64,000 nucleotides of DNA from Candidatus Omnitrophota bacterium (GCA_015233115.1 JADFYJ010000011.1:17824-81823); one strand, 5' to 3'. Positions 1-64,000 are shown, numbered from the stretch's first letter. The notes: generated by a model from the sequence alone, not told the origin. Translations and numbers: made by a program.

Positions 1-468
1 AAGGTAATTTTACCGGCGTGGAAGGGATCATTCTCAGAATCATCCTGGTCTCAAGCCCTTTGCCGATTTTGGGACTTTGATTTCTTTCTTGAGAACGTAT
101 GAAAATTCAGGTATTCTTGTTTTGAAAACAAGGAGATTATCTGAGCATGTCCAGAGTAAAAATTAATTCTGAATTAAACCCGCGGGCTAAAAAATTTTCT
201 GCGATAGATTTGCCTAAGAAATTTGGGCATCTTACCTCTCACATTGCGAGCGGTGAACAGATTAATCAAGCTAAGCACGCGGCATATGGGCAAAGAATTC
301 TAAATAATCCGAGTTTTATTGTTTTAAAATAATCTTCAGCGGCCTATAGTCTATCGCCTTTGGCCTGCAAATCCTCGTTTTGCGTAAAAATCACTTGTTT
401 GTTTTTAACTTTGGCGCTAAAATGCCCTATTCTTTTAATTTCACTAATTATATAGAGAGGCGGTTTTT

Positions 469-2577
469 ATGTCTGATAGTTGCTGTGGGTGTTCCGGTGA
501 TTCGAAATCAAATAAAAATTCCAAAAATCTGGAAGGATTTTTTAATCCTAAAAGTGTCGCAGTTATTGGCGCGTCCGCTAATCCGGCCAAGATCGGATTT
601 CAGATTTTAAATAATATTGTCGTTGGAGGATATGCGGGTGAGGTGTATCCGATTAATCCAAATGACGCGGAAATTTTAGGAAAAAAAGCTTATAAAACGG
701 TTGGCGATGTGGCGGGCAAAATTGATCTGGCTATCATCACTATCCCGGCGAAATTTGTTATCGCGTCTTTGGAAGAATGCGCGAAAAAAGGCATTAAAAA
801 TGTGGCGATTATCACGTCTGGTTTTGGAGAGGTTGGCAATCATAAAGATGAAGACCGTTTGAAACAGATCGCGGATGAAAACGGCATAGCGTTTATCGGG
901 CCGAATATTCTTGGCTTATTGTATATGCCTTCAAAATTGAACGCGAGTTTCGGGCCAAGCGATGTGTTACCGGGCAAAATCGCATTTATTTCACAGAGCG
1001 GGGCTTTGGCCATAGCTTTGATGGGTTGGACCGCAAAAGAAAAAATCGGGTTGTCCGCGCTGGTAAGTCTTGGTAACAAAGCGGATATAGGCGAGAAAGA
1101 ATTGATTGAATATTTTAATAATGACAAAAATGTTGATGTGAATTTGATTTACATGGAAGGCTTGACTGATGGCCGAAAATTTTTGCAGACTAAAGTTGAG
1201 AAGCCAGTTATCGTTTTAAAAGTCGGACGTTCCGCGCGTGGAGCTAAGGCCGCAGCATCGCATACCGGTTCATTGGCAGGTTCAGATGGAGTATTTAATG
1301 CGGCATTTAAACAATTAGGCATGTTGCGCGCCAGTTCTTTTACGGAAGCATTTGGCTGGGCCAGGGCATTATCCCTTCCTATGCCTAAAGGTGATGAAAC
1401 GATAGTCATTACGAACGGCGGTGGTATTGGCGTGGCTACAACTGACGCGTGCGAAGATGCAGGTATTAAATTAATGGAAGATACGGCTTGGACAGAAGGT
1501 AAGTTCCGCTGTACTATGCCGGATTTTGGAAGTACCAAAAATCCGATTGATATTACCGGCGGAAGCGGAGTTCAAGGATACCGTGACGCGTCGAGAATCG
1601 CGTTTACAGAAGACAGAGTCAACAATGTGATCGTATTGTATTGCGAAACAGCTGTCACAGATCCGGTGGAAGTGGCTAAAGCGGTTTATGATGAATGGGA
1701 AAAATCCGGCAAGAAAAAACCGGTGACAGTCACGATGGTGGGCGGACAGCGCTCCAGCGACGGGATTGCGTATTTGAATGAACGCCACATTCCAGCTTAT
1801 GATAATGTGGAAGAGGCAGTTTCCGGTTTGAAAGTTTTATACACTTGGAAACGTATTAAAGAGCAGAAAAAAGATAATCCTTCCGTTGAAAAAGCTCCCC
1901 AGCAAGCGATTGATCTAATTAATAAAGTTAAAGCTGAAGGCCGTACAGTTATGTTAGAGCACGAAGCGCGTCAAGTTATGGAATTATGCGGCGTGCCTAC
2001 ACCTCCTTGGGGTTTTGCCGTGAGCGAAGATGACGCGGTCAAACAGGCCAACAGCAAGAATTTGTATCCCATCGCGATGAAGATCGCGTCTGTTGATATT
2101 ATTCATAAAACCGATATGGGTGGTGTGGTTTTAAATATCCGCGACGAACAGGATTTGCGAGCCAAATACCGCGCGATGATGGAACATTTGAAAAAAGTAG
2201 CGCCGACCGCTAAGCTGGACGGTGTCAATTTGATCAAAATGGTCAAAGGTATTGAATGTATTGTGGGCTTAAGCCAGGATCCGCAGTTTGGTCCGATCAT
2301 TATGTTCGGATTGGGCGGGGTTTTTGTGGAAGCGTTAAAAGATGTATCTTTCCGCGTGGTGCCGTTTGGCCCGGTGGAAGCGGAACGGATGATCGGCGAG
2401 ATCAAAGCGAAAAAAATTCTCGACGGTTTCCGCGGGATGAAAGCGCATAAGGAAAGTTTGATCGGCACCATGTGCGCGATTCAGAAATTAGCGCCTTATG
2501 TGAAAGAGATCGATGTTAACCCGATCATGACCAGCGCGGAGGGAAGTTACGCGGTGGATGCTAGAATAATTCTGTAA
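469..2577 (+). CDS. acetate--CoA ligase (ADP-forming), fused alpha/beta subunits (NDP-forming acyl-CoA synthetase)
   Basis: 702 aa. The N-terminal region has a CoA-binding Rossmann motif (KSVAVIGASANPAKIG) followed by a succinyl-CoA-synthetase-alpha-like domain. The C-terminal region is an ATP-grasp beta domain. An RBS lies upstream. Confidence 0.85.
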   Translation: MSDSCCGCSGDSKSNKNSKNLEGFFNPKSVAVIGASANPAKIGFQILNNIVVGGYAGEVYPINPNDAEILGKKAYKTVGDVAGKIDLAIITIPAKFVIASLEECAKKGIKNVAIITSGFGEVGNHKDEDRLKQIADENGIAFIGPNILGLLYMPSKLNASFGPSDVLPGKIAFISQSGALAIALMGWTAKEKIGLSALVSLGNKADIGEKELIEYFNNDKNVDVNLIYMEGLTDGRKFLQTKVEKPVIVLKVGRSARGAKAAASHTGSLAGSDGVFNAAFKQLGMLRASSFTEAFGWARALSLPMPKGDETIVITNGGGIGVATTDACEDAGIKLMEDTAWTEGKFRCTMPDFGSTKNPIDITGGSGVQGYRDASRIAFTEDRVNNVIVLYCETAVTDPVEVAKAVYDEWEKSGKKKPVTVTMVGGQRSSDGIAYLNERHIPAYDNVEEAVSGLKVLYTWKRIKEQKKDNPSVEKAPQQAIDLINKVKAEGRTVMLEHEARQVMELCGVPTPPWGFAVSEDDAVKQANSKNLYPIAMKIASVDIIHKTDMGGVVLNIRDEQDLRAKYRAMMEHLKKVAPTAKLDGVNLIKMVKGIECIVGLSQDPQFGPIIMFGLGGVFVEALKDVSFRVVPFGPVEAERMIGEIKAKKILDGFRGMKAHKESLIGTMCAIQKLAPYVKEIDVNPIMTSAEGSYAVDARIIL

Positions 2578-2608
2578 AAGTGGTAAAGGTGATAAAGGTG
2601 AGGTTGTA
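2578..2608. repeat. tandem heptamer array, GGTAAAG family
   Basis: The sequence ggtaaaggtgataaaggtgaggttgtag lies directly after the ACS stop codon. The same family recurs at 60375-60412. Confidence 0.7.
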
Positions 2609-2652
2609 GTAGGGGCGATCTCCTGATCGCCCGAATCAAAATTGGCGCTTTT
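2609..2652 (+). repeat. REP-like hairpin-terminator element (GTAGGGGCGATCTCCTGATCGCCCG + AACAAAATTATCGCTTTT tail), direct copy
   Basis: An 8-bp GC stem GGGCGATC/GATCGCCC with loop TCCT, followed by a conserved tail and a T-run. It belongs to a family of about 10 copies in this window. Confidence 0.8.
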
Positions 2653-2675
2653 GGGGTTGTTAAAATGATTTTAAA

Positions 2676-2709
2676 GCATTGATGCGGGCGATCAGGAGAT
2701 CGCCCCTAC
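2676..2709 (-). repeat. REP-like hairpin element, inverted copy
   Basis: The sequence gcattgatgcgggcgatcaggagatcgcccctac is the reverse complement of the family consensus. With the 2609-2652 copy it forms an inverted pair. Confidence 0.75.
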
Positions 2710-2755
2710 GAAAAAAACGTTGTTTTTTAAATAACGTATCATAGGAGAAAAAATC

Positions 2756-4372
2756 GTGGCAGAAATGAATAAAGAAAATATAAAACAAACTCAGCCTGTG
2801 CCTGGAACAACTGCGGTTAAAAGAAAGCTTATCAGGATGGTTGTTCCGGCATATGCCGCGTTTAACATTTATTCGGCTGTCGCGAATAAAACAACGGCTT
2901 TAGGTCCGGTGGCTTTGGCGACTGTGATCAACAAGATGGATGAATGGGACGTAGAGATCATTGATGAAAATAATCTGCGTCTTTACGGCCCTAAAGGATT
3001 TCCCCGGGGAGCTGACCACGAGTTTATTCAAAAAATCAGACCAGCGGATATGGTGGGCCTTTATGGCGGCTTAACCAGCACCATTCCTCGTTTATATGAA
3101 ATCGCGAAATTTTATAAAAGTCAGGGCGTATTTGTCATGGCCGGCGGCCAGCATTTTGCGGATGACAATATTGAAGAAGCGTTACGCTCCAATATTGACT
3201 TGGTTTGCACCGGCGAAGGCGAAGATACGGTGAGAGAATTTTTGACCGCGTATGCCCAGAATAAAGATTACAAAAATATTAAAGGTTTGGCTTTTCTTCA
3301 GAATAATAAATTAGTCATTAATCCGGAACGCGAACAGATTCAGGATCTGGACCGCTTACCTCTGCCAGATTTTTCTTTGGTGCGTTATGCCAAGATCACG
3401 CTGTATCCGATCGGACGTATCCGCGGTTGCGGTATGGATTGCGAATTTTGCACAGTTAAAGGAAAGCCGCGCTGCGCTTCACCGGAACATTTCATGGAAA
3501 ACATCCGTCATCTGGTCGAGACCCGTGACGCGAAACATTTCTTTATGGTGGATGACTTATTCGGTCAATACCGTAATGAGACGATCCGTTTTTGCAACAT
3601 GTTAAGGGATTATCAATTATCTATTGGCAAGCGTTTGGATTTTACAGCCCAGATTCGTTTGGATAAGGCGAAGGATACGGAATTATTAACGGCCATGCGT
3701 GAAGCCGCTATTAACGCGGTGGCTATTGGTTTTGAATCGCCGATTGAGGAAGAATTGATCGCGATGAAAAAACAAATCCGTCCGCAGGATATGGTGAATT
3801 TAGCGCGTATCTATCATAAATTCGGTTTTCTCGTCCACGGGATGTTTATTTTCGGTTATCCTCCGAAAGAAGGCGTGGAAAAGACGAATATGTCCATGGA
3901 GGAACGCGTTAAACGGTTTAAGAAATTTTTTAGAGATGCCAAGATCGATACTGTGCAAGTTTTACTGCCAGTGCCTTTACCTGGAACAGAGTTACGAGAC
4001 CGGTTAGTGAAACAGGGCCGGGTTTATCCTTTGGAACAGATTGGCTGGGAATATTATGACGGTAATTTTCCGATTTTTGAACCGGATCCGCCTATTACAG
4101 CAGAAGAATTACATTTGGCTGTGCGTAAAATCATGGGTCATTTTTATCAATATAAGTCAGTGCTCTGGGTGATTCTGCATACTTTCTCACTGCCGCATAT
4201 TGTATTTTTCTTCCACCATTTTAAAAAAGGCTGGGCGAGCTGGAAACGCCGCTGGAAGCATAGTTTATTGCGTATGGGCGGATGGGGTATTTTGTCCAAC
4301 TGGATCGCTGAATTCAACAAAAATCCGTTTTCGGAAAAATTGACTAAAGCCAAACAAGCACTAAAAAAGTAA
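2756..4372 (+). CDS. B12-binding domain radical SAM protein
   Basis: 538 aa. It has an N-terminal cobalamin-binding-like domain and a CxxxCxxC motif (GCGMDCEFC). GTG start is 8 nt after AGGAG. Confidence 0.75.
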   Translation: MAEMNKENIKQTQPVPGTTAVKRKLIRMVVPAYAAFNIYSAVANKTTALGPVALATVINKMDEWDVEIIDENNLRLYGPKGFPRGADHEFIQKIRPADMVGLYGGLTSTIPRLYEIAKFYKSQGVFVMAGGQHFADDNIEEALRSNIDLVCTGEGEDTVREFLTAYAQNKDYKNIKGLAFLQNNKLVINPEREQIQDLDRLPLPDFSLVRYAKITLYPIGRIRGCGMDCEFCTVKGKPRCASPEHFMENIRHLVETRDAKHFFMVDDLFGQYRNETIRFCNMLRDYQLSIGKRLDFTAQIRLDKAKDTELLTAMREAAINAVAIGFESPIEEELIAMKKQIRPQDMVNLARIYHKFGFLVHGMFIFGYPPKEGVEKTNMSMEERVKRFKKFFRDAKIDTVQVLLPVPLPGTELRDRLVKQGRVYPLEQIGWEYYDGNFPIFEPDPPITAEELHLAVRKIMGHFYQYKSVLWVILHTFSLPHIVFFFHHFKKGWASWKRRWKHSLLRMGGWGILSNWIAEFNKNPFSEKLTKAKQALKK

Positions 4373-4393
4373 CAGAGTAACCGAGTAACACAG
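4368..4393. repeat. tandem heptamer array, AGTAACA family
   Basis: The sequence agtaacagagtaaccgagtaacacag overlaps the stop codon of the radical SAM gene. Confidence 0.65.
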
Positions 4394-4396
4394 AAA

Positions 4397-4433
4397 AAGC
4401 GATTGATGCGGGCGATCGGGAGATCGCCCCTAC
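4397..4433 (-). repeat. REP-like hairpin element, inverted copy
   Basis: The sequence aagcgattgatgcgggcgatcgggagatcgcccctac. Confidence 0.75.
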
Positions 4434-4514
4434 AAAAGCGATAAAATATATTTGTTTTTTTCACCGCTTGCGGGTGTTCCTGGTGTTATGTTGGACATTG
4501 GTTTTTGTTTTTTT

Positions 4515-4560
4515 GTAGGGGCGATCTCCTGATCGCCCGTAAACAAAATTATCGGTTTTT
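4515..4560 (+). repeat. REP-like hairpin-terminator element, direct copy
   Basis: The sequence gtaggggcgatctcctgatcgcccgtaaacaaaattatcggttttt. Confidence 0.8.
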
Positions 4561-4627
4561 GTTTTATAAATTTTAAATTTTTTTTATCGGGAGGGTTTGT
4601 GCCCTCTCCAACAAGAAGGGATTTTGT

Positions 4628-7600
4628 ATGAGTGAGAATGTCAAAAAGATGGTAACTTTGGATGGGAACGAAGCGGTCGCAATGATCGCGCACAAATTGA
4701 GCGAAGTCATCGCGATTTATCCGATTACTCCGTCTTCCTCGATGGGGGAATGGGCGGACCAATGGACAGCGCAGAATCGCGTTAATCTTTGGGGGACTAT
4801 ACCTTTAGTGCAGGAAATGCAAAGCGAAGCTGGCGCTGCCGGGGCTGTTCACGGCGCGTTACAAACTGGTTCTTTGACGACCACGTTTACGGCTTCACAA
4901 GGTTTATTGCTCATGATTCCTAACATGTTTAAAATTGCCGGCGAGTTGACTCCGACGGTATTTCATGTTACTGCTCGTTCTTTAGCTACACAGGCTCTTT
5001 CGATTTTTGGCGACCATTCTGACGTTATGGCAACCCGTTCAACCGGTTTCGCGTTTTTAGTTTCTAATTCTGTTCAAGAAGCAATGGACATGGCTTTGAT
5101 CGCGCATGCCGCGACCTTAGAAGCCCGCGTTCCGATTATGCATTTTTTTGATGGTTTCCGTACTTCTCATGAAGTAGCTAAGATTGAGATTATTTCCGAC
5201 GATGTGATCCGTCAAATGATCAATGATGATTTTGTGACCCAACATCGTCAACGCGCTTTATCTCCGGATCATCCAGTATTACGTGGAACCGCGCAAAATC
5301 CTGACGTATATTTCCAGGGCCGCGAAACAGTAAATAAATATTACGACGCGTGCCCGGCGATTGTTCAGAAATACATGGATAAATTCGCGAAATTAACCGG
5401 ACGTCAATATTCCTTATATGAATATTACGGCGATCAAAACGCGGAAAATGTAGCTGTCATTATGGCTTCCGGCGCAGAAGCTTGCCAGGAAGCAATTGAT
5501 GTTTTGCGTCAAAAGGGTGAAAAGATTGGTGTGTTAAAAGTCAGATTATATCGTCCTTTCGCGATTGAGTCTTTCGTTAATGCGTTACCGAAAACGGTTA
5601 AGAAAATAGCGGTCATGGATCGCACGAAAGAACCGGGCGCTAATGGCGATCCGCTTTATTTAGATGTGATCAATGCTCTATATGAATTACGTAAAACCGG
5701 TAAAACCGCACTGGATCCTTTGGTTATTGGCGGTCGTTATGGTCTTTCGTCTAAAGAATTCACACCAGCTATGGTTAAGGCTATTTTTGATGAATTAAAG
5801 AAGGCTCAGCCGAAACATCATTTTACCGTCGGCATCAATGATGATGTCACGCATACCAGTTTAACGGTGGACGCTTCTTTTATTACTGAAGATCCTAAAG
5901 GTGTGCAGGCGATATTCTATGGTTTAGGTTCTGATGGTACTGTCGGAGCGAACAAGAATTCCATCAAAATTATCGGTGAAGAAACTCCGAATTTCGCGCA
6001 AGGTTATTTCGTGTATGATTCGAAAAAAGCCGGATCTGTCACAGTATCTCACTTGCGTTTCGGGCCGAATCCGATTCATTCCACTTATTTAGTATCAGCG
6101 GCGAATTTTGTGGCTTGCCATCAATTTTCGTTCCTGGAAAAATATGATTTGTTAAGTAAGACCAAAGAAGGCGGCGTGTTCCTTTTGAACAGCCCGTATC
6201 CAGCTGATAAGGTCTGGGATAAATTGCCGCTCGAAGTTCAACAACAAATCATCACCAAAAAATTGAAATTTTATGTCATTGATGGTTATGACGTCGCAGG
6301 CAAAACCGGCATGGGCGTGCGTATCAACACGATTATGCAAACCTGCTTCTTCGCGATTTCCGGCGTGCTTCCCAAAGATGAAGCGATTGCCGCCATTAAA
6401 TACGCGATCAAAAAAGAATATAGTAAAAAAGGGGAAGAGGTTGTTCAGAAGAATTATAACGCTGTTGATCAAACTCTTGAGAATTTACATGAAGTGAAAG
6501 TCCCGGCTACAGCGACCAGCACGATTGTGAAACCTCCGATCGTATCAGACAAAGCTCCGGCTTTTGTCAAAGATGTCTTGGCCGAAATTTTGCTTGGCCG
6601 CGGTGATGATATTCCAGTCAGTAAAATGCCGATTGACGGCACATTCCCTACGGGAACTGCGCAGTGGGAAAAACGTAATATCGCGCTGGAAATTCCGGTA
6701 TGGGATCCGCAAGTGTGTATTCAGTGCGGTAAATGTTCAGCCGTCTGTCCTCACGCGGTTATCCGTATGAAGGTGTATGATCCGAAATGTTTACAAGGCG
6801 CGCCTGTGACCTTCAAATCCATAGATTCCAAAGTGAAAGAATGGGAAGGCAAAAAATGCACGATCCAAGTTGCTGTCGAAGATTGTACCGGATGCGGGGC
6901 ATGCGTGTTTACTTGTCCGGCGAAAAACAAAGCGGATGAAACTAAAAAAGCGATTAACATGTCTCCCCAGATTCCGTTGCGCGAAACTGGAAAAGCGGAT
7001 TGGGAATTTTTCTTAGGGTTACCGGAATTAGATCGTAATTTAGTCAATAAATCTATGATCCGCACGATGGAAGTATTACAACCGTTATTCGAGTTCTCCG
7101 GCGCTTGCGCGGGTTGCGGGGAAACTCCGTATATCAAAATGGTTACCCAGTTATTCGGCGACCGTATGATTATCGGTAACGCAACCGGTTGTTCTTCCAT
7201 TTATGGCGGAAATTTACCGACGACACCATATACAAAAAATAACGAAGGCCGTGGTCCGGCATGGTCAAACTCCTTGTTCGAAGATTGCGCCGAATTTTCA
7301 CTCGGTTTCCGTTTATCCGTTGATAAACAATCGCAATATGCCGCGGAATTATTGAAAAAATTATCCGCCAAACTGGGCGATACTTTAACCACCGCGATTT
7401 TAACCGCGACTCAAAAAGATGAAGCGCAGATTTTTGAACAGCGTAAACGCGTGGCAGAAATGAAGCAAAAATTGCAGGGCGATTCTTCTGCGGAAGCCAA
7501 GCAGTTAATGGGTGTCGCGGATATGTTAGTCAAAAAGAGCGTATGGGCGTTCGGCGGCGACGGTTGGGCGTATGACATTGGTTACGGCGGTTTGGACCAT

Positions 7601-8179
7601 GTTATCGCTTCAGGTAAGAACGTCAACATTTTGGTTATGGATACTGAAGTCTATTCCAATACCGGCGGACAAGCTTCGAAATCAACTCCTCGCGGTGCTG
7701 TGGCAAAATTTGCTGCAGACGGAAAATGGACCGGGAAAAAAGATCTGGGCTTAATGGCGATTGCTTATGGCAACGTATATGTGGCGCAAGTTGCTATGGG
7801 AGCTAATGACGCGCAGACTGTTAAGGCGTTTACAGAGGCGGAAGCTTATGACGGTCCGTCCTTGATTTTAGCGTATTCTCATTGTATCGCGCATGGTATT
7901 AACATGACGACTGCCATGCAAGAACAAAAAAACGCGGTTTTATCCGGCCACTGGTTATTATACCGTTATAATCCTGAATTGGCAGCGCAAGGCAAGAATC
8001 CGTTAACAATTGATTCTCAAGCGCCGAAAATGTCATTCGCGGATTACGCCTACGGCGAAACCCGTTATAAGATGTTAATCAAACAGAATCCCGAACGCGC
8101 GAAACAATTAATCGAGTTAGCGCAAAAAGATACTGACCGTCAAATCAAGTTCTATCAGGGTTTGGCAGGGCAACAATAA
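4628..8179 (+). CDS. nifJ: pyruvate:ferredoxin (flavodoxin) oxidoreductase, single-chain homodimeric type
   Basis: 1183 aa with an N-terminus MSENVKKMVTLDGNEAVA. It has two ferredoxin-type CxxCxxCxxxCP motifs, a TPP-binding GDG motif and the typical NifJ/YdbK domain order. Confidence 0.92.
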   Translation: MSENVKKMVTLDGNEAVAMIAHKLSEVIAIYPITPSSSMGEWADQWTAQNRVNLWGTIPLVQEMQSEAGAAGAVHGALQTGSLTTTFTASQGLLLMIPNMFKIAGELTPTVFHVTARSLATQALSIFGDHSDVMATRSTGFAFLVSNSVQEAMDMALIAHAATLEARVPIMHFFDGFRTSHEVAKIEIISDDVIRQMINDDFVTQHRQRALSPDHPVLRGTAQNPDVYFQGRETVNKYYDACPAIVQKYMDKFAKLTGRQYSLYEYYGDQNAENVAVIMASGAEACQEAIDVLRQKGEKIGVLKVRLYRPFAIESFVNALPKTVKKIAVMDRTKEPGANGDPLYLDVINALYELRKTGKTALDPLVIGGRYGLSSKEFTPAMVKAIFDELKKAQPKHHFTVGINDDVTHTSLTVDASFITEDPKGVQAIFYGLGSDGTVGANKNSIKIIGEETPNFAQGYFVYDSKKAGSVTVSHLRFGPNPIHSTYLVSAANFVACHQFSFLEKYDLLSKTKEGGVFLLNSPYPADKVWDKLPLEVQQQIITKKLKFYVIDGYDVAGKTGMGVRINTIMQTCFFAISGVLPKDEAIAAIKYAIKKEYSKKGEEVVQKNYNAVDQTLENLHEVKVPATATSTIVKPPIVSDKAPAFVKDVLAEILLGRGDDIPVSKMPIDGTFPTGTAQWEKRNIALEIPVWDPQVCIQCGKCSAVCPHAVIRMKVYDPKCLQGAPVTFKSIDSKVKEWEGKKCTIQVAVEDCTGCGACVFTCPAKNKADETKKAINMSPQIPLRETGKADWEFFLGLPELDRNLVNKSMIRTMEVLQPLFEFSGACAGCGETPYIKMVTQLFGDRMIIGNATGCSSIYGGNLPTTPYTKNNEGRGPAWSNSLFEDCAEFSLGFRLSVDKQSQYAAELLKKLSAKLGDTLTTAILTATQKDEAQIFEQRKRVAEMKQKLQGDSSAEAKQLMGVADMLVKKSVWAFGGDGWAYDIGYGGLDHVIASGKNVNILVMDTEVYSNTGGQASKSTPRGAVAKFAADGKWTGKKDLGLMAIAYGNVYVAQVAMGANDAQTVKAFTEAEAYDGPSLILAYSHCIAHGINMTTAMQEQKNAVLSGHWLLYRYNPELAAQGKNPLTIDSQAPKMSFADYAYGETRYKMLIKQNPERAKQLIELAQKDTDRQIKFYQGLAGQQ

Positions 8180-8196
8180 TAAGGTCAAAAGCATTC

Positions 8197-8240
8197 GTAG
8201 GGGCGATCTCCTGATCGCCCGCAACAAAATTATCGCTTTT
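8197..8240 (+). repeat. REP-like hairpin-terminator element, direct copy
   Basis: The sequence gtaggggcgatctcctgatcgcccgcaacaaaattatcgctttt directly follows the PFOR gene. Confidence 0.8.
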
Positions 8241-8248
8241 AAATATAA

Positions 8249-8289
8249 CGGCAGGTGTTGGATGAAAATTCAACATCTGCCGTTTTTTT
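8249..8289 (+). terminator. rho-independent terminator
   Basis: The 12-bp hairpin cggcaggtgttg...caacatctgccg is followed by TTTTTTT. Confidence 0.75.
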
Positions 8290-8345
8290 GTGCATTTATA
8301 TGTTTCAATTTGTGCATAATTATTTGTTGTTTTGTGCATAATAAT
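8287..8345 (+). promoter_or_regulatory. three direct repeats TTTGTGCAT(A/T)(A/T) in the promoter region of the ATPase gene
   Basis: TTGTGCAT occurs at about 8288, 8309 and 8332 in an AT-rich region. This is a candidate operator or promoter array. Confidence 0.3.
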
Positions 8346-8374
8346 GTGCTATGCTTGTGTTCAAGGAGAAGGTC

Positions 8375-9595
8375 ATGAAATATATTACACGCTGGATGGA
8401 AGAAAAGATTGCCCGGACTCTGGAGGTGAATCCCGTTGTTGTTTTGACAGGTCCGAGACAAGTGGGTAAAAGTACCTTATTAGAGCATGCTGATTTTCTA
8501 AAAAGTTGGCGGTATTTGACCTTAGATGATTCGGACGTCTTAGAACAAGCCCAAGAGGATCCTAAAAGTTTACTTTGGGAAAATAGGCCCACTATTATTG
8601 ATGAGGTTCAAAGATGTCCGGAGCTTTTGTTAACGGTTAAGTATTTGGTAGACAAAACCAACAGAAAAAGAAACTTCATTTTATCCGGGTCAGGCAACAT
8701 TTCTTTACGCAAATCTCCCCGAGAAACTTTGGCGGGAAGAGTTAATTATCTGCATTTATCCGGTTTTGGTGCGAGAGAATTATGGGGGTTAGCCCCGCAT
8801 GGAATCTTAAGCCAAGTCTGGGAGGGCAAAGAAATTAAATTTGTGGAAATCCCTTTCCAGCCAGACATGACCCAAGTTGTTTGGCGGGGTAGTTTGCCTG
8901 GAGTCGTTTTGGCTTCTAGTGATAAAATAGCTTTGGAACGGGGAAAAAGTTATATTGATACGTATATTAGCCGGGATATTCAAGATCTGGTGAAGATACG
9001 GCATCCGCAAAATTTTCGTCGGTTAATGGAAGTTTTGGCACAAGCTACTGGATGGGAAAGTGTGCAGGAAGAATTATCTAAAGCCTGTGGAGAGACCAGA
9101 ACTAATGTCAGCCGGTATATAAGTCTTCTGCAAAATACGAATCTTTTATATGAATTAAGGGGGTACACATCTAAAGGGGAGAGAGCGTATAAACAGTCTA
9201 AATATTATTGGTTTGATTCCGGCGCGGCATGTTTATTAGCCGGCATTAATTCGCATGCAGAGTTTAACAAATTAAATATAAAGGGGCGTTATTTTGAAAA
9301 TTTTATTTTTCAACAAATTTATACCTGGGCGTCTTTAGAAACGGTTAGGCCTGAGATTTATTATTGGAAACCAAAGTCGGGAAGTGCGGAGGTTGATTTT
9401 GTAGTGCGCTCGACTGGTCAAGCAATAGGGGTGGAGGTAAAGTCATCGGATAAAATAGACTTTGGAAACACAAAATCAATGAGGGAGTTTCTGAAGACCC
9501 ATCCAGAAGTGAGTAAGGGTATTATCGTATATACAGGACGAAAAATTTTTCCTGTGGCCACAAATATATATGCAGTTCCTTGGGCCATGCTTTAG
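8375..9595 (+). CDS. AAA-family ATPase (DUF4143-type ATP-binding protein)
   Basis: It has a Walker A motif (LTGPRQVGKSTLL) and a C-terminal DUF4143-like region. AAGGAG lies 6 nt before ATG 8375, and an ORF extension to 8351 is also possible. Confidence 0.75.
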   Translation: MKYITRWMEEKIARTLEVNPVVVLTGPRQVGKSTLLEHADFLKSWRYLTLDDSDVLEQAQEDPKSLLWENRPTIIDEVQRCPELLLTVKYLVDKTNRKRNFILSGSGNISLRKSPRETLAGRVNYLHLSGFGARELWGLAPHGILSQVWEGKEIKFVEIPFQPDMTQVVWRGSLPGVVLASSDKIALERGKSYIDTYISRDIQDLVKIRHPQNFRRLMEVLAQATGWESVQEELSKACGETRTNVSRYISLLQNTNLLYELRGYTSKGERAYKQSKYYWFDSGAACLLAGINSHAEFNKLNIKGRYFENFIFQQIYTWASLETVRPEIYYWKPKSGSAEVDFVVRSTGQAIGVEVKSSDKIDFGNTKSMREFLKTHPEVSKGIIVYTGRKIFPVATNIYAVPWAML

Positions 9596-9744
9596 TCATC
9601 TTGAGGCCATTCCTCTCGCCCTTGGCCTGCCTCTTTTCAATCGGTGCCTATTTCTTAAAGTAACCGCTTTCTCAAAATCACCCTTCATATATTGCTTTCC
9701 TTTAATATATACCTAATACTTTATATAGGTGAGAAGGGGGCAAT

Positions 9745-12700
9745 ATGAGTAAATATAGGACTTCAAACAGTCTATTTGTGCGTAAATTAATAAGTATATT
9801 TCTTATATTTACCTTTATATTCTCTTCAATAAATATTCCGCAATATGCTTATGCTCAAACCGCGCCGCTCATGCCCGTTCCCGGAACTATGGTCGGGTTA
9901 ACTCCGCCGTTTAATCCGCCGGTTCTTAAAGGTATTAAAGTCTATCCAGACAACCCGCTTCGATTTGATTTCATTTTGGATAACGGCTTCGCCCTTATCC
10001 AAAATGACCCTGAGCGACCAGCGGGAGTCGAAGGGTTACAACAAGAAGCGAAAAAGCTTATCAAATATTTTCTAGCCTCACTGACTGTTCCCGAAAACGA
10101 TTTATGGGTCAACCTGTCACCGTACGAAAAAGGCCGCATTGTCCCCAAAGAGTTCGGCCAAACCGAAATGGGCCGGGATCTCTTGGCGCAAGATTATCTT
10201 TTGAAACAAATCACCGCGTCCCTAATGTATCCCGAAAATGAAATCGGCCGAGAATTTTGGGATAAGATATACAAAAAACTGTATTCCTCTCCCCTTCGGG
10301 GAGAGGGAAGGGTGAGGGGTTTAGATATTCCTATCGATACGTTCAATAAGGTTTGGATCGTCCCAGAAAAAGCCGTAGTCTTTGAAAATGGTTCGACTGG
10401 CTCACCATGGAACGCAGCTTATGTCGTTGAAAGTAAATTAAAAGTCATGCTCGAATCAGATTATCTTGCCGCGTCGAAAAATATTGCGTCCTCGTTCGTA
10501 GGGGAGGGTCCCCGCCCCTCCCGCATACAAGAATCCGCCAAACAAATCATCCGCGAAGTCATTATTCCCGCGATCGAAAAAGAAGTGAATACCGGTAAAA
10601 ACTTTGCCCAGCTCCGTCAAGTCTACAACTCTTTGATCCTTGCTGCCTGGTACAAAAAGAAAATCAAAGAAAGCTTATTAAGCAAAATTTATGTCGATAA
10701 AAACAAAATTACCGGCGTAAACATTGATGATCCTAAAGCTGCGGAAAAAATCTGGGCGCAGTACGTCGAGTCATTTAAAAAAGGCGTTTATAACTACATT
10801 AAAGAAGAATACGATCCAAATACACAGCAAATCATTCCGAAAAAATATTTTTCCGGCGGGTTTGATGCCGCTCAATTATTTGGCAACAAAATAAATTCTG
10901 CCCTAACAATAACGAAAGTATTGCCTTCCAATAAAGCAAATGAAGAGAAGCAGCGTAATAGTGTGGTTTCAGTCAATATGGATCCGGTTAATTTTTGGGG
11001 TAAGATTCAAAAACGACTAACTCCTTTCATATTTGCCGCTTCGTTGTTGACTACATCTTACAGCGCGCTTGGAGTTCAATTTTTTAATCATGAACTAGAA
11101 GGGCATGGTAAAGAGACATCAATTGCTTTAGTGCAAAAAGGTGACAGCTTCATTTCCATTGCCCAAGCCATATGTAAAAAAGCCAAAAAATCTTTTACTG
11201 AAGAGCAGATCAAAAGAGTAGCCGACGCCATTAAAGAGGATAATGCGAAAAATTTAAAAGGAGAAAATCTGTCTCCCGGAGAAAATTTAAACATCAATAA
11301 AGCTGAAGGATTGGTTTGGTCCATTGATCTCTTGAATAATTCCCAAATCGTGGCCACATCCAAGATTGCTATTGCAGGGAATCAGCCGATTGATGTTTAT
11401 TTCATTCGACCGGCAGATAAAAAGGAATTTAATAATTTTGTTGCGTTTGCGTCGATTGAAACCGGGCAGCTTTTTATGGATGTTGATCAGTTTGTTGAGC
11501 AATTGAATGTGTTTAAAAAAATTATAAAAAATCCCCGTTCTGTTTGGGCGAAGTTATATCAAGGGAAAAGTGATCAGTATATATTTGAACATTACATGGC
11601 GGAAATGATTTACCATGAATATGTTCACACCTTGACAACGCCTATCATCCGTTCAAAAAAATTTGATTCTCAAACAAAGGAGTTTAAGGAATACCTGCAA
11701 GATGATTCCCATGACATTTATCGGGTGGCAGAAGAAGTGTCTGCCTATTTAGCTCAAGCGTCTGTGAGCGAAGAACCGGCCATGGCATTGACGGGATTGG
11801 TAGATAAAATTGATTCGCAACAATTCGGAACAGATGATTATGCTGCGGCTGGTTTTGTTTTGATGCGCCAAATCATGACCCCATTAGGATATGAACAATA
11901 TTTATTAAACACCATGAAGCAGCAACAAGGACGGGAAATAACCGCAGACGAAAAAAAAGGTTTGCATGAAGCTTATGAATCGGGTTCGTATGCGATGAAC
12001 GAATATAGGGGTGTATTAGCAAAATTTTTGCTTCAAAATCCAAAAGATCAATTACGGCAATCAACACACGCTTCATTCAAAAATATATTCGGAATCGATT
12101 TGCCTGGCTTTACTCAATTTACAATTCCGAGACAAGTTATAGAGGATTATTCAACAAGAGGAGCAGAACATAAATTAATAGATGCTGGCGACGTTATTAA
12201 AGATCAGGCGATGATTGCGGGAAAATTAAAATCTAAAATTATTCGTGCCTTGGCGGTTTCGTTAATGGCATATTATTTTACGGGATCTGTTAAGGGTGCA
12301 GAGTTTACGGATATTTCTTTTCCTTATGGATATAAAACAACAGTGGCAAAAGCGCAGACAGGGGATACACCCGAATCAGTGGTGAGAAGATTTGTTGATT
12401 TGCAGGTTGTGGCACAGAAAAAGTATATGCCTTTAGGGGATACGGTTTGGGATGAATTTGTTAGTAAGTATGGTTTGATTGATAATTATGGAGTACTACA
12501 AGAAAAATTTATAGCGTTGAAAGATTTTAACGAGTTTAAGTCGGTTATTGGTGCAATGAATGAGGAATATGCAAAGAAAATATATGATTATTTAAAGTTA
12601 ATTCAGGAACATATCTATAAACTCAGCCCAGATGAAATTGCCCAGATAACCAGTAAAATTAGTAAAAATTTACAGAGAAAAATAGCAAACGGTAAATTTG

Positions 12701-15700
12701 TTCCAGGCGAAATTGTTGATTTGAAATCAGCAACCGAGGAGTTGCGTTTTATTTCAACGCTCAAAAGCGATGATATCGTGGGCAGCACAACTGTTACTAT
12801 CAATAAGAATCCAGTAGAAATTTATTTTGTGAATAAAGATACCGGGGTTAGGTTGGCGTATACGTCAGAAAACAGGGTGTTTATGAATTTAGGAAGTTTT
12901 CGGGCAATTCCTGGTGAAACAAAAGAGATTATAGCCGAAGCCACGAAGGAAAGTATTTCACAATTACAGGTACGAACTTTTCCGGCAGGTATTAAAGACA
13001 GTGAGATTTTCTTTTCTAAACTTAGAGAACTATTGGCTCATGAGTTTGCGCATACGTTGACTACAGCTTTAGTGGAAAGTGGCGCAGTTAAAATATACCC
13101 AGCGCCAGTTTCGGATAATGAATACATGGCAACCATGGAAGTGTCAGGGATTTTGGGTCAAATCGCGGGTAGCGACCATCCGGTTAAAACATTTGCAGAA
13201 TTCAAAGGTGCGGCACAAAGTCTTTTTTTCGAAGGCGGGCAACAATATATTATTGCTTCGCAAACGATTAGTGACCGTATGCTTGAGCTTTTGCATTTTG
13301 GTGATTATGTGCTTAAACGGGAAAATGAAAAACGCGATAAGTCAGAAAAGGAACCGTCTAAACCATTAACTGCGGATGATTTCTCGAATTTGAAGAAAGA
13401 GGCGGTTACTCAAATTATGACAGATCTTAAACAATCGGGTTATATTAATGCCGAAGGTAAAATTTTACAATGTCCTCTTTTGGGTGATGCCAGGGAATTT
13501 AAAATTAATGGTAAATATTCCGATAAAGAACGTGAAATGATTTATGACCGCTTACTGCGCTCATATGATCTTAATTCGTGGGGTGTGTCGGAGGATTTAA
13601 AAGATGGTGCTGTTTTTAAGGAGGATGCAATCGAATTTTTTCTAAAGTTAAATCCGGACGCCGTGCGTCAGGCGGCTCGCGATGTTCATAAAGCCATATT
13701 TGGCGTTGACCTGTCCACAGATCCTGTGACAATTCCTGATTTTGTGAAAGAGTATAGCATTAAGAAATATTTTCCTGCTGAAGAAACGACAAAAAGCCAT
13801 AAAGATCAAGCAATGATTGTAGGGCAATTAAAGTACAAAATTATTCGGGCCTTGGCGGTTTCGTTAATGGCATATTATTTTACGGGCGCTGTTAAGGGCG
13901 CAGAATACACAGATATTTCATTTCCTTATGGATATAAAACAACGGTAGCAAAGACTCAGCAAGGGGATACACCTGAATCAGTTGTTAAGAGGTTTATTGA
14001 TTTACAAGTGGTAGCACAAAAAAAGTTGATGCCCTTGGGAGATACGGTATGGGATGATTTCGTTAAGTATGGGTTTATTGATAATTTTGGCGTGCTTCAA
14101 GAAAAATTTTTGGCATTAAAAAATTTTGAAGATTTTAAAAAAGTTATCGGCCCAATGAAAGAGGAATATGCAAAGAAAATATATGATTACTTAAAGTTAG
14201 TTCAAGAGCATATCATTAAACTCAGCCCGGATGAAATTGCTCAATTAACAAGTAAAATTAGTAAAAATTCGGTGGTAAAAATAAAACATGGAAAATTTAG
14301 TCCTGACGAAATCGTTGATTTGAAATCCGCAACTGAGGAACTCAGTTTTATATTACAGCTTAAAAGCGACGATATTGTCGGGAGCACAACAGTTTCGATC
14401 AATAAGAAGCCGGTAGAAATTTATTTTGTGAACAAGGACACCGGTGTTCATTTGGCATATACTTCGGAAAACAGGGTCTTTATGAATTTAGGAGGTTTTC
14501 GGTCTGCGACAACTGACACAAAACAGATTATAGCTCAAGCCAAAAAAAATAGTATTAGTCAATTAGATGTACGCGCTTTTCCTGTAGGAACAACAGATAG
14601 CGACATTTTCTTTTCTAAGCTCAAAGAACTATTGGCTCATGAGTTTGCGCATACGTTGACTACAGCTTTAGTGGAAAGCGGCGCAGTTAAAATATACCCA
14701 GCGCCAGTTTCGGATAATGAATACATGGCAACCATGGAAGTGTCAGGGATTTTGGGTCAAATCGCGGGAAGCGACCATCCGGTTAAAACATTTGCAGAAT
14801 TCAAAGGTGCGGCACAAAGTCTTTTTTTCGAAGGCGGACAGCAATATATTATTGCGTCACGCACGATTAGTGAGAGGATGCTTGAATTGTTGCATTTTGA
14901 TGAGTATGTGCTAAAACGCGAACACGAAAAACAAGATAAGGTGAAAAAGGAGCCGTCGAAACCATTGAAAGCGGATGATTTTTTTGGTTTTGAAAAAGAG
15001 GCCGTCCCGAAAATTATGGCGGATCTTCAAGGTATGGGGTATATCGATAATAAAGGAAATATTTTACAATGTCCGCTTTTGGGTAATGCTAAAGATTTTA
15101 AAATCAAAGGTCATTATTCTGCTGAAGAACGTGAAATGATTTATCGATATTTATTAAGGGCATTTGATCATCATATGTTAGGTGTCTTGCTGCAGTTACA
15201 AGATGGAATCGCTTCAGACGAGGATGAAGTTGAATTTTTTCTGGGTTTAAATCCGGATGCCGTGCGTCAGGCGGCTCGCGATGTTCATAAAGCCATATTT
15301 GGCGTTGACTTGCCCACGAATCCTGTGACAATTCCGGATTTTGTAAAAGAGTATAGCATTAAGAAATATTTTCCTGCTGAAGAAAAGACAAACAGCCATA
15401 AAGATCAGGCGATGACAAATGAAGAAACAGCTGCAACTAACATGAATCAAAATATCGAGCAAGAGCCTATACCAGTCTTTGGCATGTCTCCATGGCGAAG
15501 GGATAACATAAGCTTCAAACAAATTACTGATGTTGGCCGGTTGAATGCTGCAGGTGTACGAAAATTAATCGGGTATATCGATTCACTCCCTGCTCCCGAA
15601 GTTGAGCAAATCATTAAATATTATATGGCTAAGGGTTTTGGTGTTAAGGCATATAAAAACGGAGAGATTTCTATCAATGGAGGGGCGGTATTTGTTTGGG

Positions 15701-16095
15701 ATCGTGTTAATCTGCAAAAGCTGATTAATCAGAATTTAGGCATTTTGAAAGCAGCCGGAATACCCAGTGATAAGGACGGCGGGATATCTGCGGATGATTT
15801 AGCTGACTATATTGCAAAACATAACGTATCTTCTGAAAAATATCCTGAAGCCTATGCCACCGTTGGAATAGCTTTTGCTGATTCTCGTTTTAATCAGCAG
15901 GCATTGGCTTTTAATAAAGGCGGTATTGACTTGAATCCTGTAGACAAAACCTTGCAAATTCAAAGCAACGGCGATGTCATTAAATTCAACATCGACCCTG
16001 CCATGCTGGAACAGTTAAAAAATGCTTCCGGTTTTTCGCCTATCATTATCAATATTACGCCGCTGAAGGATTTAAAAATGTTTTTGGGGATATGA
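9745..16095 (+). CDS. giant secreted modular protein (2116 aa), paralogue of 40775..45784, with three HExxH modules
   Basis: The signal peptide ends in PQYAYAQ. An N-terminal domain of about 330 aa and the C-terminal 50 aa are conserved with the second giant ORF. The central part is a tandem of modules of about 535 aa each, carrying HEYVH, HEFAH and HEFAH. Confidence 0.8.
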   Translation: MSKYRTSNSLFVRKLISIFLIFTFIFSSINIPQYAYAQTAPLMPVPGTMVGLTPPFNPPVLKGIKVYPDNPLRFDFILDNGFALIQNDPERPAGVEGLQQEAKKLIKYFLASLTVPENDLWVNLSPYEKGRIVPKEFGQTEMGRDLLAQDYLLKQITASLMYPENEIGREFWDKIYKKLYSSPLRGEGRVRGLDIPIDTFNKVWIVPEKAVVFENGSTGSPWNAAYVVESKLKVMLESDYLAASKNIASSFVGEGPRPSRIQESAKQIIREVIIPAIEKEVNTGKNFAQLRQVYNSLILAAWYKKKIKESLLSKIYVDKNKITGVNIDDPKAAEKIWAQYVESFKKGVYNYIKEEYDPNTQQIIPKKYFSGGFDAAQLFGNKINSALTITKVLPSNKANEEKQRNSVVSVNMDPVNFWGKIQKRLTPFIFAASLLTTSYSALGVQFFNHELEGHGKETSIALVQKGDSFISIAQAICKKAKKSFTEEQIKRVADAIKEDNAKNLKGENLSPGENLNINKAEGLVWSIDLLNNSQIVATSKIAIAGNQPIDVYFIRPADKKEFNNFVAFASIETGQLFMDVDQFVEQLNVFKKIIKNPRSVWAKLYQGKSDQYIFEHYMAEMIYHEYVHTLTTPIIRSKKFDSQTKEFKEYLQDDSHDIYRVAEEVSAYLAQASVSEEPAMALTGLVDKIDSQQFGTDDYAAAGFVLMRQIMTPLGYEQYLLNTMKQQQGREITADEKKGLHEAYESGSYAMNEYRGVLAKFLLQNPKDQLRQSTHASFKNIFGIDLPGFTQFTIPRQVIEDYSTRGAEHKLIDAGDVIKDQAMIAGKLKSKIIRALAVSLMAYYFTGSVKGAEFTDISFPYGYKTTVAKAQTGDTPESVVRRFVDLQVVAQKKYMPLGDTVWDEFVSKYGLIDNYGVLQEKFIALKDFNEFKSVIGAMNEEYAKKIYDYLKLIQEHIYKLSPDEIAQITSKISKNLQRKIANGKFVPGEIVDLKSATEELRFISTLKSDDIVGSTTVTINKNPVEIYFVNKDTGVRLAYTSENRVFMNLGSFRAIPGETKEIIAEATKESISQLQVRTFPAGIKDSEIFFSKLRELLAHEFAHTLTTALVESGAVKIYPAPVSDNEYMATMEVSGILGQIAGSDHPVKTFAEFKGAAQSLFFEGGQQYIIASQTISDRMLELLHFGDYVLKRENEKRDKSEKEPSKPLTADDFSNLKKEAVTQIMTDLKQSGYINAEGKILQCPLLGDAREFKINGKYSDKEREMIYDRLLRSYDLNSWGVSEDLKDGAVFKEDAIEFFLKLNPDAVRQAARDVHKAIFGVDLSTDPVTIPDFVKEYSIKKYFPAEETTKSHKDQAMIVGQLKYKIIRALAVSLMAYYFTGAVKGAEYTDISFPYGYKTTVAKTQQGDTPESVVKRFIDLQVVAQKKLMPLGDTVWDDFVKYGFIDNFGVLQEKFLALKNFEDFKKVIGPMKEEYAKKIYDYLKLVQEHIIKLSPDEIAQLTSKISKNSVVKIKHGKFSPDEIVDLKSATEELSFILQLKSDDIVGSTTVSINKKPVEIYFVNKDTGVHLAYTSENRVFMNLGGFRSATTDTKQIIAQAKKNSISQLDVRAFPVGTTDSDIFFSKLKELLAHEFAHTLTTALVESGAVKIYPAPVSDNEYMATMEVSGILGQIAGSDHPVKTFAEFKGAAQSLFFEGGQQYIIASRTISERMLELLHFDEYVLKREHEKQDKVKKEPSKPLKADDFFGFEKEAVPKIMADLQGMGYIDNKGNILQCPLLGNAKDFKIKGHYSAEEREMIYRYLLRAFDHHMLGVLLQLQDGIASDEDEVEFFLGLNPDAVRQAARDVHKAIFGVDLPTNPVTIPDFVKEYSIKKYFPAEEKTNSHKDQAMTNEETAATNMNQNIEQEPIPVFGMSPWRRDNISFKQITDVGRLNAAGVRKLIGYIDSLPAPEVEQIIKYYMAKGFGVKAYKNGEISINGGAVFVWDRVNLQKLINQNLGILKAAGIPSDKDGGISADDLADYIAKHNVSSEKYPEAYATVGIAFADSRFNQQALAFNKGGIDLNPVDKTLQIQSNGDVIKFNIDPAMLEQLKNASGFSPIIINITPLKDLKMFLGI
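12037..15420 (+). repeat. intragenic tandem duplication of about 1.6 kb (two full units plus a partial third) inside the giant gene
   Basis: Units at 12037-13650 and 13651-15249 with a partial third from 15250. The segment 13026-13262 against 14626-14862 is nearly identical at nucleotide level, while the flanks are only protein-level similar. Confidence 0.8.
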
Positions 16096-16227
16096 CCCAG
16101 GGAACACTGCGGCGGTGGACCAGCGGCCACTGATGTGATATTCTATTTGTACCATGAAAAACAATCTTGACATATTCAAATTTTATGGTGTATTTATGGC
16201 GGAGTAAACTCCAAAAAGGAAGCAAAA

Positions 16228-18375
16228 ATGGAGATTAGATGGCTTTCCCCGTTTTTTCTGGGTTTGATATCAACCCTCGCCCAAATTATGCTTTTGCGTG
16301 AATTGAATGGGGTGTTTGGCGGGAATGAGATTGGATACGCGTTTGTGCTCGGGAGTTGGTTATTATGGGTGGCTCTTGGCGCTGCGGCTATTAGGTTATT
16401 AGGCTACCGAGTAAAAAATGTAAAAGTTTTACTGTTTATTGGGTTTTTGCTGTTTATTGGGTTTTTGCTGTTTGCAATCCTGATTCCTTCCTTAATTTTT
16501 TTATCCCGTTATCTTAAATTGTTTTTTAATATTCATCCCGGAGAATTAGTGGGTTTGCCGTGGATGATGGGTGTTTCTATCCTTGTGACCGCGCCGCTTA
16601 GTTTTTTAACCGGAGCGATGTTCGCGGTATGCTGTCTACCTTATAGAAAACAAAACTCGCGGAATAATGACTATGTCACTAAAATTTATTACGCTGAATC
16701 TTTAGGGTCGGCTTCAGGAGGAGCTTTATTTTCTTTTGTCATGGTATATTTCTTATCCAATTTGTGGATAGGGTTGGGGCTGGGAGCTTTGGATGCCAAA
16801 TCTAAACAAGCACAATGGTCACCCTTGAAGGTTGCGGCATATACAGATTCTTTGTACGGGCAGTTGACTCTTACTGAATCCAAGGGAGAATACAGTTTAT
16901 ATGAAAACGGTGGGCACAGTTTTACGACCGGGGATTTTTTATCGTCGGAAGAGATGACGCACTATGCCATGCTTTGGCACCCTAATCCTAAAAGAGTTTT
17001 GTTGATAGGAGGGGGAATGGGTGGGGCGTTAGAAGAGATTTTAAAATACAGATCAGCCCAAATCGACTATGTTGAGCTTGATCCAAAAATAATGAGTTTA
17101 AGCGGAGCTAATTTACCGACGCGGTATACCAAAGTTTTGAATGACCCGCGGACCCGCGTGATTAATATGGACGGACGGCGTTTTGTCAAAACCGCGCAGA
17201 TGAATGTTATGACCAAGTCTCCTTATGATGTGATCATTATTGGTGTCGGCGATCCGCATACTTTATTGCAGAACCGTTATTACACTAAAGAATTTTTTGC
17301 TGAGGCGAAACGGGTGCTTAATCAAGACGGGGTGATTAGTTTTTCCGCTCAGTCTGCGGCAGATTATCTGAGTAAGGAAAACCGTCAATCTTTACAATCG
17401 TTTTATTCCACCTTAAAAACTTCATTTAAAAATATTAAATCTTTGCCTGGAGACAGGCATATTTTTGTCGCGTCCAACCGGAATGACTTTGGGTCATGGA
17501 CAGCCGCGTTTTTTGAACAGCAGATCAAACAACGGGGGATTAATACACAATTTGTTTCTAAGGCGTATTTGCCCGCGCGGTTTGATCCATACCGTATAGC
17601 TGAAGTGGAAAAAATCTTGTCTGTTCCCGGGTGGATTAATACCGATGAAAGACCAACCGCTTTTTTATTAGATACCTCTTTGTGGGCCAGTCATTTTAAT
17701 ACTGGATTCGGTGAGTGGTTTGGCCGTCTTGCCAATATTTCTTTTCTTTTCGTTATAGGTTTTATTGTCATCTTGTTTTTGTTTTTTGCTGTTTGGTCGC
17801 GCTTCAAAAAAAATGTTGCCATGGGTACGGCAATTTTTGTAACGGGATTTTGGGGTATGGTTTATCAGATTTTGATCATTCTGGCGTTTCAAAGTATTTT
17901 CGGCTATGTATATCAGAAAATAGGTTTGATCATTGCGTTATTTATGCTTGGATTAGCCGGAGGAAGTTGGATAGCACAAAAACAGTCCCATAATAATGAT
18001 CAAAAGAGGATTCAGAAAATATTCAACAGTTCACAAGTTTGGGGCATGTTTTATTGTTTGTTTTTACCATTTATTTTTTTAGTGTTTCGTGATACTGTGT
18101 TGAAAGGTTTTCAAGTGGATATTTTGTTCTTCGTATTTATGAGTTTGCCTTTTTTAGCCGGAGGGATGGTCGGGTGGCAGTATGGCCTGGCTGTTATGTT
18201 ATTGGGAAATGAAAGCAGGTCTGCCACAGGTTTATACGCGTTGGATGTGCTTGGCGCAGCCTTAGGCGCTTTTTTAGCGGGGATATTTTTAGTGCCGGTT
18301 TTCGGTATCAGTCAGGTGTCATTGTTGTGCGGATTTTTGAATTTTGCTGTATTTTTAATCTTTGTGCTTTTTTAG
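16228..18375 (+). CDS. polytopic membrane protein fused to a spermidine-synthase-like (SpeE-fold) domain
   Basis: 715 aa with many TM helices. A central domain has an aminopropyltransferase-like fold (LIGGGMGGALEEI...VELDP). An internal 18-nt tandem repeat encodes LLFIGFLLFIGF. Confidence 0.6.
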   Translation: MEIRWLSPFFLGLISTLAQIMLLRELNGVFGGNEIGYAFVLGSWLLWVALGAAAIRLLGYRVKNVKVLLFIGFLLFIGFLLFAILIPSLIFLSRYLKLFFNIHPGELVGLPWMMGVSILVTAPLSFLTGAMFAVCCLPYRKQNSRNNDYVTKIYYAESLGSASGGALFSFVMVYFLSNLWIGLGLGALDAKSKQAQWSPLKVAAYTDSLYGQLTLTESKGEYSLYENGGHSFTTGDFLSSEEMTHYAMLWHPNPKRVLLIGGGMGGALEEILKYRSAQIDYVELDPKIMSLSGANLPTRYTKVLNDPRTRVINMDGRRFVKTAQMNVMTKSPYDVIIIGVGDPHTLLQNRYYTKEFFAEAKRVLNQDGVISFSAQSAADYLSKENRQSLQSFYSTLKTSFKNIKSLPGDRHIFVASNRNDFGSWTAAFFEQQIKQRGINTQFVSKAYLPARFDPYRIAEVEKILSVPGWINTDERPTAFLLDTSLWASHFNTGFGEWFGRLANISFLFVIGFIVILFLFFAVWSRFKKNVAMGTAIFVTGFWGMVYQILIILAFQSIFGYVYQKIGLIIALFMLGLAGGSWIAQKQSHNNDQKRIQKIFNSSQVWGMFYCLFLPFIFLVFRDTVLKGFQVDILFFVFMSLPFLAGGMVGWQYGLAVMLLGNESRSATGLYALDVLGAALGAFLAGIFLVPVFGISQVSLLCGFLNFAVFLIFVLF

Positions 18376-18386
18376 TTTTTTTGTTT

Positions 18387-18432
18387 TACTCTGTTACTTT
18401 GTTACTTTGTTACTCGGTTACTCTGTCACTTT
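18387..18432. repeat. tandem heptamer array, AGTAACA family (reverse orientation)
   Basis: The sequence tactctgttactttgttactttgttactcggttactctgtcac. Confidence 0.7.
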
Positions 18433-18448
18433 TACAAAAGGAGTTTGC

Positions 18449-18868
18449 ATGCCCACGAAAGTTAATCGCAATAAATTTTTCCGTTTAAACCAATACCAGT
18501 TATCAATTATTTTAGTTACATTTGTTCCTATGTTAGTGATGGCGGTGACTGTGACTTTTTTAGTGCGTAATATGCATATGCAGGCGATTGTGAATTTGAT
18601 TTATGGATCATCAACGGATATGGTGCATTTTATTGAACAGGCGGCTTTTGTTTTGTTAGCAACGGTTTGGACGTTATTTGTTATTAGTATGGTTATTGCG
18701 TTTTCAGTATCCAATAGGCTGGTAGGAGGGTTTGAGCGGATTTTACGTGAATTAGACAGCGTGATTGAACATAAATATCCCAACAAAATTGTAGCGCGTA
18801 AAAAAGATAAATTAGCCAGCGAATTGGTCAGCCGAATTAATATGTTGATTGAAAAAATCCCGAATTAA
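18449..18868 (+). CDS. small membrane protein (hypothetical)
   Basis: AAAGGAG lies 6 nt before ATG 18449 (MPTKVNRNK...). It has two TM helices. The ORF-track start at 18362 reads through the heptamer array. Confidence 0.55.
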   Translation: MPTKVNRNKFFRLNQYQLSIILVTFVPMLVMAVTVTFLVRNMHMQAIVNLIYGSSTDMVHFIEQAAFVLLATVWTLFVISMVIAFSVSNRLVGGFERILRELDSVIEHKYPNKIVARKKDKLASELVSRINMLIEKIPN

Positions 18869-18990
18869 GCGCGCGGTTGGGACGGTTTCGCATTTAAATC
18901 GAATCCCTTCGCTCAAACAACCTTGGCGCGGCGCCAAGGAAACTCGCTCTGGGGATTCAATTTAAATGCAGACCTATTTATTGGCACGCG
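18869..18990 (+). repeat. structured element of about 122 nt, copy 1 (family of 4)
   Basis: It starts at the stop codon of the preceding gene and has long inverted arms (ggtttcgcatttaaatcgaatccc / ggggattcaatttaaatgcagacc). A central 8-bp hairpin is ccttggcg-cgg-cgccaagg. The element is bounded by the GCGCGCGGTT / GCACGCG direct motif. Confidence 0.8.
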
Positions 18991-18998
18991 TTTTTATT

Positions 18999-19075
18999 GT
19001 AGCGGCGATCTTCTGCTTGCCTTGCCGTAGTTTTAAAGCAGGCAGGATCGCCTGTAACAAAATAATCGTTTTTGT
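18999..19075 (+). repeat. REP-like hairpin element, expanded or degenerate copy
   Basis: The sequence gtagcggcgatc..[33-nt insertion]..tcgcctgtaacaaaataatcgttttt. Confidence 0.5.
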
Positions 19076-19094
19076 TTTTTAAATTTCAGAAAGT

Positions 19095-19262
19095 TTATCC
19101 CGCCAGCGAATCGTTTTGGGAATAATAGCGCGCAGTTTGGAGCGGTTTGGTTTCTTCCGTTTTGCCGACTGAAAGACCTTTGAATATTTTATCAAACGGA
19201 ATCAAAATCGCGGCAAGAGCCAGCCCCATTAATTTCAAAAAATCTTTTCTGGAAAGCTTCAT
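19095..19262 (-). CDS. small ORF (55 aa) with a Tat-like (SRKDFLK) signal peptide, possibly a remnant
   Basis: MKLSRKDFLKLMGLALAAILIPF... lies immediately downstream of the radical SAM gene on the minus strand. It is below the 60-aa cutoff of the ORF track. Confidence 0.3.
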   Translation of the reverse strand: MKLSRKDFLKLMGLALAAILIPFDKIFKGLSVGKTEETKPLQTARYYSQNDSLAG

Positions 19263-19339
19263 TTTTATGTCTTGTTTTTAAATATTGATAAGAAAAATAC
19301 AAATAGTTGTCATCCCCGAGGTTTAAATCGGGGATCCAT

Positions 19340-20308
19340 TTACTTCCACACACCAGGAATCACTTCTCCACAAAAGCCACATATTCCACTTTTTAAATTA
19401 TAACGCAAAATCTGATATCCATCACGTTCAATAATTACGTTTTTGCATTGTGGACAATAGGTGTTATTCCCTGGATGGCCTGGGACATTACCGATATAAA
19501 CATAATGCAGGCCTTTATTTTTAGCTATGTCCCAAGCTCGAGTCATAGTTTCAACTGGAGTCGGGGGTAAATTGGCTAATTTGTGCATAGGCCAGAATTT
19601 TGAAAAATGCAGAGGCACATCCGGCCCTAATTCATTCATGACCCAGGAACACAATAAATCCAGGTCTTTTTCTGCATCATTCCACGTTGGCACGATGAGG
19701 TTGACCAGCTCCATCCAAACTTTGCTTTTGTGGATAGTTTTAATGCTATCCAGAACAGGCTGTAAAGTTGCCTCCGCCATTTTTTGGTAAAATTTATCGG
19801 TGATCCCTTTGAAGTCAACTTTGATGGCATCCACGTAAGGGAAGAGATCTAGGAGTGGCTGTTGTTCAATATATCCGGCAGTAATAAAAACACTGCGTAC
19901 CTTATTTTGTTTGGCGAGTTTGGAGGTGTCATACGCGTATTCATAAAATATGACTGGATCAGAATAAGTAAACGCGATGCTTTGGCATCCAGTGCGGATG
20001 GCTTCATCAACGACGGCTTGAGGGGGCAGATCAGAGCTCTCTACTTCTTCAGGTTTGCGTTGTGAAATTTCCCAGTTTTGGCAATATTGACAATGTAGAT
20101 TGCACCCGGCTGTGGCGAGAGAAAACGCTTTGCTTCCGGGCAGAAAATGGAAAAGGGGTTTCTTTTCAATGGGATCCACATGCACAGCGCAAGGATTGCC
20201 ATAGACCAGAGTTTTTAATTCTCCGTCCAGATTCATGCGGGCTAGGCAGTTGCCTCGTTCTCCAGGATTCATCCGGCAATGCCGGGGACAAAGATGACAT
20301 TCAATCAT
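19340..20308 (-). CDS. AmmeMemoRadiSam-system-type radical SAM enzyme (PflA-like activase family)
   Basis: It has an N-terminal CxxCxxxC zinc-ribbon-like cluster, the DPIEKKPLFHF motif and the radical SAM motif CNLHCQYCQN. No AmmeMemo or AMMECR1 partner genes are in the window. Confidence 0.75.
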   Translation of the reverse strand: MIECHLCPRHCRMNPGERGNCLARMNLDGELKTLVYGNPCAVHVDPIEKKPLFHFLPGSKAFSLATAGCNLHCQYCQNWEISQRKPEEVESSDLPPQAVVDEAIRTGCQSIAFTYSDPVIFYEYAYDTSKLAKQNKVRSVFITAGYIEQQPLLDLFPYVDAIKVDFKGITDKFYQKMAEATLQPVLDSIKTIHKSKVWMELVNLIVPTWNDAEKDLDLLCSWVMNELGPDVPLHFSKFWPMHKLANLPPTPVETMTRAWDIAKNKGLHYVYIGNVPGHPGNNTYCPQCKNVIIERDGYQILRYNLKSGICGFCGEVIPGVWK

Positions 20309-20315
20309 AATTTAT

Positions 20316-20518
20316 GGCATGTAGTATGTGGTATGTCGTATGTAGTGAAACGACTGATTTAAAAAATTTAAATATATATAACAAAAGCGAATAATCATAA
20401 AAAATAATATGGTTATCTTTTCACTTTAAAAATTTTAAATAACTAATCTGATTTTTGCTCTTTTTTATTTGGTTTTGTTTTTTTTACCACATACGACATA
20501 CTATATACTACATACTGC
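20316..20518. repeat. inverted pair of GTATGTR heptamer arrays (20316-20347 and 20486-20518) bracketing a 138-nt AT-rich spacer
   Basis: The left arm is ggcatgtagtatgtggtatgtcgtatgtagtg. The right arm is accacatacgacatactatatactacatactgc, the reverse complement. Confidence 0.8.
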
Positions 20519-21833
20519 TTTTCCAATATTTCGCTGTTTGCGGTTTTATGCCATGTTGTTTCAAATTATTTTCTATTTTATCACTATCCAGTTTTTGTAC
20601 CATAATCACTTGGTGCTGATTTTGCGAAATGATGCGGATATTCGCGTTTATGGTCAGAAGAATAAAGACTATTGTGACACTGTAGAATAACCAGAACAGC
20701 CACAACTTTTGTTTTTGTTGATTGTTTATATTCTTTTTCGCCGCAGATAAGCGTTTTGCAACAGTCCCTTGAATAAGATCTTGAAATGCTCCGAAGGGGC
20801 AGAAGATTCTGCACCAAAATCTATAAATAAAAAATGACGCGATCAATAAAATTCCCACGAAAAGCATGCTCCATAAGAATTTATGTCCCGCGAATAGAAG
20901 AATATAAGGTTCCACTGTGACGACATCAGTATTACGGTACAAAAATATGAGGATAATAATGCTTAATAAAATCAAATATTTTGTTAATGAGGATTTTGGG
21001 GCGATCGGGAAAGGCCGGATGCGTAATTTTAAGCGGGCGGCATTGGCCATATCCTGCACTGCCAGAAACGGGCATATACTGGCGCAATAAACATTTTTGT
21101 AAAAAAGCAAAGTCAGAATATTTAAACTGATCAACATCCACCAAAGGGGATTATCGGAAAAATTGGGCAAATGTCCAAGGCCGATGTTTCCTAAAGTGAT
21201 GATAGAAAGCATGGAGCCTTTTAATATTCCGAGATAAAAAAGCGCTATTATCATGGTTGTCCATCTGAGGAACTGACTGGCGCGTACAACAGCCGAAATA
21301 GCGAGTATATACAATAGCAGGGGAATGGCCAGTTCCACAGCAGAAGCCGTATGATGTGTTTTATGCACTGCTGCCGCGGGGTTCATGGTTTGTTGAATTT
21401 TTTGAATGCCTTGGTCTATGGAGGACGTAAAGGCTCGGCTTGAGATGGTGGCATGGGTCATGGCATCAATGTCGTGACCGATTTCAAAGTGATCTCCGTT
21501 TGATTTTCCGATAAACTGGGCAAAAAATTTATTAAGTTGGTATCCCACATAAGAATAGGTTTCTTTATGGTCCAGCATTTTGACTTCAAGAATTTTATAA
21601 TTTTTGTCTAGGGTGACGTGAATGCGGAAATGTCCTCCGTAGCCTTGAATATCTGGGTTCATTTCATCCGTATAAAAGGAAAATCCCGTAAGATTTTTTT
21701 GTGAATCGAAAAGTTTGGTAAAAGGTTGGAGTGAGGGGGAAAACGTGTGTATTTTTTTAAAGGGATACAATATGGAGAAGCCAGTTACAAAAATGAGAAG
21801 GATTATAATTGGCCGAATAAAAGTTTTATACAT
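20508..21833 (-). CDS. NosR/NirI/NapH-like membrane protein with FMN-binding domain and two CxxxCP iron-sulfur motifs
   Basis: It has an N-terminal TM helix and an FMN_bind-like region (GYGGHFRIHV). The TM domain carries CASICPF and CRIFCPF. Confidence 0.55.
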   Translation of the reverse strand: MYKTFIRPIIILLIFVTGFSILYPFKKIHTFSPSLQPFTKLFDSQKNLTGFSFYTDEMNPDIQGYGGHFRIHVTLDKNYKILEVKMLDHKETYSYVGYQLNKFFAQFIGKSNGDHFEIGHDIDAMTHATISSRAFTSSIDQGIQKIQQTMNPAAAVHKTHHTASAVELAIPLLLYILAISAVVRASQFLRWTTMIIALFYLGILKGSMLSIITLGNIGLGHLPNFSDNPLWWMLISLNILTLLFYKNVYCASICPFLAVQDMANAARLKLRIRPFPIAPKSSLTKYLILLSIIILIFLYRNTDVVTVEPYILLFAGHKFLWSMLFVGILLIASFFIYRFWCRIFCPFGAFQDLIQGTVAKRLSAAKKNINNQQKQKLWLFWLFYSVTIVFILLTINANIRIISQNQHQVIMVQKLDSDKIENNLKQHGIKPQTAKYWKSSM

Positions 21834-21909
21834 AATTGTCAGTTTTCGATAAAGGTTTATGTATAATGTAGAAGAAAAAAAATTATAGGTAAAGTAATAT
21901 TTTCAGACC

Positions 21910-23961
21910 ATGACAAATTTTCTCCATAAAATTAATTTCTCGCCGATAATCCAGCCCGTTATTTTTTTTCTGCTTTGTTTTTCGCTTTGGATTTTCTTAA
22001 TGAAGCCTTTTTGCTTTGAGACCCTAAAATGGGGAGAAGAGGCATCGGTTTACCGTGACCATACGCAGGAATTCGTACAGTCATTAAGTCAGGGAGTATA
22101 TCCATTATGGACCAGGACTTACGCGTCCGGCGTTCCTAATGAGTTTTTTTTAAGAAGGATCGGCGATTTTAATCCGGTCTATGTTGCCATGGCAATTTTA
22201 GTTAAAGCAGGTATGCCGTTTAAAATGATTTATACCGGATTTTTATGTTTGTATTATTTTCTGGGTGTTATTGGTTTTTATATGTTCGCCCGATTGATTT
22301 TTCATGATCGATCATGGGCCATGATCGCGGCTGCGGGATTATTATTTTCTTCCTGGAGTTTTACGCTGGCGTATACCTATATGCTGCTTATTTTTACTCC
22401 GGGCGTATGGTTTTTTTATTTCTTTTTTTTATTTTGGAAAAGTCCGGCTAAAAATTCTTTGCTGGGGTGTGTTTTTTGCGCGATGATTCTTTTGACGACT
22501 TATATTCCGATTTATTTTTTATTAATTGCTTTGGCTGTTTGTGTTTTTACTGTGCTTTTTTATGGGAAAGAATACGGACTGTACATAGCTAATGGATTTC
22601 ATTATTTGAAACACCATTTTGTTTTGACGATTGTTTGCGCGGCAGCTTTAGTTTTTTCCGTGATCCCTTTGTTTAATTTATTTGAATCCGGCAAGCGGGG
22701 AGAGATTGTCATGCCTTATCGGAGTGAAAAATTGGCGGGGGATAATGGGTTTAAAGTTGGAACAAAAATATATAAAGAGGACGGGGTATTTACTTATTTA
22801 CGCCCATATCAAGTCATTCATAAAAAACAAGATTTAAAATTGGACTTATTTTATATTTCTCCTTTTTTTTATTTAGTTTTTATTTTAGGTTCATTCGTCC
22901 GTCTTAATAAGCGGATGTTGATTCTTTTTCTGATAGGGTTGATTTTTTTTATTTTCGGATCCACCGAAGCTTTTTCTTTGCGGCAATTTTTAACTCAGTA
23001 TATTCCGGTTTTAAGTTATTTTCGTAATCTCCGGTTTTTTGTCTGGCTGATTATTTTACCTATCATGATTTTACTGGCTGTTGAACAATTAAAAGTTTTG
23101 TGGCAGGAGATTCAGGACAGCGATCTCATACAGGCTAAGAAGTGGCTGTGGAAAATTTCTTTGGTGCATGTTTTGTTTGTGATTTTGCTGGTTGCGGTGC
23201 GGATTGATTTATGGTCAGTATATCTACTGGTCATTCTAAACTGGTTTTTTTGGTATGGGACCGTTGCAAAACGCCGATTGGATTATTATCAATTTTTTTT
23301 ATCGACTATTATAATCGCGGCGATTTTTTTGCATGCGGGGGAGTTGTTTACTCGGGTTTGGGCCGTGGAAAAACGGGAACAAAAAGTATCACAAGAATTA
23401 GGAAAGGTGACTGCTTTGCTTGCTCCGGCAGAGCTTTCCCAAAAAGCTTCGCCGATATTATATATTTCAACAGCTTATTTTAGCGCGTTTTATGTTTTGA
23501 CGGAGCCGCAAGTCAGGGATAAATATTTAAATGATCTTATTGCTGTGTATGACCGAACCTCCAGCTCAGGAAAATCCGCCAATGTTTTCGGCGATACAAA
23601 ATTGGAGAACGCCATTTTATCTTCAGATGTAAAGGGTGGTTTTCAACTATTCAAAACGGATGCGAATAGTTTTGATATTAAAACTCAATTCCAGGGCCCA
23701 CGGCTGTTAGTCATCAATGACGCTTATTTTCCGGGGTGGAAAGTATTTGTTAAAGGAGTTGAACAGCCGTTGCTGCGGGCGAATTACGCGTTTAAAGGGG
23801 TGTTTTTACCTGCCGGTGAAAACGAGGTCATTTTTAAATATCTTCCTGGGAAAGATATTGTGGTAAAAATTGTGAATTTTATATTTTTTTATGGAATCTT
23901 TTTCGTGTTATGCGCCAGAATAATTTTTTTCAGAGAGGACCGGGAAGATGTTAGGCTCTGA
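21910..23961 (+). CDS. large polytopic membrane protein, YfhO-like (putative glycosyltransferase)
   Basis: 683 aa with at least 12 TM helices and a C-terminal soluble beta-rich domain. It is transcribed divergently from the NosR-like gene. Confidence 0.4.
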   Translation: MTNFLHKINFSPIIQPVIFFLLCFSLWIFLMKPFCFETLKWGEEASVYRDHTQEFVQSLSQGVYPLWTRTYASGVPNEFFLRRIGDFNPVYVAMAILVKAGMPFKMIYTGFLCLYYFLGVIGFYMFARLIFHDRSWAMIAAAGLLFSSWSFTLAYTYMLLIFTPGVWFFYFFFLFWKSPAKNSLLGCVFCAMILLTTYIPIYFLLIALAVCVFTVLFYGKEYGLYIANGFHYLKHHFVLTIVCAAALVFSVIPLFNLFESGKRGEIVMPYRSEKLAGDNGFKVGTKIYKEDGVFTYLRPYQVIHKKQDLKLDLFYISPFFYLVFILGSFVRLNKRMLILFLIGLIFFIFGSTEAFSLRQFLTQYIPVLSYFRNLRFFVWLIILPIMILLAVEQLKVLWQEIQDSDLIQAKKWLWKISLVHVLFVILLVAVRIDLWSVYLLVILNWFFWYGTVAKRRLDYYQFFLSTIIIAAIFLHAGELFTRVWAVEKREQKVSQELGKVTALLAPAELSQKASPILYISTAYFSAFYVLTEPQVRDKYLNDLIAVYDRTSSSGKSANVFGDTKLENAILSSDVKGGFQLFKTDANSFDIKTQFQGPRLLVINDAYFPGWKVFVKGVEQPLLRANYAFKGVFLPAGENEVIFKYLPGKDIVVKIVNFIFFYGIFFVLCARIIFFREDREDVRL

Positions 23962-24886
23962 GGTAAAGTCTCCCAAATTGATGGGTAGCGTTTTGGCGCG
24001 GAAACCGCGGGGTTGGACGCTTTATTTAGCCTTGGCTATTTTTTTATTTTTATTCATGGACTGGAAAGGCGCCATGAACCAAGTTGATATCAAAATAATG
24101 AATGATTTAATACCGAGTTTTTATTATTTGAGAAATTATAAAGTTAGTGACGGAGAATTTGATCCGAATTATTTGTGGGTGTACATCCGGTATTACAATC
24201 AATTGAATAATATTATCAACTCCACGGATATTTCCAATATTTTGGGATATTTATATTTTTGGGATAAAGATTATAAAAAAGCGGAACAGTTTTATCAAAA
24301 AGCGATTAAGCAGGATCCAAAATTTTTTCTCCCGCAATTTAATTTGGCGGAATTGTATTACGATCGGGGAGATTATGTTAAGGCTTTGCCTTTGTTTAAA
24401 AAATGTTTATCTTTAGACCAGCGGCATGTTTTGATGAGATTAGGAAATTCCAAAGTTTATCAACAAATTTTTTATGGAACGGAAGCATGGGAAAAATTTT
24501 TAGTCCGGCGCGTTGATGAGGGATATGTATTAACTTATGAGCGGATCATTCAATGCTTCATTCAGCAGAAAGATTTTAATTCCGCGTTGAGATTTATTGA
24601 TAAAGCTGTATCAAAGGGTATGGAAAAATCGTTATTTTTTATTTATTATAAGGGAGTGGTTTTATTCAATTTGAATCGTTATAATGAAGCACTGGAGTGT
24701 TTTAAACATGTCTTGCAGCAAGATCCAAAGCATAAAGAATCGATGTTGGCGATTGCCCGGATTGCCGCGTTAATGGGTCAAAAAGAAGTAGAAACTGTAT
24801 ATGTACATCAAGCTTGGATGCTTCATCAATTGAAACAAGAGGATGATACAATCAGCAAATTGGGAAATGAACAAAGGATTTTTTAG
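23948..24886 (+). CDS. TPR repeat protein
   Basis: It has an N-terminal TM helix and TPR-like repeats (AEQFYQKAIKQDPKFFLPQFNLAELYYDRGDYVKALPLFKKCL). Confidence 0.6.
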   Translation: MLGSEVKSPKLMGSVLARKPRGWTLYLALAIFLFLFMDWKGAMNQVDIKIMNDLIPSFYYLRNYKVSDGEFDPNYLWVYIRYYNQLNNIINSTDISNILGYLYFWDKDYKKAEQFYQKAIKQDPKFFLPQFNLAELYYDRGDYVKALPLFKKCLSLDQRHVLMRLGNSKVYQQIFYGTEAWEKFLVRRVDEGYVLTYERIIQCFIQQKDFNSALRFIDKAVSKGMEKSLFFIYYKGVVLFNLNRYNEALECFKHVLQQDPKHKESMLAIARIAALMGQKEVETVYVHQAWMLHQLKQEDDTISKLGNEQRIF

Positions 24887-24900
24887 CCTAAAGAAGGTAA

Positions 24901-24923
24901 TAGGCGATAGGCTATAGGCAATG
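24901..24923. repeat. tandem heptamer array, ATAGGCN family
   Basis: The sequence taggcgataggctataggcaatg. A reverse-complement relative lies at about 340-365. Confidence 0.5.
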
Positions 24924-24946
24924 GTGTTAATATGATTGACGCTGTC

Positions 24947-24990
24947 GTAGGGGCGATCTCCTGATCGCCCGAAACAAAATTATCGCTTTT
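24947..24990 (+). repeat. REP-like hairpin-terminator element, direct copy
   Basis: The sequence gtaggggcgatctcctgatcgcccgaaacaaaattatcgctttt. Confidence 0.8.
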
Positions 24991-25026
24991 TTATTTTTAA
25001 AAAATTTAAATTAATTAGGTCTATAT

Positions 25027-25698
25027 ATGAAAAATTTGCGTGTGGTTTTGGGGATAATTCTTTTGATTGGCATAGGTTTTTGGGGATACCATGTTTTTAA
25101 AAGTTTTGCGGGCCGGGAAGACCTGTTAAAAACCATTATTAGCCGGTTAGAGGCAGATTCGCGAATTGCGGAAGTATTAGTGACGAGTGTGAAATATGAT
25201 GAAGTTCAGAAGAAAAATTTTACGACGATAAAATTTTTAGAATACGGGACCAGCGGGCAGGCGCTTGAACCTAAATATTATACTTTTTCTGGAAATATTA
25301 TTCAGTTTCAATCTCTCGTGATCAGGTTTAAAAATATTCATATACAGGAAGCGCATAAATTTAAAGATAAGAGCGCGTATATTTTTTGGAAAGTATTTAT
25401 GCTGGATGGCAAGAATACTCAAGAATTTGAAATTAATCCTGCCCGGCAGATTCCGGCTGGGTATAAAGTCACCCGCGACGCTTCTCCGTATGAAGGCGCT
25501 TTATGGGAAAAATTTTGGGATTATGCGTTGGATTCAAAAAAGTCGGATGAGGCGGGGATTAAAAACGCACAGATTGAAGCTCCGGGCACCATGTTTGTTC
25601 CGGGAAATTTATATAGTATTAAGATTGAGCATAACGGCGGAATGAGGATTGACGCTAGTCCTTTGCCAGGCATATTACGCGGCGAAAAAATTCCTTAA
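25027..25698 (+). CDS. hypothetical protein with N-terminal TM anchor
   Basis: 223 aa with no recognisable motif. Confidence 0.5.
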   Translation: MKNLRVVLGIILLIGIGFWGYHVFKSFAGREDLLKTIISRLEADSRIAEVLVTSVKYDEVQKKNFTTIKFLEYGTSGQALEPKYYTFSGNIIQFQSLVIRFKNIHIQEAHKFKDKSAYIFWKVFMLDGKNTQEFEINPARQIPAGYKVTRDASPYEGALWEKFWDYALDSKKSDEAGIKNAQIEAPGTMFVPGNLYSIKIEHNGGMRIDASPLPGILRGEKIP

Positions 25699-25757
25699 CC
25701 ATTCAATAATTTAAGATTTTTCTTGTTTTTTGCATCAGGGGTAAATAGAATAACGCA

Positions 25758-26138
25758 ATGACTCCCAAAGACATACGTAAAAAAATATTAGTGGTGGATG
25801 ATGATCGGATCGTTCTAAGAATTTTAGAATCTCGTCTGGTTGAAAATGGTTACGCGGTGACAGTCAGCGAACAAGCGGCAGAATGTCTGCAAATAGCGTT
25901 TAAGAAAAGACCGGATTTAATTATTTTGGATGTCATGATGCCAATTATTAATGGCTATAATTTTTGTAAGTTAGTCAAATCTGAAATAAAAAATCCTTCT
26001 ATTCCTATCATTTTTTTAACCTCCCGAGTTGAAGCGGAAGATAAATTGATCGGGTATGAAATGGGCGCGGATGCGTATTTAACCAAACCAGTTGAAATGA
26101 CCGCGTTATTGGCGAAGATTAAGGAATTAATAGGTTAG
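25758..26138 (+). CDS. stand-alone response regulator receiver (CheY-like)
   Basis: The sequence ILVVDDD...DLIILDVMMP...LTSR...GADAYLTKP carries the acid pocket and the conserved D and K residues. Confidence 0.8.
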   Translation: MTPKDIRKKILVVDDDRIVLRILESRLVENGYAVTVSEQAAECLQIAFKKRPDLIILDVMMPIINGYNFCKLVKSEIKNPSIPIIFLTSRVEAEDKLIGYEMGADAYLTKPVEMTALLAKIKELIG

Positions 26139-26150
26139 CGGGATAGAAAA

Positions 26151-26172
26151 GTCAGAAGTCAGAAGTCAGAAG
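26151..26172. repeat. tandem heptamer array, GTCAGAA family
   Basis: The sequence gtcagaagtcagaagtcagaag. The same family occurs at 52562 and 52704. Confidence 0.65.
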
Positions 26173-26267
26173 AAAAAGATGATTGATGAGAAAAATTTAT
26201 AATTTTTTTTATAATTTGTTGCGTTTTTATACAAAGTTGTTTTTTTAATTTTAATTGTTTTGCCACA

Positions 26268-26284
26268 GGCTACATACTACATGC
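26268..26284. repeat. short heptamer array, GTATGTR family (reverse orientation)
   Basis: The sequence ggctacatactacatgc lies upstream of mlaE. Confidence 0.4.
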
Positions 26285-26309
26285 TTGAGGCATCATATCT
26301 GGTGAGCTT

Positions 26310-27107
26310 ATGATTAATTTTTTGGAAAATATTGGACAATCACTTAAAGATTGGATCACAGTTTTTGTTGATATAACCAAGCTGTTTTTTGAAACTGTTT
26401 ATTGGGCAGTATTTGGAATATTTCATCATAAACCGGTCAATTTTAAAACTGTTTTTGAGCAGATGGTTTATATGGGCGTGCAGTCGGTTATGATTGTATT
26501 TTTTGTGACCTTTTTTACCGGCGTAGTTATTGCGATGCAATTAGCTCCGCAATTTCAAAAAATGGGAGCGGTTTTTTATGTATCAAGTATGGTATCCATC
26601 GCGATTTGTCGTGAATTGGGTCCGGTTTTGACGGCTTTAGTCATAGCCGGGCGTATAGGCGCGGCTATTACAGCTGAAGTCGGTTCCATGAAAGTTAATG
26701 AACAAATTGAAGCATTGGAAACAATGGGAATCAATCCAGTGCGGTATTTGGCGGTGCCAAAATTTTTAGCGCTTTTAGTTATGCTTCCGTGTTTAACGGT
26801 TTTGGGCGACGCTTCAGGTATGTTTGGCGGCTATGTGGTGGGAACCACCAGCTTGCATATTAATCCGGGCATGTATATACAAACCACGTTTAAGTTTTTA
26901 TCTCTGAAAGATATTTACACTGGCGTTTCCAAGCCTTTTGTGTTTGCTGCGATCATTTCTATGGTCGGGATATATCAGGGTTTTAAAACCAGAGGCGGAG
27001 CAGTCGGAGTGGGTAAAGCGACCACGACCAGCGTAGTGACCAGTTTTATTTTTATTATTATCGCGGATTGTGTTTTAACAGGGATTTATTTTTTTGTGAA
27101 GTTCTGA
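26310..27107 (+). CDS. mlaE: MlaE-family ABC transporter permease
   Basis: It carries the conserved block GPVLTALVIAGRIGAAITAEVGSMKVNEQIEALETMGINP. Confidence 0.85.
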   Translation: MINFLENIGQSLKDWITVFVDITKLFFETVYWAVFGIFHHKPVNFKTVFEQMVYMGVQSVMIVFFVTFFTGVVIAMQLAPQFQKMGAVFYVSSMVSIAICRELGPVLTALVIAGRIGAAITAEVGSMKVNEQIEALETMGINPVRYLAVPKFLALLVMLPCLTVLGDASGMFGGYVVGTTSLHINPGMYIQTTFKFLSLKDIYTGVSKPFVFAAIISMVGIYQGFKTRGGAVGVGKATTTSVVTSFIFIIIADCVLTGIYFFVKF

Positions 27108-27137
27108 TTTTGAGAATCCGTAGGATTCTCAAAATCA
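27108..27137 (+). promoter_or_regulatory. perfect 11-bp inverted repeat between mlaE and mlaF
   Basis: The sequence ttttgagaatcc-gtag-ggattctcaaaa is followed by a second GC hairpin (accccgaaggcttcagctctgaggggt). Confidence 0.5.
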
Positions 27138-27178
27138 CCCCGAAGGCTTCAGCTCTGAGGGGTTACCTTATAAGGCTA

Positions 27179-27976
27179 ATGCTTATGCAAGAAACAAATC
27201 AAAAATTTATATCGGTTCGGAATTTGATCAAAAAATTCGAAGGCCGAATTGTTTTGGATAATATCAATTTTGATATCCGTCAAGGCGAAATATTTGTCAT
27301 CGTCGGAGGCTCAGGCAGCGGGAAAAGTACGCTTTTGAGAACCATGACGGGAGCTATCAAGCCGGATCAGGGGGAAGTTTATTATAATGGAAAAGATATT
27401 CATTCTTTAAATGAAGAAGAAATGGATAAATTTAGAAAACGTTTTGGGATGAGTTTTCAGAATTCCGCTTTGTTAGATTTTTTAACAGTGGAAGAAAATG
27501 TCAGTTTGCCTATTTACGAACATACCCGCTTGGATGCCAAATTGATTGGTATCATCGCTCAGATGAAGTTAAAACTTGTAGGATTGCATGGATTTGAAAA
27601 TTTTCAAGTTAGTCAGCTTTCTGGGGGGATGAGAAAAAGGGTCGGCCTGGCGCGCGCTATTGCTATGGATCCGGAAATTGTGTTTTATGATGAGCCGACC
27701 GCGGGACTGGATCCGGTGGTTTGCGCGGTGGTTGATCAGCTGATTCTGGATTTAACTAAAAAATTAAATTTAACTTCCGTGGTCGTAACGCATAATATGG
27801 AAAGTGTGTTTCGCATAGCGGATCGTATTGCCATGCTCTATAAGGGTAAAATGCTGCAAGTCGGAACAAAGGATGAGATTAAAAATTCTAAAGATCCGAT
27901 TATTCAACAGTTTATTAAAGGTGAGATTGAAGGCCCGATTCATTTGAATGAAGATGTTATAAAAGACAGTATGTAG
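27179..27976 (+). CDS. mlaF: MlaF-family ABC transporter ATP-binding protein
   Basis: It has Walker A (GGSGSGKST), the signature LSGGMRKR and Walker B. I take the start at ATG 27179 (MLMQETNQ), because the ORF-track start 27068 would overlap mlaE. Confidence 0.85.
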   Translation: MLMQETNQKFISVRNLIKKFEGRIVLDNINFDIRQGEIFVIVGGSGSGKSTLLRTMTGAIKPDQGEVYYNGKDIHSLNEEEMDKFRKRFGMSFQNSALLDFLTVEENVSLPIYEHTRLDAKLIGIIAQMKLKLVGLHGFENFQVSQLSGGMRKRVGLARAIAMDPEIVFYDEPTAGLDPVVCAVVDQLILDLTKKLNLTSVVVTHNMESVFRIADRIAMLYKGKMLQVGTKDEIKNSKDPIIQQFIKGEIEGPIHLNEDVIKDSM

Positions 27977-27982
27977 CATGTG
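27957..27982. repeat. heptamer array, GTATGTR family, overlapping the mlaF stop codon
   Basis: In the sequence agtatgtagcatgtggtatgtgg, the TAG stop lies inside a repeat unit. Confidence 0.6.
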
Positions 27983-28039
27983 GTATGTGGTAAAAGCGAA
28001 TGGTTTGAAAAACGTACAATATATTCAGGAGAATGGGAT

Positions 28040-28744
28040 ATGAAATTGAATAACGAAATAAAAATTGGTGTCATGGTGACGGTTGTGGTGTTGATCCTTT
28101 TTGGATTGACCATAAAGTCAGGAAAATTCAATTTCTCGAGTAAAGGGTATAATGTGCTGGTTGATTTTAATAATGTTGACGGGGTGAATCTTAATTCTCC
28201 GGTTATGCTGAATGGATTTGAAGTGGGCTTGGTGCAGGATATTAAGATTAAAGAAGAGGGTGGAAAAACTAAAATCGAATTAATTTTATGGCTTAAGGAC
28301 GCGGTCAAAATTCATAGAAATACCAAGGCTATTGTTAAGTTGATGGGTTTTATGGGCGAAAAATATGTCGGGTTGATCGCGGGTAACGAAGGACCGTATC
28401 TGCAGAATGGCGATATGCTCGTTGGCCAGGATCCGACGAATTTCGAAGATTTAGTTAAAAATGGAACAGAAATTTCTTTGCAGGTTAAAGAAATTACGCA
28501 AAGGATCAATCAGCTCTTGGCGGATAATGGCACTAAAATAAATAGCATAATGACCAACGCGAATGACACGGTCAAAAATGTATCATCCATTTCCGCGAAT
28601 TTGGATCAGCGGCTGAAAGTTAATGAACAGAATGTGGATGTCATTTTAGGCAGTATGCGGGGTGTTGCTGTTAATTTGGAAGAAATGAGCTCGGATTTGA
28701 AGAAAAATCCGTGGAAGATTCTTTATAAGGGCAAAGAAAAATAA
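28040..28744 (+). CDS. mlaD: MlaD-family (MCE domain) periplasmic substrate-binding protein
   Basis: It has an N-terminal TM anchor (MKLNNEIKIGVMVTVVVLILF) followed by an MCE domain. The start is at 28040, in frame with ORF 27980. Confidence 0.8.
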   Translation: MKLNNEIKIGVMVTVVVLILFGLTIKSGKFNFSSKGYNVLVDFNNVDGVNLNSPVMLNGFEVGLVQDIKIKEEGGKTKIELILWLKDAVKIHRNTKAIVKLMGFMGEKYVGLIAGNEGPYLQNGDMLVGQDPTNFEDLVKNGTEISLQVKEITQRINQLLADNGTKINSIMTNANDTVKNVSSISANLDQRLKVNEQNVDVILGSMRGVAVNLEEMSSDLKKNPWKILYKGKEK

Positions 28745-28752
28745 AGCGTACA

Positions 28753-28875
28753 GCGCGCGGGTTGGGCGGTTTGCATTTAAACCAAATCCTTCGCTCAAAC
28801 AACCTTGGCGAAGCGCCAAGGAAACTCGCTCGGGGATTCGGTTTTAACGCCAACCTTTTGTATTGGCACGCGGTT
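28753..28875 (+). repeat. structured element of about 122 nt, copy 2
   Basis: It lies immediately after the mlaD stop codon. The central hairpin is ccttggcg-aag-cgccaagg. Confidence 0.8.
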
Positions 28876-28899
28876 ATTAACAATAACTTACTCTACCCC

Positions 28900-28928
28900 T
28901 TGATTTTTACAAATGTTTTAGTTAGAAT
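28900..28928 (+). promoter_or_regulatory. sigma70-like promoter for glyQS
   Basis: TTGATT, a 17-nt spacer and TAGAAT, ending 9 nt before the ATG. Confidence 0.45.
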
Positions 28929-28937
28929 ACCTCACCT

Positions 28938-30242
28938 ATGGCAAATAATGATTTAATGGATAAAATTGTTTCCCTGTGCAAACGGCGGGGATTTATATTT
29001 CAGTCTTCAGAAATTTACGGCGGTTTAGCCAATTCATGGGACTATGGTCCACTTGGCGCGGAACTCAAACGTAATGTCAAAGACGCGTGGTGGAAAGCTG
29101 TGGTCCATAACCGGGAGGACGTGGTTGGCTTGGACTCTGGCATTATCATGCACCCTAAGATTTGGGATGCGTCTGGTCATACTCAGAACTTTAATGATGT
29201 CCTGGTTGACTGTCGCAAATGTAAAGGTCGTTTCCGGGTTGATCATATTAAGGGAAAGTGTCCTAATTGTGGGTCGCATGATTTTACAGAAGGACGCGCT
29301 TTTAATTTGATGTTCAAAACTCAATTGGGTCCGGTCGACGATGGGTCTAATACTGCTTATCTCCGTCCTGAAACTGCGCAAGGGATCTTTGTTAATTTTA
29401 TTAACGTTGTAGATGCCACTCACCGAAAATTACCTTTTGGAATTGCCCAGATCGGAAAATCTTTCCGCAATGAAGTCACTGCCGGTAATTTTACTTTCCG
29501 GATGCGTGAATTTGAACAAATGGAAATTGAATATTTTACCGATCCCGAAAAAGCTGATGAATGTTTTGCGAATTGGATTAAGGAACGATTTCAGTGGTAT
29601 GTAGATTTAGGAATGAAAAAAGAAAATTTGCGTTTAAGGCCGCATGGTGCTGATGAATTAGCGCATTATGCGAAAGGCTGTCAGGATGTGGAATACTTAT
29701 TTCCTTTTGGCTGGTCTGAGATTGAAGGCATTGCGCATCGCGGAGATTTTGATTTGAAACAACACACTCAATTTTCCGGGCAAGATTTGCAATTTCATGA
29801 TCAGGTAAATAACCGTAGATTTTTCCCATATGTCATCGAACCCTCCGGCGGTGTAGATCGAGGGTTATTGGCCTTTTTGGTCGACGCGTATCATGAAGAA
29901 CAGGTGAAAGAGGATACCCGGGTCGTTTTAAAATTAAGCCGGGCTCTGGCGCCTATTAAAGTCGCGTTTTTACCATTGTTAAAGAAAAACGGCGATATTG
30001 TGGCTTTAGCTAAAAAACTGAAAAAAGATCTTCAAAATCATTTTATGTGCGTGTACGATGATTCTGCGGCCATTGGAAAATTATATAGAAGACAGGATGA
30101 AGTCGGGACATTATACTGCGTAACTGTCGACGTGCAGTCATTGGAAGATCATCAGGTCACTGTGCGTGACCGCGATACCATGCAACAGGAGCGGATCAGC
30201 TTGGATTCGCTGAAAGATTATTTATTAAAAAAAATTTTGTAA
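28938..30242 (+). CDS. glyQS: glycine--tRNA ligase, homodimeric class II type
   Basis: The N-terminus is IVSLCKRRGFIFQSSEIYGG. Class II motifs and a C-terminal anticodon-binding domain are present. Confidence 0.88.
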   Translation: MANNDLMDKIVSLCKRRGFIFQSSEIYGGLANSWDYGPLGAELKRNVKDAWWKAVVHNREDVVGLDSGIIMHPKIWDASGHTQNFNDVLVDCRKCKGRFRVDHIKGKCPNCGSHDFTEGRAFNLMFKTQLGPVDDGSNTAYLRPETAQGIFVNFINVVDATHRKLPFGIAQIGKSFRNEVTAGNFTFRMREFEQMEIEYFTDPEKADECFANWIKERFQWYVDLGMKKENLRLRPHGADELAHYAKGCQDVEYLFPFGWSEIEGIAHRGDFDLKQHTQFSGQDLQFHDQVNNRRFFPYVIEPSGGVDRGLLAFLVDAYHEEQVKEDTRVVLKLSRALAPIKVAFLPLLKKNGDIVALAKKLKKDLQNHFMCVYDDSAAIGKLYRRQDEVGTLYCVTVDVQSLEDHQVTVRDRDTMQQERISLDSLKDYLLKKIL

Positions 30243-30281
30243 ATGAACGTCTAAAAGCAAAATCGTTTTTTATAAAAATCA

Positions 30282-30322
30282 ATAACCATGAACCAAAAAC
30301 CAAAAACCATCAACCAACAAAA
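30282..30322. repeat. tandem heptamer array, TGGTTTT/TGGTTGA family (reverse orientation)
   Basis: The sequence ataaccatgaaccaaaaaccaaaaaccatcaaccaacaaaa lies upstream of ppdK. Confidence 0.7.
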
Positions 30323-30349
30323 ATTATTTTATAACAGAAAGAGGGTTTT

Positions 30350-33028
30350 ATGAAGTACGTGTATTATTTTGGGGGCGGCACTGCTGAAGGCCGCGGAGAC
30401 ATGAAAGAACTTCTCGGCGGAAAAGGCGCTAATCTGGCGGATATGTCCTCGATTGGTATTCCGGTTCCTCCTGGTTTTACCATTTCCACAGAAGTTTGCG
30501 GTTATTATTATACTCACGGCAATGTTAAGCCGCCAGAGTTGGCTCAGCAGATTGAAGAGAACATCACCAAGCTGGAACATGAGCTTGGTAAAAAATTCGG
30601 CGATAAAGAAAATCCGCTTTTAGTTTCCGTCCGCAGCGGCGCTGCTGTTTCCATGCCGGGTATGATGGATACAGTTTTAAATTTAGGGATTAATGATGAT
30701 GTCGTTATCGGTTTGATTGCTAAAACCGGAAATGAACGTATGGCGTGGGATTCATACCGCCGTTTCATTAATATGTTCGGTGATGTGTGTATGGGCGTTC
30801 ATCATGATCATTTCGAAGAAGCGATGACTAAGATTAAAAATAAGTATAAGAGGAAGGTTGATACAGATTTAACCGTGGCTGAATTAAAAGAAGTGGTGGC
30901 CGCTTATAAGCAAGTTTATAAAAAGAACGTAGGGAGTGAGTTCCCAACTGACGCCCGCGTCCAATTGGAACATTCTATTAATGCTGTCATCAATTCCTGG
31001 AATTCTGACCGCGCGATTGCTTACCGTCAAATTAATAAAGTCCAAGAATTAAAAGGGACAGCCGTCAACGTTCAAGCGATGGTATTCGGAAACATGGGTG
31101 AAACATCCGGGACTGGTGTAGCCTTTACCCGCAACCCTGCCGATGGTACCAATGAATTTTACGGTGAATATTTAATCAATGCGCAAGGCGAAGACGTGGT
31201 CGCAGGTATCCGTACTCCGCTACCAATCTCTGCGTTGAAAAAAGAAATGCCGGCTATTTATGACCAATTAAATGAGATCCGCCTCAAGTTAGAACGTCAT
31301 TACAAAGATATGCAGGATGTAGAGTTTACTATTCAAGAAGGTAAATTGTACATGTTGCAAACCCGTAATGGTAAACGTACTGGTTTAGCTGCGGTAAAAG
31401 TGGCTGTAGATTTAGTTAACGAAGGTATGATCGACGAGAAAACTGCCATCAAACGTATCGACGGCAATCATTTGAACCAATTACTTTTCCCGATTTTCGA
31501 TTTGAAAGCGAAAGCCGCCGCGGTAGCCGCTAAGAAGACTTTAGCTAAAGGTCTTCCTGCTGGTCCGGGAGCTGCTTCAGGCCATGTGGTTTTCTCAGCT
31601 GAAGATGCTGTGAAATGGGCGAAAAAAGGTAAAAAAGTCATTTTAGTCCGCCGCGAAACTTCTCCGGAAGACGTAAGCGGTATGTGGGCAGCAGTCGCGA
31701 TTTTAACATCTACCGGAGGTATGACTTCTCACGCGGCTGTCGTGGCTCGCGGTTGGGGAAAATGCTGCGTAGTAGGCTGTAGTGCTTTGGATATTGATTA
31801 CAAAAAAAGGTTAATGAAAGTCGGAAACAAGACCGTCAAAGAAGGCGATTATATTTCTATTGAGGGCGCTACCGGCGAAATTATTTTGGGAGATATTAAA
31901 ACTGCCGAATCCCCGGTTATTTCCGGCGTGGTCAAAGGAAATAAAGCCGCTTTAAAACATCCGATTTGTCAGATGTTCATGGCTGTGATGGCTTGGTCAG
32001 ATAAATTCCGTCAAATTGGTGTTCGTACGAACGCGGATACTCCGAATGATGCGATTATCGCCCGTGCTTTAGGCGCGCAAGGTATTGGACTTTGTCGTAC
32101 AGAACATATGTTCTTTGAAGGCGACCGTATTTGGGCTAAACGCGAAATGATTCTCGCGGATAACGTGGCTGATCGTGAAAAAGCTTTGAAGAAGTTATTA
32201 CCTTTACAGCGTAAGGATTTCGAAGGTATATTCAAGGCCATGGACGGATATGCAGTAACTATTCGTTTATTAGATCCGCCATTACATGAGTTCTTACCTC
32301 ACGATGCTAAAGGCCAGGCGGAAATGGCAAAACGTTTAAAGACGACTGTCGCTAATGTTAAAGCTAAAGTTGACAGCTTACATGAGATGAACCCGATGTT
32401 AGGTCATCGCGGCTGCCGTTTATCGATTACTTATCCGGAAATTTGCACCATGCAAACTACGGCTATTATCGAAGCAGCTTGTAATATGTCCGCTAAAGGC
32501 GTGAAAGTTTATCCGGAAATTATGGTTCCTTTGATTGGAACTAAAGAAGAGTTTGATATTCTCGATGTTTTGATCCGTAAAACCGCCGAAGAAATTATGG
32601 CTAAAAAAGGTCAAAAAATCGCTTATAAAGTTGGAACCATGATTGAAATTCCTCGCGCAGCTTTGATTGCTGATAAAGTGGCTCAAACCGCGGAATTTTT
32701 CTCATTTGGAACCAATGATTTAACTCAAATGACTTTCGGTTACAGCCGTGACGATATCGCGACTTTCTTACCGGATTATTTGAATAAGAAAATTCTGAGA
32801 GACGATCCTTTCGCGACGATTGACCAGGTCGGTGTTGGTCAATTAGTTAAGATGGGTGTTGAACGCGGCCGCTCTACAAAGCCAGATTTAAAATGCGGCG
32901 TATGCGGCGAGCATGGCGGCGATCAAGAATCAGTCAAATTTTTTGCCAAGGCTGGTTTGAACTACGTGAGCTGTTCACCGTTCCGTGTTCCGATTGCCCG
33001 TTTAGCTGGCGCGCAGGCAGCAATATAA
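30350..33028 (+). CDS. ppdK: pyruvate, phosphate dikinase
   Basis: 892 aa. The N-terminus is MKYVYYFGGG...LLGGKGANLADM. The central phosphohistidine domain (GGMTSHAAVVARGWGKCCVVGC) and a C-terminal PEP-utilising TIM barrel are present. Confidence 0.93.
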   Translation: MKYVYYFGGGTAEGRGDMKELLGGKGANLADMSSIGIPVPPGFTISTEVCGYYYTHGNVKPPELAQQIEENITKLEHELGKKFGDKENPLLVSVRSGAAVSMPGMMDTVLNLGINDDVVIGLIAKTGNERMAWDSYRRFINMFGDVCMGVHHDHFEEAMTKIKNKYKRKVDTDLTVAELKEVVAAYKQVYKKNVGSEFPTDARVQLEHSINAVINSWNSDRAIAYRQINKVQELKGTAVNVQAMVFGNMGETSGTGVAFTRNPADGTNEFYGEYLINAQGEDVVAGIRTPLPISALKKEMPAIYDQLNEIRLKLERHYKDMQDVEFTIQEGKLYMLQTRNGKRTGLAAVKVAVDLVNEGMIDEKTAIKRIDGNHLNQLLFPIFDLKAKAAAVAAKKTLAKGLPAGPGAASGHVVFSAEDAVKWAKKGKKVILVRRETSPEDVSGMWAAVAILTSTGGMTSHAAVVARGWGKCCVVGCSALDIDYKKRLMKVGNKTVKEGDYISIEGATGEIILGDIKTAESPVISGVVKGNKAALKHPICQMFMAVMAWSDKFRQIGVRTNADTPNDAIIARALGAQGIGLCRTEHMFFEGDRIWAKREMILADNVADREKALKKLLPLQRKDFEGIFKAMDGYAVTIRLLDPPLHEFLPHDAKGQAEMAKRLKTTVANVKAKVDSLHEMNPMLGHRGCRLSITYPEICTMQTTAIIEAACNMSAKGVKVYPEIMVPLIGTKEEFDILDVLIRKTAEEIMAKKGQKIAYKVGTMIEIPRAALIADKVAQTAEFFSFGTNDLTQMTFGYSRDDIATFLPDYLNKKILRDDPFATIDQVGVGQLVKMGVERGRSTKPDLKCGVCGEHGGDQESVKFFAKAGLNYVSCSPFRVPIARLAGAQAAI

Positions 33029-33034
33029 AAAAAC

Positions 33035-33350
33035 GTAACAGTATGACAGTGTAACAATGTGACAGTGAAAAAGCGGTTGATGGGAAAACGATTGATGTAA
33101 AGAAAAGCGAATGATAAAAAAGACTTTTGGTAAAAAATCTTTTAAACAATGACCAAAAGTTTAAATATTTGAATATTTACTGGTGATCATTTTTAATTCG
33201 AAATTTGTTTTTTGTCAGCCATTTTTTCACTGTTTCATTGTTGCCTGTTCATTTATTTTTTTGTTAACCAATGTTTGTCATTTGTGTTTTACCTGTTGTT
33301 TTTTTGTTTTTTGCATTGTCACATTGTTCCACTGTTACATTGTCACATTT
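33035..33350. repeat. inverted pair of GTAACAG/GTGACAG heptamer arrays (33035-33068 and a degenerate reverse-complement tract ending 33314-33350) spanning the ppdK-sigma intergenic region
   Basis: The left arm is gtaacagtatgacagtgtaacaatgtgacagtg. The right arm is attgtcacattgttccactgttacattgtcacatt. Confidence 0.7.
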
Positions 33351-33366
33351 ACTTTTAGGATAAATA

Positions 33367-34182
33367 ATGGATCCCGTAAAAGCTTACCTTAAAGATGTTC
33401 GTCCCATACAGCTCTTAACTGCAGAGCAGGAGATTGAACTATCTAATCGGGTGCATAAGGGTGATCAAGAAGCCCGGAATATTATGATCCGGGCTAATTT
33501 GCGTTTGGTCATCAGCATTGCCAAGCGTTATATTAATTTGGGTGTTCCGTTAAGTGATTTGATTGAGGAAGGCAACATCGGCCTCATGAAAAGCGTAGAG
33601 AAATTTGATCCTGCTAGAGGATATCGTTTTTCGACTTATGCGGCATGGTGGATTAAACAAGGCATATCCCGGGGCATCATTGATCAAGGAAAGATGATTC
33701 GCGTTCCGGTTTATATGAATGAAGAAATCCTCAAGTATAAAAAAGCTATCGAAAAATTAACTCATAAGTTGAAACGAGAGCCCTCTCAAGCGGAAATTGC
33801 CAAAAAATTAAAAATTTCAGTTGATCGGGTTCGTGAATTAGATATGTCTATTGCTAAAATGTCCAGTTTGGACGCGCCAATCGGAGAAGATGGTGAAGGG
33901 CAAGTTATTGATATTATTGAAGATGAGAATGTAGCTGCTCCAGATGAAGAATTAGAAACATTTTTGAATAAAGAGCGAACCGTTGAGTTTTTAGAGACTT
34001 TAACTGATCGGGAAAAGAAAATTTTAGATTTGCGGTTTGGTTTAACTGACGGTGAGCAGAGAACTTTGGCGGAAATCGCGAAAATTATGGGAGTTTCCCG
34101 TGAGCGGGTACGCCAGATTGAGGCCGCGACTCTGAAAAAAATTAAAGGAATTGTCGAAGATCAGCGGAAAGAAGAAGAATAG
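33367..34182 (+). CDS. RNA polymerase sigma factor, sigma-70 (RpoD/SigA) family, short form lacking region 1.1
   Basis: Region 2 (DLIEEGNIGLMKSVEKFDPARGYRFSTYAAWWIKQ) and a region 4 HTH (RTLAEIAKIMGVSRERVRQIEAATLKKIK) are present. Confidence 0.85.
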   Translation: MDPVKAYLKDVRPIQLLTAEQEIELSNRVHKGDQEARNIMIRANLRLVISIAKRYINLGVPLSDLIEEGNIGLMKSVEKFDPARGYRFSTYAAWWIKQGISRGIIDQGKMIRVPVYMNEEILKYKKAIEKLTHKLKREPSQAEIAKKLKISVDRVRELDMSIAKMSSLDAPIGEDGEGQVIDIIEDENVAAPDEELETFLNKERTVEFLETLTDREKKILDLRFGLTDGEQRTLAEIAKIMGVSRERVRQIEAATLKKIKGIVEDQRKEEE

Positions 34183-34193
34183 ACCCTGAACCA

Positions 34194-34262
34194 CATGGGG
34201 TTCAGGGCCATGAACCCACCGTGGTTCATGGAAAAGCGATGGTTCGACAAGTTCACCACAAG
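34194..34262 (+). promoter_or_regulatory. array of three consecutive stem-loops downstream of the sigma factor gene
   Basis: The first is CCCTGAACC-acatgg-GGTTCAGGG. The second is CCATGAACC-caccgt-GGTTCATGG, a compensatory variant of the first. The third is TCACCA-caagt-TGGTGA. Confidence 0.55.
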
Positions 34263-34276
34263 TTGGTGAGAAAAAC

Positions 34277-34307
34277 GTAGGGGCAATCATGAATTGCCCT
34301 TTTTTTG
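34277..34307 (+). terminator. rho-independent terminator (diverged REP-like hairpin)
   Basis: The sequence gtaGGGGCAATcatgaATTGCCCttttttt. Confidence 0.75.
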
Positions 34308-34331
34308 TAAATTAACACAAAGGAGTTGATT

Positions 34332-34865
34332 ATGCCAAAGAATGTGACGCAGAAGAATTTACCTTCTTATATTCGCGATATTCCGGATTTTCCTAAAAAG
34401 GGAATTATTTTTAAGGATATTACTACTCTTTTAAAGGATCAGGCTGCATTTAAAAAGGTCATTGACCTTTTAGCTAAAAAATATAAAAATACTAAAATTG
34501 ATTATGTGGTAGCGGTTGAATCGCGTGGTTTTATCTTTGGAGCGCCTTTGGCTTATAAATTGGGCGTTGGGTTTATTCCAGTCAGGAAAAAGGGCAAGCT
34601 TCCCTATAAGACTAAAAGCGTCACCTATGAGCTGGAGTACGGTTCTGATACCTTGGAAATACACGAAGATGCGGTAAAAGCCGGAGTTAGAGTGTTGTTG
34701 GTAGATGATCTTTTAGCCACAGGCGGAACGATCAAAGCCGTAGTGGACCTTCTTAAAGAACAAAAAGCCAAAGTAGTTGGACTGGCTTTCTTAGTAGAAT
34801 TAGGCTTCCTAAACGGCAGAAATAAGCTTAAAGGCCTGCCGATTGAAGCGCTGATTCGATATTAA
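34332..34865 (+). CDS. apt: adenine phosphoribosyltransferase
   Basis: It has a PRPP-binding motif (VLLVDDLLATGGT). AGGAG lies 7 nt before ATG 34332. Confidence 0.9.
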   Translation: MPKNVTQKNLPSYIRDIPDFPKKGIIFKDITTLLKDQAAFKKVIDLLAKKYKNTKIDYVVAVESRGFIFGAPLAYKLGVGFIPVRKKGKLPYKTKSVTYELEYGSDTLEIHEDAVKAGVRVLLVDDLLATGGTIKAVVDLLKEQKAKVVGLAFLVELGFLNGRNKLKGLPIEALIRY

Positions 34866-34873
34866 AAATAATA

Positions 34874-34999
34874 GAGTAACAGAGTAACAAAGTAACAATG
34901 TGACAGAGTGAAAAGCTTTAAAAACCAACCAAAAGCATTTTTTTGTTTTAGATTTTTGTTTTTTCTCTGTTACTTTGTTACTTTGTCACTCTGTCACTT
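34874..34999. repeat. inverted pair of AGTAACA heptamer arrays (34874-34910 and 34964-34999) between apt and tRNA-Arg
   Basis: The left arm is agagtaacagagtaacaaagtaacaatgtgacagagtg. The right arm is tctctgttactttgttactttgtcactctgtcac. Confidence 0.8.
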
Positions 35000-35007
35000 T
35001 TTTCGTT

Positions 35008-35080
35008 GCGCCTATAGCTCATATGGATAGAGCGCGGCCCTCCTAAGGCTGATAGGGTGGTTCGAGTCCACCTAGGCGCA
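35008..35080 (+). tRNA. tRNA-Arg (anticodon CCT)
   Basis: A 73-nt cloverleaf. The acceptor stem is GCGCCTA/TAGGCGC, the anticodon loop is CUCCUAA and the T arm is GGTGG-TTCGAGT-CCACC. No CCA is encoded. Confidence 0.9.
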
Positions 35081-35182
35081 TTTTTTATCCGAATTTCATG
35101 ATAATTTAGTAAAATTTTAATATTTAGCGATTGTTCGACGTGCGGATGGGCCTTTAGGCCAACAAATTTTTAAAAAAATCTT

Positions 35183-35211
35183 TGACATAAATGGGCTTGT
35201 ATGTAAAAATA
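35183..35211 (+). promoter_or_regulatory. candidate sigma70 promoter (TTGACA, 17-nt spacer, AAAAAT/ATATAC) with a leader of about 185 nt upstream of the OMP gene
   Basis: It was identified as a sequence motif only. Confidence 0.3.
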
Positions 35212-35396
35212 TACCCATCTAAGAATTTACTAAACCCAGTGGTGATTTCAATCTGACAAAGAAAGGGGGGATGTTAAACTTGAATGTCAGAAATCATCGA
35301 GAAAAACTGGTTGGGAAAGTAAGTGTCTAGGCCAGTTATATATCCTAGTTTCATATAGATACATAAATTATTCATACTTTTTGGGAGGAGATTAAA

Positions 35397-36767
35397 ATGA
35401 GAAAATTTTTATTAGCTTTGGCAGTGGTTGCGGTTGCAGCTATGCCGGCATTTGCTAGCGTTCAGAATTTGAAAGTTAGCGGAAACATCGATTCATCTTA
35501 TGTTTCAAGAACAAATTTTGATTTTGGTGTTGGAAGTAACCAAGGGAATTTAAAACAAAGCTTTTTCATGACCCAAGCTGATGTTAAGTTTGACGCAGAT
35601 CTTACTGACAATGTCAGCACGACTGTTGATTTAATCAATGAAAGAGTTTGGGGACAAGATCAAACAGCAGAAAACGGACAAGTAGATGTCAATTTAGCAT
35701 ATGTCACATTACGTGAAATGCTTTATTCTCCGTTAACTGTAGTGGTTGGTCGTCAACAATTTTCTTTTGGAAACAATTTGATCGTGTCTTCAGGTGGAAC
35801 AAATATTGCAAACGATAGCGGTATCAGAAATGTGGCTAATGATCTTTCTAAGCAACATGGTTTTGATGCCATCCGCGCGATTTTGGATTATAATCCTTTA
35901 ACAATCCAAGTTTTTGCGGCTAAAATTACCAAGAATAATGCTAGCGTTACCGCTTATTCTGAAAATAATGATTTAGATAGGGATCTCTTCGGCACGGATG
36001 CAACTTATGCCTTCGGAGATAAGATGAATTCACAAGTAGAAGGTTATTTCTTTGGGTTAAATGATAAAACGGGTAATGGAAATGCAGGTTCCAAGACTAA
36101 TGGAACTTATACACCTGGTATCCGCGTGAGTATGAATCCTATTGAAAGATTGAATGTGCAAGCAGAATATGCACACCAATTCGGCACATATTCAACTGGT
36201 ACAAATGATAACAGAACTCGTAATGCTAACGCAGCACAGTTCTTAGCCAGCTATAAAATTCCAGTTTTGGAAAAGTATGCGCCTGTAGCTAAATACGCCT
36301 TTACTTATGTTTCAGGAGACGTAAATGGTACTTCAGGTTCAACAGCTAATTATTATACTGGTTGGAATGCTATGTTTGAAGATCAAGGTTACCTCAATGG
36401 ATATTCTAAAATTTACAATGCCATGTTTGGTTTGTCTAATTTAGTTATTCATGAAGTTTCATTTGAAGCAAAACCGATGCAGGATATTACTACGTCTGTC
36501 GGTTGGTCAGGATTATGGTTATCTACACCGTATGATTCTTTGGCTGGATCATTTAGAACCATGTCAGGAACTTACGCAACGTATAACATGAATCCTAATA
36601 AGTCATTTTTAGGAAATGAATTCGATGGTACCATAACCTATGCTTACACAGAAGATGTTAAGATTGGTTCTACTATCGGCATGTTCGTTCCTGGAAAAGC
36701 ATTTGCTAATGCTAACAACGATGACAATGCTGTACAAGCAATGGTTAACATGAACGTTGCTTTCTAA
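35397..36767 (+). CDS. outer-membrane beta-barrel protein (porin-like)
   Basis: It has a signal peptide (MRKFLLALAVVAVAAMPAFA) and alternating amphipathic beta-strand composition that is aromatic-rich. The C-terminus ends in ...NVAF. GGGAGGAG RBS is present. Confidence 0.7.
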   Translation: MRKFLLALAVVAVAAMPAFASVQNLKVSGNIDSSYVSRTNFDFGVGSNQGNLKQSFFMTQADVKFDADLTDNVSTTVDLINERVWGQDQTAENGQVDVNLAYVTLREMLYSPLTVVVGRQQFSFGNNLIVSSGGTNIANDSGIRNVANDLSKQHGFDAIRAILDYNPLTIQVFAAKITKNNASVTAYSENNDLDRDLFGTDATYAFGDKMNSQVEGYFFGLNDKTGNGNAGSKTNGTYTPGIRVSMNPIERLNVQAEYAHQFGTYSTGTNDNRTRNANAAQFLASYKIPVLEKYAPVAKYAFTYVSGDVNGTSGSTANYYTGWNAMFEDQGYLNGYSKIYNAMFGLSNLVIHEVSFEAKPMQDITTSVGWSGLWLSTPYDSLAGSFRTMSGTYATYNMNPNKSFLGNEFDGTITYAYTEDVKIGSTIGMFVPGKAFANANNDDNAVQAMVNMNVAF

Positions 36768-36790
36768 TTCGTTGAATTAGAATAAGTTTT

Positions 36791-36823
36791 AACCCTGTAC
36801 CGCCCTGGTACAGGGTTTTTTAT
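36791..36823 (+). terminator. rho-independent terminator
   Basis: The sequence AACCCTGTACC-gcc-CTGGTACAGGGTT is followed by TTTTTAT. Confidence 0.85.
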
Positions 36824-37039
36824 TTATCGTATATTTTTCCTCGTCCCTGCCTGCTGGTAGTCCGGAATCTTCCAAATTTTTAAAAAAATAATTCAGATTT
36901 TTATTTTCAATATAAAAGAATTTGTTATTATACTTTTAACACTTCATAAGCTCTGAGACATAAATTCTAGTTCGTGTCGCTGTTTAAAAAAGTGGGGGCT
37001 CTTGCACATTTCTTTCATTCGTAATTTTAGGAGTTATGT

Positions 37040-37630
37040 ATGGATAAAGATGAGATTTATGATCATCTGGCGCAGGTGTATTTGGGGAAGCGAAAGAATT
37101 CTGCGCAGAACAATCGTCGACAAAAACGTGAATTTGGCGCGTGGCTTTTAATAAATATTCTCATTACGGTATTGATATTTTCCGGTGTGTTTTATGGCTT
37201 GACAGCGTTTTTGGCCAACCGGGATCTTAAAAGCAATGTGGTTTATTTTTTGCATAACGGCTCGATTCGTCTGGCCTATGATTTTACTAATCCCGTCGTG
37301 CCGAGTCAGATATTCACGCTTAATGTGCGGGGGGTCGACGCCAACAAATTTGGAAGTTTAAAATTTTCGGTTCGGGCGAAAGAAGGCCGTCCGGGGATTG
37401 TAAAAGTTGTAGTGCACAACGAGCGCGGTGAAGAGGCTTACTATTACGTCCAAAGTGTCGGTGCTAAATGGCAGGAAGAAACTATTCCGTTAAGTCAGTT
37501 CCGTACCATTTCTGATTGGTCGACGCTGAAAAATGTTTCCTTTGTGCTGGAATCATGGAATGTCGACGATAAAAGAGGGTCAGTATTAATTGATAATTTA
37601 TGTTTTTCTGATGCAAATAATAATTCGTAA
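37040..37630 (+). CDS. membrane-anchored protein with C-terminal beta-sandwich (carbohydrate-binding-module-like) domain
   Basis: It has a basic cytoplasmic N-terminus, one TM helix and then a CBM-like domain ending VLIDNLCFSD. Confidence 0.4.
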   Translation: MDKDEIYDHLAQVYLGKRKNSAQNNRRQKREFGAWLLINILITVLIFSGVFYGLTAFLANRDLKSNVVYFLHNGSIRLAYDFTNPVVPSQIFTLNVRGVDANKFGSLKFSVRAKEGRPGIVKVVVHNERGEEAYYYVQSVGAKWQEETIPLSQFRTISDWSTLKNVSFVLESWNVDDKRGSVLIDNLCFSDANNNS

Positions 37631-37661
37631 TTTATGATAATTCATTAATCAGGGGGGAATA

Positions 37662-38744
37662 ATGAAAATCATTTCGATAGCAAATCAAAAGGGTGGGTGT
37701 GGTAAAACGACCACAGCCATAAATCTCGCTTCAGCACTTAGTGATAACGGCAAAAAAGTTTTGCTGCTTGATCTGGATCCGCAGGCGCATGCTTCACTGG
37801 GTTTAAACATTCAAAGCCGCGACAGCATTTATAATGTCATTTCGAATTTGACGCCGCGAAAAATGGCGCTCCGCGATATTATTCAGAGTGTGGAGGGAAA
37901 GTTTGACATTGTTCCGTCAAATATTTTAGTGGGAACGCTTGAGCAAGAATTAGCGGATGAAATCGGCCGTGAGCTCAAACTCAAAGAAGTGTTGAATTCG
38001 ATCAAAGATGAATATGATTATATTTTAATTGACTGCGCACCGAGTTTAGGAATTCTGACGGTCAATTCGATCCGGGCGAGCGATGAACTCATTCTTCCTG
38101 TTGAGACCAGCCGTTTCGCGATGCAGGGTGTTGAGCATTTGACGGATATTGTCAATTTGATCAAGGAACGCCTTAATCATTCGGTGGATTGCAAAATTTT
38201 GATTACGATGTTTGATTCCCGCTTGCGTCATTCTTTCTCGATGTTGAAAATTTTCCGCGATAAATATCAGGAAATGTTGTTTGACACGATAGTTCACACG
38301 AATGTGAAATTAAAGGAATCCGCTGTGGTGGGGCAGACTGTTGTGACATTTGATAAATATTGCCGCGGGGCCAAAGATTATCAGGCACTGGCAAAAGAAA
38401 TGATTATGTTGTCAGGCCAGTCCAAAGGCCCGGAAGTGTTCTCCAGCCACATGCGCGAAGTGATCCGCCGTGAAATGCAGGATTGTTTGATGGCGAAATT
38501 TAGAGTTGAAGCGCCAGGGGCCAAGACCGTTTATTTAACCGGCAGTTTTAATGACTGGACGATTGACGAGAATTTTAGAATGCGCAAGGAAAACGGGGAA
38601 TGGGATATCCAAGTACCGTTAAAACCAGGCCGTTATAAATATCAATTCGTGGTTGATGGCGTATGGAAAGCAGATCCGATTAATGTTCAGCAGGAACGCA
38701 ATTCGTTCGGGGATGTCAATTCCGTCGTAGAAATAAATGGTTAG
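37662..38744 (+). CDS. ParA/MinD-family ATPase fused to a C-terminal AMPK-beta/CBM48-type glycogen-binding domain
   Basis: It has a deviant Walker A (ANQKGGCGKTTTAINLA) and a ParA fold. The C-terminal roughly 90 aa (TVYLTGSFNDWTIDENFRMRKENGEWDIQVPLKPGRYKYQFVVDGVW) match the CBM48 or E-set glycogen-binding domain. Confidence 0.75.
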   Translation: MKIISIANQKGGCGKTTTAINLASALSDNGKKVLLLDLDPQAHASLGLNIQSRDSIYNVISNLTPRKMALRDIIQSVEGKFDIVPSNILVGTLEQELADEIGRELKLKEVLNSIKDEYDYILIDCAPSLGILTVNSIRASDELILPVETSRFAMQGVEHLTDIVNLIKERLNHSVDCKILITMFDSRLRHSFSMLKIFRDKYQEMLFDTIVHTNVKLKESAVVGQTVVTFDKYCRGAKDYQALAKEMIMLSGQSKGPEVFSSHMREVIRREMQDCLMAKFRVEAPGAKTVYLTGSFNDWTIDENFRMRKENGEWDIQVPLKPGRYKYQFVVDGVWKADPINVQQERNSFGDVNSVVEING

Positions 38745-38754
38745 GGGATGATTT

Positions 38755-39072
38755 ATGAGCCAGTTTGATGAACAGCAGATTGTTGACGGAAAAGTAATGG
38801 CTGTGCTTGCTTATTTGACCGTCTTATGTATTATTCCGTTATTGTTTCAAAAAAATAATGAGTTTGTTTTATATCATGGAAAACAGGGATTAGTCATTTT
38901 TGTCGCAGAAGTGGGAATTTTTATTCTGCATATTTTGTTAGGAGTATTGATTTTAAAGATCGGAATGTTTTTGATGCTATTGTTCTCCTTTGTAGGCATC
39001 ATCGCCGTCCTACAAGGCCGCCAGATCAATTTGCCGGTCATTTCAGAGATAGCGGAGAAGATTGTATTATAA
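38755..39072 (+). CDS. DUF4870-family small membrane protein
   Basis: It carries the motif AYLTVLCIIPLLFQKNNEFVLYHGKQGLVIF. Confidence 0.55.
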   Translation: MSQFDEQQIVDGKVMAVLAYLTVLCIIPLLFQKNNEFVLYHGKQGLVIFVAEVGIFILHILLGVLILKIGMFLMLLFSFVGIIAVLQGRQINLPVISEIAEKIVL

Positions 39073-39075
39073 AAT

Positions 39076-39113
39076 TGGTTGATGGTTTTTGGTTGATGGT
39101 TTTTGGTTATTGA
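39076..39113. repeat. tandem heptamer array, TGGTTTT/TGGTTGA family
   Basis: The sequence ttggttgatggtttttggttgatggtttttggttattg. It is the left arm of an inverted pair around the 39133 gene. Confidence 0.8.
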
Positions 39114-39132
39114 ATGGTGAAGGAAATTTTAA

Positions 39133-39489
39133 ATGTTTAGTTTTGAAAAATTGGAAGTTTGGCAGGAATCTTTAAAGTTAGTTTTAGAGATAAATAAACT
39201 GACCAAGATTTTTCCTAAAGAAGAAATGTTTGCGTTAAGTAGTCAAATGAAACGTGCTGTATTGTCGATTTCTTTAAATATTGCAGAGGGTTCGGGTCGA
39301 TCTACAAAGTTAGATTTTAAAAGGTTTGTTCAAATAGCTATCGGTTCAACTAATGAAACAGTTACGTGTTTATTTGTAGCAAAGAATCAAAAATATATTG
39401 ATGAAATTATTTTTTCACAATTTTATTTAAAATTAGAGTCAATTTCGAAGATGTTGTATTCGATGGAAAAATATTTAAAAGTCAATTAA
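39133..39489 (+). CDS. four-helix-bundle protein (23S rRNA intervening-sequence protein family, TIGR02436-like)
   Basis: 118 aa with the family-typical LEVWQESLKLVLEINKLTKIFPKEEMFALSSQMKRAVLSISLNIAEGSGR. Confidence 0.75.
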   Translation: MFSFEKLEVWQESLKLVLEINKLTKIFPKEEMFALSSQMKRAVLSISLNIAEGSGRSTKLDFKRFVQIAIGSTNETVTCLFVAKNQKYIDEIIFSQFYLKLESISKMLYSMEKYLKVN

Positions 39490-39490
39490 A

Positions 39491-39523
39491 TCAACAAAAA
39501 CCAACAACCAAAAACCATCAACC
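39491..39523. repeat. tandem heptamer array (reverse complement of 39076-39113), right arm of the inverted pair
   Basis: The sequence tcaacaaaaaccaacaaccaaaaaccatcaacc. Confidence 0.8.
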
Positions 39524-39528
39524 GATAT

Positions 39529-39711
39529 ATGAAATCTTTTCGTCGTCATCAAGAATTAGGTCAAAATCTTATTGAATATACTATGGTTTTTATTTTGGCA
39601 GTTCTCGTATTGATTGTTTTTTTGCGGCCTAAAGGACTATTTGTCAATCAGGTCAATAAATCCTTGGATCAGGCCGTCTCGTTTATTGGTCAAGAATTAA
39701 AGAAAAAATAG
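39529..39711 (+). CDS. Flp-family type IVb pilin-like small protein
   Basis: 60 aa. The G-x4-IEYT motif is followed by a hydrophobic helix (GQNLIEYTMVFILAVLVLIV). Confidence 0.5.
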   Translation: MKSFRRHQELGQNLIEYTMVFILAVLVLIVFLRPKGLFVNQVNKSLDQAVSFIGQELKKK

Positions 39712-39713
39712 GC

Positions 39714-40139
39714 ATGAAAAGTCTCGACAGTAATCAAAAAAATTTGACCCGCCGTTATCTCAGCTGGTGTTACAAGACCACAAAAGAAGATCTGGACCGA
39801 ATTGACCGCTATTTTACTCAATTGACAGTCGATGATTTTATTTTAAATAAACTGCGCGGTTCCAAAGAATTCAAAGTATCTGCGAACAAAGATTTTGCAA
39901 AATTAGTTAATGATTTCGGAGATTACCGGAATAAGAAAGAAGAGCGGGTTTTAGCGCAAAAATTTGAAAATCAAGCCCGTAAAGTTTTACAGCCGCAGTA
40001 TTTATACCTCCAAAAACGCTTTCAAGCCATTGAAGCCGCGATCGTTCATTTTTTAGGCGATAAAGAATTGAAAAAGATAATTGATGCTTATGAACGAGAA
40101 ATGACGACACGGATACTTCAATCAAGGGAACACAAATAA
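39714..40139 (+). CDS. hypothetical protein
   Basis: 141 aa and helical. Its start overlaps the previous stop codon. Confidence 0.5.
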   Translation: MKSLDSNQKNLTRRYLSWCYKTTKEDLDRIDRYFTQLTVDDFILNKLRGSKEFKVSANKDFAKLVNDFGDYRNKKEERVLAQKFENQARKVLQPQYLYLQKRFQAIEAAIVHFLGDKELKKIIDAYEREMTTRILQSREHK

Positions 40140-40143
40140 AGCG

Positions 40144-40240
40144 GTTAATGGTTGTTGGTTTTTAGTTTTTGGAAAAAAATCATAAAAAATATTTTTGAAT
40201 TAACAACCAAAAACCATCAACCAAAAACTATCAACCAAAC
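40144..40240. repeat. inverted pair of TGGTTTT-family heptamer arrays (40144-40172 and 40202-40240)
   Basis: The left arm is gttaatggttgttggtttttagtttttgg. The right arm is aacaaccaaaaaccatcaaccaaaaactatcaaccaaac. Confidence 0.8.
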
Positions 40241-40245
40241 TAATT

Positions 40246-40488
40246 TTATTTCAAATGACTTCGATACGCGTCCATTTTGCGTTCCTGGGCAGCTCTGGCG
40301 CGCTCTTCTTGCCTGCGGGTTTGTTCAATAAAATCTGCTTGTTGTTTGTCTATGGTCTCGATCTTTTCGCTATTACTCTGCGGGATATCTTTAAACCCTT
40401 TACGAATTAGCTGTGACGCGCCTTGAAAAACTAAAAGCGCGACCACTACGCATATAATTGTCATGCTTAGCCATTCAAAATCTTCCAT
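40246..40488 (-). CDS. small membrane protein (hypothetical)
   Basis: 80 aa with one TM helix and a charged helical tail. Confidence 0.4.
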   Translation of the reverse strand: MEDFEWLSMTIICVVVALLVFQGASQLIRKGFKDIPQSNSEKIETIDKQQADFIEQTRRQEERARAAQERKMDAYRSHLK

Positions 40489-40662
40489 ACGTACCTCACC
40501 GGTTATTTATTATATTTAACCATTTTTTTTAACTTTAGGGAAAAATATTTTGTTTTTTGAGGATTTTTTTTCCACGCTGTATTCTCCGACGGAAATCGGG
40601 TGAGAGGTAAGGCGGTGCGGTTCATTGACAAAATGCTTTTATGTGGCACACTTTAGACACTA

Positions 40663-40720
40663 TTTTTTAAATAGTAAATAGCAAATAGCAAATAGCAAAT
40701 AGTAAATAACAAATAACAAA
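40663..40720. repeat. tandem heptamer array, AAATAGC/AAATAAC family, upstream of giant gene 2
   Basis: The sequence agtaaatagcaaatagcaaatagcaaatagtaaataacaaataacaaaacc. Confidence 0.75.
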
Positions 40721-40774
40721 ACCAAAAATCAAAAACCACATTCATATAATCATTTTTCAACGGAGATTCAACTC

Positions 40775-43700
40775 ATGTTTTCTGCAAAAAAAGTTATTTC
40801 ATCTGTTTTACTGGTCGTTATTTCTTTAACCTTTACAGTGCCGCCGCAATATGCGCAAGCACAATTTGTATTGACGCCAAGCATTCCTGCGCCAACAAGT
40901 TACGTTCCTGTTATAATCAAGGGCGTAAATCTTAATCCGCAGAATCCGCTCAAGTTCGATTTTATTATCGACCGAGGAACTTCCTCCGCTGATTTGCCTT
41001 TGGCAAATCAAAGCGCGGAGGCTGCGTTTCGTTCCGAATCGCAGAAACTAATCCGCTACTTTTTAGCTTCTTTAACTATCCCCCAAAAAGATATGTGGGT
41101 TAACCTTTCGCCGAATGAGCCAGACAGAATTGTGCCACAAACTTTTGGTAACACAGAAATGGGCCGCGATTTATTAGCGCAAGATTTTATGCTGAAACAA
41201 CTGACAGCCAGTCTCATGAGCCCGGATGGAGAAGTGGGACGAAAGTTTTGGGATAAAGTCTACGCCAAAATTTACGAAACTCCCTCTCCCCTTCGGGGAG
41301 AGGGTAGGGTGAGGGGTTTAGAAATCCCCACCGACATTTTTAACAAAGTCTGGATTGTCCCATCTAAAGCCAAAATTTATGAACATGAAAAAGGTGCGTT
41401 TATTACAGATACAGCGTTTAAAGTCATGACAGAGCGCGACTATGTCGCGCAGACACAAGACACAGGACACAAGTCACAAGAAGGACAAGATGCTGTGACC
41501 TTACAAATAGTCAAAGATGTTATCATCCCCGCTATTGAACAAGAAGTCAACCATGGCAAAACTTTTGCTAACTTGCGCCAGATCTATAATTCTCTTATCT
41601 TAGCCATGTGGTACAAAGAAAAAGTTAAGAAAAGCGTGCTCGGCCAGGCTTACTCTAATAAAGAGAAGACTTCTGGTCTAGAAGTCGCCTCAAATGAAAA
41701 ACAAAAGATCTACCAACAATATCTCGACGCTTTCCGTAAAGGCGCGAGTAATGCGATTAAAGAAGAATATGATCCCAATACCCAACAAATTGTAGCCCGG
41801 AAATATTTCTCTGGCGGTATTCAAGCAGATCAGGCACAAATTTCATTAGCTACAAAAGAGGAAATGGACGCGGCTATGAAAGCTGCCATTGCCACGGAGA
41901 ATGTTGCGACGGTAATTCAGTTTGCAGGAGCCAAAGCCCCTGACGCGGCGATGACCAGCGAAATTGTTAAAGAAATAGTTAAAAGTTTTGTTGAAGATTT
42001 TAAAAGAAAGCGTCTACCTGGTGGTTTTAATTTTTCTGTTGATGCCCAACAAAGCGGAGAAGATGTTATAGTTACAATTGAACAAACTACCAGGTCTCTG
42101 CCCCCGATACTAATTCAAGATTTTTATCACTATGTTAGCTGGTTGACAAATAAATTTACTTCTCCAATTAAATTGACACCGATGGATAGTCTGAGTGCGT
42201 ATATGCGTAAATTTAAAATTTCCGACGCGGCGATGATGTCTGTAGAGAAATACAATCGGGTGATAAAAGATGCTGAGCAAGCTTGGGGAGGAGAATTGGA
42301 GCGAGCGGATCAATTGGTTGAGTTTTTGAAAAATCGATTTAATCCTGAAAAAGCTTTGGAATCAGGAGCGATTTTTATTCCCAGGGCTGTGGTGCAGAAT
42401 GAAGCGCGGATGGGTTTAACGCCTATTGGGATTAAACTGTTAAAAAGTTTAGGCATTAAAAATGAAATTTATGTCGAAGCTGCAGCAGGAATAAATCGGC
42501 AGAGTGGCAAGGTTTATTTCACGGATGCGTATTACATAAATGCTGGAGCAAAAATTTTGTCCCATGATGAATTTTATAAACGGGCGGAACAAGCAGATAA
42601 AAAAGTTGTGGTGAGCATTAAGGAACCGCAAGAATCAGAATACAAATTATTAAAAAACGCGCTGTTATTTACTTATTTGCATTTGGCGGATAGCCCTAAG
42701 TTGACTCAGGATTTGTTAAATTTATTAGCAACTGGTGTGGCGTATGAAACTATTGCTTTTAAAACGCCAGAGGGGATAACCAGAACTCCGGTGTTAGCTC
42801 CTGCCAGTATTGCCGCTGGGTGGGTCAGCGCGGCCCGTACTGCCGCATTTTTTGGGGGGATAATTAATGACGAAAGACAGCGTATATTTGCAGAATCATT
42901 ACAGTATTATGCCACTTCTGAAAATTTCCCTCTTAACTTGCGGAAAAGTTTAGAAGGAATAACTGTAACTGTTCTGGGCGGCGGAGTTGCCGGAGAAAGC
43001 GCAGCCATAACTCTCGCGAAAATGGGAGCAAAGGTTTATATCACAGAAGTTAATCCTAAAAGGATCCTGGAGTTAGAAAAGATAATCACTTCACAAGGAT
43101 TAGGATTAGCGATTACAGTTTTAAAAAGAGATCTTTCTGTTCCACGGGTCTTTGACCAATTTCGAACAGAATTGTTAGAATCATCCGCGATAATTGGCGC
43201 CGTTCTTATCCCCGGAGCCAAGGCGCCGAAAGAGATAGATGAATCAACATATGAAGCGCTGGTCAAAGGAGGAAAATTTAAATTTTTTGCTGATATAGCG
43301 ATTGATCAAGGCGGAAATAACGTCAGAAGTGTCGCGCGTAAATATCAAGATGGCTGGCCTATGGATGAAAATCGAGTCGGACAATTTACTGTGACAAACA
43401 TGCCCAGCGTTGTTCCTTTGCAGGTTTCATTTGGTTTGGAACGAGCCAAATTAGCGTATTTAGTAGCGCTTTTGATGGGCACACCAGAAGCGGTCAAGGC
43501 GTTTCCCGAATTAGAGCAGGGTGTGAACATCCGTAATGGCCAGATCACGAATAAGCCGGTCGGGGAAGCGGTTAGAATGGATGCTGTTTCATTAAAAGAA
43601 GCAGATGAAGCAATCGCGACAGTTGATGCGGCGATGACCGTAGACCCGTTTAATCTTACTACAAAAAATGTGGCGGAATGGGATAATATTCAACGGGCGA

Positions 43701-45784
43701 TAACTGATGATGTTATTTCTAACCGGGTCATTCCTTTAATTAAAGGCAGTTATTTGAAGGGGGTAGAAAAAAATCAGTTAATAAACACAATTCAAAAACT
43801 ACGGGAAATATCTTCGGTTGATTTTGAAAAAAGCAAAAAAGATAACCCGCTTCATCACAGTTTTATAGTTCTGGATATTGTGTTACAGATTGCTTTTGGA
43901 AAAAAATTATTCTATCCGGAAATTAAAAAACTGGCAGCTTTAGCCATTCTGCATGATTTAGGTTATGGCGCGTTAGAAGAAAGCAAAGGTCGTATCAGTA
44001 GTGGTAAGATTAAACAAATGATTAAGGATTATGAGCTTCAAAAGGATAGTTTATCCAAGGAACTGAGGGAGGAAAAAGTAGCGGCAATAAAAAAAGCCAT
44101 TCAAGGTGCTATTGATGCTAGAAATGAGCATATGGAAAAAGGCGTTTTTATAGCTCAAATATTGTTAGAGAAATTTAATAAAGAAGATTCTGATCCGGAC
44201 GATAAGTTTAGTCCTGAAGATATTAAGGAGATATGTGCGTTAGTCGGGATGCATGATAATCCTGGTATTGCTAAGACGTATGAAACTGAAGAATATAAAC
44301 CATATATATCTGGATCAGCTGATAAATTACTTATTGGTAAAGATAAGCAACTAGCGCTTATTTTTCGTGAAGCAGACAGATTGTGGATGCTTTCCTATGA
44401 AGGATTAATAAAGGATTTAATGGATAGTTTGCTTAAAGGTGACAACCCTCTCTCTGTTGAGAAACAGCTCGTCAATAATATCGCTGTATTTAGTGATGAA
44501 CGAAAGTCATACGATGCGACAGGTAAAGATTATGGCAATTTTAAAGGCGATACTTTCATTAGAACTGACACAGGTTATAAAATATATAAAGATTTTATCC
44601 AGGCATGGCAAAAGATAATCAAAGATCATGCTGCTTTAGTGAAGGCTTTTAAAATCCAAAGGTTTGATTTTAATAGAGCGACCGATACTGCGATGACTGC
44701 ATTTGAAGAGAAGAGACAGACTTTTAGAGATAATTTATTAGCTATAGTGCAAAAGGGCTGTCAACCTAGTGGACTCTCCATATTGAGAAAGCAAATAACA
44801 GAGTTTATCATTTTAGAACAAGATTCGCCGTATCTCTCCAGATTTTTATATAATTTTTTAAATGATCTAGTTGAATTGCATCAGTCTTTAAATGCTGACA
44901 AAGCCGATGCTTTATATTCCTTATTTCACAATTTAAATGACTGGGTGGCAGGAATAAAAACTAGTAATGGAGCCATCTTAATAGATTATTGGGTTGAGAC
45001 AGAAAACGGAAAAATGAAATTAGAAAAAAATAAATCATGGATCTATTCTCGCGATATAGTGATTAGGGATACGATTTTCTTAATTTTGTTACGTAATTTA
45101 TTGATCAACATGCCAATGACTGCAGATTTTAAAGAAACAAGTGCCGGAAAAATTCCTGATATGAAATCGGTTCTGGAAGTCGATAAAAATTTTAAGATGC
45201 AGCTTAATTTGCTTAAAGGAATTAATCCTCAAAAATTAAGCAGTCTTAAGAAAAATTTTGCAGGAGCCATATCGTCAATAAAGGCATGGTCAGAGGTTTC
45301 TGAAGTATGGGATAACGTTGAAGGCGTTGTCTCAATCGTCTCGTCTCCTTGTCAAGAATCCGCGAAACAATTGAATGATTTTTATGCAAGCATTCCCGAC
45401 AAGGCGATGACAGTGGATGAGGAAAATAAAACAGACGGTGGTATCGACTTAAACGCCGCGCAGTTTTCCGTTGGAGTTGATAAACAGGGAAAAGGGTTTG
45501 AATATAATGTGGATCCGGCTATGTTACAGCAATTCATCAACGCGCCGGGGGTTAACGCGATTATTACCAATATTCAGCCGATTACCAATTTGCCGGTGTT
45601 TTTGGGGTTGGCAGTGGGGAAACCCCGTAAAATCGCTTATGCGATCACGGGGTCGGAAAAAACTGATCAAGTCGCGCTTCAGCTTTCTTTATTGGATGTC
45701 ATGGATAGCTTGACGATAAGGTTCGGGTATGATACATTTATTTTGAAAAATAAGGAGGTCGATTGCCAACAATTTTGGTCGTAG
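40775..45784 (+). CDS. giant secreted modular protein (1669 aa), paralogue of 9745..16095, with alanine-dehydrogenase/PNT-like and HD phosphohydrolase domains
   Basis: The signal peptide ends in PQYAQAQ. The N-terminal domain and the C-terminal 50 aa are shared with giant gene 1. The centre has AlaDH-like blocks (FTYLHLA, GVAYETIAF, LGGGVAGESAA) and HD motifs (LHDLGYG, GMHDNPG). Confidence 0.8.
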   Translation: MFSAKKVISSVLLVVISLTFTVPPQYAQAQFVLTPSIPAPTSYVPVIIKGVNLNPQNPLKFDFIIDRGTSSADLPLANQSAEAAFRSESQKLIRYFLASLTIPQKDMWVNLSPNEPDRIVPQTFGNTEMGRDLLAQDFMLKQLTASLMSPDGEVGRKFWDKVYAKIYETPSPLRGEGRVRGLEIPTDIFNKVWIVPSKAKIYEHEKGAFITDTAFKVMTERDYVAQTQDTGHKSQEGQDAVTLQIVKDVIIPAIEQEVNHGKTFANLRQIYNSLILAMWYKEKVKKSVLGQAYSNKEKTSGLEVASNEKQKIYQQYLDAFRKGASNAIKEEYDPNTQQIVARKYFSGGIQADQAQISLATKEEMDAAMKAAIATENVATVIQFAGAKAPDAAMTSEIVKEIVKSFVEDFKRKRLPGGFNFSVDAQQSGEDVIVTIEQTTRSLPPILIQDFYHYVSWLTNKFTSPIKLTPMDSLSAYMRKFKISDAAMMSVEKYNRVIKDAEQAWGGELERADQLVEFLKNRFNPEKALESGAIFIPRAVVQNEARMGLTPIGIKLLKSLGIKNEIYVEAAAGINRQSGKVYFTDAYYINAGAKILSHDEFYKRAEQADKKVVVSIKEPQESEYKLLKNALLFTYLHLADSPKLTQDLLNLLATGVAYETIAFKTPEGITRTPVLAPASIAAGWVSAARTAAFFGGIINDERQRIFAESLQYYATSENFPLNLRKSLEGITVTVLGGGVAGESAAITLAKMGAKVYITEVNPKRILELEKIITSQGLGLAITVLKRDLSVPRVFDQFRTELLESSAIIGAVLIPGAKAPKEIDESTYEALVKGGKFKFFADIAIDQGGNNVRSVARKYQDGWPMDENRVGQFTVTNMPSVVPLQVSFGLERAKLAYLVALLMGTPEAVKAFPELEQGVNIRNGQITNKPVGEAVRMDAVSLKEADEAIATVDAAMTVDPFNLTTKNVAEWDNIQRAITDDVISNRVIPLIKGSYLKGVEKNQLINTIQKLREISSVDFEKSKKDNPLHHSFIVLDIVLQIAFGKKLFYPEIKKLAALAILHDLGYGALEESKGRISSGKIKQMIKDYELQKDSLSKELREEKVAAIKKAIQGAIDARNEHMEKGVFIAQILLEKFNKEDSDPDDKFSPEDIKEICALVGMHDNPGIAKTYETEEYKPYISGSADKLLIGKDKQLALIFREADRLWMLSYEGLIKDLMDSLLKGDNPLSVEKQLVNNIAVFSDERKSYDATGKDYGNFKGDTFIRTDTGYKIYKDFIQAWQKIIKDHAALVKAFKIQRFDFNRATDTAMTAFEEKRQTFRDNLLAIVQKGCQPSGLSILRKQITEFIILEQDSPYLSRFLYNFLNDLVELHQSLNADKADALYSLFHNLNDWVAGIKTSNGAILIDYWVETENGKMKLEKNKSWIYSRDIVIRDTIFLILLRNLLINMPMTADFKETSAGKIPDMKSVLEVDKNFKMQLNLLKGINPQKLSSLKKNFAGAISSIKAWSEVSEVWDNVEGVVSIVSSPCQESAKQLNDFYASIPDKAMTVDEENKTDGGIDLNAAQFSVGVDKQGKGFEYNVDPAMLQQFINAPGVNAIITNIQPITNLPVFLGLAVGKPRKIAYAITGSEKTDQVALQLSLLDVMDSLTIRFGYDTFILKNKEVDCQQFWS
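41452..41490. repeat. in-frame heptamer array (ACACAAG family) inside giant gene 2
   Basis: The sequence cagacacaagacacaggacacaagtcacaagaaggacaag encodes TQDTGHKSQEGQD in a linker. Confidence 0.6.
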
Positions 45785-45999
45785 GGCCTTATAGATTCTT
45801 TTTTTATTCAAGTGATGCGAATGAACCGATTCACGTTCATGTTCAGTCTGAAGACTCATCGGCAAAAGTTTGGGTTAAACCTTTACGACTACAATCATCC
45901 AAAGGGTTTAATCAGCGGCAGATAAGTGAAATTTTGAAAATTGTTGAAAGGCATATCCCTCTTTTTGAAAGGAAATGGCATGAATATTTTAAGTTTTGA
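45763..45999 (+). CDS. DUF4160 family protein
   Basis: The sequence MPTILVVGPYRFFFYSSDANEPIHVHV... overlaps the giant gene by 22 nt. Confidence 0.6.
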   Translation: MPTILVVGPYRFFFYSSDANEPIHVHVQSEDSSAKVWVKPLRLQSSKGFNQRQISEILKIVERHIPLFERKWHEYFKF

Positions 46000-46276
46000 G
46001 CATGAATGTCTTGCTACAAAGCTGTCTTTTTCCGAGGATTCTTTCACGGTTTATCTAAATGATGGACGCCATCTCACCATCCCATTAGCTTGGTATCCGA
46101 GGCTCCTCGCAGGAACTAAACAGGAACGTGAAAATTATGCACTGATTGGAGGCGGTGAAGGCGTTCATTGGTCTAAATTGGATGAGGATATACTTATCGA
46201 AGGGCTCTTAGCTGGACATCATTCTAAAGAAAACCAGAGTTCGCTCAAAAAATGGCTTCAAAAACGAAAAAAATGA
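45980..46276 (+). CDS. DUF2442 family protein
   Basis: The sequence MNILSFEHECLATKLSF... has an AAAGGAAA RBS and overlaps DUF4160 by 20 nt. This is the usual DUF4160-DUF2442 pair. Confidence 0.6.
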   Translation: MNILSFEHECLATKLSFSEDSFTVYLNDGRHLTIPLAWYPRLLAGTKQERENYALIGGGEGVHWSKLDEDILIEGLLAGHHSKENQSSLKKWLQKRKK

Positions 46277-46452
46277 ATGTTCGTGTCAGTGATATCGTGA
46301 GGATGTCTTTGAGAAAGTTTTTTACTTTGCTTCGGTTTAAGCATCTGCATAAAAAGACTGTTCGTTTTTCTCGTCAAGCAGGTTATATTTCTGAAACTGA
46401 TATTTTTAAACTGCAATGAAAATCGTTTTTGATTTCGATCCGGAATTTACAA

Positions 46453-46481
46453 TTGACTATTATATATACGGATAGTATAAT
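46453..46481 (+). promoter_or_regulatory. sigma70 consensus promoter for rpsO-pnp
   Basis: TTGACT, a 17-nt spacer and TATAAT, followed by a leader of about 185 nt. Confidence 0.65.
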
Positions 46482-46666
46482 GCGAACCTAACTGAGGGTT
46501 TGTCGCTGCATTTTAGACACTTGAAAAACGCTTATCTATGGCCTTTTCTCGTTTCCAGCAGGACTGCGCTGTACTTACATTAATTATTTGTAATCAAGGG
46601 ATTACGAAAAGGCAGAGCGGTTAAGATAGCCCACTGATAAACAAATGGTTGAAACAGGAGGAAAAC

Positions 46667-46936
46667 GTGGTTTTACAAAAGGATCAAAAACAGCAGGTTA
46701 TTGACGCTTACAAAACGCACACCAATGACACAGGGTCAGCCGTCGTGCAAATCGCACTTCTTTCGAGCCGGATTGAATATTTGGCGGATCACTTCAAGGC
46801 TCACAAAAAAGATTTCAATTCGCGTCGGGGATTGTTAAAAATGATCAGTCAGAGACGGCGCCTTTTGAGTTATCTTAAGAAAACAGATGCTCAGAAGTAT
46901 CAAGAGACAATTGATAAGTTAAACTTACGGAAATAG
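46667..46936 (+). CDS. rpsO: 30S ribosomal protein S15
   Basis: It carries the motifs [50 protein letters not shown] start is 5 nt after AGGAGG, and the ORF track extends to a TTG at 46649. Confidence 0.88.
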
Positions 46937-46953
46937 GAAAAAGCGAGGTTTGG

Positions 46954-49059
46954 ATGAGTATATCACGTATGGAAATCCCGTTCGGCGGGAAAACCATTAT
47001 TGTTGAAACTGGCAAAGTGGCTAAACAGGCAACGAGTTCTGTTTTTCTGACTTGCGGCGGTACGACAATTTTGGTGGCGATTTGTATGGCGAAGAAACCG
47101 TCAGCGGGAAGTGATTTTTTTCCCATGGCTGTTGAATATCAGGAAAAAGCGTACGCGGCAGGAAAGATCCCGGGAGGATTTTTCAAACGCGAAGGCCGTC
47201 CAACCCAGAAAGAAATTCTTTCTGCCCGTTTAGTTGACCGTCCGATCCGTCCGTTATTTCCGGAAGGATTTTTAAATGAAGTTATTATTTCTTGCAACGT
47301 GCTTAGCAGCGACGGAGAAAATGATCCGGATGTGTTAGCTATTTTAGGAACATCAGTCGCTTTGCATATATCAGAAATTCCTTTTGAGGGCCCGGTTGGC
47401 GCGATCCGCGTTTGTAAAGTGGACGGACAATTAGTGGTTAATCCGGTTTATGCAGACCGAGACAAGAGTCCTTTCGAATTAGTGGTGGTCAGCACGGACA
47501 AAGGCATTGTCATGATTGAAGGCGAAGCTAAAGAAGTGCCGGAAGCTGAGATCCTGGAAGGATTACGTTTCGCGCATGAACAAGTGCAGGTTTTGGTTGA
47601 AGCACAGAATAAATTCCGCAAACAATGCGGTAAAGAAAAAGCTGACGTTGAATTGTTCCAGCCTCATCCTGATTTGAAAAAGAAGATTCATGATATGGCT
47701 TTAGGGCCGATTCAGGAAGCTTATAAGATCAATGACAAAATCGCGCGTGAACAGGCTGTCATCGCTGTAGCAGACGATGTTTTAAAGAATCTGGAAGCTT
47801 TCCAGGAATTCAAGATTAATGACCGCGAAGTGACGGAAGGTCAGATCAAGATGATCATGGAGGCTGTCGAATATGCCGCAGTCCGTGAAGCAGTTTTTGA
47901 AAAACAAAAACGTGCTGATGGCCGTGGGCTTAAAGAAATCCGGGATATTTCCGGGGAGATCGGTGTATTACCCCGCACTCATGGGTCAAGTATATTCACC
48001 CGTGGTCAAACCCAGAGCTTGGCTGTTGTGACGCTGGGCACCAAACGCGATGAGCAGATGGTTGAAGGCTTACAAGGCGTGGAATACAATGATTTTATGC
48101 TGCACTATAATTTTCCTCCCTTTAGCGTAGGTGAAGCTAAAATGAGCCGCGGCCCTGGCCGTCGGGAGATTGGACACGGCGCTTTAGCCGCTAAATCGAT
48201 TAAAGGTGTTTTACCAACTAAAGAAGTATTTCCTTATACAATCCGTATTGTTTCGGAAATTTTGGAATCCAATGGTTCATCATCTATGGCGAGCGTTTGC
48301 GCTGGTTGTTTAAGTTTGATGGATGCTGGTGTTCCGATTAAAAGTCCGGTCGCGGGTATTTCCATTGGTTTGATCATGGGAGAAAAAGGAAAATATTCTT
48401 TGTTGACCGACATCATGGGATTGGAAGATCATTTTGGGGATATGGATTTTAAAGTCGCGGGTTCAGCCGAAGGTGTGACCGCCATCCAATTAGACCTCAA
48501 GATCAAAGGTGTCAGCGTTGAGCTGTTAACAGCCGCGGTGGCTCAATCACGTGAAGCCCGGATGTTTATTCTGGAAAAAATGAGCAAGATTATTAAAGCT
48601 CCTAAAGGCGATATTAGTGAATTTGCTCCGCGTATTTTGATCACGTCAGTTCCGCAGGATAAAATCGGCGAAGTGATCGGACCCGGAGGAAAAACCATTA
48701 AACGTATCATCGAAGAAACAGGTATTGAAACCATTGATATCGATGATGACGGTAGTGTGCATATCGTAAGTATGACAAAAGAAAGCGGCGAGAAAGCTTT
48801 AGCTTTCATCCGCGGTATGTCAGAACTACCTGAAGTCGGCAAAATTTACGACGCGAGAGTCGTGAAAGTGGCTAATTTTGGCGCATTCTGCGAGTTTATG
48901 CCTGGCCGTCAAGGTTTAGTGCATGTGTCAGAATTCTCGAAAACGTTTGTTAAGGATATCGAATCTTTGGTTAAGGTGGGCGATACCTTTAAAGTGAAAC
49001 TAACCGAGATTGACAAAATGAATAGAATGAACTTAAGCAAAAAACAAGCTGAAGAATAA
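46954..49059 (+). CDS. pnp: polyribonucleotide nucleotidyltransferase (PNPase)
   Basis: 701 aa with two RNase PH domains followed by KH and S1 domains. Confidence 0.93.
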   Translation: MSISRMEIPFGGKTIIVETGKVAKQATSSVFLTCGGTTILVAICMAKKPSAGSDFFPMAVEYQEKAYAAGKIPGGFFKREGRPTQKEILSARLVDRPIRPLFPEGFLNEVIISCNVLSSDGENDPDVLAILGTSVALHISEIPFEGPVGAIRVCKVDGQLVVNPVYADRDKSPFELVVVSTDKGIVMIEGEAKEVPEAEILEGLRFAHEQVQVLVEAQNKFRKQCGKEKADVELFQPHPDLKKKIHDMALGPIQEAYKINDKIAREQAVIAVADDVLKNLEAFQEFKINDREVTEGQIKMIMEAVEYAAVREAVFEKQKRADGRGLKEIRDISGEIGVLPRTHGSSIFTRGQTQSLAVVTLGTKRDEQMVEGLQGVEYNDFMLHYNFPPFSVGEAKMSRGPGRREIGHGALAAKSIKGVLPTKEVFPYTIRIVSEILESNGSSSMASVCAGCLSLMDAGVPIKSPVAGISIGLIMGEKGKYSLLTDIMGLEDHFGDMDFKVAGSAEGVTAIQLDLKIKGVSVELLTAAVAQSREARMFILEKMSKIIKAPKGDISEFAPRILITSVPQDKIGEVIGPGGKTIKRIIEETGIETIDIDDDGSVHIVSMTKESGEKALAFIRGMSELPEVGKIYDARVVKVANFGAFCEFMPGRQGLVHVSEFSKTFVKDIESLVKVGDTFKVKLTEIDKMNRMNLSKKQAEE

Positions 49060-49088
49060 TTATAAGGTGTCTGATCTCGTAAAATAAA

Positions 49089-49168
49089 TTGGTGGTTGGT
49101 GGTTTTTAGTTGTTGGTTGTTGAATATTTCGTTTTATCCAAAAACCATAAACCAAAAACTATCAACCG
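49089..49168. repeat. inverted pair of TGGTTTT-family heptamer arrays (49089-49122 and 49138-49168) downstream of pnp
   Basis: The left arm is ttggtggttggtggtttttagttgttggttgttg. The right arm is ccaaaaaccataaaccaaaaactatcaaccgtc. Confidence 0.8.
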
Positions 49169-49209
49169 TCAATAATTTCACAGTCGAGATCTGACACCAT
49201 TTTTTTATT

Positions 49210-51480
49210 ATGAAAGAAGAACACCTCAACGAAATCAAGGCCGTTGCCATTTTGGCCGTCAGCGTAATTATTTTCGCCAGTCTTTTTTCATACACTCCTG
49301 ACGACTTGATTTGGTATACTTCAACGCCTAATATTCCAGCGCATAATCTGGTTAATATTACCGGCGCGTATTTGGCCGGAATTTTGTTTTTCGCTTTTGG
49401 GTATACTTCGTATTTTTTCGGATTTTATCTCCTCTACATCAGTTGGAATAAATTTTGTTCCCGCAAAATCAGATTTTCCCTGGCTAAAATCATCAGCTTG
49501 ATCGTCTTATGCTGCGTCATAAGCAGTTTTTTTGCCTTGAGCAAAGAGCGGATCGCGAGTGACGCTTTTCAACGCGGCGGCTTTATCGGCATGATGACGG
49601 CCAGATTTTTAATGAATTATTTCGGATTTGGTGCTTATGTGATTTTGTTGACCCTGGGCGTGCTATCTTTAATTTTGACGGGAGAATTTTTAGTCACGCC
49701 GTTTTTCCAAAAAGTGTCCGCTGAAATGGGGAACGTCTTTGCGTCGCTGAAAGAAAAAATGCAAAACACGGAGAAGCCCCAAAAGGCTGACAAAGCTGGC
49801 ATTCCCGAAAAACAAAGTGAAAAACCCAAAATTGATTTGGCGGCGCAGATTCAAAAGAAATTTGAAAATGAAGGCGCGGGAAATGTCCGTCCTTTGAAAG
49901 AGGATAAAACCAAAACACCAAATCCGCCGGCGGATGTGAAAACGAAGAACGAAAAATCTGAGCAGTTAAATATAAAAATTGTTGAAAACAAGCGTGACGC
50001 GGTTGCAGAAAAAGAAGCAAAGACGCCTAAAGTTTATGGGACATATCGTTTGCCTCCGTTGGATCTTCTCGAAAGCGCACCGCAAATTCCGAATAGTAAA
50101 ATTCAAAGTGACATTGTGGACGGCGCGAAAACTTTGGAAACATCTTTGGCGAATTTTGGGGTTAACGCGAAAGTGGTCGATGTGGAGAGAGGCCCCGCCA
50201 TAACGCGCTATGAATTAGAACCAGCGCCGGGCGTAAAAGTGCAGAAATTCACGGCTTTAGCGGACGATATCGCTTTGGTCATGAAAGTGGCAGCCGTGCG
50301 TGTGGTTGCGCCGATTCCCGGAAAAAACCGGGTCGGGATCGAAGTTCCGAATACGACCACCGCATCTGTTTTCCTTAAAGATGTTTTAATGACTAAAGAG
50401 TTTCAAAACGCGAAATCAAAATTGACGATTGCGTTAGGAAAGGATTTAGGCGGCCAGCCGATTGTTGCGGATTTAGCAACTATGCCGCATTTGTTGATCG
50501 CGGGTACGACTGGATCAGGTAAAAGCGTTTGCGTGAACGGAATTGTCATGTCGATTTTGTGTAATGCTACGCCGGATGAGGTAAAATTTGTCATGGTTGA
50601 TCCGAAGATGGTGGAAATGGCTATATATAACGAAGTGCCCCATATGTTGTGTCCGACGGTGACGGATACAAAAAAAGCGGGTAATGTTCTCAATTGGGTC
50701 GTGGGCGAAATGGAAAGCCGGTATAAAAAATTAGCCAAGGATAATGTAAAAAATATTCTGCAATATAATGAAAAACCCGGAAACCATATGCATTATATTG
50801 TGCTGATTGTCGATGAATTAGCGGATTTGATGATGGTGTCAGCCAAGACCGTGGAAAGTTCAATTACCCGTATAGCTCAGCTGGCGCGGGCGGTCGGCAT
50901 CCATGTCATTTTGGCCACTCAACGTCCATCCGTCGATGTTATTACCGGGGTCATTAAAGCGAATTTTCCAGCGAGAATTTCTTTTAAAGTCGCGTCGAAA
51001 GTCGATTCCCGCACAGTTTTAGACATGAACGGTGCTGAAGCCTTGTTAGGCCGGGGTGATATGTTATTTATTAAACCTGGGGACGCGAAACCGGTTCGCG
51101 GACAAGGCAACTATGTCAAAGATGAAGAGATCCGCAAGGTCATTGATTATATTAAACCCCAGCGAGCTCCGGAATTTGATGAGACGATTTTGACTCAGCA
51201 GAAAAGCGCGTCGGCCGGTGATGGCGAAGCTAAAGATGAATATTTTGATGAGGCGGTTAAACTGGTCATGGAAACCAATCAGGCGTCAGTTTCAATTTTA
51301 CAGCGCCGGATGAAATTGGGTTATACGAGAGCGGCACGCTTGATTGACATGATGGAACAGGAGGGAGTAGTTGGCCCTTATTGCGGCAGTAAACCGCGCG
51401 ACATTCTGGTGGACCGGGAACAGTGGCTTTTAGATCATATGAACCCTAATTCTGATTTAGAAATAAAAGAATTAGGGTAG
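49210..51480 (+). CDS. ftsK: DNA translocase FtsK
   Basis: It has N-terminal TM helices and a low-complexity linker. The C-terminal motor has Walker A (GTTGSGKS) and a gamma domain. Confidence 0.9.
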   Translation: MKEEHLNEIKAVAILAVSVIIFASLFSYTPDDLIWYTSTPNIPAHNLVNITGAYLAGILFFAFGYTSYFFGFYLLYISWNKFCSRKIRFSLAKIISLIVLCCVISSFFALSKERIASDAFQRGGFIGMMTARFLMNYFGFGAYVILLTLGVLSLILTGEFLVTPFFQKVSAEMGNVFASLKEKMQNTEKPQKADKAGIPEKQSEKPKIDLAAQIQKKFENEGAGNVRPLKEDKTKTPNPPADVKTKNEKSEQLNIKIVENKRDAVAEKEAKTPKVYGTYRLPPLDLLESAPQIPNSKIQSDIVDGAKTLETSLANFGVNAKVVDVERGPAITRYELEPAPGVKVQKFTALADDIALVMKVAAVRVVAPIPGKNRVGIEVPNTTTASVFLKDVLMTKEFQNAKSKLTIALGKDLGGQPIVADLATMPHLLIAGTTGSGKSVCVNGIVMSILCNATPDEVKFVMVDPKMVEMAIYNEVPHMLCPTVTDTKKAGNVLNWVVGEMESRYKKLAKDNVKNILQYNEKPGNHMHYIVLIVDELADLMMVSAKTVESSITRIAQLARAVGIHVILATQRPSVDVITGVIKANFPARISFKVASKVDSRTVLDMNGAEALLGRGDMLFIKPGDAKPVRGQGNYVKDEEIRKVIDYIKPQRAPEFDETILTQQKSASAGDGEAKDEYFDEAVKLVMETNQASVSILQRRMKLGYTRAARLIDMMEQEGVVGPYCGSKPRDILVDREQWLLDHMNPNSDLEIKELG

Positions 51481-51486
51481 TATTTC

Positions 51487-51618
51487 GTACATAGTATGTG
51501 GTATGTGGTATGTAGTATGTAGTGAATTTTTCACCTATTGGGTGGAATAATTATTACATTTTTAAGAAATGATTTTTTAAAAACATTGAGCTACATACGA
51601 CATGCGACATACGACGCA
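51487..51618. repeat. inverted pair of GTATGTR heptamer arrays (51487-51524 and 51590-51618)
   Basis: The left arm is gtacatagtatgtggtatgtggtatgtagtatgtagtg. The right arm is ctacatacgacatgcgacatacgacgcac. Confidence 0.8.
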
Positions 51619-51691
51619 CTCCCAATTACGAATATTAATTCGGAATTGGGTATGAATATTTCAACGGAAACAGACGGACAAGAGAACGATA

Positions 51692-52555
51692 ATGCCTGAC
51701 GAAGTAATAAAATCATCTGATGAAAATGACAAAGCTTTGGGACAATTCTTGAAGAAATCCCGCTTGACCAAAGGGGTGACTTTAGATACTGTCCAGGAAG
51801 CGACGAAAATTCCTTTGGATATTTTAAAGGCCATTGAAGAGGGATACAAAACCCGCGCTGTCTCGCCTTTTTATTTCCGTCAATTTTATAAAATGTACGC
51901 GAAATATTTAAATGAAGATATTTCCAGTTTTATGCCTACAGAAGAACGAAAACCGATTCCGAAAATGGATCATAAGGTTGATGATGAATTTAATTTAAAA
52001 TCATGGATGTCGGATGGAACCAAACGGGAACTGATCAAATTGGCTTTAATCGGCCTGGGCGCTATCATCGGCCTGGTTTTTATTTTTAAATTTTTAATGT
52101 ATGTGGGCCATATGATCACGCAGCATAAGCCGGCCGCGAAAGTTGAAATGGTCAGAGAGCCGCGCAGGGTTCCGGTTCAAGAGGAGACTTCGAAAGAAAA
52201 ACATTTGGCCGCCGCGGAAAAGCTGCGGTTAGCTGAAGAAGGTGAAGAAAAACATGTCAGTAAGAAAAAAGCCGCTCCTCAACAAAGCAATATTATGAAA
52301 AATATCACGCTGGTGGTACGGGCCAAACAAAAGGCCTGGCTCGAAGCTAAAGTTGATGGATCTGTGGTTTATCAAGGTAACCTGCGTTTGGGCGGAACAG
52401 CAGCTTGGGTGGCGGATGACAAAATTGAAATTTCCGGAAATATCAGTTCCCTGGATTTTGAATTTAATGGCAATAAAGTAGGCCCTCTCAGCCGTGAAGA
52501 ACGCAAAGCCAAAAAAGTCGTAGTGACCAGGGAAGGATTGTCAGTAACGAAATAA
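51692..52555 (+). CDS. RodZ-like protein (XRE-type HTH, TM helix, C-terminal DUF4115-like domain)
   Basis: It has an N-terminal HTH (LGQFLKKSRLTKGVTLDTVQEATKIPLDILKAIEEG), a single TM helix, a charged linker and a conserved C-terminal domain. Confidence 0.5.
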   Translation: MPDEVIKSSDENDKALGQFLKKSRLTKGVTLDTVQEATKIPLDILKAIEEGYKTRAVSPFYFRQFYKMYAKYLNEDISSFMPTEERKPIPKMDHKVDDEFNLKSWMSDGTKRELIKLALIGLGAIIGLVFIFKFLMYVGHMITQHKPAAKVEMVREPRRVPVQEETSKEKHLAAAEKLRLAEEGEEKHVSKKKAAPQQSNIMKNITLVVRAKQKAWLEAKVDGSVVYQGNLRLGGTAAWVADDKIEISGNISSLDFEFNGNKVGPLSREERKAKKVVVTREGLSVTK

Positions 52556-52561
52556 TATAAG

Positions 52562-52734
52562 GTCAGAAGTCAGAAGTCAGAAGTCAGAAGAAAAAATCAA
52601 AAAAATTAAAATATAATAATATTATTTTTATATGGAAATGAACTGCAATCTTTCGGCATAAAAAGCAAAAAACATCGCTTTTCCAACAATCGTTTTTTGT
52701 TTAACTTCTGACCTTCTGACGTCTGACTTCTGAC
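52562..52734. repeat. inverted pair of GTCAGAA heptamer arrays (52562-52590 and 52704-52734) bracketing the rimO upstream region
   Basis: The left arm is gtcagaagtcagaagtcagaagtcagaag. The right arm is acttctgaccttctgacgtctgacttctgac. Confidence 0.85.
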
Positions 52735-52743
52735 ATTTTAATT

Positions 52744-54039
52744 ATGATTTCCAAAATCTATCAAGACACAATTCAACGTACTGAAAAAGTCGGGTTGATC
52801 AACTTGGGCTGTGCCCGTAATTTGGTTGATGGCCAGACGATATTAGGCGGATTGAAAAAAGCCGGTTATCAGATCGTTGAACCGGATGCGGCTGATGTCG
52901 TTATCATTAATACCTGCGGTTTTATTCAAGACGCTAAGCAAGAATCGATTGATACGATTTTAGACGTTCTGGAATTAAAGAAACAGGGCAAAGTGAAAAA
53001 AGTAATTGTGGCCGGGTGTCTTACGGAACGGTATAAAAATGAATTGGCTGAAGAATTTAAGGGTGAAGTCGATGCTTTTGTTGGCGTACAACAGTTGAAT
53101 GAAACCGATTTTATGGATCAGATGTTATTAACGCCGGATTATTCCGCGTATGTAAAAATTTGTGAGAGCTGCTATAACCTTTGCCATTTTTGTATCATTC
53201 CTAAGATTAAGGGAAAATTTATGTCCCGTTCCATGGAGGATATTGTCCAAGAAGTGCGAAATCTGGATCAAAAGGGTGTTAAAGAGATCAATGTGATCGG
53301 CCAGGACATTACCGCGTACGGCATGGATCTTTACGGCCAAAAGAAATTGGCTGAATTGTTAATCCAAATTGACAAAGCCTGTCCAAATATCCGGTGGATT
53401 CGGCTGCTTTACACGTATCCTTCACACATTACCGACGAGCTTTTAAATGTCATGGCAGAACATAAGAGGGTTTGTAAATATATTGATCTTCCTTTACAGC
53501 ATGTCAGTGATAAAATACTAAAGAATATGAACCGTAAGATTACGCGTCAGGAAACGGAAGATTTGGTTAGAAAGATTCGGGCTAAGGTTCCACACGCGGT
53601 GATCCGTACCACATTTATTGTGGGTTTACCCGGCGAGACTGAACAGGAATTTAACGAGTTGTGCGCTTTTGTGAAAGAATTTAAATTCGAACGGATGGGC
53701 GTATTTGCATATTCTCCCGAAGAAGGAACGACTGCGTATGATATGCCGGAACAGGTTCCGGATGAGGTTAAAACCCAACGTTTGGATAAGCTGATGGCTT
53801 TGCAGCAGGATATTTCTAAAGAAGTAATGCGGCAATTTGTCGGCCAGACAGTGGAAGTGCTCATTGAAGAACCGCAAGACCAAGAGGGAAAATTTTATTT
53901 AGGCCGCAGCCCATATGATGCGCCTGAAGTGGATGGTAATGTTCACGTGTATTCGACAAAAGCTTTAAAACCCGGGGATTTTGTTACAGTGCGTATTACT
54001 GACGCGACGGAATATGATTTAGCGGGAGAAACGGCATGA
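52744..54039 (+). CDS. rimO: ribosomal protein S12 methylthiotransferase RimO (MiaB-family radical SAM)
   Basis: It has the N-terminal MTTase domain (GLINLGCARNLVDGQ), the radical SAM motif CYNLCHFC and a C-terminal TRAM domain. Confidence 0.75.
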   Translation: MISKIYQDTIQRTEKVGLINLGCARNLVDGQTILGGLKKAGYQIVEPDAADVVIINTCGFIQDAKQESIDTILDVLELKKQGKVKKVIVAGCLTERYKNELAEEFKGEVDAFVGVQQLNETDFMDQMLLTPDYSAYVKICESCYNLCHFCIIPKIKGKFMSRSMEDIVQEVRNLDQKGVKEINVIGQDITAYGMDLYGQKKLAELLIQIDKACPNIRWIRLLYTYPSHITDELLNVMAEHKRVCKYIDLPLQHVSDKILKNMNRKITRQETEDLVRKIRAKVPHAVIRTTFIVGLPGETEQEFNELCAFVKEFKFERMGVFAYSPEEGTTAYDMPEQVPDEVKTQRLDKLMALQQDISKEVMRQFVGQTVEVLIEEPQDQEGKFYLGRSPYDAPEVDGNVHVYSTKALKPGDFVTVRITDATEYDLAGETA

Positions 54040-54617
54040 ATTTACCAAATATTTTAACCCTTTTGCGTTTTTTTTTGACGGGCATATTTATTTTCTTTGC
54101 CTGTCAAAATAGTTTGTCGTCAGCTTTTTTTGCTTTATTAGCGTTTAGCGCGGCTGCGCTGACAGATTATTTTGACGGGTATTACGCGCGGAAACATAAT
54201 CTGATTACTGATTTTGGAAAATTAATGGACCCGATCGCGGATAAATTTTTAATGCTTTCGGCATTCGGCATTTTCGCGGTTCAACAAATTTTTCCAATGT
54301 GGATGTTTGTGGTCATTGCCATCCGGGAGATTGGGATTACGGTATGGCGCATTATCGCGGCACACCGGGGCATTACGTTAGCCGCGGAAAAAACCGGAAA
54401 AATTAAAACAGTCTGTCAGATTGCGGTCGCGATATTTATTTTATTTGTGCATATTCTTGTCAGGGCAGGGATGTTCCCTCAAAGAAACGCGGATTTAATG
54501 GCGGTCTTGATATGTTTGATTTGGGTTTGGATGGGTCTGGTGGTTGTTTTGACTGTATGGTCGGGGGCGGAAGTTTTGAGGAAGTCAAATGAAAAAGTCG
54601 TAGGGGCGATCACCTGA
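54036..54617 (+). CDS. pgsA: CDP-diacylglycerol--glycerol-3-phosphate 3-phosphatidyltransferase
   Basis: It carries the CDP-alcohol phosphatidyltransferase motif (DYFDGYYARK...GKLMDPIADK). ATGA overlap with rimO. Confidence 0.8.
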   Translation: MNLPNILTLLRFFLTGIFIFFACQNSLSSAFFALLAFSAAALTDYFDGYYARKHNLITDFGKLMDPIADKFLMLSAFGIFAVQQIFPMWMFVVIAIREIGITVWRIIAAHRGITLAAEKTGKIKTVCQIAVAIFILFVHILVRAGMFPQRNADLMAVLICLIWVWMGLVVVLTVWSGAEVLRKSNEKVVGAIT

Positions 54618-54644
54618 TCGCCCGTAACAAAATTATCGCTTTTA
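54600..54644 (+). repeat. REP-like hairpin-terminator element, direct copy (loop variant CACC)
   Basis: The sequence gtaggggcgatcacctgatcgcccgtaacaaaattatcgctttt. Confidence 0.8.
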
Positions 54645-54678
54645 AAGTGTTTACTTGGTTACTTGGTTACTTTAAATT

Positions 54679-54800
54679 GCGCGCGGTAGGGCGGTTTGCA
54701 TTTAAACCAAATCCTTCGCTCAAACAACCTTGGCGAAGCGCCAAGGAAACTCGCTCTGGGATTCGGTTTAAACACAAACCTTGTGTTTGGGCACGCGGTT
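54679..54800 (+). repeat. structured element of about 122 nt, copy 3
   Basis: The sequence gcgcgcggtagggcggtttgcatttaaaccaaatccttcgctcaaacaaccttggcgaagcgccaagg...gggcacgcggtt. Confidence 0.8.
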
Positions 54801-54847
54801 AGAGGTTTGATTAGTTTATAACATTCATGTTAGGATAAAATAAAGCT

Positions 54848-55303
54848 ATGCCAGATAAACTTATTCGATTAATTTCTACTTTTTTTTATACAGGATATTT
54901 TCCAGTCGGGTCCGGGACATTTGCCAGTTTTATCGCTATGCTGCTGGCTTTATCTTTGAGCAGTCATTTGATTGCATATGTCGCGGTTGGTACAATATTC
55001 ACCATTTTAGGATTCGTTTACAGCGGGCGCATGGAATTTCTCGAGGGAAAAAAAGATCCGGGGTGTGTGGTCATTGATGAAGTGGCTGGCATATTCTTGA
55101 CATTTTTTTTGTTACCGTTAAAATATCCAGTAATTATTACCGCGTTTTTCTTATTTCGGGCTATGGATATGTTTAAATTATATCCGGCCAATAAATTTGA
55201 GCAGTTAGGCGGAGGATTAGGCATCATGATGGATGACGTCTTCGCCGGGTTTTATGCTAATATAGTCATGCAGATTGCCATTCGTTTGGCGCATATAAAT
55301 TAA
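54848..55303 (+). CDS. pgpA: phosphatidylglycerophosphatase A
   Basis: The N-terminus LISTFFYTGYFPVGSGTFASF is typical of PgpA. Confidence 0.8.
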   Translation: MPDKLIRLISTFFYTGYFPVGSGTFASFIAMLLALSLSSHLIAYVAVGTIFTILGFVYSGRMEFLEGKKDPGCVVIDEVAGIFLTFFLLPLKYPVIITAFFLFRAMDMFKLYPANKFEQLGGGLGIMMDDVFAGFYANIVMQIAIRLAHIN

Positions 55304-55314
55304 AGGAGAATAAA

Positions 55315-56088
55315 ATGAAAACTTCAAATCCGGTTTTTTCAGAGAAAGCTTTAGAGCGCGCAGCGTCTTTTACAGACAGTCAACCCATGACGGTTCAAGG
55401 CACGGTGAACAAAACTTTTGTTCTTTTGGCCCTTTTGTCCGCGGCCGCGATTTTTGTTTGGCAAAAGGCTATGGCTTTGGTCGTGCCTGGACAGACATTG
55501 GCATATTCCACGGCTGTATCATCTGTAGGGCTTTATGTTATGGGTGGTGCTATTGCTGGATTTGTTCTGGGTTTGATCACAATGTTCAAGACCACCTGGG
55601 CTAAAGTAACGGTTCCGTTGTATGCTGTGGCTGAAGGTTTATTTCTCGGCGGACTTTCCGCGATTTTTGAACTGCAATATCCCGGAATTGTTTTAAATGC
55701 TGTGGGACTAACTTTCGCGACTTTATTATGTTTGCTGACTGCTTACCGGACTGGCATGGTCAAAGTGACGGACAAATTCCGCGCCGGAATTGTCGCGGCT
55801 ACTGGCGCGATCTGTGTGGTGTATTTGATTAGTTGGATTGCGAGTTTTTTTCATGCGCAGATTCCGGGAATTTTTGGCCATGGTGCAGTTGGTATTGGTT
55901 TTAGTTTAGTCGTCGTCGTGATCGCCGCTTTAAATTTAGTTTTGGACTTTGATTTTATTGAACGCGGAGCAGAACAAGGCATGCCGCAATACATGGAATG
56001 GTACGGTGCTTTTGGTTTAATGGTGACCTTGGTTTGGCTCTATCTGGAAATTTTAAGATTGTTAGCGAAATTAAGAAGTCGTGATTAA
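55315..56088 (+). CDS. Bax inhibitor-1/YccA family membrane protein
   Basis: It has 7 TM helices and a BI-1-like C-terminal region. Confidence 0.65.
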   Translation: MKTSNPVFSEKALERAASFTDSQPMTVQGTVNKTFVLLALLSAAAIFVWQKAMALVVPGQTLAYSTAVSSVGLYVMGGAIAGFVLGLITMFKTTWAKVTVPLYAVAEGLFLGGLSAIFELQYPGIVLNAVGLTFATLLCLLTAYRTGMVKVTDKFRAGIVAATGAICVVYLISWIASFFHAQIPGIFGHGAVGIGFSLVVVVIAALNLVLDFDFIERGAEQGMPQYMEWYGAFGLMVTLVWLYLEILRLLAKLRSRD

Positions 56089-56095
56089 GAGAAAA

Positions 56096-56137
56096 AGTAC
56101 AAAGTAGAGAGTACAAAGTAGAGAGTACAGAGTAGAG
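56096..56137. repeat. three tandem copies of a 14-mer (AGTACAAAGTAGAG)
   Basis: The sequence agtacaaagtagagagtacaaagtagagagtacagagtagag. Confidence 0.75.
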
Positions 56138-56207
56138 TTTAGATGATAGGGAAAAATTATAAGCTAGATAATAACGACCCGGCAGGAAAATTCCAGCCGG
56201 GTTTTTT

Positions 56208-56672
56208 CTATAAGAATTCTTTTAAAAGTACAAGTGCCTGTTTCGCTGCTTGTTTTTTGATTTCCAAGCGGCTTCCTTTAAACTTACATTTCAGGCAAAG
56301 TGTGCCATAATCCATGGATAGGGCGATAAAGGTGAGTCCAACAGGTTTGGTTTTTGTGCCTCCGGTTGGTCCAGCGATACCGGTTATGGCTAAACCAAAG
56401 TCTGTTTTAAATAGATTTCTGACGTTTTGGGCCATGATAGTCGCGGTTTCTTCGCTGACTGCGCCGTGTTTTTTAATGATTTTAACTGGCACTTTCAGGA
56501 TTTTGATTTTGGCTTCATTGCTGTAAGCAATAATAGAGCATTTTAAAAAAGCAGAACTGCCCGAAATATTGGTCAAAAGATTCGTGACCAATCCTCCGGT
56601 ACAGGACTCCGCCAGACTTAAGGTTTTTTTCGTATCTATAAGAATTTCAGCAACTTTTCGATCTAAGAACAT
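56208..56672 (-). CDS. CinA C-terminal domain protein (PncC-type nicotinamide-nucleotide amidohydrolase)
   Basis: It carries the motif LSLAESCTGGLVTNLLTNISGSS. Confidence 0.8.
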   Translation of the reverse strand: MFLDRKVAEILIDTKKTLSLAESCTGGLVTNLLTNISGSSAFLKCSIIAYSNEAKIKILKVPVKIIKKHGAVSEETATIMAQNVRNLFKTDFGLAITGIAGPTGGTKTKPVGLTFIALSMDYGTLCLKCKFKGSRLEIKKQAAKQALVLLKEFL

Positions 56673-56758
56673 GAAGCTATTATATGAAGGGACAAAAGCC
56701 TTGACAAGGGCTAATATTTAAAATATATTACAACATCATTTTAGAAATAAGCTTATAA

Positions 56759-56971
56759 GTGTATGTAGTATATGGCATGTAGTATGTAGTGAAAAAATTT
56801 AAAAATGCCAAATCAAAAATGATAGGATTAAGTCGCGATCCGTATTAAGGTAGAACAAATAAAAAAACTAAAACATTACAAGTGATTGCAAATCGCAATT
56901 ATATTGCTTTTGGTTTTTTATTATAAATTTTCGCTTTTACTACATACAACATACTACGGGCTACATACTAA
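56759..56971. repeat. inverted pair of GTATGTR heptamer arrays (56759-56791 and 56938-56971) enclosing the ribBA promoter region
   Basis: The left arm is gtgtatgtagtatatggcatgtagtatgtagtg. The right arm is tttactacatacaacatactacgggctacatacta. Confidence 0.8.
56876..56904 (+). promoter_or_regulatory. candidate ribBA promoter (TTACAA, 17-nt spacer, TTATAT) with the embedded palindrome ATTGCAAATCGCAAT
   Basis: The palindrome at 56885-56899 overlaps the promoter spacer. No FMN riboswitch is recognisable here. Confidence 0.4.
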
Positions 56972-56998
56972 CAAAATTTATTAATTAGTGAGGGAAAA

Positions 56999-58198
56999 AT
57001 GTTTAATACTATTGAAGATGTTTTGCAGGATCTCCGTGAAGGAAAAATGGTTGTGGTCATGGATGACGAAGGCCGCGAGAATGAAGGCGATGTTTTATGC
57101 GCGGCGCAGTTTATTACTCCGGAAAAGATCAATTTTATGGCGCGTTATGCCCGCGGGTTGGTTTGTATTCCTATGACTGAAGACCGTTTAAATGAATTAG
57201 ATCTTCATCCCATGAAAGTGAATTTACACAGCCGGCATCAACGATGTGATACTGGCTGGGCGATATCTGTGGATGCGGCTCATGGTATAACAACTGGGAT
57301 TTCAGCTGGCGATCGGGCTTATACTACTCAGGTGTTAATTGATCCTAAATCTAAATCCGGCGACTTGATTACTCCCGGCCATTTGTTTCCATTACGCGCG
57401 GTTAAAGGCGGGGTTATGGTTCGCGCTGGACATACTGAAGCATCAGTTGACTTGACCCGTTTGGCTGGACTATATCCTGCCGGGGTTATTTGCGAGATTA
57501 TGAATGATGACGGAACAATGGCCCGCACGGAACAATTAACCCAGTTTGCTAAAAAACATCATTTAAAGATCTGTACGATTGATAGTCTGATTGAATATTT
57601 ACAGCAAAAAGAAAAGTTGATTGAGCGTATTGCTGAAACCAATATGCCGACCAGACATGGCGATTTCAAATTGTATGCTTATGAAACCACAGTTGACGAT
57701 TTGGTGCATATGGCATTAGTGATGGGTAATATTAATGATCATAAACCTGTGTTAGTCCGCGTTCAATCTGAATGTTTGACTGGCGACGTATTTGGTTCAT
57801 TGCGTTGTGATTGCAACGGCCAGTTGGAACATGCTTTTGAAGCGATTGCCAAAGAGGGCCGGGGCATTTTGTTATACATGAGACAAGAAGGCCGCGGAAT
57901 TGGATTAGCCAATAAATTGCGCGCGTATCATTTGCAGGATAATGGGATGGATACTGTGGAAGCTAATGAAGCTTTAGGGTTTGGCCCGGATTTACGAAAA
58001 TATGGTATGGGCGCGCAGATTTTGGCGGATTTAGGCGTAAAAGATTTGCGTTTATTGACTAATAATCCTCGTAAGATTGTTGGGTTAGAAGGTTTTGGTC
58101 TCAAAGTGGTGGAACGCGTCAGTTTACAGGTTCCGACTCACAAAGCCAATGAAAAATACATGAAGACCAAAAAAGAAAAATTGGGGCATATTCTATAA
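56999..58198 (+). CDS. ribBA: bifunctional 3,4-dihydroxy-2-butanone-4-phosphate synthase / GTP cyclohydrolase II
   Basis: 399 aa. It has an N-terminal DHBP synthase region (RENEGDVLCAAQFITPEKINFMA) and a C-terminal GTP cyclohydrolase II region (CDCNGQLE). Confidence 0.92.
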   Translation: MFNTIEDVLQDLREGKMVVVMDDEGRENEGDVLCAAQFITPEKINFMARYARGLVCIPMTEDRLNELDLHPMKVNLHSRHQRCDTGWAISVDAAHGITTGISAGDRAYTTQVLIDPKSKSGDLITPGHLFPLRAVKGGVMVRAGHTEASVDLTRLAGLYPAGVICEIMNDDGTMARTEQLTQFAKKHHLKICTIDSLIEYLQQKEKLIERIAETNMPTRHGDFKLYAYETTVDDLVHMALVMGNINDHKPVLVRVQSECLTGDVFGSLRCDCNGQLEHAFEAIAKEGRGILLYMRQEGRGIGLANKLRAYHLQDNGMDTVEANEALGFGPDLRKYGMGAQILADLGVKDLRLLTNNPRKIVGLEGFGLKVVERVSLQVPTHKANEKYMKTKKEKLGHIL

Positions 58199-58207
58199 AC
58201 AGTTATA

Positions 58208-58330
58208 GCGCGCGGTTGGGACGGTTTGCATTAAAACCAAATCCCTCGCTCAAACAGCAGCTCCGAAGCGGAGCTGAACTCGCTCTAGGATTCGGTTTTA
58301 ACGCCAACCTTAGTTTTTTTACGCGCGGTT
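58208..58330 (+). repeat. structured element of about 122 nt, copy 4 (covariant central hairpin)
   Basis: It has the same arms as copies 1 to 3. The central hairpin is replaced by cagctccg-aag-cggagctg, a different stem sequence with the same geometry. Confidence 0.8.
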
Positions 58331-58336
58331 TTTCTC

Positions 58337-58380
58337 GTAGGGGCGATCACCTGATCGCCCGCAACAAAATTATCGCTTTT
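58337..58380 (+). repeat. REP-like hairpin-terminator element, direct copy
   Basis: The sequence gtaggggcgatcacctgatcgcccgcaacaaaattatcgctttt. Confidence 0.8.
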
Positions 58381-58407
58381 TTGTTAAGAGAAAATTAATT
58401 TTAAATT

Positions 58408-58890
58408 ATGCAAACAATACAGTCAAAAAATAGCGGTAAAGGTTTTAGGATTGGGATAGTCGTATCTCGATTTAATGAGCATATTACGAATCGATTGCTG
58501 GATGGTTGTTTGGATGAATTAACGAAGCTGGGTGTGAAGAAGAATGATGTGACTGTGGTATGGGTTCCGGGTGCGTTTGAGATTCCTTTGGTGAGTGTTG
58601 AGTTAGCTAAGAAAAAAAATATTGATGCGGTGATATGTTTAGGTGCTATTGTTAAAGGGGAAACTCTGCATTATGATTTAGTCGCGAATGAGAGCGCGAG
58701 AGGCATTGCGCAGGCATCACTGATGACTGGCAAGCCTGTGATCTTTGAAGTATTGGCGGCAGATACCATGTTATTGGTTGAGAAGCGCGCGCAAGTTAAA
58801 GGTGACAACAAGGGCCGCGATGCAGCCAAGGCGGCAGTTGAGATGATTGATGTTATGAAAAAGATAAAAAATGCCGTATGTAGTATGTAG
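58408..58890 (+). CDS. ribH: 6,7-dimethyl-8-ribityllumazine synthase
   Basis: It carries the motif GFRIGIVVSRFNEHITNRLLDG...VWVPGAFEIP. The last codons and the stop run into the heptamer array. Confidence 0.9.
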   Translation: MQTIQSKNSGKGFRIGIVVSRFNEHITNRLLDGCLDELTKLGVKKNDVTVVWVPGAFEIPLVSVELAKKKNIDAVICLGAIVKGETLHYDLVANESARGIAQASLMTGKPVIFEVLAADTMLLVEKRAQVKGDNKGRDAAKAAVEMIDVMKKIKNAVCSM

Positions 58891-59112
58891 CATGTGGTAT
58901 GTGGATGAAGCGATTGGTGAAAAAACGTAGTGGATTTATAAATATTCTTTTTTCGAAAAAAGCAATTAAATGGAACAAGACATCGATAAAAAAATTTAAA
59001 TTAAACATATTAACAATCAGTTTTTGATTTTATGGATTTTTTTTGTGTCTTTTGTTTTTTTTAGACCAAATTAATTTTTTTACTACATACGACATACCAC
59101 ATACTACATACT
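58876..59112. repeat. inverted pair of GTATGTR heptamer arrays (58876-58905 and 59082-59112) bracketing the ribH-nusB intergenic region
   Basis: The left arm is gtatgtagtatgtagcatgtggtatgtgg. The right arm is actacatacgacataccacatactacatact. Confidence 0.8.
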
Positions 59113-59129
59113 TTTAGGACAAAACAAAC

Positions 59130-59558
59130 ATGCGAAAACGAAGTTTAGCCCGGGAACATGCTTTAAAAATTATGTATCAGGCCGAAATTAACCGTCGTCC
59201 GATGAGTGTATCGACTGGTATTTATTGGGGAGAAAATTTAGAAGAAAAAGATCATACGATTATAGATTTTTGTGACCGCTTGATCAATGGCATTGAACAG
59301 AATGTCGATAAAATCGACGCGGAAATTTCCAAGTATACAGAAAACTGGCAATTGAAGCGTATGGCTGTGATTGACCGGAATGTTTTACGCTTGGGCGTGT
59401 ATGAAATTTTAATGACCTCGGATATCCCTCCTAAAGTGACGATAAACGAAGCCGTGGAATTAGCCAAAAAATATGGCGATATGGAATCCGGCAAATTCGT
59501 AAACGGGATCTTGGATAAGATCCACAAAACTGAAAACATGAGCCACAAGACCATATGA
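59130..59558 (+). CDS. nusB: transcription antitermination factor NusB
   Basis: It carries the motifs REHALKIMYQAEIN...AVIDRNVLRLGVYEIL. Confidence 0.85.
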   Translation: MRKRSLAREHALKIMYQAEINRRPMSVSTGIYWGENLEEKDHTIIDFCDRLINGIEQNVDKIDAEISKYTENWQLKRMAVIDRNVLRLGVYEILMTSDIPPKVTINEAVELAKKYGDMESGKFVNGILDKIHKTENMSHKTI

Positions 59559-60379
59559 GCCGGTTTGCAGATCTTCATCTCCATACAAATTATTCAGACA
59601 GTACCTTCTCTCCTGAAGAAGTCGTTAATCAAGCGAAAACCGCGGGTATAGAGTGCATTGCTATCACGGATCATGATACAGTTGAGGCGGTTGCTTTAGC
59701 ATCTGAAGCGGGACAAAAATGCGGTATTGAAATTTTGCCTGGAATTGAATTATCGTCGGAAATTAATGGCAGGGAAGTCCATATTTTAGGATATCTTTTT
59801 GACTACCAGTCAGATTATGTTTTGAATTTTTTTAATTTAATGCAAAAAGAACGTTTGTCGCGCATGAAAAAAATGATCCTTAAGTTAAAAGAATTAGGAA
59901 TCAATAATATAGAATTTGAGGAAGTGTGCGCATTGACGAAAACGAATGCTGTGGGCCGGGCGCATTTGGCGCGTTTATTGTTAAAGAAGGGCTGGGTGAA
60001 GTATATTGGTGAGGCGTTTGAGAAATATTTGGCTGAAGGCAAACCGGTTTACTATCCTAAATATAAAATGACACCGTATGAAGCCATTGACATGATCAGA
60101 AAAGCGGGCGGTGTTCCGGTATTGGCACATCCGGCTGTAACAAGAACGGATGAATTGATCCCCAGTTTTGTGGAAGCAGGCCTTAAAGGTATTGAAGTTT
60201 TTTATCCCATGGTTCCCAAAGCCGGCATTGATTATTATAATGGTTTAGCAACCAAGTACGGGCTGATCGCGACAGGCGGATCAGATACGCATGGCACTAT
60301 CAAGCCGGATATTTATATCGGCATTATTAAATTGCCATATGAAAAAGTGGAACAGATGAAAGCGATTGTAAAGGGGTAA
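59555..60379 (+). CDS. PHP-domain phosphoesterase (TrpH/YciV-like)
   Basis: The N-terminal motif FADLHLHTNYSD and downstream His/Asp PHP motifs are present. ATGA overlap with nusB. Confidence 0.75.
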   Translation: MSRFADLHLHTNYSDSTFSPEEVVNQAKTAGIECIAITDHDTVEAVALASEAGQKCGIEILPGIELSSEINGREVHILGYLFDYQSDYVLNFFNLMQKERLSRMKKMILKLKELGINNIEFEEVCALTKTNAVGRAHLARLLLKKGWVKYIGEAFEKYLAEGKPVYYPKYKMTPYEAIDMIRKAGGVPVLAHPAVTRTDELIPSFVEAGLKGIEVFYPMVPKAGIDYYNGLATKYGLIATGGSDTHGTIKPDIYIGIIKLPYEKVEQMKAIVKG

Positions 60380-60412
60380 AGGGGTAAAGGTGGTAAAGGT
60401 GATAAAGGAAAA
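60375..60412. repeat. tandem heptamer array, GGTAAAG family
   Basis: The sequence aaaggggtaaaggggtaaaggtggtaaaggtgataaagg overlaps the PHP stop codon and the annotated ribD start. Confidence 0.7.
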
Positions 60413-61535
60413 CACGATTGATGGAAAAGCGACGGGTTTAAACATGAACGATGAACTATTTATGCAACGAGCGCTGGAATTGGCATTACAGGGCAAAGGG
60501 TATACTTCGCCTAATCCGATGGTCGGGGCGGTGATTGTAAAGAATAATAAGGTCATAGCAGAAGGATTTCATGCCCGTTGCGGGGAAGATCACGCGGAAA
60601 CTGCGGCTTTGAAAAAATGTAAAGGGAACGTGGCTAAAGGCGCTACTTTGTATGTGAACTTAGAGCCATGTTTTCATGAAGGCCGGACTCCGCCTTGCGT
60701 GGACGCGGTCATAGCGGCAGGTATCAAAGAAGTTGTTATCGCTATGAAAGACCCTAACCCTTTGACTAATGGCAAATCAATCCGAAAACTCAATAACGCA
60801 GGCATTACGACTCGGGTGGGAATTTTGGGGGATCAAGCGGGCCGTTTGAATGAAGCGTTTGTGAAATTTATTAAAGAAGGCATGCCGTTTGTGGTCGCGA
60901 AAGTGGCGCAGACGATTGATGGGAAAATAGCGACCACAGCGCGGGATTCCATGTGGATCACTTCTGAAAAAACCCGCGAAATGAGCCGCACCGTGCGCGC
61001 TGAATTTGACGCGATTTTAGTCGGCGTCAATACCATGATGGTGGATGATCCGCGGCTTGAACCTCAGGACGCCAAAAAAGTTTTAAAGAAAATCATCGTG
61101 GATACCCGTCTCAGGGTGCCGCTTATTTCTAAGATTTTTAAAAAACCTGAGCAATGCATCGTGGCTACGACCAACAAGGCTGCCCTCAGCCAAATCTCTT
61201 TATTAAAGCACAAAGGGATTGAGGTGATAGTCTGTCCGGTGAGGAATAATAAAGTTGATTTGAAATGGCTTTTCAAAGAATTAGCGAAAGAAAACATCAC
61301 GAGCATTTTGATCGAGGGCGGTTCTGAAGTAATCGGCAGCGCGCTGAAAGAAGGGCTGGTCGATAAAATGCATATTTATATTGCTCCGAAAATTGTGGGC
61401 GATCAAAAAGCGCTCAGTTCTGTGACGGGCATGAATATTTCAAAAATAGAAGAGGCCTTGCAATTAAAAGATTTACAGGTATTATATTTTCATCCAGATA
61501 TAAGGATTGAAGGTTATGTTCTCAGGAATAGTTGA
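60390..61535 (+). CDS. ribD: bifunctional diaminohydroxyphosphoribosylaminopyrimidine deaminase / 5-amino-6-(5-phosphoribosylamino)uracil reductase
   Basis: It has the deaminase zinc motifs (HAE...PCxxC) and a C-terminal reductase domain. The true start may be ATG 60444 (MNDELFMQRALELA). The first 18 codons of the 60390 ORF are the heptamer array. Confidence 0.88.
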   Translation: MVKVIKENTIDGKATGLNMNDELFMQRALELALQGKGYTSPNPMVGAVIVKNNKVIAEGFHARCGEDHAETAALKKCKGNVAKGATLYVNLEPCFHEGRTPPCVDAVIAAGIKEVVIAMKDPNPLTNGKSIRKLNNAGITTRVGILGDQAGRLNEAFVKFIKEGMPFVVAKVAQTIDGKIATTARDSMWITSEKTREMSRTVRAEFDAILVGVNTMMVDDPRLEPQDAKKVLKKIIVDTRLRVPLISKIFKKPEQCIVATTNKAALSQISLLKHKGIEVIVCPVRNNKVDLKWLFKELAKENITSILIEGGSEVIGSALKEGLVDKMHIYIAPKIVGDQKALSSVTGMNISKIEEALQLKDLQVLYFHPDIRIEGYVLRNS

Positions 61536-62199
61536 AGAAACAGGGATTGTTCAGAAAATTGATCAAAAGCCGAATTTGCACACGCTTTTTATTAAAGGCC
61601 GCAAAGTGCTGGAAGATGCCAATGCCGGTGATAGTATTTGCGTGAGCGGCGTGTGTTTGACTGTGACCAAGCGGATTAGTGATGTGCTGGTTTTTGATAT
61701 CATGTTAGAGACAATCCGTAAGACCACCTTAGGCGTCTTGAAACCGGGCAGCCGGGTGAATTTGGAGCGCGCCTTGAAGATGGAAAGCCGGATCAGCGGT
61801 CATTTTGTAAGCGGTCACGTGGACCAGATGGAAACGATCAAGGATGTGGTTACTGGTGAGAATTACACCGAATTAAGAATTACAGTCAGTCCATCATTAA
61901 AAAAATATATCGTGCCAAAAGGGTCAGTTTGTTTAGACGGCGTGAGTTTAACCGTCGGTGATGTACGAAAAAATGATTTCTCCGTGTATTTAATCCCTTT
62001 CACGCTGGACGTGACCACTTTGGGGTTGAACAAAAAAGGGGATTCCATTAATATTGAGACTGATATTTTAGCCAAATATGTGCTGGCAGCCCAAGCAGGT
62101 AAAAATGTATCGCCGTATTCGGCAGTTAAAAAGGTCACAAAGTCACAAGGGCACAAGGTCACAAAGGGAAATAAAGATAAGAAAAAAAACAAATTTTAG
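61507..62199 (+). CDS. ribE: riboflavin synthase alpha chain
   Basis: The sequence MFSGIVEETG... is present, and the domain with the C-terminal half is duplicated. The C-terminal 25 aa (KKVTKSQGHKVTKGNKDKKKNKF) are encoded by a heptamer array. Confidence 0.88.
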   Translation: MKVMFSGIVEETGIVQKIDQKPNLHTLFIKGRKVLEDANAGDSICVSGVCLTVTKRISDVLVFDIMLETIRKTTLGVLKPGSRVNLERALKMESRISGHFVSGHVDQMETIKDVVTGENYTELRITVSPSLKKYIVPKGSVCLDGVSLTVGDVRKNDFSVYLIPFTLDVTTLGLNKKGDSINIETDILAKYVLAAQAGKNVSPYSAVKKVTKSQGHKVTKGNKDKKKNKF

Positions 62200-62288
62200 A
62201 AAGCTGGTTTATTTTAAATTTTTTATTTTATGTTAAGTTTTTAATTTTTGTCTTTTTGTGACCTTGTGACTTTGTGTCCTTGCGACCT
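62133..62288. repeat. inverted pair of GTCACAA heptamer arrays (62133-62167 inside the ribE 3' end and 62257-62288)
   Basis: The left arm is ggtcacaaagtcacaagggcacaaggtcacaaagg. The right arm is tgtgaccttgtgactttgtgtccttgcgacc. Confidence 0.8.
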
Positions 62289-62310
62289 AACAGACAGAAA
62301 GGGTAAATTA

Positions 62311-62751
62311 ATGCAATTAAATGTAATGGAAATACAAAAAGTGATTCCGCACCGGTTTCCTTTTTTAATGATTGACCGGGTTATTGAGCTGATACCCAAT
62401 GAAAAATTGGTGGCGATTAAAAATGTGACCGTCAATGAACATCAATTCGTGGGACATTTTCCAAACGAAAAAGTCATGCCTGGCGTATTGATGATTGAAG
62501 CTATGGCGCAAGCGGGTTGTGTATATTTTCATTACAGCAAAAATCCGGAACAAAAAGAATTGATTTATTATTTGGCTAAAACAGAAGCTAAATTTCATAG
62601 TGTGGTGGTTCCGGGCGATCAATTACGGATTGAAATTACTCCAGTTAAATTAATTGCCCGAGCCGGATTTATTCAAGCTAAAGCTTATGTAGGCGATAAA
62701 CTCGCTGTTGAAGCACAGATTGGATTTGGGATTAAAGAAGTTAGTAAGTAA
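62311..62751 (+). CDS. fabZ: 3-hydroxyacyl-ACP dehydratase FabZ
   Basis: It has the hot-dog fold motifs (IPHRFPFLMIDRV...GHFPNEKVMPGVL). The start is at ATG 62311 after AAAGGG, and the ORF-track start 62248 reads through the array. Confidence 0.88.
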   Translation: MQLNVMEIQKVIPHRFPFLMIDRVIELIPNEKLVAIKNVTVNEHQFVGHFPNEKVMPGVLMIEAMAQAGCVYFHYSKNPEQKELIYYLAKTEAKFHSVVVPGDQLRIEITPVKLIARAGFIQAKAYVGDKLAVEAQIGFGIKEVSK

Positions 62752-62836
62752 AGTATTATCTTGCCTAATTATTTGACGAAAAGTTTGTGTTCTGATAGAC
62801 TAGGTCGTCATTTATTGTTAACTTAAAAATATTTGT

Positions 62837-62913
62837 CGGGGAGTAGCGCAGCTGGCTAGCGCGCATCGTTCGGGACGATGAGGTCGAGGGTTCAAATCCC
62901 TCCTCCCCGACCA
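62837..62913 (+). tRNA. tRNA-Pro (anticodon CGG)
   Basis: A 77-nt cloverleaf with C1-G72, typical of bacterial tRNA-Pro. The anticodon loop is UUCGGGA, the T arm is GAGGG-TTCAAAT-CCCTC and CCA is encoded. Confidence 0.92.
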
Positions 62914-62931
62914 TTTTATAAAGAGCCCACT

Positions 62932-63309
62932 ATGGAAGATCAACCAATCCCATCTAAACATGTTATGGATCCCCGCCAAGAGAGAAATTGGGCGGTCGGT
63001 ATCCATTTGTCGCAATTGGCCTTATGCGCAGGCATCTTATTCGGCAATCTTATCATCCCTTTAGTCATTTGGCTCATCAAGAAAAATGAAAGCCCTTTAA
63101 TTGACCATGAGGGAAAAAAAGTTTTAAATTTTCAAATTTCCATGATGATTTATTTTATTGTGACTGGGCTGACATGTTTTATTTTGATCGGATTTATTTT
63201 AGTTCCGGTCCTTTTTATTTTAGATGTAATTTTTATTATTATTGGCTCCGTGAATACCAGTAATGGCATAGATCACAAATATCCGTTTACTATTGAATTT
63301 ATTCGATGA
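62932..63309 (+). CDS. DUF4870-family small membrane protein
   Basis: It carries the motif [51 protein letters not shown]. The start is at ATG 62932, and the longer ORF overlaps the tRNA. Confidence 0.6.
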
Positions 63310-63572
63310 TTGCCCATATTATTTATACCGGCCAGGTGCAGGGGGTGGGATTTCGCTACACGGCGCAGAATATCGCCAGGCAACACGGGATAAAAGGCTG
63401 GGTAAAGAACTTGCCTGGCGGGCCGGTGGAAGTTTATGCGGACGGGACACAGCGGAAATTAGACGAGTTTTGCGCTGAGCTGGAAGATTTTTTCCGGGAT
63501 AATATTTCAGATAAACAAATTTCATATATAGACGAGAAAAGCCAGTTCGGAGATTTTAGAATTGGTTATTGA
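63306..63572 (+). CDS. acyP: acylphosphatase
   Basis: It has the signature VQGVGFRYT, and the WVKNLPGG(P)VEV block is present. Confidence 0.85.
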   Translation: MIAHIIYTGQVQGVGFRYTAQNIARQHGIKGWVKNLPGGPVEVYADGTQRKLDEFCAELEDFFRDNISDKQISYIDEKSQFGDFRIGY

Positions 63573-63575
63573 GGT

Positions 63576-64000
63576 ATGGATAAATCAACGGCACAGAAAA
63601 AAATAGCTGAGCTCGCTCAAATTATTGAGGAGCACAATGACCGTTATTACGTTCTTTCTGAACCAACTATTTCTGATAAAGAATATGATGATCTGTTAAG
63701 AGAATTAGCCGAGCTGGAAAAGAAGTATCCGGAATTAAAAGATGCTAATTCACCAACGAGCCGAGTGGGTGTAAAGATTTCGTCTGATGTGCCGACGGTT
63801 AGGCATAGGGTGAAAATGTATTCGTTGGATAATACGTATTCGACGGATGATATTCTGCAATGGCATAAGAGGGTGGAATCGGGTTTAAAGGATCAAAAGT
63901 TTGAATATGTGGTTGAGCTGAAAATTGATGGGGTGAGCGCGTCTTTGCTTTATGAACACGGCCGTTTAGTTTTGGGCGCGACCCGCGGCGATGGGGTGAC
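63576..64000 (+). CDS. ligA: NAD-dependent DNA ligase, N-terminal fragment (continues beyond the window)
   Basis: It has the Ia domain and the adenylation motif (KIDGVSASLLYE with the KxDG lysine). Confidence 0.85.
   Translation, partial: MDKSTAQKKIAELAQIIEEHNDRYYVLSEPTISDKEYDDLLRELAELEKKYPELKDANSPTSRVGVKISSDVPTVRHRVKMYSLDNTYSTDDILQWHKRVESGLKDQKFEYVVELKIDGVSASLLYEHGRLVLGATRGDGV

Follow-up and report, generated by a model that had tools for sequence, protein, structure and literature searches.

We found that the open reading frame (ORF) at 40775-45784 on the plus strand of a 64,000-nucleotide stretch of Candidatus Omnitrophota DNA (hereafter, the window) is, judged by its sequence, a member of an Omnitrophota family of 'head-cargo-tail' proteins, in which variable modules lie between a conserved head and a conserved tail. 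The ORF begins with ATG, carries GGAG 9 nt 5' of the start codon and remains open across 1669 codons, and its 1669-aa product is identical to MBF0479240.1, a MAG protein of Candidatus Omnitrophica bacterium. All three hallmarks of the family were found in it, namely a signal-peptide-like N-terminus followed by the head, a GGIDLN tail and the motif D-x-A-M at module boundaries. An earlier note on this DNA had described a signal-peptide-bearing protein with alanine dehydrogenase/pyridine nucleotide transhydrogenase (AlaDH/PNT) and HD modules, and this observation was confirmed by the ORF itself, its motifs, Pfam and, for the HD module, family-level comparison. The same note had treated the protein as a singular oddity; instead, it belongs to a paralogous family of more than 2,400 database proteins that extends across Omnitrophota, in which AlaDH and HD are two of dozens of interchangeable cargo types. 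The annotation of the product as 'FAD-dependent oxidoreductase' is wrong, since its content is an AlaDH-like dehydrogenase and an HD hydrolase within a modular protein predicted to be exported.

Table 1 Features of ORF 40775-45784 and of family members or neighbouring genes in the window. Positions are counted from the first nucleotide of the window; aa numbers refer to the product of each gene.
Feature	Position	Strand	Basis
Predicted Sec signal peptide, aa 1-29	40775..40861	+	Hydropathy, family pattern
N-terminal head module, aa 30-348, ends YFSGG	40862..41818	+	Family alignment
D-x-A-M x2, DAAM at aa 365 and aa 390, closing the head	41867..41953	+	Motif scan
Small module, aa 394-483, between DAAM aa 390 and DAAM aa 484	41954..42223	+	P0005, P0025
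D-x-A-M, DAAM aa 484-487, before the AlaDH-like module	42224..42235	+	Motif scan
AlaDH/PNT dehydrogenase module, aa 500-945 (core 533-935), 'long' subclade	42272..43609	+	Pfam, solved structures, residue check
D-x-A-M, DAAM aa 951-954, between AlaDH and HD modules	43625..43636	+	Motif scan
Divergent HD phosphohydrolase-like module, aa 953-1285	43631..44629	+	HMMER relatives, invariant residues, profile versus 2pq7
D-x-A-M, DTAM aa 1304-1307, after the HD module	44684..44695	+	Motif scan
Module aa 1308-1541	44696..45397	+	Partial relatives
D-x-A-M, DKAM aa 1542-1545, 13 aa before the tail module	45398..45409	+	Motif scan
C-terminal tail module, aa 1555-1613	45437..45613	+	GGIDLN...DPAML...NLPVFLGL
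56-aa extension after the tail module, and stop codon	45614..45784	+	ORF end
Second family member, 2116 aa, MBF0479215.1	9745..16095	+	tblastn, repeats
DUF4160/DUF2442 two-gene cassette	45763..46276	+	Pfam

The family occupies at least 593 loci in GTDB species representatives, and among the matches listed all 80 of 80 loci come from Omnitrophota-type MAGs, with many per genome. Only the signal peptide, a head of ~320 aa and a tail of ~60 aa are common to the family as a whole, while the middle is variable. Between head and tail lie shuffled enzymes of 'cytoplasmic' type, such as PGI, PGK, enolase, kinases and response regulators, and further cargo includes HTH domains, DnaJ, a histidine-kinase ATPase and SAM- or acetyl-CoA-dependent enzymes. 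Most of this cargo is housekeeping-like and not toxin-like; one member, P0008, carries an M23 peptidase, typically an extracytoplasmic enzyme. The order head-AlaDH-tail recurs in an independent JGI protein, P0002. Across ~65 family loci, we found no conserved upstream neighbour such as a protease or transporter gene.

The earlier note had read the N-terminus as a cleavable signal peptide, and the charge asymmetry and AxA↓Q site that we found are in keeping with this reading. The predicted signal peptide consists of an n-region (MFSAKK), a 16-residue h-region (VISSVLLVVISLTFTV) and a c-region (PPQYAQA), with cleavage predicted between A29 and Q30 (AQA↓Q). In a 19-aa Kyte-Doolittle scan of the whole protein, this segment exceeded 1.5, as did just one other window, a charged one at aa 1428, and hydropathy gave no C-terminal transmembrane (TM) helix. 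A signal-peptide-like pattern is present in 92 of 103 family members, with a mean of 2.9 K/R before the hydrophobic core versus 0.3 in the next 15 aa and with predicted cleavage sites of the form AxA↓Q, SxA↓Q or VxA↓Q; just 8 of the 103 have an additional strongly hydrophobic window. By these rules of hydropathy, charge and cleavage-site pattern, on which the export call is based, the N-terminus of ORF 40775-45784 has all the sequence features expected where signal peptidase I removes a signal peptide. Genes for MlaE, MlaF and MlaD lie within the window, which suggests a diderm envelope.

Conservation across the family is concentrated in the head. The region spanning aa 5-350 is 45-68% identical to all 119 of the 119 other family proteins among the matches listed, with the consensus PDNPF.FDF ... 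WVNLSP.E.DR ... YFSGG and 41 invariant positions, including W108, N110, S112, E115, R118, D137, K141, Q142, K191, E257, N259, R268, Q269 and K281. An AlphaFold2 model of the head has a mixed alpha/beta fold (pLDDT 74); Foldseek returned no match to it in the PDB, the best hit being colicin Ia at a non-significant E of 0.46, and the head matched no Pfam or NCBIfam model. A search of PDB sequences with the family profile yielded coiled-coil noise only.

The tail, with the consensus GGIDLN...DPAML...PVIINI.P..NL..FLGL over ~60 aa, is common to 108 of 120 family proteins among the matches listed, and in all but 1 of those 108 it lies 0-40 aa from the C-terminus. The 56-aa extension that follows it in ORF 40775-45784 is unusually long and is exceeded in only one of the 108 proteins measured. 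Sorting-signal models did not recognize this region: NCBIfam gave no match for aa 1500-1669 even at E<=10, Pfam gave just a chance match to IQUB (E 0.078), and the PEP-CTERM, GlyGly-CTERM, LPXTG and T9SS sorting models of NCBIfam and Pfam did not match at the C-terminal region. For the short member P0025 (962 aa), AlphaFold2 gave a full-length model of such low confidence (pLDDT 56) that the relation of head to tail could not be read from it; the tail is modelled there as short strands and one helix only.

D-x-A-M occurs in seven copies in ORF 40775-45784, and all six copies outside the tail lie at domain borders, so that no cassette boundary in the protein is without one. The doubled DxA after the head is also part of the family consensus, and ~45 family members have one copy 6-20 aa before GGIDLN. 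In the middles of family proteins we counted 342 occurrences against 16.3 expected, a 21-fold enrichment, while the next unrelated pattern was enriched at most 2.5-fold. The motif is strict, with no enrichment of E.AM (1.0-fold), D.AL (0.7-fold) or D.SM (1.0-fold), and in the 6 members examined for this it never fell inside a Pfam envelope (0 cases). In 16 of 120 members among the matches listed, no exact copy is present beyond that of the tail. Each of the four Ala codons is found at the motif, with GCG moderately over-used (45% versus 28%), and its Asp codons follow the background; because all four Ala codons are used, selection at D-x-A-M appears to act mainly at the protein level. Given this codon variety, we rejected a nucleotide-level role, be it as internal start or as recombination site, as the main explanation. 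Literature searches for the head, the tail or a 'DxAM' motif found no description, and D-x-A-M could be a new processing or sorting signal.

A second member of the family is encoded in the same window. The head of this protein, MBF0479215.1, is 51% identical to that of ORF 40775-45784 (E 2e-112, tblastn), and its tail is 45% identical. Between them lie three tandem cargo cassettes of ~1.6 kb bounded by DQAM (aa 820, 1354 and 1887), which at the DNA level form direct repeats with a spacing of 1599-1602 nt and 80-90% identity. The protein has no Pfam match.

We next describe the cargo of ORF 40775-45784. The dehydrogenase module matches AlaDh_PNT_N (PF05222) at aa 535-662 (E 1.6e-20; 74.1 bits versus a cut-off of 30.4) and AlaDh_PNT_C (PF01262) at aa 729-927 (E 2.4e-29; 102.7 bits versus 23), so that both Pfam domains are present in canonical order, each above its gathering cut-off. 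Solved alanine dehydrogenases align to aa 533-935 with a best E of 7e-36. FTYLHLA (aa 632), AYETIAF (aa 656) and the Rossmann motif GGGVAG (aa 735-740) all lie where the earlier note had placed them. E543, R545, K616, H636 and D844 align to AlaDH E13, R15, K74/75, H95/96 and D269/270, which we take to be the catalytic and substrate residues in solved-structure numbering. E758 (in ITEVN) terminates beta-2, aligns with the canonical Asp of ILD(V/I)N and corresponds to the acidic NAD-ribose ligand. These E, R, K, H and D residues and the Rossmann motif are intact in ORF 40775-45784 and in the 5 closest relatives of its AlaDH module.

The module nevertheless departs from canonical AlaDH, to which it is 34-36% identical: it has an extra N-terminal segment and a 5-aa insertion, and it misses the TIGR00518 equivalog cut-off (154.4 versus 391.85 bits). 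The canonical hinge loop GGxGxLLGGVPGV is absent, and a longer, unrelated insert is found both in our protein and in its nearest relatives, the P0002 module and P0270-P0272 (49-57% identity). P0271 and P0272 are stand-alone 'long AlaDH' genes, and their neighbours bear no relation to the protein encoded by ORF 40775-45784; literature searches for an Omnitrophota alanine dehydrogenase gave nothing relevant. The most likely substrates of the module are a 2-oxo acid and the corresponding amino acid, of the pyruvate/alanine type, with NAD(H).

The HD motif set that the earlier note had located at about aa 1020-1200 is likewise present, in the form of H1028, H1060-D1061, H1119, H1160-D1161 and D1201, to which we add R1198. 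Assignment to the HD superfamily holds only at the level of family profiles. The module stays below the PF01966 gathering score of 22 bits, with 14.0 bits in the whole protein and 19.3 bits when excised. An exhaustive HMMER search (query aa 951-1540) recovered 149 relatives of aa 953-1285; among 38 that were aligned, 23 match PF01966 (best E 1.4e-8) and 5 also match PF24391 (HD-CE), and the profile of these relatives finds the solved HD hydrolase 2pq7 (E 5.6e-5) and, weakly, YfbR. The HD ligands, and R1198 with them, are invariant in the 38 aligned relatives, at 23-34% identity, and intact in 10 of 12 other embedded copies. The module forms a distinct clade of ~300 aa that is extended at both ends by conserved segments (NP.HH, READRLWM and N..R...E..LY). 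Copies are found as well in unnamed proteins, 3,000-7,400 aa long, whose N-termini resemble signal peptides, and D-x-A-M is missing from the large proteins outside the family that carry it. The module most likely hydrolyses a nucleotide-type phosphoester.

Two further modules have no assigned family. The segment aa 389-488, which includes the small module at aa 394-483, is shared with P0005 (44% identity) and also with P0025, and the module has no Pfam or NCBIfam match. The sole partial relatives of aa 1308-1541 are P0005 (aa 1339-1434, 28% identity) and P0253 (33% identity); Pfam and NCBIfam gave no match, and the exhaustive HMMER search gave no further relatives. Guanylate kinase accompanies AlaDH or HD in P0002, P0121 and P0123. 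Because of this co-occurrence, we considered a degenerate guanylate kinase for aa 1308-1541 and rejected it, as the segment has no P-loop and no BLAST or Pfam similarity to that enzyme. Beyond the tail, the reported overlap of a DUF4160/DUF2442 gene pair with the 3' end was found as described: the DUF4160 ORF (45763-45999, E 2e-16) covers the last 22 nt of ORF 40775-45784 and is followed by DUF2442 (45941-46276, E 1.8e-19). The pair is an unrelated small cassette between ORF 40775-45784 and rpsO.

With moderate confidence, we propose that the product of ORF 40775-45784 is a Sec-exported, modular head-cargo-tail protein that acts outside the cytoplasm. The unfolded protein would pass through Sec, be cut after A29 and fold outside the cytoplasm of a diderm cell. 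Head and tail would handle all such proteins alike, be it to retain them, secrete them onward, anchor them at the surface or assemble them; these roles are guesses, because the head has no fold match and the P0025 model is poor. The enzyme cassettes would be active in the periplasm, on the cell surface or at a zone of contact with host or prey, and D-x-A-M would be recognised by an enzyme of its own, in the simplest case a protease that cuts the cassettes apart. We infer cutting at D-x-A-M, and surface display or delivery to prey, from this layout. The M23 peptidase cargo of P0008 supports export, because such an enzyme is typically extracytoplasmic. Counting against action outside the cytoplasm, NAD(H) and nucleotides are not normally found there, and other cargo needs cytoplasmic partners or cofactors, among it HTH domains, response regulators, DnaJ, the histidine-kinase ATPase, PGK and the SAM- or acetyl-CoA-dependent enzymes. 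The absence of a conserved neighbour gene also counts against the proposal, and the members that lack an exact motif outside the tail count against cutting at D-x-A-M. A more ambitious version, which we offer tentatively and think on balance doubtful, is a dedicated, phylum-wide system that would place much of the ordinary metabolic and regulatory enzyme set outside the cytoplasm, and in which Sec-exported polyproteins with a common head and tail are cut at D-x-A-M by a putative specific protease, freeing enzymes into an expanded periplasm, a surface coat or an attached host or prey, as the 'outsourced metabolism' of an ultra-small epibiont. The head, with S112, K141 and K191 among its many invariant polar residues, may be this putative protease.

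Two other readings place the enzymes elsewhere. By analogy with MARTX, the protein may be a platform for delivered effectors that is exported and passed into a host or prey cell, with head and/or tail mediating translocation and cleavage at D-x-A-M freeing the enzymes there. This reading extends to the whole family the earlier note's suggestion of an injected effector that would act on host NAD or nucleotide pools. The cargo consists largely of enzymes and regulators dependent on cofactors or partners from the cytoplasm and would suit such a destination, where NAD, nucleotides, ATP and DNA are present, and conserved termini around shuffled central cassettes with a short inter-cassette motif have the expected form. 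Omnitrophota are also described as ultra-small, host-dependent and possibly predatory epibionts (PMC10066038; bioRxiv 10.1101/2023.11.21.568195). Delivery nonetheless seems unlikely to us: neither a translocation apparatus nor pore-forming repeats nor a domain for autoprocessing proteolysis came to light with Pfam and NCBIfam, the fold of the head matches none of the translocation domains of toxins (colicin Ia again being the non-significant best hit), the cargo is housekeeping-like and not toxic, and there are no immunity-like partner genes or conserved neighbours. If the N-terminal segment were left uncleaved, as the earlier note had allowed, it would instead tether the protein to the inner membrane and hold the enzymes in the cell's own cytoplasm, as a form of membrane-organised metabolism. 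Enzymes that depend on NAD, ATP or SAM fit this location, as do response regulators and DNA-binding HTH domains, and a TM-only topology with a cytoplasmic bulk is predicted for 46% of Omnitrophota giant proteins in one study (bioRxiv 10.64898/2026.06.07.730766). We regard a tether as improbable, however, because K/R residues precede the core and almost none follow it, so that the positive-inside rule puts the bulk outside; the core has only 16 aa and leads into a helix-breaking PP and a conserved AxA↓Q; and no second membrane segment returns the chain to the inside.

It is considerably less probable still that the AlaDH-like and HD-like parts are catalytically dead and serve structural or binding roles only. 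The AlaDH module does lie far below the equivalog cut-off, with its inter-domain loop swapped for an insertion, and the HD module is under the Pfam cut-off; however, the checked catalytic, substrate and cofactor residues are intact in the protein and in relatives at 49-57% identity, and the HD metal ligands do not vary among relatives at 23-34% identity. With both residue sets intact, the loss of catalytic residues that the earlier note had considered, which would make the modules inert structural folds, does not hold, and we found no support for its suggestion of a moonlighting scaffold. An artefact, in which misassembly or loss of a stop codon between genes produced a chimeric ORF, would be compatible with a metagenome-assembled source and with the ATG codon contained in every D-x-A-M. 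We consider it extremely improbable, because the frame is open over its full length, the order of modules is repeated in P0002, the head-cargo-tail layout occurs in hundreds of independent assemblies, and the internal ATGs have no conserved upstream context while synonymous codons vary at D-x-A-M.

If family proteins are exported and active, as in the reading that we favour, enzymes that depend on NAD, ATP and SAM lie in Omnitrophota at a site where textbook bacteria are without these cofactors, and this would bear directly on how the ultra-small, host-dependent Omnitrophota feed. With members of 1-3 kaa, compared with giants of 10-150 kaa, the family is a tractable entry point, and its defined head, defined tail and four-residue boundary motif are open to proteomics and mutagenesis. 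Its cassette structure reveals how such Omnitrophota proteins are built and reshuffled.

Among known systems, MARTX toxins leave the cell by type I secretion, directed by a C-terminal signal, and have glycine-rich repeats and an internal cysteine protease that cuts after Leu. The Omnitrophota family resembles them in having conserved N- and C-terminal regions around shuffled enzyme cassettes with short inter-cassette sites, but differs in its Sec signal peptide and in cargo that is housekeeping-like as opposed to cytotoxic; Pfam and NCBIfam revealed none of these MARTX traits in ORF 40775-45784, with neither RTX glycine-rich repeats nor a C80 protease among the matches. Cargo of the type IX secretion system (T9SS) of Bacteroidota combines a Sec signal peptide with a conserved C-terminal sorting domain (PMC11285876), and here too a large set of paralogous proteins, unrelated in the rest of their sequence, has in common a Sec signal at the N-terminus and a small conserved domain at the very C-terminus. 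However, the Omnitrophota tail fits no sorting-domain model, the 320-aa head is additional, and the phylum is different.

Closer to hand, signal-peptide-bearing multi-enzyme giants have already been described in Omnitrophota. According to two papers, these giants have a signal peptide or TM segments, are read as periplasmic or extracellular, and carry Pfam domains that include HATPase_c, methyltransferase, PGM, HAD, NUDIX, HD and response regulator (bioRxiv 10.64898/2026.06.07.730766; 10.1101/2023.11.21.568195). The 'multi-enzyme metabolic cluster' giants, or Archaeovorins, share with our protein the phylum, an N-terminal signal peptide and tiled domains of cytoplasmic type, but they are at least 10,000 aa long and usually have many TM helices, whereas ORF 40775-45784 encodes 1,669 aa with one hydrophobic segment. 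Within the sections and search terms that we covered, both papers make no mention of the conserved head, the GGIDLN tail or D-x-A-M. At the level of single modules, L-alanine dehydrogenase (Ald, TIGR00518; 8hyh, 1pjb, 2vhw) and the AlaDH module have in common both AlaDH/PNT domains, the key residues, GxGxxG and the acidic NAD-ribose ligand, but the module is embedded in a multidomain protein that is predicted to be exported, and its hinge loop is replaced. The HD module has the H..HD..D core of the HD phosphohydrolases (PF01966; 2pq7 and the 5'-deoxynucleotidase YfbR), to which it adds H and HD ligands.

The ORF at 40775-45784 (+) is uninterrupted and encodes 1669 aa from an ATG start with GGAG 9 nt upstream. 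Its product has the same sequence as MBF0479240.1, a Candidatus Omnitrophica MAG protein whose annotation, 'FAD-dependent oxidoreductase', is wrong, and in which we found alanine dehydrogenase (AlaDH)-like and HD-like modules instead. Database searches matched more than 2,400 proteins to it. For the 119 others listed, similarity is confined to about 20-29% of its length: the first ~350 residues, comprising a signal peptide and a head (45-50% identity), and a ~60-residue tail, GGIDLN...DPAML...PVIINI.P..NL..FLGL. The tail, present in 108 proteins, is separated from the C-terminus by 0-40 residues in every case but one. The middles between head and tail differ completely and carry cargo that includes sugar and glycolytic enzymes (PGI, PGM, PGK, enolase, transketolase, PFK, UDP-glucose pyrophosphorylase, glycogen phosphorylase), other enzymes (SDR epimerases, aldo-keto reductase, methyltransferases, GNAT, NUDIX, HIT, HAD, PP2C, guanylate kinase (GK)) and histidine-kinase ATPase, response regulators, HTH, DnaJ, M23 peptidase, and ankyrin and HEAT repeats. 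AlaDH-like, HD-like and GK cassettes appear in varying combinations among family members elsewhere, as AlaDH-GK (P0002), HD-GK (P0121), GK-HD-PFK (P0123) and HD-Ank (P0122), which may point to a shared role in nucleotide metabolism. When each species was represented by one genome, the scan yielded at least 593 family loci. All 80 loci listed come from Omnitrophota-type MAGs (some labelled 'uncultured Planctomycetales', and including Ca. Elulimicrobium and Ca. Zapsychrus), with up to eight in one MAG. The source assembly holds at least three further members by locus tags HQL26_..., and a second member, MBF0479215.1, lies in the window; directly downstream of this paralog is a gene for a 715-aa protein with a spermidine-synthase domain limited to aa 238-415 and no assigned domain in the remainder.

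Neither head nor tail matched Pfam or NCBIfam models, including sorting-signal models. In the head, 41 positions are invariant, and polar residues are frequent there (N110, S112, E115, R118, D137, K141, Q142, K191, E257, N259, R268, Q269 and K281 among them). An AlphaFold2 model of it (pLDDT 74, pTM 0.64) showed mixed helices and beta-hairpins, and Foldseek against the PDB returned nothing significant (best E 0.46); a full-length model of a short family member was too uncertain to resolve head-tail contact. Their constancy across the family suggests that head and tail may serve as shared handling modules, whether in anchoring, onward secretion, assembly or processing.

The modules are punctuated by a short motif, D-x-A-M. 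Six copies in the query sit exactly at the borders of the head, a small module, the AlaDH module, the HD module, a module at aa 1308-1541 and the tail. In the variable middles of 120 listed proteins, D.AM occurred 342 times against 16.3 expected, a 21-fold enrichment, while the next unrelated gapped pattern was at most 2.5-fold enriched and the conservative variants E.AM (1.0-fold), D.AL (0.7-fold) and D.SM (1.0-fold) were not enriched. Flanks are unconserved except for mild preferences for L/T/I/V at +4 and A/S/G/T at +5; the motif never fell inside a Pfam envelope in six members checked, and one copy usually precedes the tail by 6-20 residues. Exact copies outside the tail are absent in 16 of 120 members, and the motif is absent from large non-family proteins bearing the same HD-like module. 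The window paralog contains three tandem ~1.6-kb cassettes, DQAM-bounded, with 80-90% nucleotide identity and each ending ...SHKDQAM, which points to a recent duplication of cassettes along the borders set by the motif. Across the 80 listed loci and the window, synonymous codons vary at the motif and all four Ala codons occur, so selection acts chiefly on the protein. GCG is over-used at the Ala codon (45% versus 28% background, and 81% at that position when x is Ala), perhaps through a minor effect of nucleotide sequence or codon context. Because the motif is strict, context-free and placed only in linkers, the explanation we prefer is a putative recognition site read by a specific enzyme, most simply a protease that would separate the cassettes.

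Positions of features in the window
Feature	Position	Strand	Remark
Second family member, MBF0479215.1	9745-16095	+	2116 aa; cargo without Pfam match
DQAM motifs of second member	12202, 13804, 15403	+	
715-aa protein	16228-18375	+	
MlaE-MlaF-MlaD operon	26310-28744	+	marker of diderm envelope
ParA/MinD-type ATPase fusion	37662-38744	+	
Small ORFs without family match	38755-40139		several
PF05635 protein	39133-39489	+	
DAAM, aa 365	41867-41878	+	module border
DAAM, aa 390	41942-41953	+	module border
DAAM, aa 484	42224-42235	+	module border
DAAM, aa 951	43625-43636	+	module border
DTAM, aa 1304	44684-44695	+	module border
DKAM, aa 1542	45398-45409	+	module border
D-x-A-M within query tail	45512-45523	+	
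Extension past query tail	45614-45784		56 aa
DUF4160 ORF	45763-45999	+	TTG start; overlaps final 22 nt of query gene
DUF2442 ORF	45941-46276	+	pairs with DUF4160
rpsO	46649-46936		DUF4160/DUF2442 cassette (45763-46276) lies between it and the query gene

The AlaDH/PNT signatures claimed in the earlier note are where it placed them (FTYLHLA at aa 632, AYETIAF at aa 656, GGGVAG at aa 735), and both Pfam domains score above cut-off (AlaDh_PNT_N, aa 535-662, E 1.6e-20; AlaDh_PNT_C, aa 729-927, E 2.4e-29). Residues 533-935 align with solved alanine dehydrogenases at E down to 7e-36. Alignment with canonical enzymes revealed that the pyruvate/alanine-binding and turnover residues are all kept (E543, R545, K616, H636 and D844, which correspond to E13, R15, K74/75, H95/96 and D269/270 of the solved enzymes), as are the nucleotide-binding GGGVAG loop and, in E758, an acidic residue at the position of the canonical NAD-ribose-binding Asp. 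However, the query scores 154 bits against the 392-bit cut-off of TIGR00518, the L-alanine dehydrogenase (Ald) equivalog, and the module shares no more than 34-36% identity with canonical enzymes. It groups with the P0002 module and three further database proteins (P0270-P0272) in a small 'long' subclade (49-57% identity) that has an additional N-terminal segment, a 5-residue insertion and a longer insert in place of the canonical hinge loop GGxGxLLGGVPGV. Thus, while sharing the catalytic and substrate residues of canonical Ald, the module is, judged by its sequence, not an orthodox Ald and is probably an NAD-dependent AlaDH-family amino-acid/2-oxo-acid dehydrogenase.

For the query alone, the HD call was weaker (PF01966, E 0.064, 14 bits versus a cut-off of 22), and a word-indexed search with aa 941-1540 gave no match. 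An exhaustive HMMER search with aa 951-1540 recovered 149 proteins, from stand-alone proteins of 270-380 aa to modules within proteins as long as 7,376 aa, and all but one of the listed relatives align to aa 953-1285. In a 38-member alignment, H1028, H1060-D1061, H1119, D1161, R1198 and D1201 are invariant and H1160 nearly so; Pfam HD is matched by 23 of the 38 members (best E 1.4e-8) and HD-CE (PF24391) by 5. The family profile matches 2pq7, a solved 'predicted HD superfamily hydrolase' (E 5.6e-5), and, weakly, YfbR. Given the conserved ligands and these matches, the earlier assignment to HD holds at superfamily level; the metal site is, by alignment, intact, and 10 of the 12 further embedded copies checked retain its ligands. 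The relatives (P0121-P0269) form a ~300-aa clade, so far uncurated, that is marked by the motifs NP.HH, LLHD.G, R..HM..G, IHDNP, READRLWM and N..R...E..LY and is found both as stand-alone proteins and within proteins of 3,000-7,400 aa, many of which begin signal-peptide-like.

The query gene lies in an ordinary chromosomal neighbourhood of housekeeping genes (PFOR, PPDK, FtsK, PNPase, S15, riboflavin synthesis, Mla), and no conserved upstream neighbour was found across family loci. A DUF4160/DUF2442 pair does overlap its 3' end, as had been noted. The extension past the tail, second longest among the 108 proteins measured, continues into the DUF4160 start; this cassette may have displaced the original stop codon. 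Upstream lie an unusual fusion of a ParA/MinD-type ATPase (AAA_31, CbiA) to a C-terminal glycogen-binding AMPK1_CBM/CBM48 and, among small ORFs, a stand-alone '23S rRNA intervening sequence protein' (PF05635, E 3e-36).

The query begins MFSAKK, VISSVLLVVISLTFTV, PPQYAQA, with the predicted cut before the next Q. The proposed signal peptide is borne out as a sequence pattern: a basic n-region, a 16-residue h-region that is the protein's sole strongly hydrophobic stretch, helix-breaking prolines and an AxA site. By a simple sequence rule, 92 of 103 family members share this arrangement, most with a predicted AxA, SxA or VxA site before Q, and only 8 have another strongly hydrophobic window. Members average 2.9 K/R ahead of the hydrophobic core and 0.3 over the 15 residues that follow. 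Under the positive-inside rule, most of the protein is therefore predicted to be extracytoplasmic, with the peptide cleaved or uncleaved. MlaE, MlaF and MlaD in the window imply a diderm envelope with a periplasm.

The best-supported reading, which we favor with some reservation, is that the query would be exported by Sec and cleaved by signal peptidase, and that its enzyme modules would be functional and work extracytoplasmically. The main objection is that the cytoplasm is where NAD(H), nucleotides and the partners that other family cargo would need (DNA, Hsp70, ATP, SAM) are found, which keeps two rivals alive. One extends the effector idea of the earlier note to the whole family, with the protein passed into an attached host or prey cell where these partners would be met, functionally MARTX-like by analogy; we consider this improbable, if worth keeping in view. 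Slightly less probable still is a tether holding the modules at the cytoplasmic face, which would also supply cofactors but is opposed by how the charges are distributed and by the conservation of the cleavage site. Dead enzymes are an unlikely reading of modules with these residues in place, and artefact is unlikely for an architecture found at so many loci.

Export of cytoplasmic-type enzymes would have precedent in this phylum, for which a Nature Microbiology survey described a host-dependent lifestyle (PMC10066038). Two preprints (bioRxiv 10.1101/2023.11.21.568195; bioRxiv 10.64898/2026.06.07.730766) report giant Omnitrophota proteins, 10 kaa or longer, that are tiled with such domains, 94% with signal peptides or TM helices, which their authors now place in the periplasm or extracellularly. 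The core surprise of the query is therefore not new. In the sections consulted and in the literature searched, we did not find a 1-3 kaa family with a conserved head, a GGIDLN tail and D-x-A-M punctuation. The query is a small relative, in kind, of the giant proteins, with putatively exported cytoplasmic-type enzymes in both.
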